Assembly (NCBI GenBank): GCA_015059185.1
Contig: SVAY01000008.1
Span: forward strand, 1,587 to 65,586
Direction of reading: 5' to 3'
Source of the DNA: Erysipelotrichaceae bacterium
GTDB taxonomy: Bacteria > Bacillota_I > Bacilli_A > RFN20 > CAG-826
Length of the DNA: 64,000 bases
The notes under the pieces are model-generated. The model worked only from the letters and a program-made list of their open reading frames with translations. It was not told the DNA's origin and ran no database searches. Shown piece by piece: positions 1-64,000 of this stretch (position 1 is its first letter; each line of letters begins with the position of its first letter). Both the position numbers and the translations under genes were made by a program.

Positions 1-381
1 GCTATATTCTGCATTAATAACGCTTAAACTTGGTGTTACACCATCATAACAATACAATAATGATGCCTTTACTAACCCTCCACCACTTTCAATTTTATAT
101 AATGTGGTAGGATGGCCATCATACATTTCAGCTCTTGGGCCTTGTGTCTTTATTTTTCCACTAATATCTTCGCCTTTTCTTACCTCTATCTTATGAGAAA
201 CCAAGCCATCTTCCCCTATTGTCGAAACATTACATTTTAATTGTACCGGTTCATAAGAAATTGAATCATCTTGGCAATCACAACTAAATGAGTCAATTTG
301 ACTGAATTCTGGTCTTGTTGAACTACAGCCTAAACAAGAAAAACTAATTATGGATAGGAATAACAGGTTTCTTTTTTTCAT
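1..381 (-). CDS. Putative lipoprotein, truncated by the window edge
   Basis: Manual translation from ATG at 381: MKKRNLLFLSIISFSCLGCSSTRPEF..., open to position 1. Basic N-terminus, hydrophobic core, LGC lipobox, GAGGAG RBS upstream. Not in the supplied ORF track because it has no stop in the window. Confidence 0.75.
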   Translation of the reverse strand, partial: MKKRNLLFLSIISFSCLGCSSTRPEFSQIDSFSCDCQDDSISYEPVQLKCNVSTIGEDGLVSHKIEVRKGEDISGKIKTQGPRAEMYDGHPTTLYKIESGGGLVKASLLYCYDGVTPSLSVINAEYS

Positions 382-450
382 CTCTTATCTCCTCTTTAGT
401 TATCTCAATTATATAGCAGGGCAAAAACAAGACTAGTGAATAACAAAATA

Positions 451-468
451 ATCACATTTTTCACAAAA
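451..468 (-). promoter_or_regulatory. Putative operator TTTTGTGAAAAATGTGAT, upstream of the lipoprotein gene
   Basis: Identical 18-mer at 1882-1899. It begins 38 bp upstream of a TATAAT at 408-413. Confidence 0.55.
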
Positions 469-473
469 GGAAA

Positions 474-1145
474 TCAATCAATATTATCTAATTCAATATC
501 AAGAACAATAGAAATATCTTTTAATAAATTATCATTAGCAAGATACGAACCACTTTCAATCTTCGCTATCAAGGTTCTAGAAACAAACACTTTATCTGCT
601 AGGGCTTGCTGAGTTAGCCCTTTCTCTATTCTTCTATCTTTTATCTTTTGGCCAAGCTCATTTAATTCTTGTCTCTTATTGATTAATAAAGCACTATCTT
701 TTATGCTTCTTTGATGGTCTAAATAATAGTCAATAATAAATAGCGATGTAGTGAGTGTAAATGAAATTGTTGAAAAAATAGAAATATAAGATAAAGTTAC
801 TATCCCTAAGATATGAGATAAAGCACATATCAATAGCCATATTTTTGTATTCCTTTTATCAGCTAACAGGATGTAAATAATCGTTATAAAACTCGTCACA
901 TAAAAAGCAATCATTCCGAAAGCACAAATAAATGATACGACTGTACCTGACTCAATCGAAGAGATAAGATATGAATAATAAGTCTGAACTTGAGTCTCGT
1001 AAAGCGGTATTCTCCTATCTTCTAAGCCTACATAAACACTGATAGGAAGAATTGGTAAGATAGATAAAAACAGAATAAGAAAAAGTATTAATAGAGTAAC
1101 TAGATAGTGAATTTCATATTTGTTTCTAATCAATGCTTTATTCAT
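474..1145 (-). CDS. Multi-TM membrane protein with C-terminal XRE-type HTH
   Basis: About 4 hydrophobic segments, then LGQKIKDRRIEKGLTQQALADKVFVSRTLIAKIESG. Probable start ATG 1145, directly after the upstream stop; the ORF extends to 1166. Confidence 0.75.
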   Translation of the reverse strand: MNKALIRNKYEIHYLVTLLILFLILFLSILPILPISVYVGLEDRRIPLYETQVQTYYSYLISSIESGTVVSFICAFGMIAFYVTSFITIIYILLADKRNTKIWLLICALSHILGIVTLSYISIFSTISFTLTTSLFIIDYYLDHQRSIKDSALLINKRQELNELGQKIKDRRIEKGLTQQALADKVFVSRTLIAKIESGSYLANDNLLKDISIVLDIELDNID

Positions 1146-1146
1146 A

Positions 1147-1830
1147 TTATTCTTCTTTATTAACATCTATTTTTTCGTCCTTTAAAACATTAATATTCAA
1201 TGCATTGCTAATGATATCAATTTGTCTTTTAGTAGGAACAATCGCTCCAGTTTCAATTTTCGCGATTAAAGAACGCGATATATTTGTGGAATTTGATAAG
1301 TCTTGTTGGGTGAGATGTAGCTCTTTTCTCTTATTTCTAATAATGATGCCAACCTCATCACTCTTTTTATTATCACTAACGTTAGATGAATTCTTTTTAA
1401 TTTGATAATCAAGCAATATGTTTAAAACTACTAAAAATAAGGTCACAATAAAACCAATAAATGCAAACGATGAAACCTTGCTATCAGATATACTAACAAT
1501 AAAAAAGAAAATAGAGTCAATTAATAATGATATTTTAGCAATGAAATATTTTTGAATCACTATAACCACAAGAGGAATACCTAACATAATGTATGTTCCA
1601 AAAAAACTAATAGTATATAGAAAATCTAATGGGCTAAGTGGTTTTGAATAGATATTAAATCCTTCATAATATGCGTGATACTTTAATATATTGATAACCC
1701 TATGTCTCTCATCAATGCCAGCGTAGGTCCATATAGGTAATATTGGGAGAAATGATAAAAGCAATATCGTTACAATGAGAGCGATAGTTAATAAATAATG
1801 AAATGAATATTTATTAAACAAATATCTCAT
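1147..1830 (-). CDS. Multi-TM membrane protein with C-terminal XRE-type HTH; paralog of 474-1145
   Basis: IRNKRKELHLTQQDLSNSTNISRSLIAKIETG; shares LS(I/F)LPILPI..Y.G with its neighbour. The supplied ORF start (1902) runs through the operator and terminator, so ATG 1830 is more likely. Confidence 0.75.
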   Translation of the reverse strand: MRYLFNKYSFHYLLTIALIVTILLLSFLPILPIWTYAGIDERHRVINILKYHAYYEGFNIYSKPLSPLDFLYTISFFGTYIMLGIPLVVIVIQKYFIAKISLLIDSIFFFIVSISDSKVSSFAFIGFIVTLFLVVLNILLDYQIKKNSSNVSDNKKSDEVGIIIRNKRKELHLTQQDLSNSTNISRSLIAKIETGAIVPTKRQIDIISNALNINVLKDEKIDVNKEE

Positions 1831-1864
1831 ATAAATATTTATATCACTAAACAATGGGGATACG

Positions 1865-1899
1865 TTGTGATTTTTGTGATTATCACATTTTTCACAAAA
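1865..1899. promoter_or_regulatory. Four TGTGA/TCACA half-sites in an imperfect inverted repeat (putative operator)
   Basis: TTGTGATTTTTGTGAT-T-ATCACATTTTTCACAAAA; the right half is identical to 451-468. Confidence 0.55.
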
Positions 1900-1900
1900 C

Positions 1901-1922
1901 AAAAAGACCCACGAAGGGTCTT
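1901..1922 (-). terminator. Rho-independent terminator of the YccA-like gene
   Basis: AAGACCC-ACGAA-GGGTCTT hairpin followed by a T-run on the minus strand. Confidence 0.75.
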
Positions 1923-1940
1923 AATGTTATAAATAAATGG

Positions 1941-2717
1941 TTAACGACTTTTACCGTACGCGATTGCGAGGTAATAGACAATCTTAATAAAGATATATAC
2001 AAAGTCAGTATATAAGGTTAATGCACAGTAGAGAGTGAGGTTTCTACTCATTTCTCCGTTTTTGCAAATCTTATTAATTTGATGCATGTCAACAATGACA
2101 AGAAGGAGCATCGCACCAAAGATGACAAAGTCTAATATCCATAAGAAGGTGACATTAACTGGGAGGAAGAGGGAGAATAGCCAAGTTCCTAAACTCACGA
2201 TTAATGATCCAAATAAGAGCATGAATCCCACCATCGCGATTGGTCTCACGTTTCTTGCTAAGAAACCAATGAGGGCTAATACTCCAAATATTGCGCTAGT
2301 AAGTCCTAAGGCAACACCGAGGATTTGCCAATCGATGAATAAGGTGAATGTAGACATAAGTACGCCCATACATAAGACGTATAAGCTACTTAAGACAAGC
2401 ATTCCCTTATCACGACGTAATGCCCAGAGTTGAATAACAAATGTGAGCACTAAGAGAGTGATACCACTTACTACTAATATGGCCATAATGCCACGAGCAG
2501 CAACTGGATTTGGATCACTAGCACTTCCTAACCAACGAGCGAATAAATATCCGCCAAGGAAAGCAATGCCAGCTGTAACTAGGAGCCAGATGAACATGAT
2601 TCCGAAGACCTTACCTAAATTTAAGGTATGAGAACTTACGGATGATGAGTTATGTTCTTCTTCATAATGGATATTATTAGGACCGCTGGTCCCATAATTT
2701 CTTCCATTAATTGCCAT
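1941..2717 (-). CDS. Bax inhibitor-1/YccA family membrane protein
   Basis: About 7 TM segments with C-terminal VDMHQI...ALTLYTDFVYIF motif. Confidence 0.8.
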   Translation of the reverse strand: MAINGRNYGTSGPNNIHYEEEHNSSSVSSHTLNLGKVFGIMFIWLLVTAGIAFLGGYLFARWLGSASDPNPVAARGIMAILVVSGITLLVLTFVIQLWALRRDKGMLVLSSLYVLCMGVLMSTFTLFIDWQILGVALGLTSAIFGVLALIGFLARNVRPIAMVGFMLLFGSLIVSLGTWLFSLFLPVNVTFLWILDFVIFGAMLLLVIVDMHQINKICKNGEMSRNLTLYCALTLYTDFVYIFIKIVYYLAIAYGKSR

Positions 2718-3475
2718 TATTTAATATTCCTTAATAATTCGGTATAAGATTCAATCTTTAAAGAAGCACCGCCGACGAGAGCACCATCAACATCTGGGCA
2801 GGATAAATATGCTTTGATATTTTCTGGCTTCACACTACCGCCATAAAGGATTCTAATCTTGTTAGCAGATTTGCCAACGCATTCTTTTAAGACTGTTCTA
2901 ATGAAGTGACAGACATCTTGAGCAATTTCAGTAGAGGCATTCTTACCTGTACCGATGCTCCAGACTGGTTCATAAGCGACGACTAAGTTCTTAGCGTCTT
3001 CTTCACTTAAACCTTCTAAACCTTTACGAACTTGTTCGCCGACGACTTCTTTAGTTCTACCAGCTTCAAATTCAGCTAAGGTTTCGCCAACACAATATAG
3101 TGGAACCATATCATTGGCGATTAAAGCTTTGATCTTAGCGTTACATTTTTCGCTTGTCTCATTATCATATGCTCTTCTTTCAGAGTGACCGAGAATAACC
3201 CAGTTAATTCCAAATTCCTTGAGCATTGGGATAGAAACTTCACCGGTATATGCGCCAGATTCTTTAAAGTGGCAGTTTTGAGCAGCCACAATCATGGTCT
3301 TAGCAGCATATTTACGGGTAGTGGCTAAAGAAAGATAAGTAGGAGCAACACCGAGATCAACATGGGCTGCACGAGCTTCTTTAGCGAGTGGTTTAGCAGC
3401 AACTGCGAATTCCTTCGCTTCCGCGGAAGTCTTGTTCATTTTCCAGTTGCCCATTAATAATTTACGTCTTGCCAT
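2717..3475 (-). CDS. tpiA: Triosephosphate isomerase
   Basis: GNWKMN, GHSERR, AYEPVWSIGTG, LYGGSVK, LVGGASL. Confidence 0.98.
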   Translation of the reverse strand: MARRKLLMGNWKMNKTSAEAKEFAVAAKPLAKEARAAHVDLGVAPTYLSLATTRKYAAKTMIVAAQNCHFKESGAYTGEVSIPMLKEFGINWVILGHSERRAYDNETSEKCNAKIKALIANDMVPLYCVGETLAEFEAGRTKEVVGEQVRKGLEGLSEEDAKNLVVAYEPVWSIGTGKNASTEIAQDVCHFIRTVLKECVGKSANKIRILYGGSVKPENIKAYLSCPDVDGALVGGASLKIESYTELLRNIK

Positions 3476-3480
3476 AATAA

Positions 3481-4695
3481 TTATCCTAAAACATCAATGC
3501 CTGGGAGATGGCCATCGTTTTCAATCATTTCTAAGGAAGCACCGCCACCTGTAGAAACGTGAGAGAAGTACTTCACATAACCAAATTGCTTAATAGCAGC
3601 AGCACTATCACCACCACCACAAACAGTGAAGGCATCTGGAATTGCTTTAATAGCTTCACAGATTGCTAAGGTACCAGCTTGATAAGCATCTTGTTCGAAC
3701 ACTCCCATTGGACCATTCCAGAAGACCATCTTAGCTTTAGCAATAGCTTCAGCGTATAACTTACGGGTTTCTGGACCAATATCTAAGCCTTGGAAACCAG
3801 CTGGGGTTTCATTGACTTTGCAAACTTTCACTTGGGTTGGGTTTTCGAAAGCATCAGCGACAACACTATCGATTGGGAGTAAGATTTTGCCTTCTGCTTC
3901 TTCTAAACATTTCTTAGCATAGTCTAAATAATCATCTTCGACTGGGGAATCACCAGTTGGGAGTCCCATTGCTTTAAAGAATGTATAAGCCATCGCACCA
4001 CCGATGATGACGCGATCACATTTCTTGAGTAAGGAATCGATAACTTTAATCTTACTAGAAACTTTTAAGCCACCTAAGATAGCGACATATGGTCTATCTT
4101 TAGCTTCGACTTTGACACAGCGTGATAAGTTTTCAACTTCTTTTTGGACTAAGTAGCCAACAGCGACTGGCTTACCTTCAGCCTTTAAGATTTCTGGGAT
4201 ACCATAGGTAGAAGCATGTGCACGGTGAGCGCTACCAAAAGCGTCCATAACATAAGCATCACCTAATGAAGCCCAAATCTTAGCGAGTTCTGGATCATTC
4301 TTTTCTTCGCCCTTTTCATAACGAGTATTTTGGACTAAAAGAACTTCGCCATTTCCTAACTTAGCAACAGCTTCTTCAAGTTCAGGACCTCTAGTGACTG
4401 GGCAGAAAGCAACTTTCTTACCGAGTAATTCGCCTAAACGAACAGCGACTGGAGCTAAATTGTTCTTTTTCTTTTGTTCTTCGACTACTTCTGGAGCTTC
4501 TTTATGTTTTACCTTTCCTAAGTGGGAGAATAAAACGACACGAGCACCCTTTTCGAGTAAGTCTTTAATTGTTGGGAGAGCAGCAACGACACGGTTATCG
4601 TCTCTGATTTCTCCACCCTTTAAAGGAACGTTGAAGTCAACACGGACTAACACTCTTTTTCCTTCAATGTTTTTTAATTCTTTGACAGTTAACAT
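3481..4695 (-). CDS. pgk: Phosphoglycerate kinase
   Basis: RVDFNVP, FSHLG, DAFGSAHRAHAS, WNGPMGVFE, GGGDS, STGGGASLE. Start moved to ATG 4695 (AAGGAG RBS). Confidence 0.98.
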   Translation of the reverse strand: MLTVKELKNIEGKRVLVRVDFNVPLKGGEIRDDNRVVAALPTIKDLLEKGARVVLFSHLGKVKHKEAPEVVEEQKKKNNLAPVAVRLGELLGKKVAFCPVTRGPELEEAVAKLGNGEVLLVQNTRYEKGEEKNDPELAKIWASLGDAYVMDAFGSAHRAHASTYGIPEILKAEGKPVAVGYLVQKEVENLSRCVKVEAKDRPYVAILGGLKVSSKIKVIDSLLKKCDRVIIGGAMAYTFFKAMGLPTGDSPVEDDYLDYAKKCLEEAEGKILLPIDSVVADAFENPTQVKVCKVNETPAGFQGLDIGPETRKLYAEAIAKAKMVFWNGPMGVFEQDAYQAGTLAICEAIKAIPDAFTVCGGGDSAAAIKQFGYVKYFSHVSTGGGASLEMIENDGHLPGIDVLG

Positions 4696-4720
4696 TTTTG
4701 TCTCCTTAAATTTTATAAAT

Positions 4721-4744
4721 AAAGCGCCCAAATAGATGGGCGCT
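4721..4744 (-). terminator. Hairpin between gap and pgk (terminator or mRNA stabiliser)
   Basis: AGCGCCCA-AATAGA-TGGGCGCT. Confidence 0.6.
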
Positions 4745-4797
4745 AAATTCGTCTTTGATACGGGTAATAGCTACCCCTACAGTTACTTTTTAGTTAA

Positions 4798-5832
4798 TTA
4801 GCAGTTTTCTGCGAAGTATTTGATGGTTCTGACCATTTGAGAAGTATAGGAGTTCTCATTGTCATACCAAGCAACAACTTGGACTTGATATCTGCCACCA
4901 CCAATTGGGGTAACCATTGTTTGTGTAGCATCGAATAAGGAACCATAGGTCATACCGATGACATCGCTAGAAACTAATTCTTCTTCAGTATAGCCAAAGG
5001 ATTGGTTAGCAGCTCTCTTCATAGCGGCATTGATGGCTTCTTTTGTAACTTCTTTCTTAGTCTTAACGACTGCGACTAAGATAGTTGTAGAACCGGTGCA
5101 AACTGGAACACGTTGAGCAGAACCGATTAATTTACCATTTAATTCTGGGATAACGAGTCCGATAGCTTTAGCAGCACCTGTGCTGTTTGGAACGATGTTG
5201 CAAGCAGCAGCTCTGGCTCTTCTTAAGTCACCTTTACGGTGTGGTCCATCAAGAACCATTTGGTCACCAGTATAGGCGTGAACTGTGGTCATGATACCAC
5301 TTTCAATCTTAGCAAATTTGTTTAAAGCGTTAGCCATTGGTGCTAAGCAGTTGGTTGTACAGCTAGCAGCACTGATGACTTGGTCGTCTTTTGTTAAGGT
5401 CTTATGGTTAACATTGAAGACGATGGTCTTTAAATCTTTTCCAGCTGGAGCAGAAATAACGACTTTTCTAGCACCGGCATTGATGTGGGCCATTGATTTT
5501 TCCTTAGAAGTATAGAAACCTGTACATTCTAAGACAACATCAACTCCTAATTGACCCCATGGGCAATTGGCGGCGTCTTTTTCGGCATAAATAGTAATTC
5601 TCTTACCTTTGACTTCGATCCATCCTGGAACTTCACCATCAGCAGAGCATTTGACTGAGTCTGCATACTTGTAGGTACGTTGGGCTGAATCATACTTTAA
5701 TAAGTGGGCTAACATTTTTGGGCTGGTGAGATCGTTAATAGCAACGACTTCATAACCTTTCGCATCGAACATTTGACGGAAGGCTAATCTACCAATACGT
5801 CCAAATCCGTTAATTGCAATTTTTACTGACAT
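4798..5832 (-). CDS. gap: Type I glyceraldehyde-3-phosphate dehydrogenase
   Basis: [24 protein letters not shown]. Confidence 0.98.
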
Positions 5833-5948
5833 ATAAATCTCCTTTAATTAACTGCATTTTCTAGTTTATATCATTAATTTATTAAATTAAAGAGGAATTA
5901 ATAAAAAATATGGGGTTAATGATACTTCTAGATATAAAAAGAGGTTAA

Positions 5949-7175
5949 TCACCCCTCCAAAAGTGTCTTTTCTAGGCTTTTGATGATTGTTTTATCCTCA
6001 AGTTTCACAACTGCAGAAAAATGCGCCCCTACTCGGTTAAGCGAACTGCCTAATAAAAAATGTTCACTATCATCGATAGATAAAAATCTATCATGAAAAG
6101 GTTTGGCTATATGAATATTTATTTCACCATACTGATCTTGATACTTGTTAAGGTCCTCTATAGTGATTTTGCATCTATGCGTAGTGATGATGTGAGCTTT
6201 TACTTCTCTCTTTTTATTTTTGAGGATTGATAGAGCAACTTCATCTATATATGGATCAATTAACAATAATGTACCATTTGCCTTATGCACCAAATGGCAG
6301 AAAAAGTCGTAAGCATCAAACACTTCTCCTTCATAGAACACTATTTCCTTCTCACTTGAATTCTTATAGTTATCCTCAATAGCCTTCATCCTTTTTTCAA
6401 CCCTTTTTACATCATCTTTAAGAGTTAAATAAGATTCTTCTAATAATGCGATTCTTCTTTCATCGGTTGAATAACCCTTTATCATGTATTGGGATAGCGT
6501 TTTAATTGCCCACCTTCTAAAAATAATTCCTCTATTCGATGTTACTCTAAACCCAACAGAGATGATGACATCCAAATTATAGTAAGTGATAGTTCTAGTA
6601 ACTGTCCTTTTGCCTTCAATTTGAACTGTTGCATTTTTTGCAGTAGTTCGATTTTCCTCTAGCTCTTTTTCTTTATAAATATCAGCGATATGACCTGATA
6701 TAACTGTCTTATCTCTATCAAAAAGAATAGACATCTGATTTAGGCTTAACCACACCGTATATTGTTGAGGTGATACCCTAACATCTAAAACAACATTATC
6801 TTCCTCAAATCTAATTATATTAGATTGAATCGGTAGTAATTGACTTTTATCCTTTTCAAGTTCTTCCTTGCACCAGTTAATGAAGTATTCAGTTAATGAT
6901 GGATCAATTCTATAACCAACTTCTTTGATAATAGCTAAGTTGTAATGATCAATCTTTCTCGGTTTACCGGCAATTTCAACTGTAAAGTTTCGCTTTACTA
7001 TTAACTGGTTAGAAGTGTTATTTCCAAGAATGTTTTTTATATGTAGAGATATATTCATCTTGGATCGTTTGAATAAAATAGTCATGTCCTTTTGGCTCAT
7101 CCATACAGTATCTTCTTCAGGTGAAAAATTGACATCTAAAGTTATGTCGTTATGTTTAAAATTGAGAATCTTCAT
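5949..7175 (-). CDS. RhuM-family protein with a duplicated N-terminal module and a C-terminal PLD-like domain
   Basis: Two copies of DV..(E/Y).TVW(M/L)S...M..LF; YNLDVIISVGFRV and FRRWA RhuM motifs; C-terminal IDPYID...HDRFLSID...LGSSLN. Confidence 0.75.
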   Translation of the reverse strand: MKILNFKHNDITLDVNFSPEEDTVWMSQKDMTILFKRSKMNISLHIKNILGNNTSNQLIVKRNFTVEIAGKPRKIDHYNLAIIKEVGYRIDPSLTEYFINWCKEELEKDKSQLLPIQSNIIRFEEDNVVLDVRVSPQQYTVWLSLNQMSILFDRDKTVISGHIADIYKEKELEENRTTAKNATVQIEGKRTVTRTITYYNLDVIISVGFRVTSNRGIIFRRWAIKTLSQYMIKGYSTDERRIALLEESYLTLKDDVKRVEKRMKAIEDNYKNSSEKEIVFYEGEVFDAYDFFCHLVHKANGTLLLIDPYIDEVALSILKNKKREVKAHIITTHRCKITIEDLNKYQDQYGEINIHIAKPFHDRFLSIDDSEHFLLGSSLNRVGAHFSAVVKLEDKTIIKSLEKTLLEG

Positions 7176-7244
7176 ATAATTTCCCTCCTATATATTTAAT
7201 AAGACGGATAAAAATACGAAAATGTTGAAATATTTTATAATTTT

Positions 7245-7463
7245 TTAAAAAGAAGCGATTCCTTTAGTGAGCTCGCCGAGCGATATTCCAAATGCGATAG
7301 CGATTTTTTCCATCACCACTAAAGTAGGGTTGCGTCTCCCTCTTTCTAAATCAGATATATAGTTTTTATTAATACCACTATTAAGGGCGAGTTCTTCCTG
7401 GCTCCAACCTTTTAATCCGCGGAGATATTTAATCCTCATCCCAAACTGTATTTTAATGTCCAT
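7245..7463 (-). CDS. Small XRE HTH regulator resembling restriction-modification controller (C) proteins
   Basis: 72 aa, FGMRIKYLR...SQEELA...INKNYISDLERGRRNPTL. Confidence 0.85.
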   Translation of the reverse strand: MDIKIQFGMRIKYLRGLKGWSQEELALNSGINKNYISDLERGRRNPTLVVMEKIAIAFGISLGELTKGIASF

Positions 7464-7464
7464 A

Positions 7465-8409
7465 TTATTTCTTTTCTTTTAAATATAATTCATGAATTCT
7501 TCTAAAGATATGATTGATATTACTTTTAGTAACTTCTTCATTTAATTCTTTAGAAACCATGCTTGCTATCTCTTCTAAAGGTTTAGATATATAATCCACT
7601 CTTATTGAGGCTACTAACTGGGTCTTTTTGTTACCAATGTTTTCTAAACCAATATGTTTAATAAGATATTTAATCTCATGAGCTTGACGCTTTCCTGCTT
7701 CTACCGTTTTAGACATGTTAGCAGTATCGAGGTTAGTGAGCCTATTTGCATTATTCATATAATCTCTATCAATACGGTAGTTTTCAAAATCCATTGCGCT
7801 ACTCATCGCTCCAATCATCACTAAGAAATCAGCAATTTGGTCACCTTTTTTAAAATATAAAACATATTTATTCCTACGCTCAATGATGCGAGGTTCAATC
7901 TTATTATTCTTATATCTAAGGAAAAGATGAGATAACCACTTTGCATAGTTCTCACTATTGACGGCAAGTTCAAGGTGATAATTACTCGTTTCTGGAGAAT
8001 TGATGCTACCGCAAGCTAAAAAAGCTCCTGCTAAATAGCCAGAAATCGTTTCATCACTATAAACAATATCTTTAGATATCTTTCCTTCAAGATAATTGAC
8101 TTTTAACTCATCCAATATATCTTCAACATTATTTGATACAACTATTGTATATGTTGTTTTAGTGTTCCCTTTCTTTTGAAAGGAAATTGATACATTACTA
8201 GGATAGATATCTAAAATTAATGAATAGATAAATTTAATTGTTTTTGCGTTCTCGTTGCTTAAGGTTAAAATGGAATGCTTATTACGAATAACCACCACTC
8301 CGTTAATACGGATATAGGCACTTAAAAGCGCTTTCTTCACTTCTAAAGATTCATATGAGTTATGACATAATTCTTCTTTAACATGAAGAGCAAAAGAACG
8401 ACGGGCCAT
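7465..8409 (-). CDS. whiA: DNA-binding protein WhiA
   Basis: LAGAFLACGSINSP..YHLE, ANRLTNLDTANM; conserved position after trxB. Confidence 0.93.
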   Translation of the reverse strand: MARRSFALHVKEELCHNSYESLEVKKALLSAYIRINGVVVIRNKHSILTLSNENAKTIKFIYSLILDIYPSNVSISFQKKGNTKTTYTIVVSNNVEDILDELKVNYLEGKISKDIVYSDETISGYLAGAFLACGSINSPETSNYHLELAVNSENYAKWLSHLFLRYKNNKIEPRIIERRNKYVLYFKKGDQIADFLVMIGAMSSAMDFENYRIDRDYMNNANRLTNLDTANMSKTVEAGKRQAHEIKYLIKHIGLENIGNKKTQLVASIRVDYISKPLEEIASMVSKELNEEVTKSNINHIFRRIHELYLKEKK

Positions 8410-8410
8410 A

Positions 8411-9292
8411 TTATTTTAGATAATCTTTAACTCTTTCCACTACTTTATTCGCGTCAATCACAGCTAAATAGATTTGCTTTAATTCGCGAGAGATGATATC
8501 CCCAATCGCATATAGACCTGGAACATTAGTTTCATAATCTCTATTCACTTTAACAAATCCATCTGCATCGAGTAGAGACTTATCTAAATATTGAGTGTTA
8601 GGAATATAACCGAGTAAAGGGAAGATTGCTCTAGACTCTAATTCATTACCATCATCTAAAATAATGCTTGATAATGGATTACCTCTAAGTTCTTTAACTT
8701 TATGGTTATAAACATATTTTACATTAGAAAAAGTCTTTAGTTCATCTGATGAACGAGTAGTTCCCTTAAGCGTATCACGAGAAGTAACAACTATTACTTC
8801 TTTACATAACGAAGCGAGATAGATTGCTTCATTAATTGCATAACGGTCTTCTGCAATAACAGTAGCAGTCTCTCCTTTAAAGAAATGCCCATCACAAATT
8901 GCACAATAACTTAAACCATGGCCTAATAATTCTTTTTCATTAGGTAGACCTAATTTCTTCTCATCAGTCCCACTAGCTAAAATAACTGCTTTAGCTTCAT
9001 ATATTCCACGAGGAGTTTCAAGTTTAAAATTATCTCCTTTAGTTAATTTATTAACTTTAGTAGAAATCATTTCCACATGCGCTTCATTCATCTTTTTAAA
9101 GAATTCAAAAGCGAGATCTGGTCCACTTATCTTTGTGTAACCCGGATAATTATCAACGCGAGGGGCGATATTCACTTTCCCTCCAGGCATATAGCCTTCT
9201 AATATTGCAACATTATAACCGAGTTTTTTAAGTTCAATAGCACTTGTGATACCTGCCGGTCCTGCTCCAATAATTAATACATCATAAATCAT
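8411..9292 (-). CDS. trxB: Thioredoxin reductase
   Basis: IGAGPAG, NYPG, SYCAICDG (CxxC), GLYAIGD. Confidence 0.88.
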   Translation of the reverse strand: MIYDVLIIGAGPAGITSAIELKKLGYNVAILEGYMPGGKVNIAPRVDNYPGYTKISGPDLAFEFFKKMNEAHVEMISTKVNKLTKGDNFKLETPRGIYEAKAVILASGTDEKKLGLPNEKELLGHGLSYCAICDGHFFKGETATVIAEDRYAINEAIYLASLCKEVIVVTSRDTLKGTTRSSDELKTFSNVKYVYNHKVKELRGNPLSSIILDDGNELESRAIFPLLGYIPNTQYLDKSLLDADGFVKVNRDYETNVPGLYAIGDIISRELKQIYLAVIDANKVVERVKDYLK

Positions 9293-9927
9293 AGAAGAAT
9301 ATCCCCCATTTCTTTATAGGAATGTATCACATAATTACATTTAGACAAAACGTTAAGCATTCTTGGACCCCAAGCGCAGATCATCGAATCAACATTAGCG
9401 TTAGCGGCCGTCTCATAATCAATATCATTATCTCCCACATATAAGCATTCTTCTTTACTAGCATTTAAGCGAGATAAAGCAAGTTCGATACCTTCTGGAT
9501 GAGGCTTGTTGTTTTTTGTATCACCATTACCAATAACAAATTCAAAGAGATGGTCAATCTTCAGTAACCTTAAAACATATTCTGCCATATCATGGCCTTT
9601 ATTGGTCACCACTGCGAGTTTATAACCTTTTTCTTTTAACTTTGTTAAGACTTCTATTTCATCCTCAAAAGGTGTGACATATAAGTCGTAATAAGGTTTA
9701 GAGATACGGATGAATTCGTTATACATAAAGTTGAAGTCTTGATTAGGGAATTCAACAGGTAAGGTCTTACTTAATGGTGGTCCACTGAAATAGATGAGTT
9801 GGTCCTTTTCTTTTCTAGCGCTTGGATTATATAAGTCATATAAATCATAAAAGGTATGGAAAATCATCTCATCGGTATAAGCGATAGTCCCATCCATATC
9901 AAATAATATGACTTTATATTTAGGCAT
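9289..9927 (-). CDS. HAD-family phosphatase (PpaX/phosphoglycolate phosphatase-like)
   Basis: FDMDGT, VTNK, KPHP, YVGD...D; follows lgt, as ppaX does in Bacillus. Confidence 0.85.
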   Translation of the reverse strand: MPKYKVILFDMDGTIAYTDEMIFHTFYDLYDLYNPSARKEKDQLIYFSGPPLSKTLPVEFPNQDFNFMYNEFIRISKPYYDLYVTPFEDEIEVLTKLKEKGYKLAVVTNKGHDMAEYVLRLLKIDHLFEFVIGNGDTKNNKPHPEGIELALSRLNASKEECLYVGDNDIDYETAANANVDSMICAWGPRMLNVLSKCNYVIHSYKEMGDILL

Positions 9928-11503
9928 CTAATGCTTCACTTTCCTTATTTCTTTTGATATTTAAAATGAGTTCAGTCACTGCACTAGCGTCGAGTAATAA
10001 GAAACTGATTCCGGTCACTAAACAGATAACACCAATGTTAAATTGATTTAACGCAATCGCGAGTCCACCGGTACTCATGCCCATATTAACCGCACCACTA
10101 ATGATTAAGCCAATAGCTAAAAGAGATAAAACTGATACTGCTATAGAATTAGCCTTAATAGAAAAGTCATGAGCCTTACCTTCTTTATAATCTTTAAGGA
10201 ATCTAATAATGTGGTTAATAGCAATTAATAAAGTACCTGCTCCGACAAATATTAAGCTCCAGAGCCAGCTCCAATAACCGTCTTGCCCCATATTAAAGGC
10301 ACTATCTCTAAGAGGTTCCATAAAGACACGGGTAAAGCCATACCAAATAATATAGCCAAATGCTAAATCGCCTGGGGCAGTAATATGCTTAAGTTTAATA
10401 CCAAATAAATGGGCTAAAACAAAGTAGCCGAATAAATTCACTAAAAATTCAATAAAGAATAATGGGGCATAGATATACCCTTCTTTTGCCCAACCATTTC
10501 CCACTGCACTAGAATAATGAGCGTTATTAAATATCACTTTAGGAAGCCATCCCCAATAAGCTTCAGGAACGAGTCCACCATGTACTTCACAGTTAAAGAA
10601 ATTGCCCCATCTACCAATCGCTTGAGCAATAAGTATGGTCGGAACAATAATATCAACCGCTCTAAAGATAGAACGGCCTTTATTTGTTTTCATATAAACT
10701 AATACACCAACAATGATACCAGCAATTGCTCCACCTAAAATGGTTAAGCCACCTTCCCAGATAGCAATTATGCTCCACCACTCGCCACGCGCAACTCGAA
10801 CATCAAACCCATCAAGTTTCCAGTTACCAATAACATAAGCGATACGAGCACCGATAATACCAGCAGGGAACGCTACTAAGAATGTTGCATCAATTGTCCC
10901 GTGTTTACCATATTCCAGATATAATTTATGGTCGCATAAGAAATAAACAAATACGGCACCTAGTAAAATACAGATTGCGTAGAAAGCAATATTTGGACGT
11001 CCACTTTGATCAGGGCGGACAAAGCCTTCTGTAAAACTTAAGCCATTAGGAAGTAAGAAATGTTCTCCTCCTAATCCAATTAAACCATCAGTATAAAGGA
11101 ATAAAGATAAGACGCTTAAAGGAATCGCGGCCATCAAGGAATAGAAAAGCACTTTATCAAGCTTCTCTGGTAGTCCTTTTTTATAATAATGAATGATAAA
11201 TGCATTAATGCCAATTCCTAAAGAAGCGCTGAAGAATAATCCTCCAAAAATTACTTGAAGATATTCATACCACGCAGCATTATATTGGTTCCAAATATAT
11301 ACGGATAATGTACCTAATATAAATAAAACACTAAAAACAGCTAATAAAGCGATAATATGTTTAAGATATTTTTTATAATCAATTGTTTGTCTTCTATCCT
11401 TAACTAGATTGACAGCTTTATAAATACTAAATCCAAGAGCTCCAAAGCCAATCACCATCGCGGCAATGAAATAGACCATACCAGAAATTTGAATACCTGT
11501 CAT
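9920..11503 (-). CDS. lgt: Prolipoprotein diacylglyceryl transferase with extra membrane segments
   Basis: IIGARIAYV, AQAIGRWGNFFN signature, RVFMEPLR; 527 aa. Confidence 0.9.
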   Translation of the reverse strand: MTGIQISGMVYFIAAMVIGFGALGFSIYKAVNLVKDRRQTIDYKKYLKHIIALLAVFSVLFILGTLSVYIWNQYNAAWYEYLQVIFGGLFFSASLGIGINAFIIHYYKKGLPEKLDKVLFYSLMAAIPLSVLSLFLYTDGLIGLGGEHFLLPNGLSFTEGFVRPDQSGRPNIAFYAICILLGAVFVYFLCDHKLYLEYGKHGTIDATFLVAFPAGIIGARIAYVIGNWKLDGFDVRVARGEWWSIIAIWEGGLTILGGAIAGIIVGVLVYMKTNKGRSIFRAVDIIVPTILIAQAIGRWGNFFNCEVHGGLVPEAYWGWLPKVIFNNAHYSSAVGNGWAKEGYIYAPLFFIEFLVNLFGYFVLAHLFGIKLKHITAPGDLAFGYIIWYGFTRVFMEPLRDSAFNMGQDGYWSWLWSLIFVGAGTLLIAINHIIRFLKDYKEGKAHDFSIKANSIAVSVLSLLAIGLIISGAVNMGMSTGGLAIALNQFNIGVICLVTGISFLLLDASAVTELILNIKRNKESEALDA

Positions 11504-11505
11504 AA

Positions 11506-14346
11506 TTACTCCTTCGTGTAATGTCCTTTTGCTAATACATCCTTTAAATAAGCGCCTGTATAACTACGTTTAACTTCAGTAATCTCTTCTGGAGTGCCGG
11601 TCGCCACAATATTGCCACCCTTATCTCCTCCTTCAGGTCCTAAATCAATCACGTAGTCAGCAACTTTAATGACATCTAAATTATGTTCAATCACGATGAC
11701 AGTGTCCCCGTGATTAACAATTCTATTTAATACATTGATTAAGCGTTTCACATCATCTGAATGTAAGCCGGTTGTAGGTTCATCTAAAACATAAACTGTC
11801 TTACCGGTTGGACGACGTTGTAATTCGTTAGCGAGTTTCACTCTTTGAGCTTCACCGCCTGATAGGGTAGTTGCACTTTGTCCAAGTTTAATATAGCCTA
11901 ATCCTACGTCATATAAGACCTGAATCTTTTTCTTAATGGAAGGACGATTCTCAAAGAAATTAAGCGCATCTTCTACTGTCATTTCTAAAACATCATAGAT
12001 ATTTTTGCCTTTATAGGTGACTTGAAGAGTTTCTTCGTTATATCTTTTCCCATTACACGCTTCACACTTAACATAAACATCAGGTAAGAAGTTCATTGGA
12101 ATACGGGTCACTCCCGCACCTTCACAGTTCTCACATCTTCCTCCTGGCACATTAAATGAGAATCTTCCTTTATCATAGCCACGTGATTTAGCGTCAATCG
12201 TTTCAGAGAATAAATCACGAATATCATCAAATAATTTAATATAGGTCGCTGGGTTACTACGTGGAGTCCTACCAATTGGTTCTTGTGAGATATGAACAAC
12301 TTTATCAACATTTTCAAAACCTTCAATTGAACTCACTTCTCCTGGGAATGTTTCTTCTTTTGAGAAATATTTCTTTAAATGTAAATATAAAGTTTGATTA
12401 ACTAGAGATGATTTTCCACTGCCACTGACACCAGTCACTGCAGTAAAAGTACCAAGAGGGAATTTTACATTCACCTTATTTAAATTATTAATCTTTGCTC
12501 CTTTAATGGTGATATATTTACCGTTTCCTTTTCTACGTTTAGAAGGGATTGGAATAAATTCTCTACCAGAAAGATATTTACCAGTTAATGTATCGCTTTT
12601 AAGTAATCCCGCAACATCACCTTGATAGGTAACTTCTCCACCATGCACTCCAGCGCGTGGACCAATATCAACAACATAATCCGCACTTCTAATTGTTTCT
12701 TCATCGTGTTCAACAACGATTAAGGTGTTACCTAAATCTCTCATTGAACGCATGGTTTTGATTAATCTTTCATCATCTTTTTGATGTAAACCGATACTTG
12801 GTTCATCCATGACATATAAAACACCGGTAAGTTTACTACCCACTTGTGTTGCAAGTCTAATACGTTGAGATTCGCCTCCAGAAAGAGTCATCGCCATACG
12901 AGATAAAGTTAAATAATCTAAACCAACATCATTTAAGAATGTTGTTCTATTATCAATTTCTTGAAGGACTAAAGAAGCGATATTGTTTTGAGATTCGCTG
13001 AGTTTAGATGGTAAATCTTTAATCCATTTGTTGAGTTTACCGATTTGGAGAGTGGTGACTTCATAGATATTAAGTCCATCAATACGGACAGAGAGAGCTT
13101 GTTGATTGAGTCTTGCACCTTTACATGTAGTACAAACACTATCACGCATAAATTTCTCGTAATAATCTCTCATCCAATCACTACTGGTCTCACGATATAA
13201 TCTTTCAAGTTTAACTTTGACACCTTCAATATAGCCAAGACGATTCATCGTATTACCACTGCTACTCTTGAGTTGATATTTATGAACTTCAGGAGAGCCA
13301 TAGAAAATAATATGTTTTTGATCTTCACTTAATTCTTTCCAAGGTTTATCTAAAGGAATCTTATAAAGTTCACATAAAAGTTTAAATTCTTGCCATTCAA
13401 GATTTAATGTACCAACCATATGACGGTAATATTCAATACAACCTTGGTTGATACTTAATGTTTCATCAGGGACGATAAGTTTAGGATCAGCTTCACGTTT
13501 AATACCTAAACCGTTACAGTCAGGGCAGAATCCTTGAGGGGAATTAAACGAGAATAAACGTGGTTCAAGTTTAGGAACGGAGAAACCACATATTGGACAT
13601 GTATGTCTATCACTTAATAATTTCTCTTCAAAATCAGTATATATAACAAGTAAACCATGACTCCAATCTAAGACTGTTTCAATGGATTCATAGATTCTAC
13701 TTCTTGCTTCTGGTTTAGTAATAATACGATCAACAACAATATCGATACGATGCTTTTTAGTCTTTTCAAGTTCTTTCACTTCATCGATACTAATGAATTC
13801 GCCATCCACTCTTAAACGGGTGAAACCCTGTGCTCTAATACGGTCAAGTACATCCTTATGGGTACCTTTTTCATCATGGATTACAGGTGATAATAGTTGG
13901 ACTTTTGTGCCTTCTGGATAACTTAAAACGATATCAGTCATACGAGAAGCACTGAAAGAGATGATTGGTTCATTGTGACGTGGGCAATATGGAACACCAA
14001 CACGAGAAAAGAGTAATCTTAGATAATCATATATTTCCGTCACTGTACCAACCGTACTTCTTGGGTTATGGGAAGTTGATTTTTGATCAATGGCAATGGT
14101 AGGAGATAAGCCTTCAATTGAATCAACATCTGGTTTATCGTAGTTACCAAGGAATTGTCTAGCATAGCTAGAAAGAGATTCCATATATCTTCTTTGGCCT
14201 TCGGCAAAGATCGTGTCAAATGCTAAGGTAGATTTACCACTTCCGCTTAAACCAGTAAAAACAATAAGTGAGTTTTTTGGTAAAGTAACATCACAGTTTT
14301 TTAAATTATTTTCCCTAGCGCCTTTAACGATAATATTATGATTCAT
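11506..14346 (-). CDS. uvrA: Excinuclease ABC subunit A
   Basis: GLSGSGKS, GVSGSGKS, two LSGGE signatures, zinc fingers. Confidence 0.98.
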   Translation of the reverse strand: MNHNIIVKGARENNLKNCDVTLPKNSLIVFTGLSGSGKSTLAFDTIFAEGQRRYMESLSSYARQFLGNYDKPDVDSIEGLSPTIAIDQKSTSHNPRSTVGTVTEIYDYLRLLFSRVGVPYCPRHNEPIISFSASRMTDIVLSYPEGTKVQLLSPVIHDEKGTHKDVLDRIRAQGFTRLRVDGEFISIDEVKELEKTKKHRIDIVVDRIITKPEARSRIYESIETVLDWSHGLLVIYTDFEEKLLSDRHTCPICGFSVPKLEPRLFSFNSPQGFCPDCNGLGIKREADPKLIVPDETLSINQGCIEYYRHMVGTLNLEWQEFKLLCELYKIPLDKPWKELSEDQKHIIFYGSPEVHKYQLKSSSGNTMNRLGYIEGVKVKLERLYRETSSDWMRDYYEKFMRDSVCTTCKGARLNQQALSVRIDGLNIYEVTTLQIGKLNKWIKDLPSKLSESQNNIASLVLQEIDNRTTFLNDVGLDYLTLSRMAMTLSGGESQRIRLATQVGSKLTGVLYVMDEPSIGLHQKDDERLIKTMRSMRDLGNTLIVVEHDEETIRSADYVVDIGPRAGVHGGEVTYQGDVAGLLKSDTLTGKYLSGREFIPIPSKRRKGNGKYITIKGAKINNLNKVNVKFPLGTFTAVTGVSGSGKSSLVNQTLYLHLKKYFSKEETFPGEVSSIEGFENVDKVVHISQEPIGRTPRSNPATYIKLFDDIRDLFSETIDAKSRGYDKGRFSFNVPGGRCENCEGAGVTRIPMNFLPDVYVKCEACNGKRYNEETLQVTYKGKNIYDVLEMTVEDALNFFENRPSIKKKIQVLYDVGLGYIKLGQSATTLSGGEAQRVKLANELQRRPTGKTVYVLDEPTTGLHSDDVKRLINVLNRIVNHGDTVIVIEHNLDVIKVADYVIDLGPEGGDKGGNIVATGTPEEITEVKRSYTGAYLKDVLAKGHYTKE

Positions 14347-14404
14347 AGCAAATAGATTTTATCAAAATACCTGTAATAAGAAAATCAATACTTATATTGA
14401 GATT

Positions 14405-15859
14405 CTAATTAAGGTTTTCTCTACTCCCTTCTTGATAAGTGATGGAATTTGTTCTTCTTTCATAAACATATGGGGTGGCATAAGTATCAAATACTTTCTT
14501 GCTCTTACTCTTAAAGAAGATGAGATAAACGATAATACAAATTGTCCAAGAAATTGGATAAGTAGCAAATAACCAATATAAGTTATGGAAGAAATCGAGT
14601 TGAAATAAAGTATAAATAAATGCGATTCTAAAGCCCACAATTGAGACCAAAGTAACAAATGTTGGGAAGAAGGAATATTTAAGTCCACGATAATATGCGG
14701 ATAAAGATTCATTAAACCCACAGATGAAATAAGTTAATGAGATAATGATGATACGTTGATAGCCATACTCAAGGATCTCTTCAAACCCTTCTTCAGATTC
14801 ACTAACCATAATCATCATTAGAGGTCTTCTAAGTAAAAAGATACCGATACCGATAATACTAGGAATGATTAATTGAAGTAAGAAAGCATATTTAAGTCCT
14901 TTAAGAACATTATCTTTCTTCCTCGCTCCATTATTTTGTGCGATGAATGTCATCGTTGCACTGGATAAAGAGTTAATCACTAAATATTGATATCCTTCAA
15001 TGGTACTAGAAGCACTACTACCAGCTGTGGCTAAAGGACCAAATGTATTAATGGAAGCTTGAATAATCACGTTAGTAATATTAAAAACAACTGATTGAAG
15101 ACCAGCACTGATACCAAGTTTTAAGATATCTAAAGTCTCACTTTTATATAACTTAAGTTTAGAAAAACGGAAATTCACATATATCCTTTTATCGTGATGA
15201 AGGAAATAGATAACAGCAGCGGCTCCTACTCCTTGAGAGAGGACTGTGCCTAATGCAACACCAAAAACATCCCAGTTAAAAACGATAACGAATAATAAGT
15301 TAAGACCAATATTAACAACACCAGAAACGATTAAAGCATATAAAGGTCGACGGGAATCGCCATACGCTCTAAGGATGGCAGCACCAAAGTTATAGATCAA
15401 GATAATTGGGGCGCCAGCTAAATAAATTCTAAGATATGTTGTCGCGTCTTTAAGTAAAGATTCGTCACAATGCATAGCAATCAAAATAGGCTCAGCAACG
15501 AACCAACCAACAAAAGAAATGATTAAACCGGCAATAAGAGCAAGAACCATTGCTGATTCCGTTGTTCTAAAGGCTCTAACTCTATCTCCGATACCTTTTG
15601 CATTAGCAGCAACAATATTGGCTCCTGTTCCAAGTCCTAGAAATAAACCGATTAATAAATTAATAGAACTATTGTTAGTGCCGATTGCAGCCATTGATTT
15701 TGCTCCACCACCAAACCAGGAGACAGTTAATAAATCAACGGTAGTAAAAAGCATGCTAAGAATGGAAGTTAGCATGATCGGTAAAGAATAAAGGACTAGT
15801 TTTTTAAATAGATTACCAGTCGTTAAATCATGTCTATCCGCTTCAATAACTTTTTGCAT
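14405..15859 (-). CDS. MATE family efflux transporter
   Basis: DLTTGNLFKKLVLYSLPI, LRAYGDSRRPL, about 12 TM segments. Confidence 0.9.
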   Translation of the reverse strand: MQKVIEADRHDLTTGNLFKKLVLYSLPIMLTSILSMLFTTVDLLTVSWFGGGAKSMAAIGTNNSSINLLIGLFLGLGTGANIVAANAKGIGDRVRAFRTTESAMVLALIAGLIISFVGWFVAEPILIAMHCDESLLKDATTYLRIYLAGAPIILIYNFGAAILRAYGDSRRPLYALIVSGVVNIGLNLLFVIVFNWDVFGVALGTVLSQGVGAAAVIYFLHHDKRIYVNFRFSKLKLYKSETLDILKLGISAGLQSVVFNITNVIIQASINTFGPLATAGSSASSTIEGYQYLVINSLSSATMTFIAQNNGARKKDNVLKGLKYAFLLQLIIPSIIGIGIFLLRRPLMMIMVSESEEGFEEILEYGYQRIIIISLTYFICGFNESLSAYYRGLKYSFFPTFVTLVSIVGFRIAFIYTLFQLDFFHNLYWLFATYPISWTICIIVYLIFFKSKSKKVFDTYATPYVYERRTNSITYQEGSRENLN

Positions 15860-15920
15860 GCTATATATTGTATATATATTTATATATAAATCAAATAATT
15901 TGCTTATATAATATTATTAA

Positions 15921-15997
<77 letters not shown>

Positions 15998-16006
15998 AAC
16001 TAAAGA

Positions 16007-16030
16007 AAAAGGAGTATTTATACTCCTTTT
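16007..16030. terminator. Bidirectional terminator
   Basis: AAAAGGAGTA-TTTA-TACTCCTTTT between the tRNA and the convergent peptidase gene. Confidence 0.75.
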
Positions 16031-16052
16031 ATTATTAAAATACAGCTTAGCT

Positions 16053-16994
16053 TTATATAGTTGGATTATTTTGGTTACAACCACAATAGCACTCATAGTC
16101 AATAATATAATTATTTGCATGATAATGATCTAAATTTCCATAGTCCAGAGCAGCAACATAGTAGATTGCACTATACGTGGAATTAAATAGACTATTGTGC
16201 GTAGTTGATGAGTTGTAACCAAAGTTAGCGTATATGGTATCTCCACTATAATCATACGCAACCACCGAATGTCTATTAAGACCCGAGGTGCTTCTTATGT
16301 GGACAACAACCGGTTTTCCGTTATCAATATAATTTTTAATGTATCCTTTCATTTGGCTTTGAGTGTATGTGTTGTAAGAATTATCTATTTCCATTACAGT
16401 AACGACGTTTGAACTACCATAAAATGAATTCAATAATGCTTGATAATCCCATCCTCCAATTTCAGCAACAAAAGAACTAGAGTTATTTGTATTATTGAGG
16501 GTATTGTGAATAACAGTTAATTTACTTTCTAAATTATTATTTTGTGTCGAATTGCAAAAATCATAATAAGAAGAATAAACAGAATTACTATAATCCTGCC
16601 TTACAACGCCAGGAGAATTAGAGTTCGCCTGTGATAGAGATGTATTATTTAGAGGTCCGTCATCATAAACTTCCGGAATAATGTAGTCATTGTAAAATGT
16701 GTCATAATAAGACATCAACTGTATCAATGACACGTACCCACACGTCCCAGTTGCAGTGTTCATGGGTGAATAATTGTATAAATATTTAAAATAAGATATC
16801 CTGTTAAAATTTGTGTAAGCAAGATAATCTGGATTACTTCCACTTTCATTGCCTTCACCGTCCCCGATATGACGAGGCATCAATTCACTAGAATGAATAA
16901 TGCTTTTTCCAATGTTATCTCGCGGCACAACCATAGTTCGATTAATGGTAATGAGCGATAATGATAAACCAATTGTTAATAATATAGACACCAT
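16053..16994 (-). CDS. Secreted papain-like (C10/C39-type) cysteine peptidase-like protein
   Basis: Signal-like N-terminus; TGTCGYVS, RHSVVAYDY, YANFGY give a candidate Cys-His-Asn triad. ATG 16994 follows GGAGG; the ORF extends to 17000. Confidence 0.6.
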   Translation of the reverse strand: MVSILLTIGLSLSLITINRTMVVPRDNIGKSIIHSSELMPRHIGDGEGNESGSNPDYLAYTNFNRISYFKYLYNYSPMNTATGTCGYVSLIQLMSYYDTFYNDYIIPEVYDDGPLNNTSLSQANSNSPGVVRQDYSNSVYSSYYDFCNSTQNNNLESKLTVIHNTLNNTNNSSSFVAEIGGWDYQALLNSFYGSSNVVTVMEIDNSYNTYTQSQMKGYIKNYIDNGKPVVVHIRSTSGLNRHSVVAYDYSGDTIYANFGYNSSTTHNSLFNSTYSAIYYVAALDYGNLDHYHANNYIIDYECYCGCNQNNPTI

Positions 16995-17008
16995 AAACAA
17001 ATCCTCCC

Positions 17009-18244
17009 TTATTTGTTAAATATAATTCTAAAATCTTCAGTGGTTACTATCTCATAATTCTTATTTTGGAATGAAAATAATTTTGAAGAATATATTATAA
17101 TATTTTCTCCATATCCTTCTACTCGGTATTTTTCTTCTCCTACTTCACCCTCATATAAAACAAAACCAACCTTAAAGAAGTTATCAATGTTATATTTCTT
17201 TTCATCAATCACACTGATAGCGGTAATATCAGCTTCTATAGGATTGAAATAATAAAGCAAATTAAAACTATCACTAGGATATATAAGTTTGTTACTTAAT
17301 AAATAATAATCTTCTCTGTTTATTAAATAATCTCCATAGAAATCTAATTTATAAACCTTATCACCAATTATGTACTCTATTTTTATTTCTTCTTTTCCAG
17401 GTTCAATCATTCTTTTATTAGTTTTAATAAAGGTATTGTCTAATAAAGATAAGTAGTCATTAATAATGCTTTTATCGACGGAGTAATATGATTTATATAG
17501 ATCATAGTCTTTACTAATGTTAATAATGTCATATTCTATTCTTTCAACAGTTTCTTTATTAAAATTATCCCATTTATAAATATCTTTATAAGTATACCTA
17601 TAGGAATTCCAACTAGAAGAAGTATCATCAATTATAAACTTAATTTGTTTTTTAAAACCGCCGACTTCATATTCTAGGGTGTAGCGACCATTATTTATAA
17701 AAGAAATAAGATATATTGATTCATCATTATAATTTTGGTAATAAATCTTTGCGAATGATTGCTCATCAAATGTTACAACGTTACCAGTATAACTAATCTT
17801 CGCATCACTCGCTTTTTTACCATAAAAACTGAGTTCAAAATCTAAATATGTATTAGCGGGATAATACCCTTCGCTAGTTATAGATAATTTATTCTTTTCT
17901 CCCCTAATAGAAAAATCACTATCAACATCAATAATAGGAGAATTATCTTTTTGAAGAACCACTACTAAAGTTATTCCTATCGTCCCTAAAATTAATAAAG
18001 ATGATAAAGAAATAATTAAAGGCAAAATAAACCCTTTCTTCTTTTTATATTTATCGATCAATAATTCAGATTCATCAATATGAAAATAGTCCGCTATAGC
18101 CTTAGAAGTTTCTTTAGATGGTATTCCTAGACCCGCCTCATATTTAGCAATCGCACTTCTTGAGATGTGTAAATCTTTAGCAAGTGCTTCTTGAGAAATA
18201 TTCGCTTCACTCCTTAATCTTTTTAAAACGTCTTTAAAATCCAT
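17009..18244 (-). CDS. N-terminal XRE HTH, single TM and large predicted extracellular domain
   Basis: LKRLRSEANISQEALAKDLHISRSAIAKYEAG, then KKKKG and a hydrophobic helix. Confidence 0.8.
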   Translation of the reverse strand: MDFKDVLKRLRSEANISQEALAKDLHISRSAIAKYEAGLGIPSKETSKAIADYFHIDESELLIDKYKKKKGFILPLIISLSSLLILGTIGITLVVVLQKDNSPIIDVDSDFSIRGEKNKLSITSEGYYPANTYLDFELSFYGKKASDAKISYTGNVVTFDEQSFAKIYYQNYNDESIYLISFINNGRYTLEYEVGGFKKQIKFIIDDTSSSWNSYRYTYKDIYKWDNFNKETVERIEYDIINISKDYDLYKSYYSVDKSIINDYLSLLDNTFIKTNKRMIEPGKEEIKIEYIIGDKVYKLDFYGDYLINREDYYLLSNKLIYPSDSFNLLYYFNPIEADITAISVIDEKKYNIDNFFKVGFVLYEGEVGEEKYRVEGYGENIIIYSSKLFSFQNKNYEIVTTEDFRIIFNK

Positions 18245-18277
18245 ATTTCTATCTTACTATGATAAATATGAAAATGA

Positions 18278-18297
18278 TTGTTACTTTTTGTTACTTT
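18278..18297. repeat. Perfect 10 bp direct repeat (TTGTTACTTT)x2 upstream of the XRE gene
   Basis: Read directly from the sequence, 34-53 bp upstream of the start codon. Confidence 0.6.
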
Positions 18298-18311
18298 GTT
18301 TTTGGAATAAT

Positions 18312-18344
18312 AAAAAACTGCTAAGATAATTCCCCTTAGCAGTT
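18312..18344 (-). terminator. Terminator of the DegV gene
   Basis: AACTGCTAAG...CTTAGCAGTT hairpin with T-run on the minus strand. Confidence 0.75.
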
Positions 18345-18366
18345 ATTAGTTAACAATGGCTATTTA

Positions 18367-19266
18367 TTAGTCTTGGCCGTCGCCTTCGTATCTAGTGACT
18401 TCTTTACCATAGCAGAATGCTGCGATGGTGGCTGGTCCACAGGTGGTACCAATGATTGGTCCCATTTTACAAATGGTGATGTTTTTAGTGCCGAGTTCTT
18501 CTTCAAATCTCTTCTTTAAGATTTCGACTCTTTCTGGACATAAAGCGTGGGTGATCCACACTCTATCATCTTTAGATAAGTCGATTGCATCTTTAATCAT
18601 ATTGAAGATGGTATCTAATGAACCCTTTGTACCTTTAGCCTTAGTGACAACTAAGTTATTTCCTTTACGGTCTGAGATGAAGATTGGCTTCACACCCATT
18701 AAATTACCAAAGAAAGCTTTTCCTGCCTTAATACGGCCGTTCTCCTTAAGATAAGTTAAGGTATCAACGGTACAGAATTGGTTATAGAAGAAACGACGAT
18801 CTTCCACTACTTTGATCGCTTCATCTAATGATGCACCAGCATCTCTAGCCTTACAAACGTCTTCAATTAACATTGCTAAGCCACAGCTAGCTAAGAAAGT
18901 TGAAGCGCTTTCCATTCTTCTACCTGGGTATTTTTCTAATAATTCTTCTTTTGCTAAATTATAGGAATTAATAGAAGCAGTTAAAGCGGTTGAACAACCT
19001 AAATAAAGAATGTCATATCCTTCTTTAAGATATTTTTCAGAAACTTTAGTAACTGTTTCTACAGAAATTAAAGAGGTCTTCACTTTATGGTGATCTTTTA
19101 ATAATTGATAGAATTCTTCAATAGTGAATTCTTTCCAGTCAAGATCAGCGATGGTATCTCTTCCATCAATGACTAAACCCATTGGGTAATAATCAACGTC
19201 GTATTTTTTTCTCATTTCAGCATCTAAATCTGAACATGAATCGGTAATAATCTTATATTTTGCCAT
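18367..19266 (-). CDS. DegV family fatty-acid-binding protein (FakB-like)
   Basis: IITDSCSDL, KTSLIS, STALTAS, LKENGRI, IGTTCGPATI. Confidence 0.9.
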   Translation of the reverse strand: MAKYKIITDSCSDLDAEMRKKYDVDYYPMGLVIDGRDTIADLDWKEFTIEEFYQLLKDHHKVKTSLISVETVTKVSEKYLKEGYDILYLGCSTALTASINSYNLAKEELLEKYPGRRMESASTFLASCGLAMLIEDVCKARDAGASLDEAIKVVEDRRFFYNQFCTVDTLTYLKENGRIKAGKAFFGNLMGVKPIFISDRKGNNLVVTKAKGTKGSLDTIFNMIKDAIDLSKDDRVWITHALCPERVEILKKRFEEELGTKNITICKMGPIIGTTCGPATIAAFCYGKEVTRYEGDGQD

Positions 19267-19290
19267 AGTAAACTCCTTTTACCGTGTTAT

Positions 19291-19319
19291 ATTCTACAAA
19301 AATAAAAGGCGTTTATCAA
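19291..19319 (-). promoter_or_regulatory. Sigma70-type promoter of the DegV gene
   Basis: TTGATA-17 bp-TAGAAT with a TG extension. Confidence 0.7.
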
Positions 19320-19325
19320 TCCAAT

Positions 19326-19355
19326 TGTTACACGTGTAACATTTAGTAACTAAAT
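19326..19355. repeat. Two abutting palindromes, TGTTACACGTGTAACA and ATTTAGT-A-ACTAAAT
   Basis: Perfect inverted repeats just upstream of the degV -35. Confidence 0.6.
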
Positions 19356-19370
19356 ATCATTTTTTGCATG

Positions 19371-19396
19371 AAAAAAGGATGGAATAAACCATCCTT
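19371..19396 (-). terminator. rpoBC terminator
   Basis: AAGGATGG-AATAAA-CCATCCTT with T-run on the minus strand. Confidence 0.75.
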
Positions 19397-19412
19397 ATAT
19401 TTTCTTTAGAAA

Positions 19413-22400
19413 TTAAGCGTTATGCTTTTTTTCCATTTTTTGTTTGATTTCGTAGAGGGTACGGTCATGACCTTCGATATATCTATCGGTCACTTCTTGC
19501 ATTGCGCTTTCAACGGAGAATGAATCCACTACTTTTTCAGCTTCTTCATCACTTAATAAGCCTCTACCAGCTGGGATAAGACGTCCAGTAATGACGTTTT
19601 CCTTTAAGCCGTGTAAGTAATCAGTCTTACCTTTAATAGCAGCATCTGTTAAGACTCTGGTTGTTTCTTGGAAGGAAGCAGCACTTAAGAAGGAGTCAGT
19701 TTCAAGAGCAGCCTTAGTAATACCTAAGATAAGTGGTGAGAAGACAGCTGGACGTTTACCTTCTAATATGGCTTGTTGGTTCTTAGCGGTGAAGGTATTG
19801 ATGCTGACTCTTGTACCAGCGAGCATATCGGTGTCACCACCATCGATGATGAACACTTTCTTAAGCATTTGCTTAACGATAACTTCGATGTGCTTATCAC
19901 TAATACCGATGTCTTGCGCACTATACACCTTTTGAACTTCTTTTAAGATGTAACGTTCAACTTCAGTGACATCACTGACTTCGAGTAATTTCTTAGGAGA
20001 AATTGCACCTTCAGTAATCTTACCACCGTTTTTCACGGTATCACCCTTCTTGACACGTAAACGTGCGCCATAAGGAGTGGTATAGACTTTTTCTTCTAAG
20101 TCATTAGCAACAGTGACTTGGAAACATTCGCCTTTTGGTTCAATGTTCTTCACTGTACCAGTAATTTCAGAGATGAGAGCTTCACCTTTTGGATTACGGG
20201 CTTCGAATAATTCTTGAACACGAGGGAGACCTTGAGTAATATCGCTACCAGCAACACCACCGGTATGGAAGGTTCTCATGGTTAATTGAGTACCAGGTTC
20301 ACCAATGGATTGAGCAGCCATAATACCAACGGCTTCACCAACCTCAACTTCTCTACCTGTGGCAAGGTTACGTCCATAACAGTGAGCACAGACGCCATCT
20401 TTAGTTTGACAGGTGAATAAGCTACGGATATCAACGTCTTTGATACCAGCATCAACAATGCGTTGAGCGGTTTCTTCGTTGATCATGGTGTTACCCTTAC
20501 ATAGTAATTCGCCAGTTTCAGGGTGATAGATATCATTTAATGCATATCTACCAACTAAACGGTCATATAATTTAACGATAATGGCATTACGAGATGTATC
20601 TCTAATTTCTTTAACGTTATAACCTTGGTCACTACCACAGTCGATTTCTCTAACAATAACGTCTTGAGAAACGTCAACTAATCTTCTAGTTAAGTAACCT
20701 GAGTCAGCGGTCTTAAGAGCGGTATCAGCACCACCCTTACGAGCACCGTGGGTCGCAATAAAGAATTCAGACACGCTCATACCTTCACGGAAACAGTTTT
20801 TAACTGGGAGTTCGATAGTACCACCAGAGGTGTTACCCATAAGACCTCTCATACCAGCTAATTGAGTAATGTTAGAGATATTACCACGAGCACCGGAATC
20901 ACTCATCATATAGATTGGATTCTTGTTATCGAGTTTCCATTCAGCTTGTAAACGGTCACGAACGGTCTTAAGGACATCGTTCCAAACCTTACAAACTTGG
21001 AGGTGTCTTTCGTTATCGGTTAATAAACCGAGAGCGAACATTTCTTTGATTTCTTCGACCTTCTTATCACCTTCTGCTAAGATTTCTTTCTTACCAGAGA
21101 CGACTGGAACGTCACTAATGGAGACGGTAAATCCAGCAACAGTCGCGTATTGGAAACCAATATCTTTCATCTTATCAAGGACGGATGAAGTCTTTGGATT
21201 ACCTTTACGATCATAACGTTGGAAGATTTCGTTAATAATCTTACCTAAATCCTTTTTCTTGAATGGTTCATATAAAGGTTGGTTAGCGATGTATTCCTTG
21301 ATATTGGTACCCATTGGTACAAAGTAAGAAGGAATATTCTTTTCTAAGTTTTCTTTATTCACGACATTTAAGAATGGGAAATCGTTAGGGAAGATTTGGT
21401 TAAAGATGATTTTACCAACAGAAGTGATTAAATAGCCATCACTCATATCTTGAGATAAGCCTTCCTTATGGATGTGTTTACCTCTGATTGCAATTCTATT
21501 GTGTAAATGGATTTGTTTGGTTTGATAAGCAAGTAAGACGTGATTAACGTGTTTGAAGACTTTACCTTCACTAGCCGCGTATAATTCATATCTTTCTGCT
21601 TCTTCCTCTTCGCCACGGGCTCTAAGGACCTTGGCTTTTTCAAGGAATTCATCTTTGGTTTCTTCAATGGTTAAGTAGTAGTTACCTAAAACCATGTCTT
21701 GGGATGGGGTAACGATTGGTTTTCCATCTTTAGGACCTAAGATGTTATTAGAAGCTAACATTAAGTGTAAAGCTTCTTCTTGTGCTGCTTTACTTAGTGG
21801 GACGTGAACCGCCATTTGGTCACCATCGAAGTCAGCGTTAAAACCGGTACAAACGAGTGGGTGTAAACGGATGGCTCTACCATCAACTAAGCGTGGTTGG
21901 AAGGCTTGGATACCAAGTCTATGTAAAGTAGGAGCACGGTTAAGTAAGACTGGGTGCTTACTGATGATTCTTTCAATGATATCAAAGACACAGTCTTCAT
22001 ATCTATCGATGATCTTATCAGCTTGTTTATGAGCAGTAGCCTTTTTATCTTTAAGTAATTCACAGGCGATGAATGGTCTTAAGAGTTGAATGGCCATTTC
22101 TCTTGGGAGTCCACATTCATACATCTTTAAGGTTGGTCCGACAGCGATAACTGAACGACCAGAGTAGTCAACACGCTTACCAAGTAAGTTTTGTCTGAAT
22201 CTACCTTGTTTACCTTTAAGTCCACTACTTAAGCTCTTGAGAGCTCTTCCACCTGGACCAGTAACTGGTTTATTTCTTCTACCGTTATCGATTAAAGCGT
22301 CAACAGCTTCTTGAAGCATACGCTTTTCGTTAATAAGAATAACGGTTGGGGAATTCATATCGATTAATTTCTTTAAACGATTGTTTCTTGAAATAACTCT

Positions 22401-23324
22401 ACGATATAAATCATTTAAGTCACTAGAAGCGTATCTACCTCCATCGAGTTGGAGCATTGGTCTAAGATCTGGTGGAATGACTGGAATAACATCAAGTACC
22501 ATCCATTCAGGTCTATTTTTACTAGTTCTAAAGGCTTCGATGACTTCAAGTTGCTTTGTATATTTTGCTCTTTGAAGTGGGGAAGTATCTTTAATCTTGC
22601 TAGCAATTTCTTCGGCTTCTTTATCTAAGTCGACTTCTTGGAGTAAACGCTTAATGGCGCTTGCACCTTCAGAGAATTCACATCCAGCATATTTATGAGC
22701 GAAATAGCTCACAGAGAAGAAGTCAAAGACTTCATATGGGTTTCTAAGTCTAGAAAGTAATTCTTCACTTCTAAGATAATCATCGCTTCCTGGAACAAGA
22801 CCGAATGAATCAGCGTTCTTTTGAATTTCTTCGATGATATCGATGAAGATTTCTCTACCATTTCTTTCAGAAATGACTTTACGGTAGCTCACTTTTGTGC
22901 TCTTACCTGGATTTAAACAGATATGAGCGGCATAGTAAGTCACTTCTTCGAGTTCTTTTGGTGAGATACCTAAGAGTAAACCGATACGGGATGGAATACC
23001 TTTTAAATACCAAATATGTGTACATGGAGAAGCGAGTTGGATATGACCCATTCTTTCTCTACGGACATCTTTAGTTGTAATTTCAACGCCACACTTTTCA
23101 CAAGTAAGACCAGCATATCTAATCTTCTTATATTTACCACAGTGACATTCATAATCTTTAGATGGACCAAAGATTTTTTCGCAGCAAAGACCATCCATTT
23201 CAGGTTTTTGGCTACGATAGTTAACAGTCTCAGGTTTAGTAACTTCACCATGAGACCAGCTTCTAATCGTTTCTGGAGAAGCTAAGCCCACTTGAATAGC
23301 GGCTAATTTCTTTACGTCAAACAT
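19413..23324 (-). CDS. rpoC: RNA polymerase beta' subunit
   Basis: [39 protein letters not shown]. Confidence 0.99.
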
Positions 23325-23343
23325 TATTCATTCCTCCCTTCAA

Positions 23344-26300
23344 TTAAAAGCTATCTTTATCGGAGAAAGTTGTTGTTAAATCAGCTTCTTCGACACCGTT
23401 TTCAACTTCTCCTTCACCAGTAAGTTTACGGATGGAGTCGTTGGTACGTTTTTCTTCTTTTTGGACTTCTTTAGCAAGAGCGACCATATCGATTGGTTCA
23501 CCAGTATTGTCAATTAAGTTGACATCCATGGCTAAGCCTTGCATTTCTTTGATTAAGACCTTGAAGGCCTCTGGGATACCTGGTTTTGGTAAGGCATTAC
23601 CCTTAATGATGGCTTCATATGTCTTTCTTCTACCAACACGGTCATCAGATTTGACAGTGATGATTTCTTGAAGGACGTGAGCAGCACCATAAGCTTCAAG
23701 GGCCCAAACTTCCATTTCACCGAATCTTTGACCACCGTTTTGGGCTTTACCACCAAGAGGTTGTTGAGTAACAAGTGAATATGGACCAGTGGCACGAGCA
23801 TGTAATTTATCATCGACCATGTGGACGAGTTTAATCATGTACATGACACCGACTGTAATTCTTTCATCGAATCTTTCACCAGTTCTTCCATCATAAAGTA
23901 CTGTTTTGCCGTCTGGAGCCATCTCTGCTTGTTTCATTAAATCAAAGATTTCTTCATTGGTAATACCATCGAAAACTGGGGTCGCAACTCGATAGCCAAG
24001 TTTCTTAAGAGCCATACCTAAATGGACTTCTAAGATTTGACCGATATTCATACGAGATGGAACACCGAGTGGGTTGAGCATGATGTCAACTGGGGTACCA
24101 TCTGGAAGGAATGGCATATCTTGGACTGGTAAGATACGGGAGATAACACCCTTATTACCGTGACGTCCAGACATCTTATCACCTTCACTGATTTTTCTCT
24201 TTTGAACGATATAAACTCTTACGACTTCGTTCACACCTGGTGGAAGTTCGTTCTCGTTATTCTTGCCTTCACGTTTGAGGACTTTAACATCAAGAACAAT
24301 ACCAGCACCACCGTGAGGAACACGTAAGGATGCATCTTTACCTTCTTTTGGATTCTTACCAAAGATGGCCATTAAGAGTTTTTCTTCTGGGGTTGGTTCA
24401 GTTTGACCCTTTGGTGTCACTTTACCAACTAAGATATCGCCTTCTTTCACTTCACTACCAATAGTGACGATACCTCTTTCGTCTAAGTGAGCTTTTGCTT
24501 CCGCACTGACGTTAGGGATATCAGCGGTGATTTCTTCATCACCGAGTTTATTAATAGAACGACATTCTAATTCATATTTTTCAATATGGATACTTGTATA
24601 AGTATCATCTTTCACAAGTCTTTCGCTCATGATGACAGCGTCTTCATAGTTATAACCGTTCCATGTCATGAAGGCGATGGTCACGTTTTGACCTAAGGCG
24701 AGGTCACCATTTTGCATAGCAGGTCCATCAGCGATGATTTGTCCACGTTTGACTTCATCACCAGCTTTGACGATGCTCACTTGGTTAATACATGTACCTT
24801 GGTTACTTCTTTCGAATTTTTGAAGTTGATAGGTACGTGGTTCTTTACTACCTTTTTCCTTAATTTTAATCACGCGTGAATCGGTATAGGTGACTAAACC
24901 ATCTTCGCTAGCGACGACAGCGAGACCACTATCACGAGCGATTTGATGTTCAAGACCAGTACCAACGAGTGGAGCGTGTGGTTGGAGTAAAGGTAAGGCT
25001 TGACGTTGCATGTTAGCACCCATAAGAGCACGAGTAGTATCGTCGTTCTCTAAGAATGGAATACATCCAGCAGCGATAGAAACGATTTGCTTTGGAGAAA
25101 CGTCAACGTAATCGACATCTTCTCTAGCGGCTAAAACGTTTTCACCTTTATATCTAGCGATAACTTGTTCATCAAGAATTTCTCCGTTAGGACCGAGATT
25201 GATGTTCGCTTCAGCGATGACATAATCCCATTCTTGATCAGCACTAAGATATTCACTATCTTCAGCTTTGTTTAAAACTCTATGAGTTGCTTTATCAACT
25301 CTTCTATATGGAGTTTCAATAAAGCCATATTTATTGACCTTAGCATAGCTAGCTAAGTTGTTGATTAAACCGATGTTTTGACCTTCAGGTGTTTCAATAG
25401 GACAAATTCTACCATAGTGGGAGACATGAACGTCACGGACTTCAGTAGAAGCTCTATCTCTAGTTAAACCACCAGGACCTAAAGCGGATAATCTACGTTT
25501 ATTGGTTAATTCTGCAAGTGGGTTAGTTTGATCCATGAACTGGCTCAATTGTGAGCTAGCAAAGAATTCACGAATGCTTGCAGTTAATGGTCTGATGTTG
25601 ATTAAAGCCTTTGGCTTCACATTTCCAGTATCAGAAATGGACATCTTTTGTTGGACGGTCTTAACCATCTTGGCTAAACCGACACGGAATTGGTTTTGAA
25701 TTAATTCACCAACACATCTAACTCTTCTATTACCTAAGTGGTCGATATCATCAGTAGTACCGATACCATCTTGGATGTTTAAGAAATAGGAGAAGATAGC
25801 GAAGATATCAGAAATAGTGACATGGATACAGGTGCTATTTAAGTTAGTACCAACGATCACACACTTCTTTTCTTTCTTTTCGTTAGCGTAGACTTTAACT
25901 ACGTTGACAGTGCCATCGTTATCTAAACGTTCGTTGACTTTAAGATGTTTGGTGTGGGCTCCTTTTTCAAAGAACTCTTCGTTTCTTAAAGCATCGACAT
26001 CTTCAACGGTTAATAAATGATCTTTTTCAAATCTAATTTCACCTTCACTGTCGACTAAATTTTCCGCTAAGACACAGCCTGGTAAACGTTGATAGATACC
26101 AAGTTTCTTAATGAATTTGAATCTACCAGCACGACCTAAGTCATATCTCTTAGCATCGAAGAATTTTTGATATAAGAAGTTATAGATACCATCATCAGTA
26201 ACAGGTTCACCACTCTTCATCTTCTTGAAGATATCGACTAAAGCGGCTTTGCTGCTCTTGATTTTAGCGTCTTCGTCTTTTTCTAATGTATTAGAAAGGG

Positions 26301-26946
26301 CTTCACTACGGCCAAACAAACCAATGATATCATCACTGGTTTCGAGTCCTAAGGCTCTAATTAAGGTTGTAGCGTGGATCTTTCTTTGACGGTCAATACG
26401 GACAGATAAGACATCTTTGCTATCAGTTTCGAATTGTAACCAAGTACCTCTACCTGGGATTAAATCGGCTTCATAGAATAATTTACCTGCGCGATTTTCC
26501 TTACTCATATAAGCGCCTGGGGAACGCACGAGTTGTGAAACGATAACTCTTTCAGCACCATTGACGATGAATGTACCAGAATTAGTCATCATTGGGAATT
26601 CACCCATATAAACTTCACTCTCTTGAATTTCACCAGTATCTTTGTGAATTAATTGTAATTTAGCGTAGATAGATACACTATAAGTGGTATCTCTAGCCTT
26701 ACATTCTAAGAATGTATGTTTTGGTTCTTCAAGTCTACAGCTCACATAATCAATTGATAATGTTCCACTATAGTTGACGATTGGGAAAGCTTCTCTAAAG
26801 ACTTCATCCAATCCTTTTTCCTTGAATTCCTTATATGAACTTGTTTGGATTTCAACAAGGTTAGGAAGTGAAAGTTCACCACTGATCTTGCTATAGTCCT
26901 TACGTCCATTATTAAGTTCTTTTAATGTTTTAATGTCTCGTGGCAT
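23344..26946 (-). CDS. rpoB: RNA polymerase beta subunit
   Basis: [37 protein letters not shown]. Confidence 0.99.
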
Positions 26947-27570
26947 TTATTGGCCTCCTTTTGATACGGTTGCTTCATTCGTAGCTTTATAAATGTGGTA
27001 ACCCTTCTTACGGGCTAAGAGAGTAATGTTTCCAAATACTTCTTTGACGTATTGAGAAGCACTACTTGCCCCCTGGGCTTTCCTAATTACAAAGTAGAAT
27101 TGGCCTCCACCTACTAAATGCTCTTTTGCTTCCTTATACATAGTATAAGTAACTTTCTTACCCGCACGTATTGGCGGATTAAGAATGATTGCATCGAATT
27201 TCCCTTCAATACTGGAATAGATGTCACTTTGAAGGCATGTGACTCTACTACTTAAGTTTAATAGTTCCGCGTTTTTAGCGCATAACGTGACTGCGCGCGG
27301 ATTAATATCTGCAAGCACGAGGCTTGCACTAGGTGAATATAAACCAATACTTAAGCCAATTGGTCCATACCCACATCCTAAGTCGAGTATCCTCCCAGTT
27401 AGACCTAGAGGGAGTAGGGTTTCAATTAAGATTCTACTCCCTTCATCTAACTTGCTTTTGGAAAATACCCCGTTATCGGTATAAAGAGCAATTTTACGCC
27501 CTGAAATTACGAATTCTATGAGTCGTTCTTTAGATTCTAAAGAAGGATCCAAATCGTAATAATGGGCCAT
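26947..27570 (-). CDS. Class I SAM methyltransferase, RsmC-like/YbxB
   Basis: LDLGCGYG, NPPIRAGK; conserved position between rplL and rpoB. Probable start MAHYY at 27570. Confidence 0.88.
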   Translation of the reverse strand: MAHYYDLDPSLESKERLIEFVISGRKIALYTDNGVFSKSKLDEGSRILIETLLPLGLTGRILDLGCGYGPIGLSIGLYSPSASLVLADINPRAVTLCAKNAELLNLSSRVTCLQSDIYSSIEGKFDAIILNPPIRAGKKVTYTMYKEAKEHLVGGGQFYFVIRKAQGASSASQYVKEVFGNITLLARKKGYHIYKATNEATVSKGGQ

Positions 27571-27602
27571 ACTCCCCCTCAATAACTAGGTGTTTAAGTT
27601 TA

Positions 27603-27980
27603 TTACTTAATTTCGACTTCAGCACCAGCAGCAACAAGAGCTTTCTTGTGTTCTTCAGCTTCGACTGGTGAGATTTTTTCTTTGATGTTGCATGGAGCAC
27701 CATCAACGAGTTTCTTAGCATCCATTAAGCCTAAGCCAGTGATAGCTTGGACAGCCTTGATGACTTGGACTTTGGTTGGGCCAGCGGCCTTTAATACTAA
27801 GTTGACTTCGGTTGGTCCGGCAGCAACTTCTTCTTCAGCTGGAGCAGCAGCGGCAGCAGCAACTGGAGCAGCAGCGGTAACACCGAATTCTTCTTCGACA
27901 GCCTTAACGAGTTCGTTTAATTCGACAACTGTCATTTCTTTTAATGAAGCGATAATTTCTTCTTTAGTTAATTTAGCCAT
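27603..27980 (-). CDS. rplL: 50S ribosomal protein L7/L12
   Basis: [37 protein letters not shown]. Confidence 0.97.
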
Positions 27981-28002
27981 TGTTATTTCCTCCTAATTGG
28001 CA

Positions 28003-28491
28003 TTATTTTGCATCCGCAACAGCTTTAACAGCGCAAGCAAATTGACGGACAGGTGCTTGTAAGCACGATAAGAACATTGCTAAGAGACCTTCCTTGCTTG
28101 GTAACTTTGCAACTTCGTTAATGGTCTTTGCATCAACAACTTTACCTTCAACGACGCCGCCCTTAACCTTAAGGGTATCTCCGAATCTTTTGGCGTATTT
28201 AGCGATAACTTTTGGTCCATTGCTCACCTCTTTACTGAAGAAGATAGCGTTTGGTCCACTTAAGTATTCTTCTAAACCAGCATAACCGAGTTCTTTAGAA
28301 GCTCTTTCCACTAAAGAATTTTTGTAGACATACATACATGCTTCTTCAGCACGTAAAGCACGTCTTAATTCTTGGATTTGAGCAACGGTTAAACCACGAT
28401 ATTCAGCAACGACAAGAGTTTGACTTCCTTGTGCTCTGGTTTTAATTTCATTGACTACTTCTTGTTTCGCCTTTAAAACTTCTTGATTCAC
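28003..28491 (-). CDS. rplJ: 50S ribosomal protein L10
   Basis: EYRGLTV, VYKNSL, LPSKEGLL; GTG start. Confidence 0.96.
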   Translation of the reverse strand: MNQEVLKAKQEVVNEIKTRAQGSQTLVVAEYRGLTVAQIQELRRALRAEEACMYVYKNSLVERASKELGYAGLEEYLSGPNAIFFSKEVSNGPKVIAKYAKRFGDTLKVKGGVVEGKVVDAKTINEVAKLPSKEGLLAMFLSCLQAPVRQFACAVKAVADAK

Positions 28492-28499
28492 AGTTCTTG

Positions 28500-28610
28500 A
28501 CCTCCTTTTCTTGTTTGTTTAAGGATCCAATATACTTGAGTATTAGGAATGTATTTCCACACCTCGGTAACATTATTAAGACTACACGTCCGTTACGGTC
28601 TACGGTATAT
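28500..28610 (-). ncRNA. L10 leader (autogenous regulatory RNA)
   Basis: ACCGTAGAC...TTAA...TTACCGAGG core (28562-28606) in the rplA-rplJ spacer matches the L10-leader pattern. Confidence 0.8.
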
Positions 28611-28625
28611 TAGAATCTTTTGAGA

Positions 28626-29309
28626 TTAACGACCTTCAAATGTGAAGTGAATGGCTGGTCCCATGGTCGTATGAAGGACTGCATTCTTGATATATGTACC
28701 TTTGACGCTTGCTGGTCTAGCTTTGATAAGGGCTTCACATAGAGCCTTTAAGTTATCAGCAATCTTCTTGTCGTCGAATGAGACACGAGCGATAGAGACA
28801 TGCATATTTGCTTCTTTATCAACACGGTATTCAACTTTACCAGCTTTGATGTCTTTGATAGCCTTAGCAATATCCATAGAAACAGTACCAGTCTTTGGGT
28901 TTGGCATTAATCCTTTTGGACCTAAGGTTCTGGCTGCTTTACCGATTTCACCCATCATGTTTGGGGTAGCGACGATAACATCAAATTCGAACCAGTTTTC
29001 TTTTAAGATCTTTTCGATCATTTCTTTGCCACCTACGAAGTCAGCACCGGCTTCTTTAGCTTCTTCCACTTTGTCGGTGATAGCTAAGACTTTCTTGGTC
29101 TTACCGTTACCATGTGGGAGGACTAATGTGCCTCTAACTTGTTGGTCAGCAGCTTTTGGGTCAACGTTGAGATTGAAACTTGCTTCTACAGTTGCGTCAA
29201 ACTTGACTGTAGATGTTTCTTTGACTAATTTTGAAACTTCTTCGATACTGTAGAGTTTAGTAGCATCAACCTTTTTAGCGGCTTCTTGATATTTCTTTCC
29301 ACGTTTCAT
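28626..29309 (-). CDS. rplA: 50S ribosomal protein L1
   Basis: [26 protein letters not shown]. Confidence 0.97.
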
Positions 29310-29323
29310 ATCGATTGTCCTTC

Positions 29324-29737
29324 TTATTCATCAATGGTGATGCCCATATTACGAGCACTACCTTCTACGACTTTCATAGCTGCCTCAACGTCATTGCAGT
29401 TTAAGTCTGGGAGTTTATACTCAGCGATTTGGCGGAGTTGGGCTTTGCTAATGTGGCCAACTTTAGTGGTCTTAGAGTTAGCGGAACCCTTTTGGATACC
29501 AGCAGCCTTGAGTAATAATGGGGCAACTGGGGAAGTTTTGATGACAAAATCGAATGTCTTGTCTTCATAGGCAGTGATGATAACTGGAACGATTTCACCC
29601 TTTCTATCAGCTGTCTTTGCATTAAAGTCGGTACAGAACTTTGGCATGACAACACCGGCAGAAGCGAGTTTTGGTCCTGGTTTAGCTTCGCCACCAGGGA
29701 GTTCCATCTTCACTACTTTAGCGATTTTTTTGCTCAC
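29324..29737 (-). CDS. rplK: 50S ribosomal protein L11
   Basis: [22 protein letters not shown]. True start is GTG 29737 after AAGGAGG. Confidence 0.95.
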
Positions 29738-29766
29738 GTGATTTTCCTCCTTTTCTTCTTGGAATT

Positions 29767-29808
29767 TCCGTGCCGTGGTGTGATGAGTGATCGCCACTCT
29801 CCCACGGA
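29767..29808 (-). promoter_or_regulatory. Putative L1-binding leader of the rplK-rplA operon
   Basis: GTGGGAG-hairpin-ACACCAC pattern, resembling Firmicutes rplK leaders. Confidence 0.6.
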
Positions 29809-29852
29809 ACGCTACACAGCATTACATATCCGTAAATGCGACGTGCTTGAAA

Positions 29853-29882
29853 ATCATATCAAATATATGCGTGTGAGTGCAA
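29853..29882 (-). promoter_or_regulatory. Sigma70 promoter of the rplK operon
   Basis: TTGCAC-18 bp-TATGAT. Confidence 0.6.
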
Positions 29883-30342
29883 GTGTTTTTTTATAAAAAA
29901 GCATAATATAGGTGATTAACTATGTTAAAATCCACCATTACATATAGCTAAACAGTTTATCTTAAGACTACATAAAATTCGACACAAAAATCATTAATCT
30001 TGTCAGCCATAAAATATTGCTTTTTAATATGATAATTACCACTTTTGTTTTTAAAAGTTTTACGTGTATATTATAAATAATATTTGAATTGATTATTGCT
30101 TATTTATATTTATTTGTTTGATGATTATTTTTTCATTTATAAATCCTAGTTATTTCTCTTTTGATTTTTATCGTAAATATAGCAATAATTTCCTTAACTT
30201 ATACCATTATAACAGTGGGTATTGTGGAAAAATAAATTGTGTTGTGTTAATGTATCTAGGTAGGCTTGGTCAATGACCTTGTCTATTGAAAGATATACAG
30301 ATTAAATGTATATTTATTCCATTCCTTAATAGGAGGAAACTT

Positions 30343-31017
30343 ATGGCTAAAGAATCATACGCTGTTATCGGATTAGGTCAATTTGGTATTAGTATCGTTA
30401 ACGAACTTATCGCTTTAGGTAAAGATGTTCTTGCTATCGATAATGATCCAGATCAAGTAAAAAGGATTAGTGACGTCCTTCCAACAGCTTTCGTTTGTGA
30501 CTCCACTGATGAAGTTGCCCTTAATCAAGTTGAGATTAGAGATGCCGAATATGTCGTCATCGCTTATGGTGATAACCTTGAAGCCACTATTCTTACTACT
30601 GTCTTACTTAAAGATATGGGTGTCAAACACTTAATTGTCCGTGTTGATAATCCACAATATATCAATATTATTAAAAAGCTCGGTGCAGAAGAGATCATCT
30701 CTCCTCAACAAGCCGCAGGCATTGCTTTAGCGAACCGTATTGGTAACGAAGACTATAAAGACTTCTATAAACTTGATAAGAAGTTCTCTATTGTTTCTAT
30801 TGAAGTTAATCAAGACTTCTCTCCTCGTCCTCTTCAAGAAATGAACACCAAAAACTTATTCGGTGTTTCCTTGGTTCTTGTTAAAAGAGAAAATACAAGC
30901 TTTGTCCCTAGTGGTAAAGATAACATTCTTCCTGGTGATAACTTATTCGTTGTCGGCACTAGAAAAGAAGTTAGAGCCTTTAGAGAAGCCCTTAACGGTA
31001 AAAAACGTATTTGGTAA
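30343..31017 (+). CDS. TrkA/KtrA family potassium uptake regulatory subunit
   Basis: IGLGQFG Rossmann motif and RCK_C domain; start ATG 30343 after AGGAGG. Confidence 0.9.
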   Translation: MAKESYAVIGLGQFGISIVNELIALGKDVLAIDNDPDQVKRISDVLPTAFVCDSTDEVALNQVEIRDAEYVVIAYGDNLEATILTTVLLKDMGVKHLIVRVDNPQYINIIKKLGAEEIISPQQAAGIALANRIGNEDYKDFYKLDKKFSIVSIEVNQDFSPRPLQEMNTKNLFGVSLVLVKRENTSFVPSGKDNILPGDNLFVVGTRKEVRAFREALNGKKRIW

Positions 31018-31039
31018 TTATTGTTTACAATAAGAAGAT

Positions 31040-31068
31040 AGATGGAGATAACAATCCATCTTTTTCTT
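31040..31068 (+). terminator. Terminator after the TrkA gene
   Basis: AGATGGA-N8-TCCATCT followed by TTTTCTTT. Confidence 0.7.
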
Positions 31069-31145
31069 TAAAAAAATAAATTAAATCGCTTGCGACTTAT
31101 TTTTTCTTTATATATAATATAGGCAGTTGAAAGGAGAAATCAAAC

Positions 31146-31619
31146 ATGAGTATTTATGATTTCACAGTCAAGGACTACAAAGGAAATGAAGTTAGCCTTG
31201 AACAATATAGAGGTAAAACCTTATTAATCGTCAACACCGCTACTAAATGCGGATTCACACCACAATATGATGCCTTAGAAGCAATGTATGCTAAATATAA
31301 AGATAAGGGATTTGAAATCTTAGACTTCCCTTGCAATCAATTCTTCAAGCAAGCTCCAGGCACCAGCGAAGAAATCCACGATGCATGCGTATTAAGATTT
31401 ATGATTGCCTTCCCACAATTTGAAAAGATTGATGTTAACGGCAAAAATGAACACCCATTATACACATACTTAAAAGAAAACGCTCCAAAAGGAAAACAAG
31501 GACGTATAAAATGGAACTTCACCAAATTCTTAGTGAATAAAGACGGTGTCATCGTTGATAGATTTGGTCCAGCCGAAAAGCCAGAAAGCTTTGAAGATAA
31601 AGTGGCCGCTATCCTGTGA
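31146..31619 (+). CDS. Glutathione peroxidase family (Cys type)
   Basis: NTATKCGFTPQY, FPCNQF, WNFTKFLV. The stop codon lies within the IS right end. Confidence 0.93.
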   Translation: MSIYDFTVKDYKGNEVSLEQYRGKTLLIVNTATKCGFTPQYDALEAMYAKYKDKGFEILDFPCNQFFKQAPGTSEEIHDACVLRFMIAFPQFEKIDVNGKNEHPLYTYLKENAPKGKQGRIKWNFTKFLVNKDGVIVDRFGPAEKPESFEDKVAAIL

Positions 31620-31790
31620 ACTTACTCGGTAATTGAATTACCAAGTATCTGGGTTACATATTGGCGGATAATATCTTCCAATATATATCCATCTGGGTAG
31701 TTCCTACCCGATATCCCTACGTTACCAGCTTTCGCGTTCCAATTAATGTAATCTTCATTTAAAAACTGATCCGTTACAGGAATATATTCT
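31596..31790 (-). ncRNA. Predicted omega RNA (reRNA): scaffold overlapping the tnpB 3' end plus a flank-derived guide
   Basis: Hairpins GGGTAG-GAA-CTACCC and the right-end stem lie inside the tnpB C-terminal coding region. The guide position is inferred from known TnpB biology; the 5' end is a guess. Confidence 0.5.
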
Positions 31791-33067
31791 CTATTTGGAT
31801 TTGATAATCCCTTAAGAGGTATAGGGAAATAATAACGAGCTTCTTGTCGATATATTCTCATAATGTTATATGCACCTACCGCGTCAGCATTATAGATATC
31901 ATGACGGTCTTTAAATAAGCCACGATGTTTTCTTTGTGATTTATCATAATAATCTTTTGATACCGATAATGACTTAGGAGAACATCCTGAAGAATATGCT
32001 TCATCAACCATAATAAATTCAATGCCTTCTATGGTGAGTTTATAAGATAGGTAATCATATATTCTTTTAAAACAGATGGCTCTTAGATTTTGGTTGAAGC
32101 GATGCTTATCTTTGGCTGAATTAAACTCCTTCTTTTGATGAAGGATACCAGAAACATCTCCAATAATCACTTTAGAGATATCGTGGTTATTGCAGTAATC
32201 GACAATATATCTAGAAGCTCGATGGAGGATAAGATTAATCCTCTTGTTTTTAAGTTCATATAAATGTTTGATCCTATTAGTAGAGACTCCTTTCTTATGA
32301 TTAGGAAAACATTTATCAAACTTAGACTGATAATAAGCAATTCTTTTAGAGAAATAGTAAGATGTATTTTGGATAGAAGTTCCTGAGACAACAAATGAAG
32401 TTCCGTTATTGTCATAAACTGTTAGCAGGTTCTTTGTTCCAATATCAATGCTTATATAGTGCTTATTATCTTCTTTTTTATTTTTTATATCTTCTTCATA
32501 GATGACATAGACCTTATATCTATTTTTATTGATATATGAAAATTCAATTTGTTTAATCATAGAAAAAGTTCTTTTTAAGGGAATATATAAGAAATCTTTC
32601 TCTATGTTATATTTCTCTTTTAGATGCTCCTTTAATCTTTTAGGTATCATTAAACGAACCTTGTTATCAACTATCTTAAATGAGTTTTGTAGATACTTAA
32701 AATTAGTGTGAGATCCATCTTTTTTATAATAAGGAGAGTGTGGTTCCCCTTCATATTCTTTTAAATGGCTTTTCTCTTTTTTATAATCATATTTACTTTT
32801 AAGAACAAAATAGCTTTTCCAAGCTTCATCAAGCCTAGCTAAGACATCTTGACTTGTTTGAGCAGGTAAAGATTTATACCAAATATCATCTTTTAATCTT
32901 TTCTTTTGATCATACCAATCTGGCATAGAATCAAAACCAAGAGTTTTATATTCTTTTCTTTCATAATTACCAACATTAAATAACTTACTCGCAGCGTAAG
33001 AGAGATGTCCTAGTATAATAGACATCGTCTCATTTACTTTTAATTCAAATTGGTAAGTTAGTAGCAT
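31622..33067 (-). CDS. tnpB: RNA-guided endonuclease TnpB
   Basis: N-terminal HTH (SKLFNVGNY), RuvC-I SIDIGTKNL, RuvC-II IIGD, RuvC-III NADAVGAYNI; degenerate zinc finger. Confidence 0.92.
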   Translation of the reverse strand: MLLTYQFELKVNETMSIILGHLSYAASKLFNVGNYERKEYKTLGFDSMPDWYDQKKRLKDDIWYKSLPAQTSQDVLARLDEAWKSYFVLKSKYDYKKEKSHLKEYEGEPHSPYYKKDGSHTNFKYLQNSFKIVDNKVRLMIPKRLKEHLKEKYNIEKDFLYIPLKRTFSMIKQIEFSYINKNRYKVYVIYEEDIKNKKEDNKHYISIDIGTKNLLTVYDNNGTSFVVSGTSIQNTSYYFSKRIAYYQSKFDKCFPNHKKGVSTNRIKHLYELKNKRINLILHRASRYIVDYCNNHDISKVIIGDVSGILHQKKEFNSAKDKHRFNQNLRAICFKRIYDYLSYKLTIEGIEFIMVDEAYSSGCSPKSLSVSKDYYDKSQRKHRGLFKDRHDIYNADAVGAYNIMRIYRQEARYYFPIPLKGLSNPNREYIPVTDQFLNEDYINWNAKAGNVGISGRNYPDGYILEDIIRQYVTQILGNSITE

Positions 33068-33095
33068 ATTATCTTCCTATTTATATTATATCACA

Positions 33096-33117
33096 TAAGT
33101 GGAGTTTACTCCACTTA
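33096..33117. promoter_or_regulatory. Perfect palindrome TAAGTGGAGT-TT-ACTCCACTTA over the -35 region of the tnpB promoter
   Basis: Immediately upstream of an extended -10 (TGATATAAT) on the minus strand. Confidence 0.5.
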
Positions 33118-33242
33118 ATATTTTTATTATTTTCTTGTATTTATTTTGCATATAGTCAATACATTAACTTAATAAATAAGGCTCATTTTCATCTCGGCAG
33201 TTGAACAACCGAGGATTCCCATTCGTTATCCTAAAAAGATCT

Positions 33243-33266
33243 TCCCTCATAGAGGGATTTTCTTTT
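33243..33266 (+). terminator. Terminator, probably the original glutathione peroxidase terminator displaced by the IS
   Basis: TCCCTC-ATA-GAGGGA-TTTTCTTTT, preceded by C-TAA at 33231-33234. Confidence 0.65.
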
Positions 33267-33292
33267 GCTTAATATTTATATATGATTAATCT

Positions 33293-33781
33293 ATGCATAT
33301 TAGAAAAGCGACATATGATGATTTAGTGGCTATTAAAGATATTTTTATTGCTGCTAAAGACAAAATGAAAAAAGATGGCAACTTAAAACAATGGGAAAAG
33401 ATTGATTATCCATTTTGTTACACAAAAGAAGATATAGATAAAGGGCAATGTTTTGTTATTGAAAATGATAAGAAAGAATTAGTTGCAACATTTGTATATA
33501 TCGTAGGAATAGATCCAACATATAACTATATCGAAGGAAAATGGCTAAACGATCATCCTTATGGTACGATTCATCGTATTGCGTCTAACGGGAAAGAGCC
33601 TCATATCTTTGAAGAAGTTCTTAAATATATAAATAGTTTCCATATTGATACAAGGATTGATACCCATAGTGATAATCTTCGTATGAAGCATCTCATTAAG
33701 AAAAATGGATTCACTTACTGTGGCACAATCTATGTAAGAGACGGCACCCCACGAGAAGCATATCAAAAAGTAAGTAGATAA
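33293..33781 (+). CDS. GNAT family N-acetyltransferase
   Basis: IHRIASNG, RIDTHSDNLRM...KNGFTYCG. Confidence 0.85.
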   Translation: MHIRKATYDDLVAIKDIFIAAKDKMKKDGNLKQWEKIDYPFCYTKEDIDKGQCFVIENDKKELVATFVYIVGIDPTYNYIEGKWLNDHPYGTIHRIASNGKEPHIFEEVLKYINSFHIDTRIDTHSDNLRMKHLIKKNGFTYCGTIYVRDGTPREAYQKVSR

Positions 33782-33832
33782 CTAGAATATAATAACGATT
33801 CTTGTATAATAGATTAGGTTAGGAGAAGAAAT

Positions 33833-34252
33833 ATGGTAGTAGCAATTACATTTGATAAAGGACGTGTTGGTCAACATTTTGGTCACACTGAAGAATTTAA
33901 AATCTACGACGTAAAAGAAAAAGAGAAAGTCGTTGAATATTATTATGTGAAAACTCAAGGTAACGGTTGCTCTGCTCTTGTTCCTATCTTAAAAGCGAAT
34001 AAAGTTAATGTTCTAGTGTGTGGCGGATTAGGTGGAGGTGCTTATAACCACTTAACTGAAGCTGGCATAATTGTCGTTCCAGGAGTTGAAGGCGAAGTCG
34101 ATGAAGTATTCGGTCAACTTATGGAAGGTACATTAAAGTATGATGAAGGACCTAATTGTGATCATCATCATGAAGATGGTCATGAATGTCACCATGAAGA
34201 CGGACACGAATGTCATCATGATGATGATAAAGACCATAAGTGTTGCCACTAA
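33833..34252 (+). CDS. NifB/NifX (dinitrogenase Fe-Mo cofactor-like) family protein with His/Cys-rich tail
   Basis: VGQHFGHTEEF, LVCGGLGGGA; tail DHHHEDGHECHHEDGHECHHDDDKDHKCCH. Confidence 0.85.
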   Translation: MVVAITFDKGRVGQHFGHTEEFKIYDVKEKEKVVEYYYVKTQGNGCSALVPILKANKVNVLVCGGLGGGAYNHLTEAGIIVVPGVEGEVDEVFGQLMEGTLKYDEGPNCDHHHEDGHECHHEDGHECHHDDDKDHKCCH

Positions 34253-35449
34253 TTAATCGTTATTATAAGCGAGTTTAAAAATATCTAACACTTCTTGAAA
34301 ACCAAGAGGTTTATAACCAGGAATAGTCCTGGTTTTATTTTTGCTAGTCATTAAAGCAAGTGTTTCTAAATCACTCTCTTTCACTCCTAACTCCTTTAAA
34401 CCAATTGGCATATTGATTTCTTGATAGAACTTCTCTTGTAAATAGATGGCTTTAAGTATTGCTTCTTCTGGGTCATTAGGATCAACATCAAGCCCCCAGA
34501 TACTACTAGAATATTGGCTCCATCTAGCAATATTAGATTTATAAACATATCTAGCCCATGAACACCATAAGGCTGCTAGCCCAGCACCATGAGCAACATT
34601 AGGATATAAAGCACTAACTGCGTGTTCTAATTGGTGAACAGTTAATAAGAATCCTTTTCCACAATGAGTGAGTCCATTATGCGATAAACTAGAGCACCAC
34701 ATGATTTGAGCACGAGCGTTATAATCATTAGGATTTAAATAAGACAATTTACCATATTTAAAACTAATACGAATAATCGCTTCAGCAATCTCATCAGTTA
34801 GTTCAGTTTCATTACCAATAGCAAAATATCTTTCTATTGTATGCATACCAATATCGACAGCCCCACATGCAGTTTGATATGGGGAAACTGTATAAGTTAG
34901 TTCCGGATTACAAATAGCAAAGTCTAATCTATTAAAATCATGGTTATATCCACTCTTAGAATGAGTCTTAGTATTAGTTAATACACTGGAGTCACTCATC
35001 TCACTTCCTGCAGCAGAAAGAGTGAGAATTGCACCTTTTTTAAGTGTTTTGCTTGGTTTTTTCTTTTTTAAATGATAATCCCAAAGATCATCTTCTGGAT
35101 TTGCAATACCATTAGCAATTCCTTTAGCAGTGTCAATTGCAGATCCTCCTCCAATAGCGAGAACAAAGTCGATTCCTTCTTTTTTACCTAACTCGATTCC
35201 CTTATAGGCAAAATCAAGTTCTGGGTTAGGAGTTACGCCACCAAATTCGATATATTCTAATCCTTCTTCTTTTAATAACTTTTCGACTTTATCAAGTAGT
35301 CCACTTCTTTTAACTGAACCACTGCCAAAAACTAATAAAATTTTATGTACATTATAAGCTTTAATTATCTTTCCAACCTTATCTTCTTCACCTTTTCCAA
35401 AGTATATTTTAGTAGGTGTATAATAAATAAAATTTTCCATGTGTTTCAC
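34253..35449 (-). CDS. Iron-containing alcohol dehydrogenase (BdhA/YqhD-like)
   Basis: IGGGSAIDTAK, AAGSEM, HTIERY, HQLEH, HGAGLA. Confidence 0.9.
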   Translation of the reverse strand: MKHMENFIYYTPTKIYFGKGEEDKVGKIIKAYNVHKILLVFGSGSVKRSGLLDKVEKLLKEEGLEYIEFGGVTPNPELDFAYKGIELGKKEGIDFVLAIGGGSAIDTAKGIANGIANPEDDLWDYHLKKKKPSKTLKKGAILTLSAAGSEMSDSSVLTNTKTHSKSGYNHDFNRLDFAICNPELTYTVSPYQTACGAVDIGMHTIERYFAIGNETELTDEIAEAIIRISFKYGKLSYLNPNDYNARAQIMWCSSLSHNGLTHCGKGFLLTVHQLEHAVSALYPNVAHGAGLAALWCSWARYVYKSNIARWSQYSSSIWGLDVDPNDPEEAILKAIYLQEKFYQEINMPIGLKELGVKESDLETLALMTSKNKTRTIPGYKPLGFQEVLDIFKLAYNND

Positions 35450-35541
35450 TCCTATCTGTTACGTTATTCCTATTGTAACTCGATAATGTTTACATAAGTA
35501 ACATTTTTTATTTATAATAAATACAATAGGAGAAATTTAAA

Positions 35542-35793
35542 ATGTTAGAATTTCGTTATGATACTCAATTATTAATTGAAGGCAAGGATCTCGATGACAT
35601 GGAACTTACAGATTGGATTGTCAACAATATGAAAGGCGATTCTTTAATCTGTGTTGGTGATGATGAATTAATCAAAATCCACTTCCACACTAACGAACCA
35701 TGGGACCTACTTGCCCACTGCCGCACACTTGGAGAAATATTTGACATCGTGGTCGAAGATATGGATCGTCAATCACGTGGTCTTAAAGGATAA
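35542..35793 (+). CDS. Small standalone protein resembling the middle domain of DAK2/FakA proteins
   Basis: YDTQLLI...GDSLICVGDDELIKIHFHTNEP...GEIFDIVVEDM. Confidence 0.65.
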   Translation: MLEFRYDTQLLIEGKDLDDMELTDWIVNNMKGDSLICVGDDELIKIHFHTNEPWDLLAHCRTLGEIFDIVVEDMDRQSRGLKG

Positions 35794-35795
35794 TC

Positions 35796-36503
35796 ATGAA
35801 AGTCATCATGCTTGCTGCCGGTAAAGGCACAAGAATCTCTAGAAAGATTAGAGAAGTACCGAAATCAACATTACCAATTGATGGAATACCATTAATTAGA
35901 CTTAACGCTGAAGCATATTTGAAGCGTGGTTTTGAAGTGGTCGTTGTGGCAGGATATAAGCACGAACTTATCTTAGATGCTTTAAAAGGATTAAACGTCA
36001 AATATTACTTCAACCCATTCTACGCTGTAACCAACTCTATTGGTTCTATTTGGGTTGCTAGAAATGAACTTGATGACGACTGCATCATTATGAACGCTGA
36101 TGTTTACTATGATCCAGAAATTTTAAATAAACTTTTAGACTCTAAAGAAGATGTCGTGATGGTCAGTGACTCTAGTCGTATTGAAGTTGGAGATTATTTC
36201 TTTGGTACAGACTCAGAAGGTCACATCACTAAATATGGTAAAGGCTTACCACTTGAAGAAAGAAGTTCTGAATATGTTGGCCTTGCCTTGGTAAGGAAAG
36301 GCTTTATTGATGTATTTAAAAAAGAAACAGATCGACTAGTCTGGGATGAACATTATGATTATTGGTGGGAAAATGCCTTATATTCTTTAGCGGATAAAGG
36401 TAATAAGATTCCTACTATCGATGTCAGTGGTTATTTCTGGAGTGAAATCGATTACTTTGATGACTACATGAGGATACTTAATTATGTTAGGAAGAAAAGC
36501 TAG
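35796..36503 (+). CDS. LicC/phosphocholine cytidylyltransferase-family NTP transferase
   Basis: LAAGKGTRI, NADVYY, EYVG, WSEIDYFDDY. Confidence 0.85.
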   Translation: MKVIMLAAGKGTRISRKIREVPKSTLPIDGIPLIRLNAEAYLKRGFEVVVVAGYKHELILDALKGLNVKYYFNPFYAVTNSIGSIWVARNELDDDCIIMNADVYYDPEILNKLLDSKEDVVMVSDSSRIEVGDYFFGTDSEGHITKYGKGLPLEERSSEYVGLALVRKGFIDVFKKETDRLVWDEHYDYWWENALYSLADKGNKIPTIDVSGYFWSEIDYFDDYMRILNYVRKKS

Positions 36504-37563
36504 GGACTATATTTTATATACTGTTGGTCCTGTTGAGATGTTTGATAGAACTTTAAAAGTAAGGAGTAGACCTATTCCTTATTTTAGAAACCAAGCATTC
36601 TCAAATGAAATGTTTAAATTAGATAAAGGTCTTAAAGAGTTGCTCCATACTTCTCAGGACACTGAAATCATCTATTTAACCGCAAGCGGCACAGACGCGA
36701 TGGATGCGACTGTTGTTAATCTATTTAATAAAGATAGTAAGTTATTTATCATAAACGGCGGTTCCTTTGGAAAAAGATTTATGGAAATCGCTTCTTTCTA
36801 CAACATTCCTTTCGACACGGTTAATGTACCTGAAGAAAGAGATCTATTGAAAGATGATTTTGTTCCATTTGAGAACAATAAATATGATGGAGTGCTTGTA
36901 AATATTGACGAAACATCTATTGCAAAGCTCTATGACATCAATATCATTGAAGATTTTGCTGTTAGACATAATGCTTTACTTGTTGTAGATGCGATTTCAT
37001 CATTCTTATGTGACGAATACGAGATGGACAAACACCACATAGATGTTACTATCTTCTCAAGCCAAAAAGGCTTATGTATTTCTCCCGGCTTAGCGTTCGT
37101 TGCTTTAAGTAAAAAAGCACAGGAGAAGTTATTAGAGCATCCTGCTACTTATTATTCAAATTTCCACGACTATATCTTAAATATGAAAAGGGGTCAAACT
37201 CCTTTCACTCCTGCTGTTGGAACAATATTTGAAGCCATTGATATGGTTGAATATATTCAAAATGTATCATTAGGAAGTTGGCTTAAAAGAATTAATGATA
37301 ACGCTTCTTTTTTTAGGAGTGAATTAACTAAAAGAGGTTTTGAATTACCTAAATTCACAATGAGTAACGCGGTCACTATGTTCTTTACCCCAAATAATTC
37401 TGCTCATGACTTAAAAGAATATTTAGCTTCTAAAGGTTTATTCATCAATCCTAGCAGTGGTAAATGGGCTGATTCTGCAGTAAGAGTAGCTCATATTGGT
37501 GATTTAAATAAAGAAGACTACGATTTACTCTTAAAAGAGATTGATAATTATTATAAGAAATAA
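36484..37563 (+). CDS. Class V PLP aminotransferase (AEP/serine-pyruvate transaminase-like)
   Basis: TVGPV, TASGTDAMDA, VVDAISS, SSQKGL (PLP lysine), RVAHIG. Confidence 0.85.
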   Translation: MLGRKARDYILYTVGPVEMFDRTLKVRSRPIPYFRNQAFSNEMFKLDKGLKELLHTSQDTEIIYLTASGTDAMDATVVNLFNKDSKLFIINGGSFGKRFMEIASFYNIPFDTVNVPEERDLLKDDFVPFENNKYDGVLVNIDETSIAKLYDINIIEDFAVRHNALLVVDAISSFLCDEYEMDKHHIDVTIFSSQKGLCISPGLAFVALSKKAQEKLLEHPATYYSNFHDYILNMKRGQTPFTPAVGTIFEAIDMVEYIQNVSLGSWLKRINDNASFFRSELTKRGFELPKFTMSNAVTMFFTPNNSAHDLKEYLASKGLFINPSSGKWADSAVRVAHIGDLNKEDYDLLLKEIDNYYKK

Positions 37564-37566
37564 AAT

Positions 37567-38415
37567 ATGAATCCAACCCAAGAAAGATTATTAGTACTTT
37601 TAAAGGAATTCATCAGAGTGTGCAATAAACATAACCTCCGTTATTTTGTTGATGGAGGAACTTTACTTGGTGCGATGAGACATAAAGGTTTCATCCCTTG
37701 GGATGATGATATTGATGTCTCTATGCCTCGTGAAGACTATGATAAATATGTGAAATTACAATATGAATATGACGGGACTCCATATTTTATTCAAACTTGG
37801 AGAACTGATCCCCACTACACATATTGCTTTGCTAAATTAAGAGATAGTTCCACTACATTCATAGAGAACTTCTATGTTAATCACCGTATTAATCATGGAG
37901 TATGGATTGATATCTTTCCACTTGATGGCATGAGTTATAAAGATAAACCACGTGAGAAATGTGCACCTCGTATACGCTTTGTCTGGTGGATGAATTATAT
38001 GAGTTATCTACCTCAGTTAACTCGTAAATTTCATAAAGAAACATTCTTTAAAGATTTAGGATTAAACATTATTGGTTGCTTATTCTATATCATGGATCCA
38101 TTCCATATTAGAAATAGAATTGTTGAACATCACTTACGTCATTATAAACTTGATAAAGCCGTTTTAGCGGGTAACTATTATGACTTTAAGCCAAAGCAAC
38201 AAGCAATGCCGATTTCTTTATTTAAAGAGTTCATTGAAGTGCCATTTGAAGATATTATGGTCACCGCTCCTAAAGAATATGATAAATATCTCACCATGTC
38301 TTATGGCGATTGGAGAACACCTCCACCAAAAGAAAAACAAATTGGTATGCACTTTGATAAGGGTTTCTCCCTTACTCAAGGATATAAAGAATATATGAAA
38401 GAGCATCGAATTTAA
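37567..38415 (+). CDS. LicD family phosphotransferase
   Basis: GTLLGAMRHKGFIPWDDDIDV, WIDIFPLD, YLTMSYGDW. Confidence 0.92.
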   Translation: MNPTQERLLVLLKEFIRVCNKHNLRYFVDGGTLLGAMRHKGFIPWDDDIDVSMPREDYDKYVKLQYEYDGTPYFIQTWRTDPHYTYCFAKLRDSSTTFIENFYVNHRINHGVWIDIFPLDGMSYKDKPREKCAPRIRFVWWMNYMSYLPQLTRKFHKETFFKDLGLNIIGCLFYIMDPFHIRNRIVEHHLRHYKLDKAVLAGNYYDFKPKQQAMPISLFKEFIEVPFEDIMVTAPKEYDKYLTMSYGDWRTPPPKEKQIGMHFDKGFSLTQGYKEYMKEHRI

Positions 38416-38425
38416 TCGATGCCTT

Positions 38426-40129
38426 TTACTTATAAACCTTAATAACTACAAAGCCTTTTGGTTCTATTTCTTTATTAATGTTATATCGATTCTTAAGAAC
38501 AATATTCCCATCCATACTAACAGGATAATCACTCATATTAGTAACTAGAGCAAGCCCACTTCCCTGATAGAATCTTTTAATCACTAATAAGTTATCTTGA
38601 TGATAGATAGTAATATCTCCTTCTTTAAGTATTGGATCGTTTCTTAATCTAATTAATTCTTTAAACAATAGATGCTCATTAGAATCAAATTCTTTACTAT
38701 CCCATTCCATCCCTCGTCTATTATCTGGATCGCCTTCTCCATACATGAATATTTCTTCTCCATAATAGATTAAAGGATAACCGAGATAAAACATCATGAT
38801 TGCGTGACCTAATAAGCTTAAATCTTTATCACTATTACAAAGGGTAAAGAAACGTTGAATATCATGACTTGCCAAGATGTTCATCATCATACGATTATGT
38901 CCATCTTTATATCTCATAAGAAGTGACTCAAATGCTTCTGCACTCTCTTTAGCATCAGTCGCTTTACAAATATATCCACTCACCGCACTCAAGAAAGGAT
39001 AATTCATCACTCCATCAAATTGAGCGTTACCTAAATATGACTCACTGTTGAACCAGTTTTCACCAATAACAAGCATATCTTTTTTCTCTTGTTTAACAGT
39101 TAATTTAAACTTAGTCCAGAAGTCATGAGACACTCCTTCACTAACATCTAAACGATATCCATCAATATCAAATTCATGAATGTAATATTTAGCTACATCT
39201 AAGAGATATCTTTGTACTTCAATATTATTTGTATTGAGCTTTGGCATATGCGAAAAAGCGCTAAAACAAAGATAATTTAATGGGAATTTACGTGGTTTTT
39301 CACCATTTATGAAGAACCAATCATAATATTTAGATGCTCTCCCTTTATTTAAAACATCTAAGAATATTGGGTTATGTTCTGACATATGATTAAAGACCAT
39401 ATCAAGCATAATTTTGATATCTCTTTTGTGAGCTTCAGTCACTAATTCTTTAAACGCTTCTTTCCCGCCAAAATCAGGATCAATTTCAAAATAATCAACG
39501 ATATCGTATTTATGATTAGAATGACTCGTTTGAATTGGAGTAAGATAAATTGCTCCTATCCCTAATTCTTTTAGATAATCTAGTTTTTCAATGATGCCAT
39601 AGAGGTCTCCACCTAACATTGCTCCACGATTATTTCTTAAATCTTTACAGTTCCAATCACAGTTCACATAATCTTTATTAAGCTTGTTGCTTTTGTTAAA
39701 TCTCTCTGGGAATATTTGATAGATTACTCGACCCTTCCATGAAGGATTATCGATTACAATATCGTTAATGTTTTCTCCAATAAATTGGAAGGCACTAATA
39801 AATGCTAAATCAAAGATGTATTGGTTAGACACACCTGATTCACAAAAATAATAATCTTCATTATTTTCCCTAATATAAAAGACATACATTAATCTCATTG
39901 GATAAAGCTCAATAACAGTTTCATAATAGTTAAACGCTTCGTCCTGATGTTTCAGTTCTAAAGCTTGGTATTTATGATGACGATTAAATGACCATGGGTC
40001 TCCATAAATGATTTCAACTTTCTCAACTTCTGTTAGTCGAGAAATTGCAATACGGATAAGGGCGTGTTTTTCGTCCAAAGAAAAACAATAACGTGAATCA
40101 CTTTGATGTCTTAATAGTGATAGATCCAT
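38426..40129 (-). CDS. GH13 neopullulanase/cyclomaltodextrinase-like glycosidase
   Basis: LDMVFNH, GYRLDV, IGENW, ASHD, YYGEE, DPDNRR. Confidence 0.9.
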   Translation of the reverse strand: MDLSLLRHQSDSRYCFSLDEKHALIRIAISRLTEVEKVEIIYGDPWSFNRHHKYQALELKHQDEAFNYYETVIELYPMRLMYVFYIRENNEDYYFCESGVSNQYIFDLAFISAFQFIGENINDIVIDNPSWKGRVIYQIFPERFNKSNKLNKDYVNCDWNCKDLRNNRGAMLGGDLYGIIEKLDYLKELGIGAIYLTPIQTSHSNHKYDIVDYFEIDPDFGGKEAFKELVTEAHKRDIKIMLDMVFNHMSEHNPIFLDVLNKGRASKYYDWFFINGEKPRKFPLNYLCFSAFSHMPKLNTNNIEVQRYLLDVAKYYIHEFDIDGYRLDVSEGVSHDFWTKFKLTVKQEKKDMLVIGENWFNSESYLGNAQFDGVMNYPFLSAVSGYICKATDAKESAEAFESLLMRYKDGHNRMMMNILASHDIQRFFTLCNSDKDLSLLGHAIMMFYLGYPLIYYGEEIFMYGEGDPDNRRGMEWDSKEFDSNEHLLFKELIRLRNDPILKEGDITIYHQDNLLVIKRFYQGSGLALVTNMSDYPVSMDGNIVLKNRYNINKEIEPKGFVVIKVYK

Positions 40130-40221
40130 ATATTTAATATAATTGAGAATTGTAAAAGAAAAAAATGTTTTTTATTGAAGAAACTTTTGCTTAATGCAAA
40201 AATATGTGCGAGGGTTTAACT

Positions 40222-41868
40222 ATGGAAGAAATCAACAACTTTATTAAAACAATCATGGAAAAGGATTTAGAAGAAGGAAGAGTAAAACAAATCGTTACTC
40301 GTTTTCCTCCTGAACCTAATGCCTATCTTCACATTGGTCATGCGAGAGCCATTGTCAATGACTTTGAACTCGCTAAAGCATTTAATGGCTACACCAATTT
40401 AAGATTTGATGACACTAATCCAGTCAATGAAGGAGCGGAATATGTCGATGCCATTATCGAAGATTTAAAATGGCTTGGTTACACTCCTAAAAACATCTTC
40501 TTTGGTAGTGATTATTTTGAAAAAACTTATGAAAAGGCCGCCCTCTTAATCAAAAAGGGTTTAGCCTATGTTGATGATCTTTCTCCTGAAGAAATGACTG
40601 CGTATCGTGGTACTTTAACCGAACCTGGTAAAGAATCACCATGCCGTAATAGAAGTGTTGAAGAAAACCTTAAACTATTTGAAGAGATGAGGGCGGGTAA
40701 ATACGCAAACGGAGAAAAAACTTTAAGAGCAAAAATTGATATGGCTTCTCCTAATATTAATATGAGAGATCCTGTCATGTATCGTATACTTCACGTTACC
40801 CACCACCGCCAAGGTGATAAATGGTGCATCTATCCAATGTATGACTTTGCTCATCCACTTCAAGATGCTTTTGAAGGAGTCACCCACTCCTTATGTTCTC
40901 TTGAATATGATAACCATAGAGTGCTTTATGATTGGTTCATTGAAAAATGTGAAATGGAACATGTTCCACATCAATATGAATGGGGTAGACTAAATATCAC
41001 TAATACAGTGATGTCAAAACGTTATCTCCGTCAACTCGTCGAAGAAGGTCACGTTACTGGATATGATGATCCTCGTATGCCTACTCTTGTCGGCTTAAGA
41101 AGAAAAGGCTTTACCGCTGAATCAATTAAAAACTTTATCGTTTATACTGGCTTAAGTAGAATCAATTCCACTACTGAAGCTGATAACTTAGATAACTTCC
41201 TTAGAGAAGAACAAAAGTTAATCGCTCCACGTCCAATGGCAGTCCTTAATCCACTTAAAGTTGTCATCGATAACTACCCAGAAGGTGAAATCGAATACGT
41301 TGATGCACTTAACAACATGGAAAACGAAGCACTCGGTTCTCGTAAATTAGCATTTGGTAAATATCTATATATTGAACGCGAAGACTTCGTTGAAGAAAAA
41401 CCAAATAGAAAATGGAAACGTTTATCTCTTGGTGATGAAGTAAGACTCATGTTTGCCTATTTCATTAAAGCTAATTCGGTAATAAAGGATGACAATGGTA
41501 ATATCATTGAAGTCCACTGCACATATGACCCAGAAACTAAATCTGGAAGTGGATTTGAAGGTCGTAAGCCTAATGGCACTATTCATTATGTAGAAGCTAC
41601 TACCGCTTTGAAAGCCACCTTCAATCACTATGAACCATTAGTCTTTGATGAAACAGAAGAAACCAAAGGAAAACCCTTCATAGAAAGGCTTAATCCAAAT
41701 TCATGGGTAAAGCTTGAAGGATATGTAGAAAACGGCTTAAAAGACACAAAACCATTAGATAGATATCAATTTATTAGAAACGGTTATTACTGCACTGATA
41801 AAGAAAGTAAAGAAGGACATTTGGTCTTTAATAGAACATGTCCACTTAAATCTTCATTCAATAAGTAA
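40222..41868 (+). CDS. glnS: Glutaminyl-tRNA synthetase
   Basis: TRFPPEPNAYLHIGH, RFDDTNP, YPMYDFAH, MSKR. Probable start ATG 40222. Confidence 0.96.
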   Translation: MEEINNFIKTIMEKDLEEGRVKQIVTRFPPEPNAYLHIGHARAIVNDFELAKAFNGYTNLRFDDTNPVNEGAEYVDAIIEDLKWLGYTPKNIFFGSDYFEKTYEKAALLIKKGLAYVDDLSPEEMTAYRGTLTEPGKESPCRNRSVEENLKLFEEMRAGKYANGEKTLRAKIDMASPNINMRDPVMYRILHVTHHRQGDKWCIYPMYDFAHPLQDAFEGVTHSLCSLEYDNHRVLYDWFIEKCEMEHVPHQYEWGRLNITNTVMSKRYLRQLVEEGHVTGYDDPRMPTLVGLRRKGFTAESIKNFIVYTGLSRINSTTEADNLDNFLREEQKLIAPRPMAVLNPLKVVIDNYPEGEIEYVDALNNMENEALGSRKLAFGKYLYIEREDFVEEKPNRKWKRLSLGDEVRLMFAYFIKANSVIKDDNGNIIEVHCTYDPETKSGSGFEGRKPNGTIHYVEATTALKATFNHYEPLVFDETEETKGKPFIERLNPNSWVKLEGYVENGLKDTKPLDRYQFIRNGYYCTDKESKEGHLVFNRTCPLKSSFNK

Positions 41869-41877
41869 CTATTAATT

Positions 41878-41910
41878 AAAATCCCACCGGCTTTATTGGT
41901 GGGATTTATT
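41878..41910. terminator. Bidirectional terminator between glnS and the NRPS operon
   Basis: AAATCCCACC...GGTGGGATTT. Confidence 0.75.
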
Positions 41911-44031
41911 TTATAACTTGATTCTCACTATTGTGATTGATTTTTCATCCTCATATTTATAATCATAAGATGATGCTAAATCTTTAATGATGGATAACCC
42001 AAATCCTCCTTCATCCATCTCGGGATCAAAAGATTCTACATATTTTTCTTGATGATTGATAAACGGGTTATAATCGTTACCATTAGAACTAATAACAATT
42101 TCTAATACATCTTTACCAAGATTAAAATCAACATCAATCTTTAAATCTAATCTTGTTTCATATGAAACTAAATTATTAATTAATTCATCAATAACAACAC
42201 CCGCTGCCGCTTTAGTTTCACTTCCTAAATAAGAATAATATTCATTAAATCTATCAACAATATCAGAGATAATCTCATATTCTTTTTTATCATATGACAG
42301 ATGTAATTTATGATCGTTATTTTTAACAACAAGCATCGTAACATCATCAAATTGTTCAACATCACCCACGAACTCTTCGAGTTTATTATTCATCACGTCA
42401 ATAATGTTATCGATCGCTAAATCTCTATTATCATATAAAGTCTTCTCAATACGTTCATAAGAGAATTCTTCTCTAGTGTGATTAATCGATTCATTTAATC
42501 CATCAGTAAATAAGAAGATATAATCTCCCTTCTTAAATGGATGAGATTCTTGTTTATAAATAAAGTCAGCTTCTCCACCCATTACAAAATTTGATTCGCC
42601 GTCTAATTTAGTGACCTTATCTTTAGAAACGATATATGGCTTTTCATGTCCAGCGTTAACATAGGCAATAACATTCTTCTTAAAGTCAATAATACCAATG
42701 AAGGAAGTCACAAATAGGCTTTCTTTATCACTATTAACAAGAGTGTCGTTCACTATTTTAGCAACTTCTTCAAGATTGTCATATGAACGGATTGTCGATT
42801 TAATTAATTCCTTACTCTTCATCATAAATAAAGCCGCAGGAATACCTTTACCGCTGACATCAGAAATAACAACGGCAAGCCTATTATCATCTAAATAGAA
42901 ATAATCATAGAAATCACCGCCAATTTGTTTAGCAGATTTGATAAATGCACGAATATTTACATTTTTATCATCATAAATATGACTTGGTAACGCGCCGAGT
43001 TGAATACTATTAGCAACATTTAATTCTGCATTATCTTTCTCTTTTTCGTATGCTTCTTTTTGAATAACATCAATATATTTAATAATATCTTCTTCTAATG
43101 AAACAAATGATTCAGATAAGAGGCTGATTTCATCACGTGATTTAACATGAGGGTCTTTCTTTTCTAATGGTTTTCCTTCTTTTAAATCATTAGAGAAGGA
43201 AGCTGCAGATTTAGTTAATTTACTAACATTTCTAATAAGCAAAAAATGCGCTCCTAAAGCATAAGCAATAATCATCACAATTGAGCTAATTGATAAAACT
43301 ATAATCTCTGTTTTTAATAATGAATTAGCGTCTGAATCCACCTCAACAAAATCATATTGAATAAAAAGATAAGCAATATTATTTCCATCTGTATCATTAA
43401 TAACCATCACACGGTTAAGCTTATTATTATAATTGCAATCATAATAATCGCCATTTAATGTAAATACACCATCAAAACCATGATATTGTGAGCCAGGGAA
43501 ACGCGCCTCTTCTTTAAAAGCCTTACCCTTTTTATAAGAATATTCATCCCCTATAATCATTAAAGTGTCATCATTAAGAAGATAGGCGATATAAGCGGAT
43601 GAAGCCTTTGTTGCCGACTTAGTATCACTTAAAGAATAAGCAAGTTCTTCATAATCGCTTCTAAACTGCATTTCTTCTGGTGTTTGATAATGCATTGCAA
43701 TACCTTCGATTGGATATAACCAATTGAAATAAGTTTTATAGAAATTCTTTTTCTCTTCAAATGTGAAATCTTCTGGAGGATCATCAGGATATGAAGCATA
43801 ACATTCTTCAATATAACTACGAGTTTTTATTAAAGTTGGATAAAAACCATCATCATCTTGAGTAGAATAATCTTCCTTCATTCCACTAAGCCAATTATCA
43901 ATATTATTTAATTCATTTTCCCTACCACGACGTCGATATTCTTGGTCAGCAAAAACTATTGCCACAGTAGTGACTAATATTGAAAGGACTGCTCCCAAAG
44001 CGACTATCTTAAATTTGATAGGGAATTTCAT
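41911..44031 (-). CDS. Membrane sensor with HAMP, SpoIIE/PP2C phosphatase and C-terminal RsbW-like HATPase domain
   Basis: Two TM helices around an extracytoplasmic domain; HAMP (SRDEISLL); GGDFYD, SDVSGKG, NAGH, FTDG, DDVT; then DELINN...SSNG...GGFGL. Confidence 0.9.
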   Translation of the reverse strand: MKFPIKFKIVALGAVLSILVTTVAIVFADQEYRRRGRENELNNIDNWLSGMKEDYSTQDDDGFYPTLIKTRSYIEECYASYPDDPPEDFTFEEKKNFYKTYFNWLYPIEGIAMHYQTPEEMQFRSDYEELAYSLSDTKSATKASSAYIAYLLNDDTLMIIGDEYSYKKGKAFKEEARFPGSQYHGFDGVFTLNGDYYDCNYNNKLNRVMVINDTDGNNIAYLFIQYDFVEVDSDANSLLKTEIIVLSISSIVMIIAYALGAHFLLIRNVSKLTKSAASFSNDLKEGKPLEKKDPHVKSRDEISLLSESFVSLEEDIIKYIDVIQKEAYEKEKDNAELNVANSIQLGALPSHIYDDKNVNIRAFIKSAKQIGGDFYDYFYLDDNRLAVVISDVSGKGIPAALFMMKSKELIKSTIRSYDNLEEVAKIVNDTLVNSDKESLFVTSFIGIIDFKKNVIAYVNAGHEKPYIVSKDKVTKLDGESNFVMGGEADFIYKQESHPFKKGDYIFLFTDGLNESINHTREEFSYERIEKTLYDNRDLAIDNIIDVMNNKLEEFVGDVEQFDDVTMLVVKNNDHKLHLSYDKKEYEIISDIVDRFNEYYSYLGSETKAAAGVVIDELINNLVSYETRLDLKIDVDFNLGKDVLEIVISSNGNDYNPFINHQEKYVESFDPEMDEGGFGLSIIKDLASSYDYKYEDEKSITIVRIKL

Positions 44032-44033
44032 AA

Positions 44034-44333
44034 TTATTTAATAGTTAATACGTTTTTAAAACCTGTGACTTTAAATACTTCTAAACAAATGTTGTTTAAA
44101 TTATGGATTTCTAGCTGTTTTTGTTTAGCTACTAACTCCTTTTTAATAGCTAAAAGTGCCCTTAGGCCAGCAGAAGAAATATATTCAAGTTCTTTCATAT
44201 CAAAAACCACTAATTCTTCTACTATTTCTTCTTTTTCAAAAGAAGCTAACAATTCTTTAGAAGTAGTTGTATCTAATCTACCTACTAAAGTAAAGACTAA
44301 TTCATTTCCGTGTTTAACATTAATTTCCATCAA
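44034..44333 (-). CDS. STAS-domain anti-sigma factor antagonist (RsbV/SpoIIAA-like)
   Basis: GRLDT, LEYISSAGLRALL (phospho-acceptor Ser), FKVTGF. Confidence 0.92.
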   Translation of the reverse strand: MMEINVKHGNELVFTLVGRLDTTTSKELLASFEKEEIVEELVVFDMKELEYISSAGLRALLAIKKELVAKQKQLEIHNLNNICLEVFKVTGFKNVLTIK

Positions 44334-46069
44334 CCATTCCTCCTAGTATTGATTTCAAATATTGTATTGTTGAGACTTAATACACGCATATAAGTCATTT
44401 TATCGGTTAAGCTACTAATTAATTGTATACCACTTGTCGAATAATTTTCATCATTATCATATTCGTATTTAGTTGGATCAAAAGGCATGCCATCATCCCT
44501 AATTCTCAGTACCAATACATCATTCACTTTCTTTAGAGAAACATCAATATAATTCTTATGATTATGTTTATAACCATAGGTGATGATGTTACCCACTATT
44601 TCTTCTGCTGCTAAACCAACGATTTGACTCTCTCTTTCTTCTACCCCATGATTACGGGCAAAGTCAGTTAATTCTTGCGAGATCTTAGAAGCATTATCAA
44701 TATTGTTATCTAAAGATGCATCAAATGATTCAACATCACCTTTTTCAAACATAAAGATACCATACGTCTTTTTCCTCTTATTATATATAAGGATAAAGCC
44801 ATAAGTGATTAAGACTGTTGCAGTTTCAGTTATCGCACAGGCAATACAATATCCCATGATGCCGTTAGTAAATAAAAGCACTAAGGTGACTGGTAAAACA
44901 ATAATTGCTTCTCTTAGGAACACGGTGATTAAAGAAGGCAAGTTCTTGTCGATAGATGGGTAATAATTCATTGAGAACTTATTAATCTCATATGGTAAGA
45001 AGGAAATGAGATAAATCCTAATGAGTAAGGCAATATGCTCCATATCAGTCTGTTCGGTATAACCAAAGACATAACTATAAACATTAGGAAGCGCTAATAT
45101 CACCGCTGTAATAATTAAAGTCGTTATCACGTTAATGAGGTATATCTTCCTAGTTACTGATTTAAGTGAGTATAAATCTTTCTCCCCATAGAAGATACCA
45201 ATAATATTAGGAATAACGTTAATAATTCCGCCGCAGAATAAATCAAAAACAAAGACCACATTTGAGATAAGTCCAAAGGCAAGTAAATCAACAGGATCAG
45301 TAATAAGTTTTCCTAAAAAGATATTAACGATTAACATCTGGGTGGCAGTTAAGACCATATTGATACCACTTGTTGAAGAGGACTTAATAATATTAAAGAT
45401 CTTTGAATCGCGTACCTTAAAGGTGAACTTTAACATACGTTTACTACTCCTAAAATAGAAAGGTAGTATTATAAACGCCACTACAAATCCTGCAGCGGTA
45501 GATAAGGCCGCTCCATACATTCCCCATAAATGGATAAATAATACTTCTAATCCAACCTTAGCAACGTTAGAGATAATAAAGAATAATGAAGATAATTTAG
45601 GATTATTATCAACCGCCATAAACGAACCAAGTAGTAAGGCTAAAGCAATAATTGGATTGGTTAATAAATACATATAGATATATGGGTAAGAATCCTCATA
45701 TGAAGCTTCACCAAACAACTTCGCTAAAGGAGAAGATACAAAGAATGATATAAGAGCAAAGACCATGGAGATAGCAACCCCAATGATAATAGAAATAGAA
45801 AACGCTTTTTTCGCTCCTTCAATATCTCTTTTACCAAGTTTATTTGCCACCACTATTGAGCCACCTACTCCTAAAGCAAAGCCTGGTGCTTGAATAACGT
45901 ATAAGATTGGCATGACTAATGAGGTAGCAGCAAGAGCTTGATTAGAAATCATGTTACCAATCAAGATACCATCGAGTAAGGATGAAAACTGCATTGCAAA
46001 AATCATCAAGATTGATGGAATGAGATAATAAAGAAACTTACGGTTAACTAATTTACTGTTTCTTTCCAT
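44330..46069 (-). CDS. MATE transporter fused to a C-terminal RsbW-like HATPase (Ser kinase) domain
   Basis: About 440 aa MATE-like 12-TM region, followed by AAEEIVGNI, IRDDGMPFDP, SGIQLI. Confidence 0.85.
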   Translation of the reverse strand: MERNSKLVNRKFLYYLIPSILMIFAMQFSSLLDGILIGNMISNQALAATSLVMPILYVIQAPGFALGVGGSIVVANKLGKRDIEGAKKAFSISIIIGVAISMVFALISFFVSSPLAKLFGEASYEDSYPYIYMYLLTNPIIALALLLGSFMAVDNNPKLSSLFFIISNVAKVGLEVLFIHLWGMYGAALSTAAGFVVAFIILPFYFRSSKRMLKFTFKVRDSKIFNIIKSSSTSGINMVLTATQMLIVNIFLGKLITDPVDLLAFGLISNVVFVFDLFCGGIINVIPNIIGIFYGEKDLYSLKSVTRKIYLINVITTLIITAVILALPNVYSYVFGYTEQTDMEHIALLIRIYLISFLPYEINKFSMNYYPSIDKNLPSLITVFLREAIIVLPVTLVLLFTNGIMGYCIACAITETATVLITYGFILIYNKRKKTYGIFMFEKGDVESFDASLDNNIDNASKISQELTDFARNHGVEERESQIVGLAAEEIVGNIITYGYKHNHKNYIDVSLKKVNDVLVLRIRDDGMPFDPTKYEYDNDENYSTSGIQLISSLTDKMTYMRVLSLNNTIFEINTRRNG

Positions 46070-46071
46070 GA

Positions 46072-49000
46072 TCAGTCTGTCCTTTCAAAGAAGTCTAGTG
46101 TTTGTAATGAGATGATGGCGTTCTTGAGATATTCATAATCAGTAATTGGCCATTTATATGATAAGTGATATAAGGCTTTATTAGTGAATTCATTATCACT
46201 ACCAATAAAGGAGTGAGTGTGCATATCACTACTAGAATAAGAGATAAGAGAAGAAACAAGCATACTCTTGGTCTCATCCATCATCATACGTTTCATACTT
46301 TCTAAGAAGTCTTTATCAGGGACAACTTTAATATCAAATCCTAATTCATTTAAGACATAGATAATGTCTCCCATTTCAACCATATGAGAGTTCGCCGAAT
46401 GGAAAACAGTGAATTTTTGAGGGGTTTTTGCTAATAATATGATAGTTTTAGCCACTTCATCGATTGGAGAGAAGTCGACGGTCGCATCCATCGAATTCAC
46501 TGGGAATTCATGAAGTGTCGCATATCCTTTAAGATCCCTCATAAAGCCATTAGTAATAGAGTTAGCTTGGAATTCACCATCTCTTTGACGGCTCATCAAG
46601 TTACCAACACGGATGATCTTACCATCTACTCCGTCTTTATCAACAGCTTCTAAAATTGCTTTCTCAGCATTGAACTTAGAATGCACATATTTATTTGAGA
46701 CATCTTGACCAAAGTCGAGCATATCTTCTTTGATTTTGAATGATGGGGCGAACTTATTATCAATATTTTCTCCCGCAACTGAGAGAGTAGAGATTTGAAT
46801 AATTCTAGCATTCTTCTTTTTCGCAATTTCAATTAAGTTTTTGACCCCACCAACATTCACTCTTTCAATGATATCGTTGTTAGCAAAATGCTTCACTATC
46901 GCAGCAGAGTTGATAATAATATTAAAGTCATAATCTTTGAGTTTATCGTATAAGTCTTTATCAGTGACGTCTCCATCCACTACTTCGACATATTTATCAA
47001 TCTCTTCATCGCGAGGAGAATCAAAATAATACGCCATTAAGGCAAGGAGTCTTTCTTTCGCGGTTAGTTCACCCTTTCTCACTAATACAACAACATGATT
47101 TTCTTGTTTAATTAATTCGTCTAAGATATGAATTCCTAAGAATCCAGTCGCACCGGTTAATAAGACTTTCTTAAATGAGAAATCAATCTTGATATCATCT
47201 ACTTCTTCGACCACATTATGTTTAAGGGAAGCGAATTCATATTTCTCTTCTTTTTCTTCCTTCTTACTAACTTCGCCATTGATGGAATTAATATGTTCTT
47301 CAAGTTTTAGGACCGTTGGATATTCAAAGACATCACCATAAGCGATTGGTAAGCCTTCATTAAGTGCAAGCATTGCAACTTTAGATACACTTAATGATGT
47401 GCCACCTAATGTAAAGAAGTCGTCATCAATACCAACATTATTATTGCCTAAAGCTTTTTGGAATAAGGTCACAAGTTTCTTTTGTAGTTCGTTACTTGCT
47501 GCTTTTACTTCTTTCTTTTCTTCCGTTACTTGAATGCTTGGAAGATTCTTTTTATCAACTTTACCGTTCGCAGTAAGAGGTAATTTATCTAACTGCATCA
47601 TTGCTTTAGGTATCATATAAGGAGCAAGTGATTTAGAAATATGCGCAGTTAAGTCATCTTTATTAACAAGAGTTGAGGCAACGAAGTACGCTACTAAATA
47701 ATCACCCTCAGGAGCGTTCTTCACAATGACGATACTAGTAGAAATACCTGGATAAGTATTAATCACCTTTTCAATCTCATCGAGTTCAACACGAAGTCCT
47801 CTCAGTTTCACTTGGTTATCAAGTCGACCAAAGAATTCGATGTTGCCGTCTCCATTAATACGAGCTAAGTCTCCGCTTCGATATGCAGGTAGACCATTAA
47901 TGTTTATAAATGCGGCTTTAGTTTTTTCAATATTACCTAAATAGCCCATACCGACGGATTCACCAGCAAGAGTTAAATCACCAATCGCGTTAATTGGTAA
48001 GATGTGTCCAGCTTTATCTAAGATATAAGCTTTTGTATTACCAACTGGTCGACCAATCGTCATATATTCATCTTTCACCGTACTATAGGTTGCAGTGATC
48101 GTTGTTTCGGTAGGACCATAGCCGTTATTTATTTGTGCGTTCACTCCAAGTCCTCTAAGTTTTTGACATAATTCAATTGGCACTGCTTCTGCCCCCATAT
48201 CAAGAACTTTGAAGTTTCTTAATGCGTCGACAAATTCTGGAATGTCTAATAAGTTAGAAACATAGCTAGGAGTCATAAACATGATGTTCACGTTATGTTT
48301 CTTTAAGGTCTTTGCAAGGAGCATTGGGTTATTAATCTCTTCCTCACTTGCAATGACTGCGGTATAGCCATGCGTTAAAGGCACGAATTCTTCTTGTAAG
48401 GATGCGTCAAATGATAATGAAGCAAATGAGCAAGATACACATTCATCCCCAATCAAACGATATTCACCAGTTGTTGGGTTAGTACCATCAAGCACATAGT
48501 TAAGTAAATTACGATGAGAAATCATCACGCCTTTTGGTTTACCAGTTGAGCCAGAAGTATAAATGACATAGCAAAGATCTTTTTGATCAATCTTCTCTTT
48601 AGGATTATCACTCTTATTTGATTTAGCAATTTCACTAACAAGGAATACTTTAACATCTAAGGAAGATAATAATTCTTTCTTCTCTTCATACACTTCTTTA
48701 GTGGTCACCACAAATTGAGTATGAGAATCAGTGATAATATAACTTACACGGTCATCAGGATATTTAGGATCGATTGGAAGGAATGCTCCACCAGATTTCA
48801 CAATACCTTGTCTAACTGCATACGCTTCTTTAATACGTGGCATGAGCATGACAACAGTTTGATTCTTGCTCACTTTATTATCAATTAAGGTATGTGCTAC
48901 TTTATTGGCTAAAGCATTGAGTTCGGTGTATGTGAATTCACTACTACTATCAATGACAGCCACTTTATCTTTATGTAATGCCGCTTGTTTTTCAAATAAG

Positions 49001-52000
49001 AGATTAACCGTAACATCGTTAGGAACCTCAACATCCGTATCATTAGTGATCTCGTATAATTTCTTATCTTGTTCAGTTAATAAGCGGATATCTTTAATAT
49101 TCTTCTTCACCAATAATTCGTTAAGAACGAGTTCGAATAATCTATTAAATGAAGCAATGGTATTCTCATTATATAAAGAAACATCATATTCAAAGTGGGC
49201 GCGATATTTCCCATCTTCAAGGAAGATATCTAAACCGAATGGAGTTTTTGCAGTATCGCTTTCTAAAAGCACACTTTCAACTGGATAGCCTCCAATTTCT
49301 TTAAATGTAAAGTCATCACCTTGATAGGCAAACATCACATCAGCACTGATATCATAGTCATTAACAATATCGGCAAATGAATAGATATCATTCTCTTCAA
49401 GGCCGCTTAATTCTTCTTTCATGAAGTTAATCTTTTTAATCACTTCATCATCTTCTTCATAAGATAAATAGACTGGAAGAGTTTTAACTAACATCGAAGT
49501 GGTATTAAATAATTTAGAAGACTTTCTACCATTATAAATGGTTACATATAAGGCATCTTTACGATAGATGAATTTTGATAAGGTAAAGCCAAAAGCAAAA
49601 TTGAATAAAGCGTTATTCGTTAACTTATTATTCTTGATGAATTCATTAACTTTATCCTTATCAAGATTAAGTGAATAATCAATGGAAGCTAGTTTACTTT
49701 CCTTTTGGACTTTTAAGTCTTTCTTCATGATGTATTCACCATCAATATCTTTTAAGACATCATGATAATATTCTTTTGCTTTAGTAAGCTTATCACTCGC
49801 TAAATCTTCTTTCTCTTTAAGGGCAACTTCAAAGCCAGTGAATTCTTCTTTCACAAGTTCTTCATCTTTATAAGCTTTTGATAAATCAGAAAGGAAGATT
49901 GCTTCACTAGTACCATCACAGATAATATGATGGAAATCTAAATAAAGATAATTCTCTTTTCCTTCATATATTTCAATACGATATAAAGGAGAATTTAGTA
50001 TCTTAAATGGTCTAATTAATTTTGTTTTATCAATATCTTCTTTGATAATGCTCACAATACTTGGTATATCTTCTCTTAAAGCTAAGATATCCCCATTTTC
50101 ATTCATCTTTAAAGTGGTCTTTAAATATGGGTGATTATCAAGCGCTTTAACTAAAGATTCCTTAAGTTTAGCTAAATCAATCTTCTTATCAAGCTTAAAT
50201 AAGAATGGAATGTTATAGGTTGTCGAATCTGCTTTAGAAGCACATTCCACAAATATGCCTTCTTGGGTTTTGCTAATAGGATATTCTTTAATGATCTCAT
50301 AAGTCTTTTCTTCGCTCTTTCCCACTAAAAATGCTGCTAAATCACGAATATTTGGATGAGATTTTAAATCTTCGTTCTCTACAGGTTTATTAAATTTCTT
50401 ACTCAAAAGAATAGTAAATCTAATAGAAGAAACAGATGTTAAACCAACATTATATATATCGCTAGTAACTCCAAATTGATCATGGCCTAAAACATCTTTA
50501 AGGATATCAAAGATCACTTGTTCATTCTCATTACTTGGAGGAACGATTTCTTCTGTTTTAATCTCCACTTCTGGGAGAGCGCGTTTATTGACTTTTTGAT
50601 TCTGGTTAAGTGGAATTTTATCTATTTGCATAGTATAGGCTGGGACCATATAAGGTGGCTTCTTAGATAAGATATATTTATTAAGTGCGTCGACATCAAC
50701 CTTACTATCGCTCACTACATAAGCGACGATATATTTCACTCCACTTGGATCGGTGAAATCTTTGATGGTCGCATCTTTAATACCTGGGAATTCTCTTATC
50801 ACACCTTCAACCTCTGAAAGCTCAATACGGAATCCTCTAATCTTCACCTGACCATCCTTACGACCAATAAAATCAATCGTGCCATCACTAAGCATTCTTA
50901 CAATATCACCGGTTTTATATAAATTGTGGTAGCCTTCTTCATTAGTAAATGGGTTAGTTAAGAAAGCTTCTTTATTTTCTTTTTCTCGATTTAAATAGCC
51001 TCTTGCCACTTGCGGGCCAGAGATATAAAGTTCGCCGCTCACTAAAGTTGGTAATCTCTTCTTATTCTTATCAAGTACATACATCTTATAAGTTGGTAAA
51101 GGTTTACCAATAGGAATACGATAATATAATTTATCAACGAGTTGTAAGGTACAGTATACTGTTCCTTCGGTTGGACCATATAAGTTATAGAATTTATAAC
51201 CCTCAGGTGGATTCATTGGAACGAGCTTCTCACCACCAACTGCAAAGTATTTAAGCGAATCACATTTAATCTCGCTTGCGAATTGTCTACCAACTTGGGT
51301 CGTGATAAAACTGTGAGTAATTTGATTCTTATTAAAATATTCACCGAGTTCGACGAGGTTAAGCCTCATCTCATCTGGAATAACATATAATGTTGCCCCA
51401 CTAGTAAGGGTTGGATATAAGTCCATCATATCCGCATCAAAACCATATGAAGCATACGCGCTCGCGTGAGAATGTTCATCAAAATGTTGAACGTTTCTAT
51501 GGAACATTGTGAAAGTATGGATGTTACCATGTTCAAGCATGACGCCTTTTGGTACACCGGTCGAACCTGATGTATAAAGCATGATGAATAAATCTTTCGC
51601 GCTTGGTCGAGTCTTAATTGGAGTATCATCTTTAAATGAAAGAAGGGTACTGGTTAATAATTCTGTTCCTTTGAAGTCATGAATGATATTTCCTAAATCA
51701 TCATCTCTAATTAAGATAATTGCACTACTATCCTTGACCATAAAGTTAAGTCTATCTTCTGGATAAGTTGGGTCTAAAGGTTGATAAGCTGAACCTGACT
51801 TAATAACTGCTAAAGAAGCAAGAACAATAAATTCCGATTTATGGATTAAGATAGAGACAACTTTCTCTCTTCCTGCTCCATGCTTAATTAATTCATTAGC
51901 AATCCTTGTAGTGATAACATCAACTTCTTTATAAGTATATTTTTTATCTTTAAAGACTACTGCAATATTATCTGGATATTTTTCTACACAATCTAAGAAA

Positions 52001-64000: not shown

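Follow-up and report, generated by a model that had tools for sequence, protein, structure and literature searches.

Some DNA-binding proteins have binding sites within their own genes, examples being parS within spo0J/parB and the lambda ori iterons within gene O. Sites that are used as folded single-stranded DNA include integron attC, the ends of IS200/IS605 elements, the N4 hairpin promoters and the RCR and oriT hairpins. Replication template switching is a further source of quasi-palindromes and hairpins and also maintains them, as reported by Monttinen and Loytynoja in 2022 (PMC8794818). In the PDC-S05/RhuM family of candidate single-gene defence systems, one RhuM-domain member reduced plating on E. 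coli B by a factor of approximately 1000 for both T7 and T5 (bioRxiv 10.1101/2024.09.26.614923), and the modules of this family are fused to many different effectors, which include RhuM-C, PLD-like and Doc domains (PMC1626090).

Analysis of the RhuM-like gene and its product

The window analysed was a single stretch of DNA of 64 kb. The RhuM-like gene found on it encoded a protein of 408 amino acids in which two RhuM-N modules precede a coiled-coil region and a C-terminus with a PLD-like nuclease fold (Table 1). Comparison of the protein with the Pfam RhuM family (PF13310) revealed a match of 95.6 bits (cut-off 33.7) in two stretches, both of which were confined to positions 2–69 of the 252 positions of the profile; the full-length RhuM architecture was not found. 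NF040700 also gave a partial match, and the PADLOC model PDLC04879 (PDC-S05) matched amino acids 117–396 with an E-value of 1.6e-96. On these profile matches the gene is a candidate single-gene anti-phage defence gene of the PDC-S05 type. Compared with the PDC-S05/RhuM family, the protein lacked the RhuM C-terminal domain and had two N-modules and the PLD-like fold instead, and the full-length canonical RhuM of the same genome was encoded on contig C8. A metagenome scan with the 408-amino acid protein returned only three fragments. Within the window, the gene is neighboured by an XRE gene with whiA on one side and by the gene gap on the other.

The AF2 model of the protein had a mean pLDDT of 82. 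A Foldseek search with the C-terminus identified NucT (6ehi; E-value 6e-5, TM-target 0.56), Zucchini and PLD3, which agreed with a PLD fold. The PLD-like motif read H361-D-R363-F-L-S-I-D368…G-S-S-L-N, with HxR at the place where the canonical motif has HxK(x)4D, and H361, D362 and R363 were nearly invariant among 25 relatives.

Table 1. Positions within the window of the RhuM-like gene, its domains and the three coding palindromes
Feature	Position	Strand	Description
Gene with two RhuM-N modules	5949–7175	−	408-aa ORF; coiled coil and PLD-like C-terminus
RhuM-N module 1	6840–7175	−	aa 1–112; topology beta-beta-beta-alpha-alpha-wing hairpin-alpha-alpha
RhuM-N module 2	6468–6827	−	aa 117–236
PLD-like domain	5952–6350	−	aa 276–408; motif H-D-R-x4-D…G-S-S-x-N
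Module 1 palindrome	6978–7002		AACTGTAAAG-TTTCG-CTTTACTATT; 8/10 pairs Watson-Crick; encodes IVKRNFTVE (aa 59–67)
Module 2 palindrome	6623–6649		GAACTGTTGCA-TTTTT-TGCAGTAGTTC; 9/11 pairs Watson-Crick; encodes TTAKNATVQ (aa 177–185)
KilA-N palindrome	61406–61421	− (gene 60793–61617)	perfect palindrome TGGTCGAATTCGACCA; encodes M-V-E-F-D-Q

The two palindromes of the RhuM-like gene

The initial annotation had described a palindrome with a 5 bp spacer at the homologous position of each protein repeat, and the sequences, coordinates and encoded peptides were as it gave them (Table 1). Both palindromes were scored directly; a repeat search with a seed of 6 listed neither, as their exact seeds are too short. 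Two of the 11 pairs of the module 2 palindrome were not Watson-Crick; they read G:T and T:G on the + strand and correspond to A.C mismatches on the (−) strand, which is the coding one. The module 1 palindrome contained an inner run of six pairs, GTAAAG/CTTTAC. The register of the two was exact, since both were centred on the third base of an aligned codon (K180 and R62), and the inner pairs, TGCA/TGCA in one copy and AAAG/CTTT in the other, did differ between the copies yet stay complementary, as had been claimed. In the AF2 model, the module 2 peptide formed the first strand (residues 178–187) of the wing hairpin of its module, and the module 1 peptide covered the end of the loop before the wing hairpin of module 1 together with most of that hairpin's first strand (residues 61–68). 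A protein beta-hairpin colinear with a DNA hairpin, with contacts across its strands, was rejected as the model showed one continuous strand, with the turn located after the peptide.

Folding of the palindromes as single-stranded DNA gave −3.6/−3.8 kcal/mol (z −3.0/−2.5) for module 1 and −5.9/−6.1 kcal/mol (z −4.0/−4.7) for module 2. The window's own copies were somewhat eroded, with two mismatches each, and folded weakly, which counts against a hairpin-capable DNA site. Palindromes of comparable quality had 289 distinct centres in the 64 kb (approximately 4.5 per kb), of which about six were in this gene. As equally good palindromes are common here, the coincidence of the two repeats is weak when taken alone (nominally significant, at a roughly estimated level of a few percent), and the decisive support comes from the homologs.

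Conservation of the palindrome in RhuM homologs

All five RhuM-N modules of the same genome had a palindrome at this register, with inner pairs that differed in each. A palindrome was also found at the same register in 80 canonical RhuM genes, which represent many phyla and GC contents of 27–67%; most of these genes had 10–12 perfect pairs. Approximately 50 relatives from the same order and seven viral contigs likewise had a palindrome at this register. The strongest palindrome of the ORF was the register element in 73 of 81 cases. From these comparisons, the conserved element appears to be a DNA dyad of 25–27 bp with a 5-nt A/T-rich centre. It keeps to a single codon register in all RhuM-N modules, and the codons concerned specify the first wing-hairpin strand. 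The arms were paired at distances from the centre (k) of 3–7(8) and 10–12, with relaxed positions at 8–9. The spacer was reduced to 1 in 82 of 138 elements, such that the symmetry often ran through the centre, and the sequence of the element itself varied widely between family members. Decayed duplicates and tandem copies occur; pseudogene copies with 2–4 stops kept palindromes of 7–16 pairs, these copies being too young to be informative.

A search for extragenic copies, which had been suggested as a check, found none of the window's palindromes elsewhere in the genome. No other copy with four or fewer mismatches was present in the 1.3 Mb, there was no sign of a regulon, and the only related match was to a decayed ORF6N duplicate on contig C3. 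Rfam contained no match for the element, and blastn analysis of 33-mers against E. coli genomes found nothing. The module 2 palindrome resembled a terminator on the + (antisense) strand only, where a T-tract followed it. This was not a feature of the family, and an intrinsic terminator was rejected family-wide, as, of 131 elements, 2 had a T-tract after them on the sense strand and 32 had one on the antisense strand.

Covariation and codon usage

Elements were chosen by best local palindrome, with 131 of 138 passing. Among the 125 distinct elements, which are phylogenetically related and for which the statistics ignore kinship, 93.8% of cells were paired, compared to 59.2% after shuffling (reached by 0 of 500 shuffles) and 22–40% when the register was slid. 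The covariation score across these elements was 0.897 versus 0.259, and double (compensatory) changes were observed at all 10 pairs. Given the amino acid sequence, 8.65 of 10 pairs were observed versus 6.1 under synonymous resampling. Homolog palindromy was therefore far above the synonymous-resampling, shuffled and slid controls, and the codon-shuffled level that the initial annotation had named as speaking against its proposal was not what was seen.

Third-position pairs, with expectations taken from the codon usage of the same genes, were Watson-Crick in 97–100% of cases where 30–46% was expected: 107/110 at k3 (50.5 expected), 97/97 at k6 (28.7 expected) and 108/109 at k12 (30.7 expected). 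Asymmetric cases at k6 numbered 0 of 97 versus 68 expected. The third-third pair at k=9 drifted freely between its strict neighbours, with 72 of 105 Watson-Crick and diverse mismatches. Where the same peptide was encoded, synonymous differences at k6 were mirrored in three of three cases. The amino acid swaps obeyed a reverse-complement rule (R/R, A/A, K/L, S/E, C/Q-H and T/V), and pairing won over residue identity, as the homolog L058 has AGG…CTA (R..L) in place of CGG…CGA (R..R). The covarying residues (i, i+3) are not in contact, since they lie on opposite faces of a single beta-strand in the AF2 model. The frequency of single palindromes this good in the window is what chance has in its favour; with the pairing against controls, the third positions and the absence of residue contact among the homologs, both chance and protein-level covariation of touching residues are already refuted and keep next to no probability.

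The third bases of codons 58–66 in canonical RhuM ignored the GC3 of the genome. In high-GC3 RhuM genes, the third base was A/T in 75–100% at seven of these nine codons, compared to a background of 26%, and low-GC3 RhuM genes retained CGG and TTC codons. This independence from GC3 was sharply bounded to 27 nt. The initial proposal, which links the peptide to a symmetry element of the DNA or RNA and not to protein selection, held; the compensatory changes included purely synonymous third-position pairs. As judged from the homolog sequences, the arms are held strictly Watson-Crick by selection at the nucleic-acid level, over codon usage, GC content and residue identity.

A neutral origin would require that the codons of a T/V/I-rich strand (ACN, GTN, ATN) seed a quasi-palindrome which template switching then perfects without any function. 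Template switching is documented to make perfect stems and multi-base compensatory changes (PMC8794818), copying yields strict Watson-Crick pairs without G:T, the peptide alone already gives the 6.1 of 10 pairs expected, and the swapped residues R/R, A/A, K/L and S/E are clearly unconstrained in the protein. We nevertheless regard this as decidedly unlikely. Neutral copying predicts an approximately neutral rate, whereas the paired third positions resisted the pull of genomic GC in genes that have otherwise drifted. The homogenisation was also not a blanket one, since k=9 was free between strict k3–8 and k10–12. The size and place of the element were further the same across phyla and in three domain families, with a strand encoded in one and a helix in another.

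KilA-N and ORF6N genes

The statement that the KilA-N gene of the window shows the same phenomenon was borne out. Its palindrome (Table 1) had no spacer and was conserved in 21 homologs, in which the flanks covaried as TGG/CCA, GGG/CCC, CGC/GCG and CCC/GGG. The third-base entropy of this palindrome was 0–0.28, compared to a mean of 1.34, and it encoded the start of helix 66–75. The other palindromes of the KilA-N gene were not conserved, which again speaks against a neutral by-product. ORF6N genes showed the same phenomenon in another codon register.

The element was located approximately 185–225 nt into the coding sequence in RhuM, KilA-N and ORF6N. This shared position, the strong covariation and a 10-bp stem with a 5-nt loop would all suit a hairpin in the coding part of the mRNA through which translation, pausing or processing by RNase is controlled in a gene that may be toxic, and such a gene plausibly needs tight control. 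G:T at third-third pairs was nonetheless found in 2 cases versus 38.8 expected and in 0 versus 18.9 expected, even where the wobble codon is preferred, and at the eight best-conserved positions (k=3–7 and 10–12; approximately 1048 cells) G:T and A:C were equally frequent, with nine each. The arms do not accept G:T pairs, and their pattern is strand-symmetric. The module 2 copy of the window bears its A.C mismatches on the sense strand, complementarity often continues through the loop, and the element had neither an Rfam match nor, in all but 2 of 131 cases, a U-tract after it on the sense strand. The data favour DNA over RNA and a sense-mRNA hairpin is unlikely; an RNA hairpin may be read by a factor that requires perfect Watson-Crick pairs.

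Proposed function of the element

On balance, the conserved dyad probably works as DNA, and most likely as a cis site of the gene's own DNA-binding module. It would act either through intrastrand pairing, as a single-stranded hairpin or a cruciform, or as a dyad needing exact symmetry. Compensatory changes probably arise in one step via replication template switching, and selection would purge mismatched states. That the module uses the site on its own gene is the most speculative step and is suggested by the element always accompanying RhuM-N, ORF6N or KilA-N, whatever the effector. Putative uses of such a site are promoter-independent autoregulation and the self-marking of a mobile single-gene defence cassette.

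The same dyad could instead be an ordinary duplex site, with no intrastrand pairing, that the encoded winged-helix module, as a dimer, recognises by its sequence; it would then serve as a self-operator or transcription roadblock. The profile of the element suits a dimeric wHTH protein bound along one face of B-DNA, with strict positions at ±3–7 (centres 10 bp apart) and ±10–12, a variable A/T-rich centre, relaxed positions at 8–9 and half-sites spaced by about one helical turn. Nucleotide identity, besides pairing, was held against GC pressure, and the palindrome often runs through the centre (spacer of 1 in 82/138 elements and none in KilA-N). The HTH and wing regions were also the most divergent between paralogs, and the sites differed among all the modules of the genome. 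We still consider this reading unlikely, because synonymous changes were mirrored while the protein remained unchanged (0/97 versus 68 at k6, and 3/3 with the same peptide), which independent reading of half-sites does not need. Many half-sites would in addition demand equally many specificity switches, and the genome is without other copies. The relaxed k=9 between strict pairs is in turn contrary to simple hairpin thermodynamics. With the relaxed k=9 on one side and the mirrored synonymous changes on the other, neither a pure hairpin nor a pure half-site dimer model fits cleanly.

In attC, IS200/IS605 ends and oriT, the hairpin typically retains its structure and few of its bases are conserved. 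By analogy with these, the element could be a site of recombination, nicking or mobility, at which a recombinase or an HUH nuclease recognises a single-stranded hairpin and moves or shuffles the module or the gene. The joining of the modules to many effectors (RhuM-C, PLD-like, Doc) and the decayed duplicates and tandem copies would agree with this. The element lies mid-module, away from the module borders, no consistently adjacent recombinase was found in the loci inspected and no gene was seen to be truncated exactly at the palindrome; these observations make such a site very improbable. Recombination breakpoints at the palindromes were also rejected for the genome itself, where the mosaic boundaries of paralogs C1 and C12 were not at palindromes and the borders of their conserved block (amino acids 85–130) were away from both.

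Returning to a cis site of the encoded module, a broader and rather doubtful version is that the palindrome, rather than the peptide, would be the primary conserved unit of the entire superfamily of KilA-N-type DNA-binding modules (RhuM-N, ORF6N and KilA-N), with each module recognising its own hairpin- or cruciform-capable site. In that case part of the protein sequence would be set by DNA symmetry, the gene would mark or regulate itself at every place of insertion, and single-gene anti-phage systems would possess a portable cis-control or self/non-self device. The result would show that a signal at the DNA level is concealed in the codons of phage, plasmid and defence-island genes that are very common, and that this signal can fix rare codons in the face of genomic GC and choose the amino acids of a protein strand. 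It would also give a concrete and cheap handle on RhuM/PDC-S05, ORF6N and KilA-N genes. The amino acid covariation in these families (R/R, A/A, K/L and others) represents nucleic-acid pairing and not protein contacts, which calls for caution in contact prediction and evolutionary-rate analyses.

Comparison with known systems

The papers on PDC-S05/RhuM deal with the proteins only and leave the coding palindrome unmentioned. No description of the element was found in the literature on RhuM, KilA-N, ORF6N, PDC-S05 and Bro-N, and the DNA-level signal inside these coding sequences is apparently undescribed.

The quasi-palindromes made by template switching (PMC8794818) have in common with the element perfect inverted repeats, strict Watson-Crick arms and multi-base compensation without G:U intermediates. 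Template switching is a mutational mechanism and implies no function, whereas the element is tied to a fixed register in the codons of a protein-domain superfamily. The paired synonymous sites that are frozen against GC and the free k=9 point to position-specific selection on top of template switching.

Folded single-stranded DNA sites resemble the element in conserving structure above sequence, in being DNA-level signals and in having short stems (approximately 10 bp) and small loops. They differ from it in being non-coding and beside genes for a recombinase, relaxase or polymerase, often with extrahelical bases, whereas the element is in frame within a domain and without a partner gene.

The parS sites and the iterons are conserved in sequence, show no covariation of their arms and usually have extra copies, whereas the element is variable in sequence, strictly complementary and present once per module; the conserved sequence and extra genome copies that mark parS in parB were thus not found for it. 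What they share is a cis DNA site that lies among the codons of a DNA-binding protein and is inherited together with that protein, the binding being putative in the case of the element described here.

The host gene and its two palindromes

The 408-aa protein matched Pfam PF13310 twice (95.6 bits), each match covering only profile positions 2–69 of 252, and its C-terminal third gave a partial match to an NCBIfam domain. In the AlphaFold2 (AF2) model (mean pLDDT 82) this third adopted a PLD-superfamily nuclease fold, for which Foldseek returned NucT 6ehi (TM-target 0.56), Zucchini and PLD3. The PLD-like motif read H-D-R...D...GSSLN, with HxR replacing HxK. PADLOC assigned the protein, at E 1.6e-96, to PDC-S05, a candidate for single-gene defence. 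With one RhuM-domain member of this candidate, T7 and T5 plated about 1000-fold less well on E. coli B (bioRxiv 10.1101/2024.09.26.614923). As its neighbours are an XRE-type HTH gene, whiA and gap, the 408-aa gene is a small insertion among housekeeping genes; the XRE-type gene may be its regulator or partner.

Direct scoring of the sequences showed both palindromes to be present as the initial annotation had described them. The one at 6623–6649 formed 9/11 Watson-Crick pairs; the other two are G:T when read on the + strand and A.C when read on the coding strand. That at 6978–7002 formed 8/10; the centre of each was the third base of a homologous codon (K180 and R62, respectively). The window alone is weak evidence because palindromes of such quality are frequent there (289 centres in 64 kb). 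Both rank among the weaker members of their class. As ssDNA the canonical element folded at -13 kcal/mol (z -8.2), and the eroded window copies at -5.9/-6.1 (6623–6649) and -3.6/-3.8 kcal/mol (6978–7002).

Genes and palindromes in the window and on contigs C3 and C12 of the same genome
Feature	Position	Strand	Remarks
408-aa ORF	5949-7175	-	N-terminal half made of two RhuM N-terminal modules duplicated in tandem
XRE-type HTH gene, 72 aa	7245-7463	-	PF01381, E 8e-18; on the same strand, with the defence-candidate gene 70 nt downstream
KilA-N gene	60793-61617	-	perfect palindrome TGGTCGAATTCGACCA
KilA-N palindrome	61406-61421		GTCGA...TCGAC core
ORF6N-PLD-like gene, 318 aa	C3:11199-12155		outside the window; 11-pair palindrome TATCGAGGTCGA-AAAAA-TCGACCGCGATA
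ORF6N palindrome	C3:11431-11447		GTCGA...TCGAC core
Duplicate of the ORF6N-PLD-like gene	C3:10740-11133		decayed, internally deleted, precedes it; AGTCGAAAAAATCGACA retained
ORF6N remnant palindrome	C3:10776-10792		GTCGA...TCGAC core
Two-module RhuM-N paralog	C12:31325-32584
Paralog module 1 palindrome	C12:32376-32392		GTCGA...TCGAC core

Conservation of the palindrome in RhuM homologs

Three further RhuM-N modules were found in the genome itself (1.3 Mb, 22 contigs), in a two-module paralog on C12 and a canonical RhuM gene on contig C8. In all 5 modules a palindrome occupied one common register, the arms differing from module to module (inner pairs TGCA/TGCA, AAAG/CTTT, TGCAAA/TTTGCA, TGTCGA/TCGACA and TTCGG/CCGAA). 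A search of this genome for further copies of the window's elements, extragenic ones having been proposed as a check, found none. The paralog and the window gene form a mosaic, with 87–91% DNA identity over codons 85–130 (linker and start of module 2) and 33–50% in the parts that hold the HTH and the palindrome. Divergence was greatest in the HTH and wing region. The pattern suggests either that gene conversion has acted on the linker or that the DNA-reading parts have undergone diversifying change.

Nearly all of 80 canonical RhuM genes (gene GC 27–67%) from Bacillota, Bacteroidota, Planctomycetota, Pseudomonadota, Acidobacteriota and other phyla had 10–12 perfect pairs at the RhuM-N register, for example ACTGTTCGG-AAATT-CCGAACAGT; in sub-families seemingly unpaired in this fixed register, the palindrome was displaced by one to a few bases. 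It was the strongest palindrome of the entire gene in 73/81 ORFs and averaged 11.8 pairs, whereas the best one elsewhere in the gene averaged 8.2. Relatives from the same bacterial order, in which 93/301 genomes encoded a homolog, followed the pattern of canonical RhuM; where their arms changed, residues were exchanged in accordance with reverse complementarity (S/E, C/H or Q, V/T, W/Q). Seven viral contigs also carried the element. Two canonical RhuM loci (L021 and L024) had an 18-aa insertion, ATHKESLSVQPKGQVQPS, that lies upstream of the main palindrome by about 54 nt and contains another one, ACTCACAAGGAATCCTTGTCAGT; the segment with the palindrome was thus tandem-duplicated inside the module.

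When codons were drawn from each gene's own usage with the amino acid sequence fixed, 6.1 of 10 pairs were expected in the 80 genes and 8.65 were observed, with p <=0.01 in 51/80. Covariation was scored on 125 distinct related elements, centred on the best local palindrome (131/138 passed this filter) and, like the resampling, without correction for phylogeny. Paired cells amounted to 93.8%, compared to 59.2% after shuffling (0/500 shuffles reached the observed value) and 22–40% after sliding; the covariation score was 0.897, compared to 0.259 and 0.07–0.15, respectively, and two-sided changes occurred at 10/10 pairs. The palindromy proposed in the initial annotation thus exceeded all three controls. 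It is these comparisons of homologs that make the case decisive. By distance k of the paired bases from the centre, the Watson-Crick fraction was 0.6–0.7 at k 1–2, 0.97–1.00 at k 3–7, 0.78 at k 8, 0.67 at k 9, 0.93–0.95 at k 10–12, 0.50 at k 13 and 0.27 at k 14. These values delimit the element as a dyad of 25–27 bp.

Protein selection, RNA structure and DNA-level constraint

Selection on the protein had been thought a poor explanation of the palindromes, and the third-position pairing, GC decoupling and AF2 strand agreed with that view. Four pairs link third-codon positions to each other; with expectations derived from how often each gene itself uses the codons of the right-hand family, Watson-Crick pairs numbered 107/110 at k3 (50.5 expected), 97/97 at k6 (28.7) and 108/109 at k12 (30.7). 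In canonical RhuM, third bases of codons 58–66 were decoupled from genome composition, an effect sharply confined to 27 nt: high-GC3 genes had A/T in 75–100% at 7/9 of these codons (background 26%), and 27–29% GC genomes retained the rare codons CGG and TTC. At locus L058 a change of CGG to AGG was mirrored by the partner codon becoming CTA, which kept the pair at the cost of replacing Arg by Leu. In the AF2 model the encoded peptide formed a single unbroken beta-strand, namely strand one of the wing hairpin, and the turn followed it. The covarying residues, i and i+3, face opposite sides and cannot account for the R/R, A/A and K/L combinations.

G:T pairs were not tolerated (2 observed, 38.8 expected at k3; 0 and 18.9 at k6), even where the wobble-forming codon was the preferred one. 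Across the eight best-conserved positions (k=3–7 and 10–12; ~1048 cells) G:T and A:C were equally rare (9 each). The spacer was 1 nt in 82/138 elements, with complementarity often running through the centre, and the KilA-N element had none. Rfam gave no match, and only 2/131 elements were followed by a sense-strand U-tract. The module-2 copy (6621–6651, + strand), followed by TTTTCC, scored as an intrinsic terminator on the antisense strand only; an antisense-side T-tract occurred in 32/131 family members, mostly from AT-rich genomes. The strand-symmetric, strictly Watson-Crick pattern argues for a DNA-level constraint and disfavours the mRNA hairpin.

Replication template switching, which can create and repair stems in a single step (PMC8794818), is the likely source of the mirrored arm changes. 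Mere copying without selection is argued against because paired silent sites stayed frozen in genes that had otherwise equilibrated to genome GC, and because the silent-silent pair at k=9 drifted freely (T.T, A.C, A.G and A.A in the PLD-type clade) while k3–8 and k10–12 stayed paired; selection would thus act in addition to template switching. Pseudogenised copies still had the palindrome and are too young to be informative. In its symmetry profile, like a winged-helix dimer footprint, and its conserved nucleotide identity, the element resembles a dimeric operator site. However, k6 differences among same-peptide sequences were mirrored in 3/3 cases. Independent half-site reading does not predict such synonymous changes, which instead indicate that the arms pair physically with each other or are copied. 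A pure operator model and a pure folded-DNA model each leave some observations unexplained.

KilA-N and ORF6N genes

The claim that the window's KilA-N gene behaves likewise was borne out in 21 homologs: the GTCGAATTCGAC core was fixed at silent sites (third-base entropy 0–0.28, mean 1.34) and the flanks covaried with residue swaps (MVEFDQ, RVEFDP, PLEFEG, GVEIDP). Three other palindromes in the gene, serving as an internal control, were not conserved. As the KilA-N element encodes a helix start, this class of palindrome is not bound to a single type of protein structure. A covarying palindrome in a different codon register was present in ORF6N genes from the bacterial order of the window's genome, including the genome's own ORF6N-PLD gene. 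In another genome (G169:C4:484903-485834; L199, L204, L179) three ORF6N modules or genes lay in tandem within 1 kb, one with a stop codon and each with its own palindrome variant. The arm core GTCGA...TCGAC, common to 4/8 coding palindromes of the window's genome, may be a coincidence or a locally preferred sequence.

Putative role and comparison with known systems

The element always accompanied a DNA-binding module, regardless of the fused effector (RhuM-C, PLD-like or Doc); Doc has been described as an effector fused to such a module (PMC1626090). Our best guess, which we infer from this association, is a putative cis site through which each module would act on the gene that encodes it, giving autoregulation or self-marking that travels with the mobile single-gene cassette. 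No description of the element turned up in full-text searches of the literature. Of the closest known systems, hairpins maintained by template switching represent a mechanism rather than a function. Others are binding sites inside the binder's own gene, such as parS within parB and lambda ori within gene O, and ssDNA sites that fold, for example attC, IS200/IS605 ends and N4 promoters. In defining respects, the element is distinct from all three.
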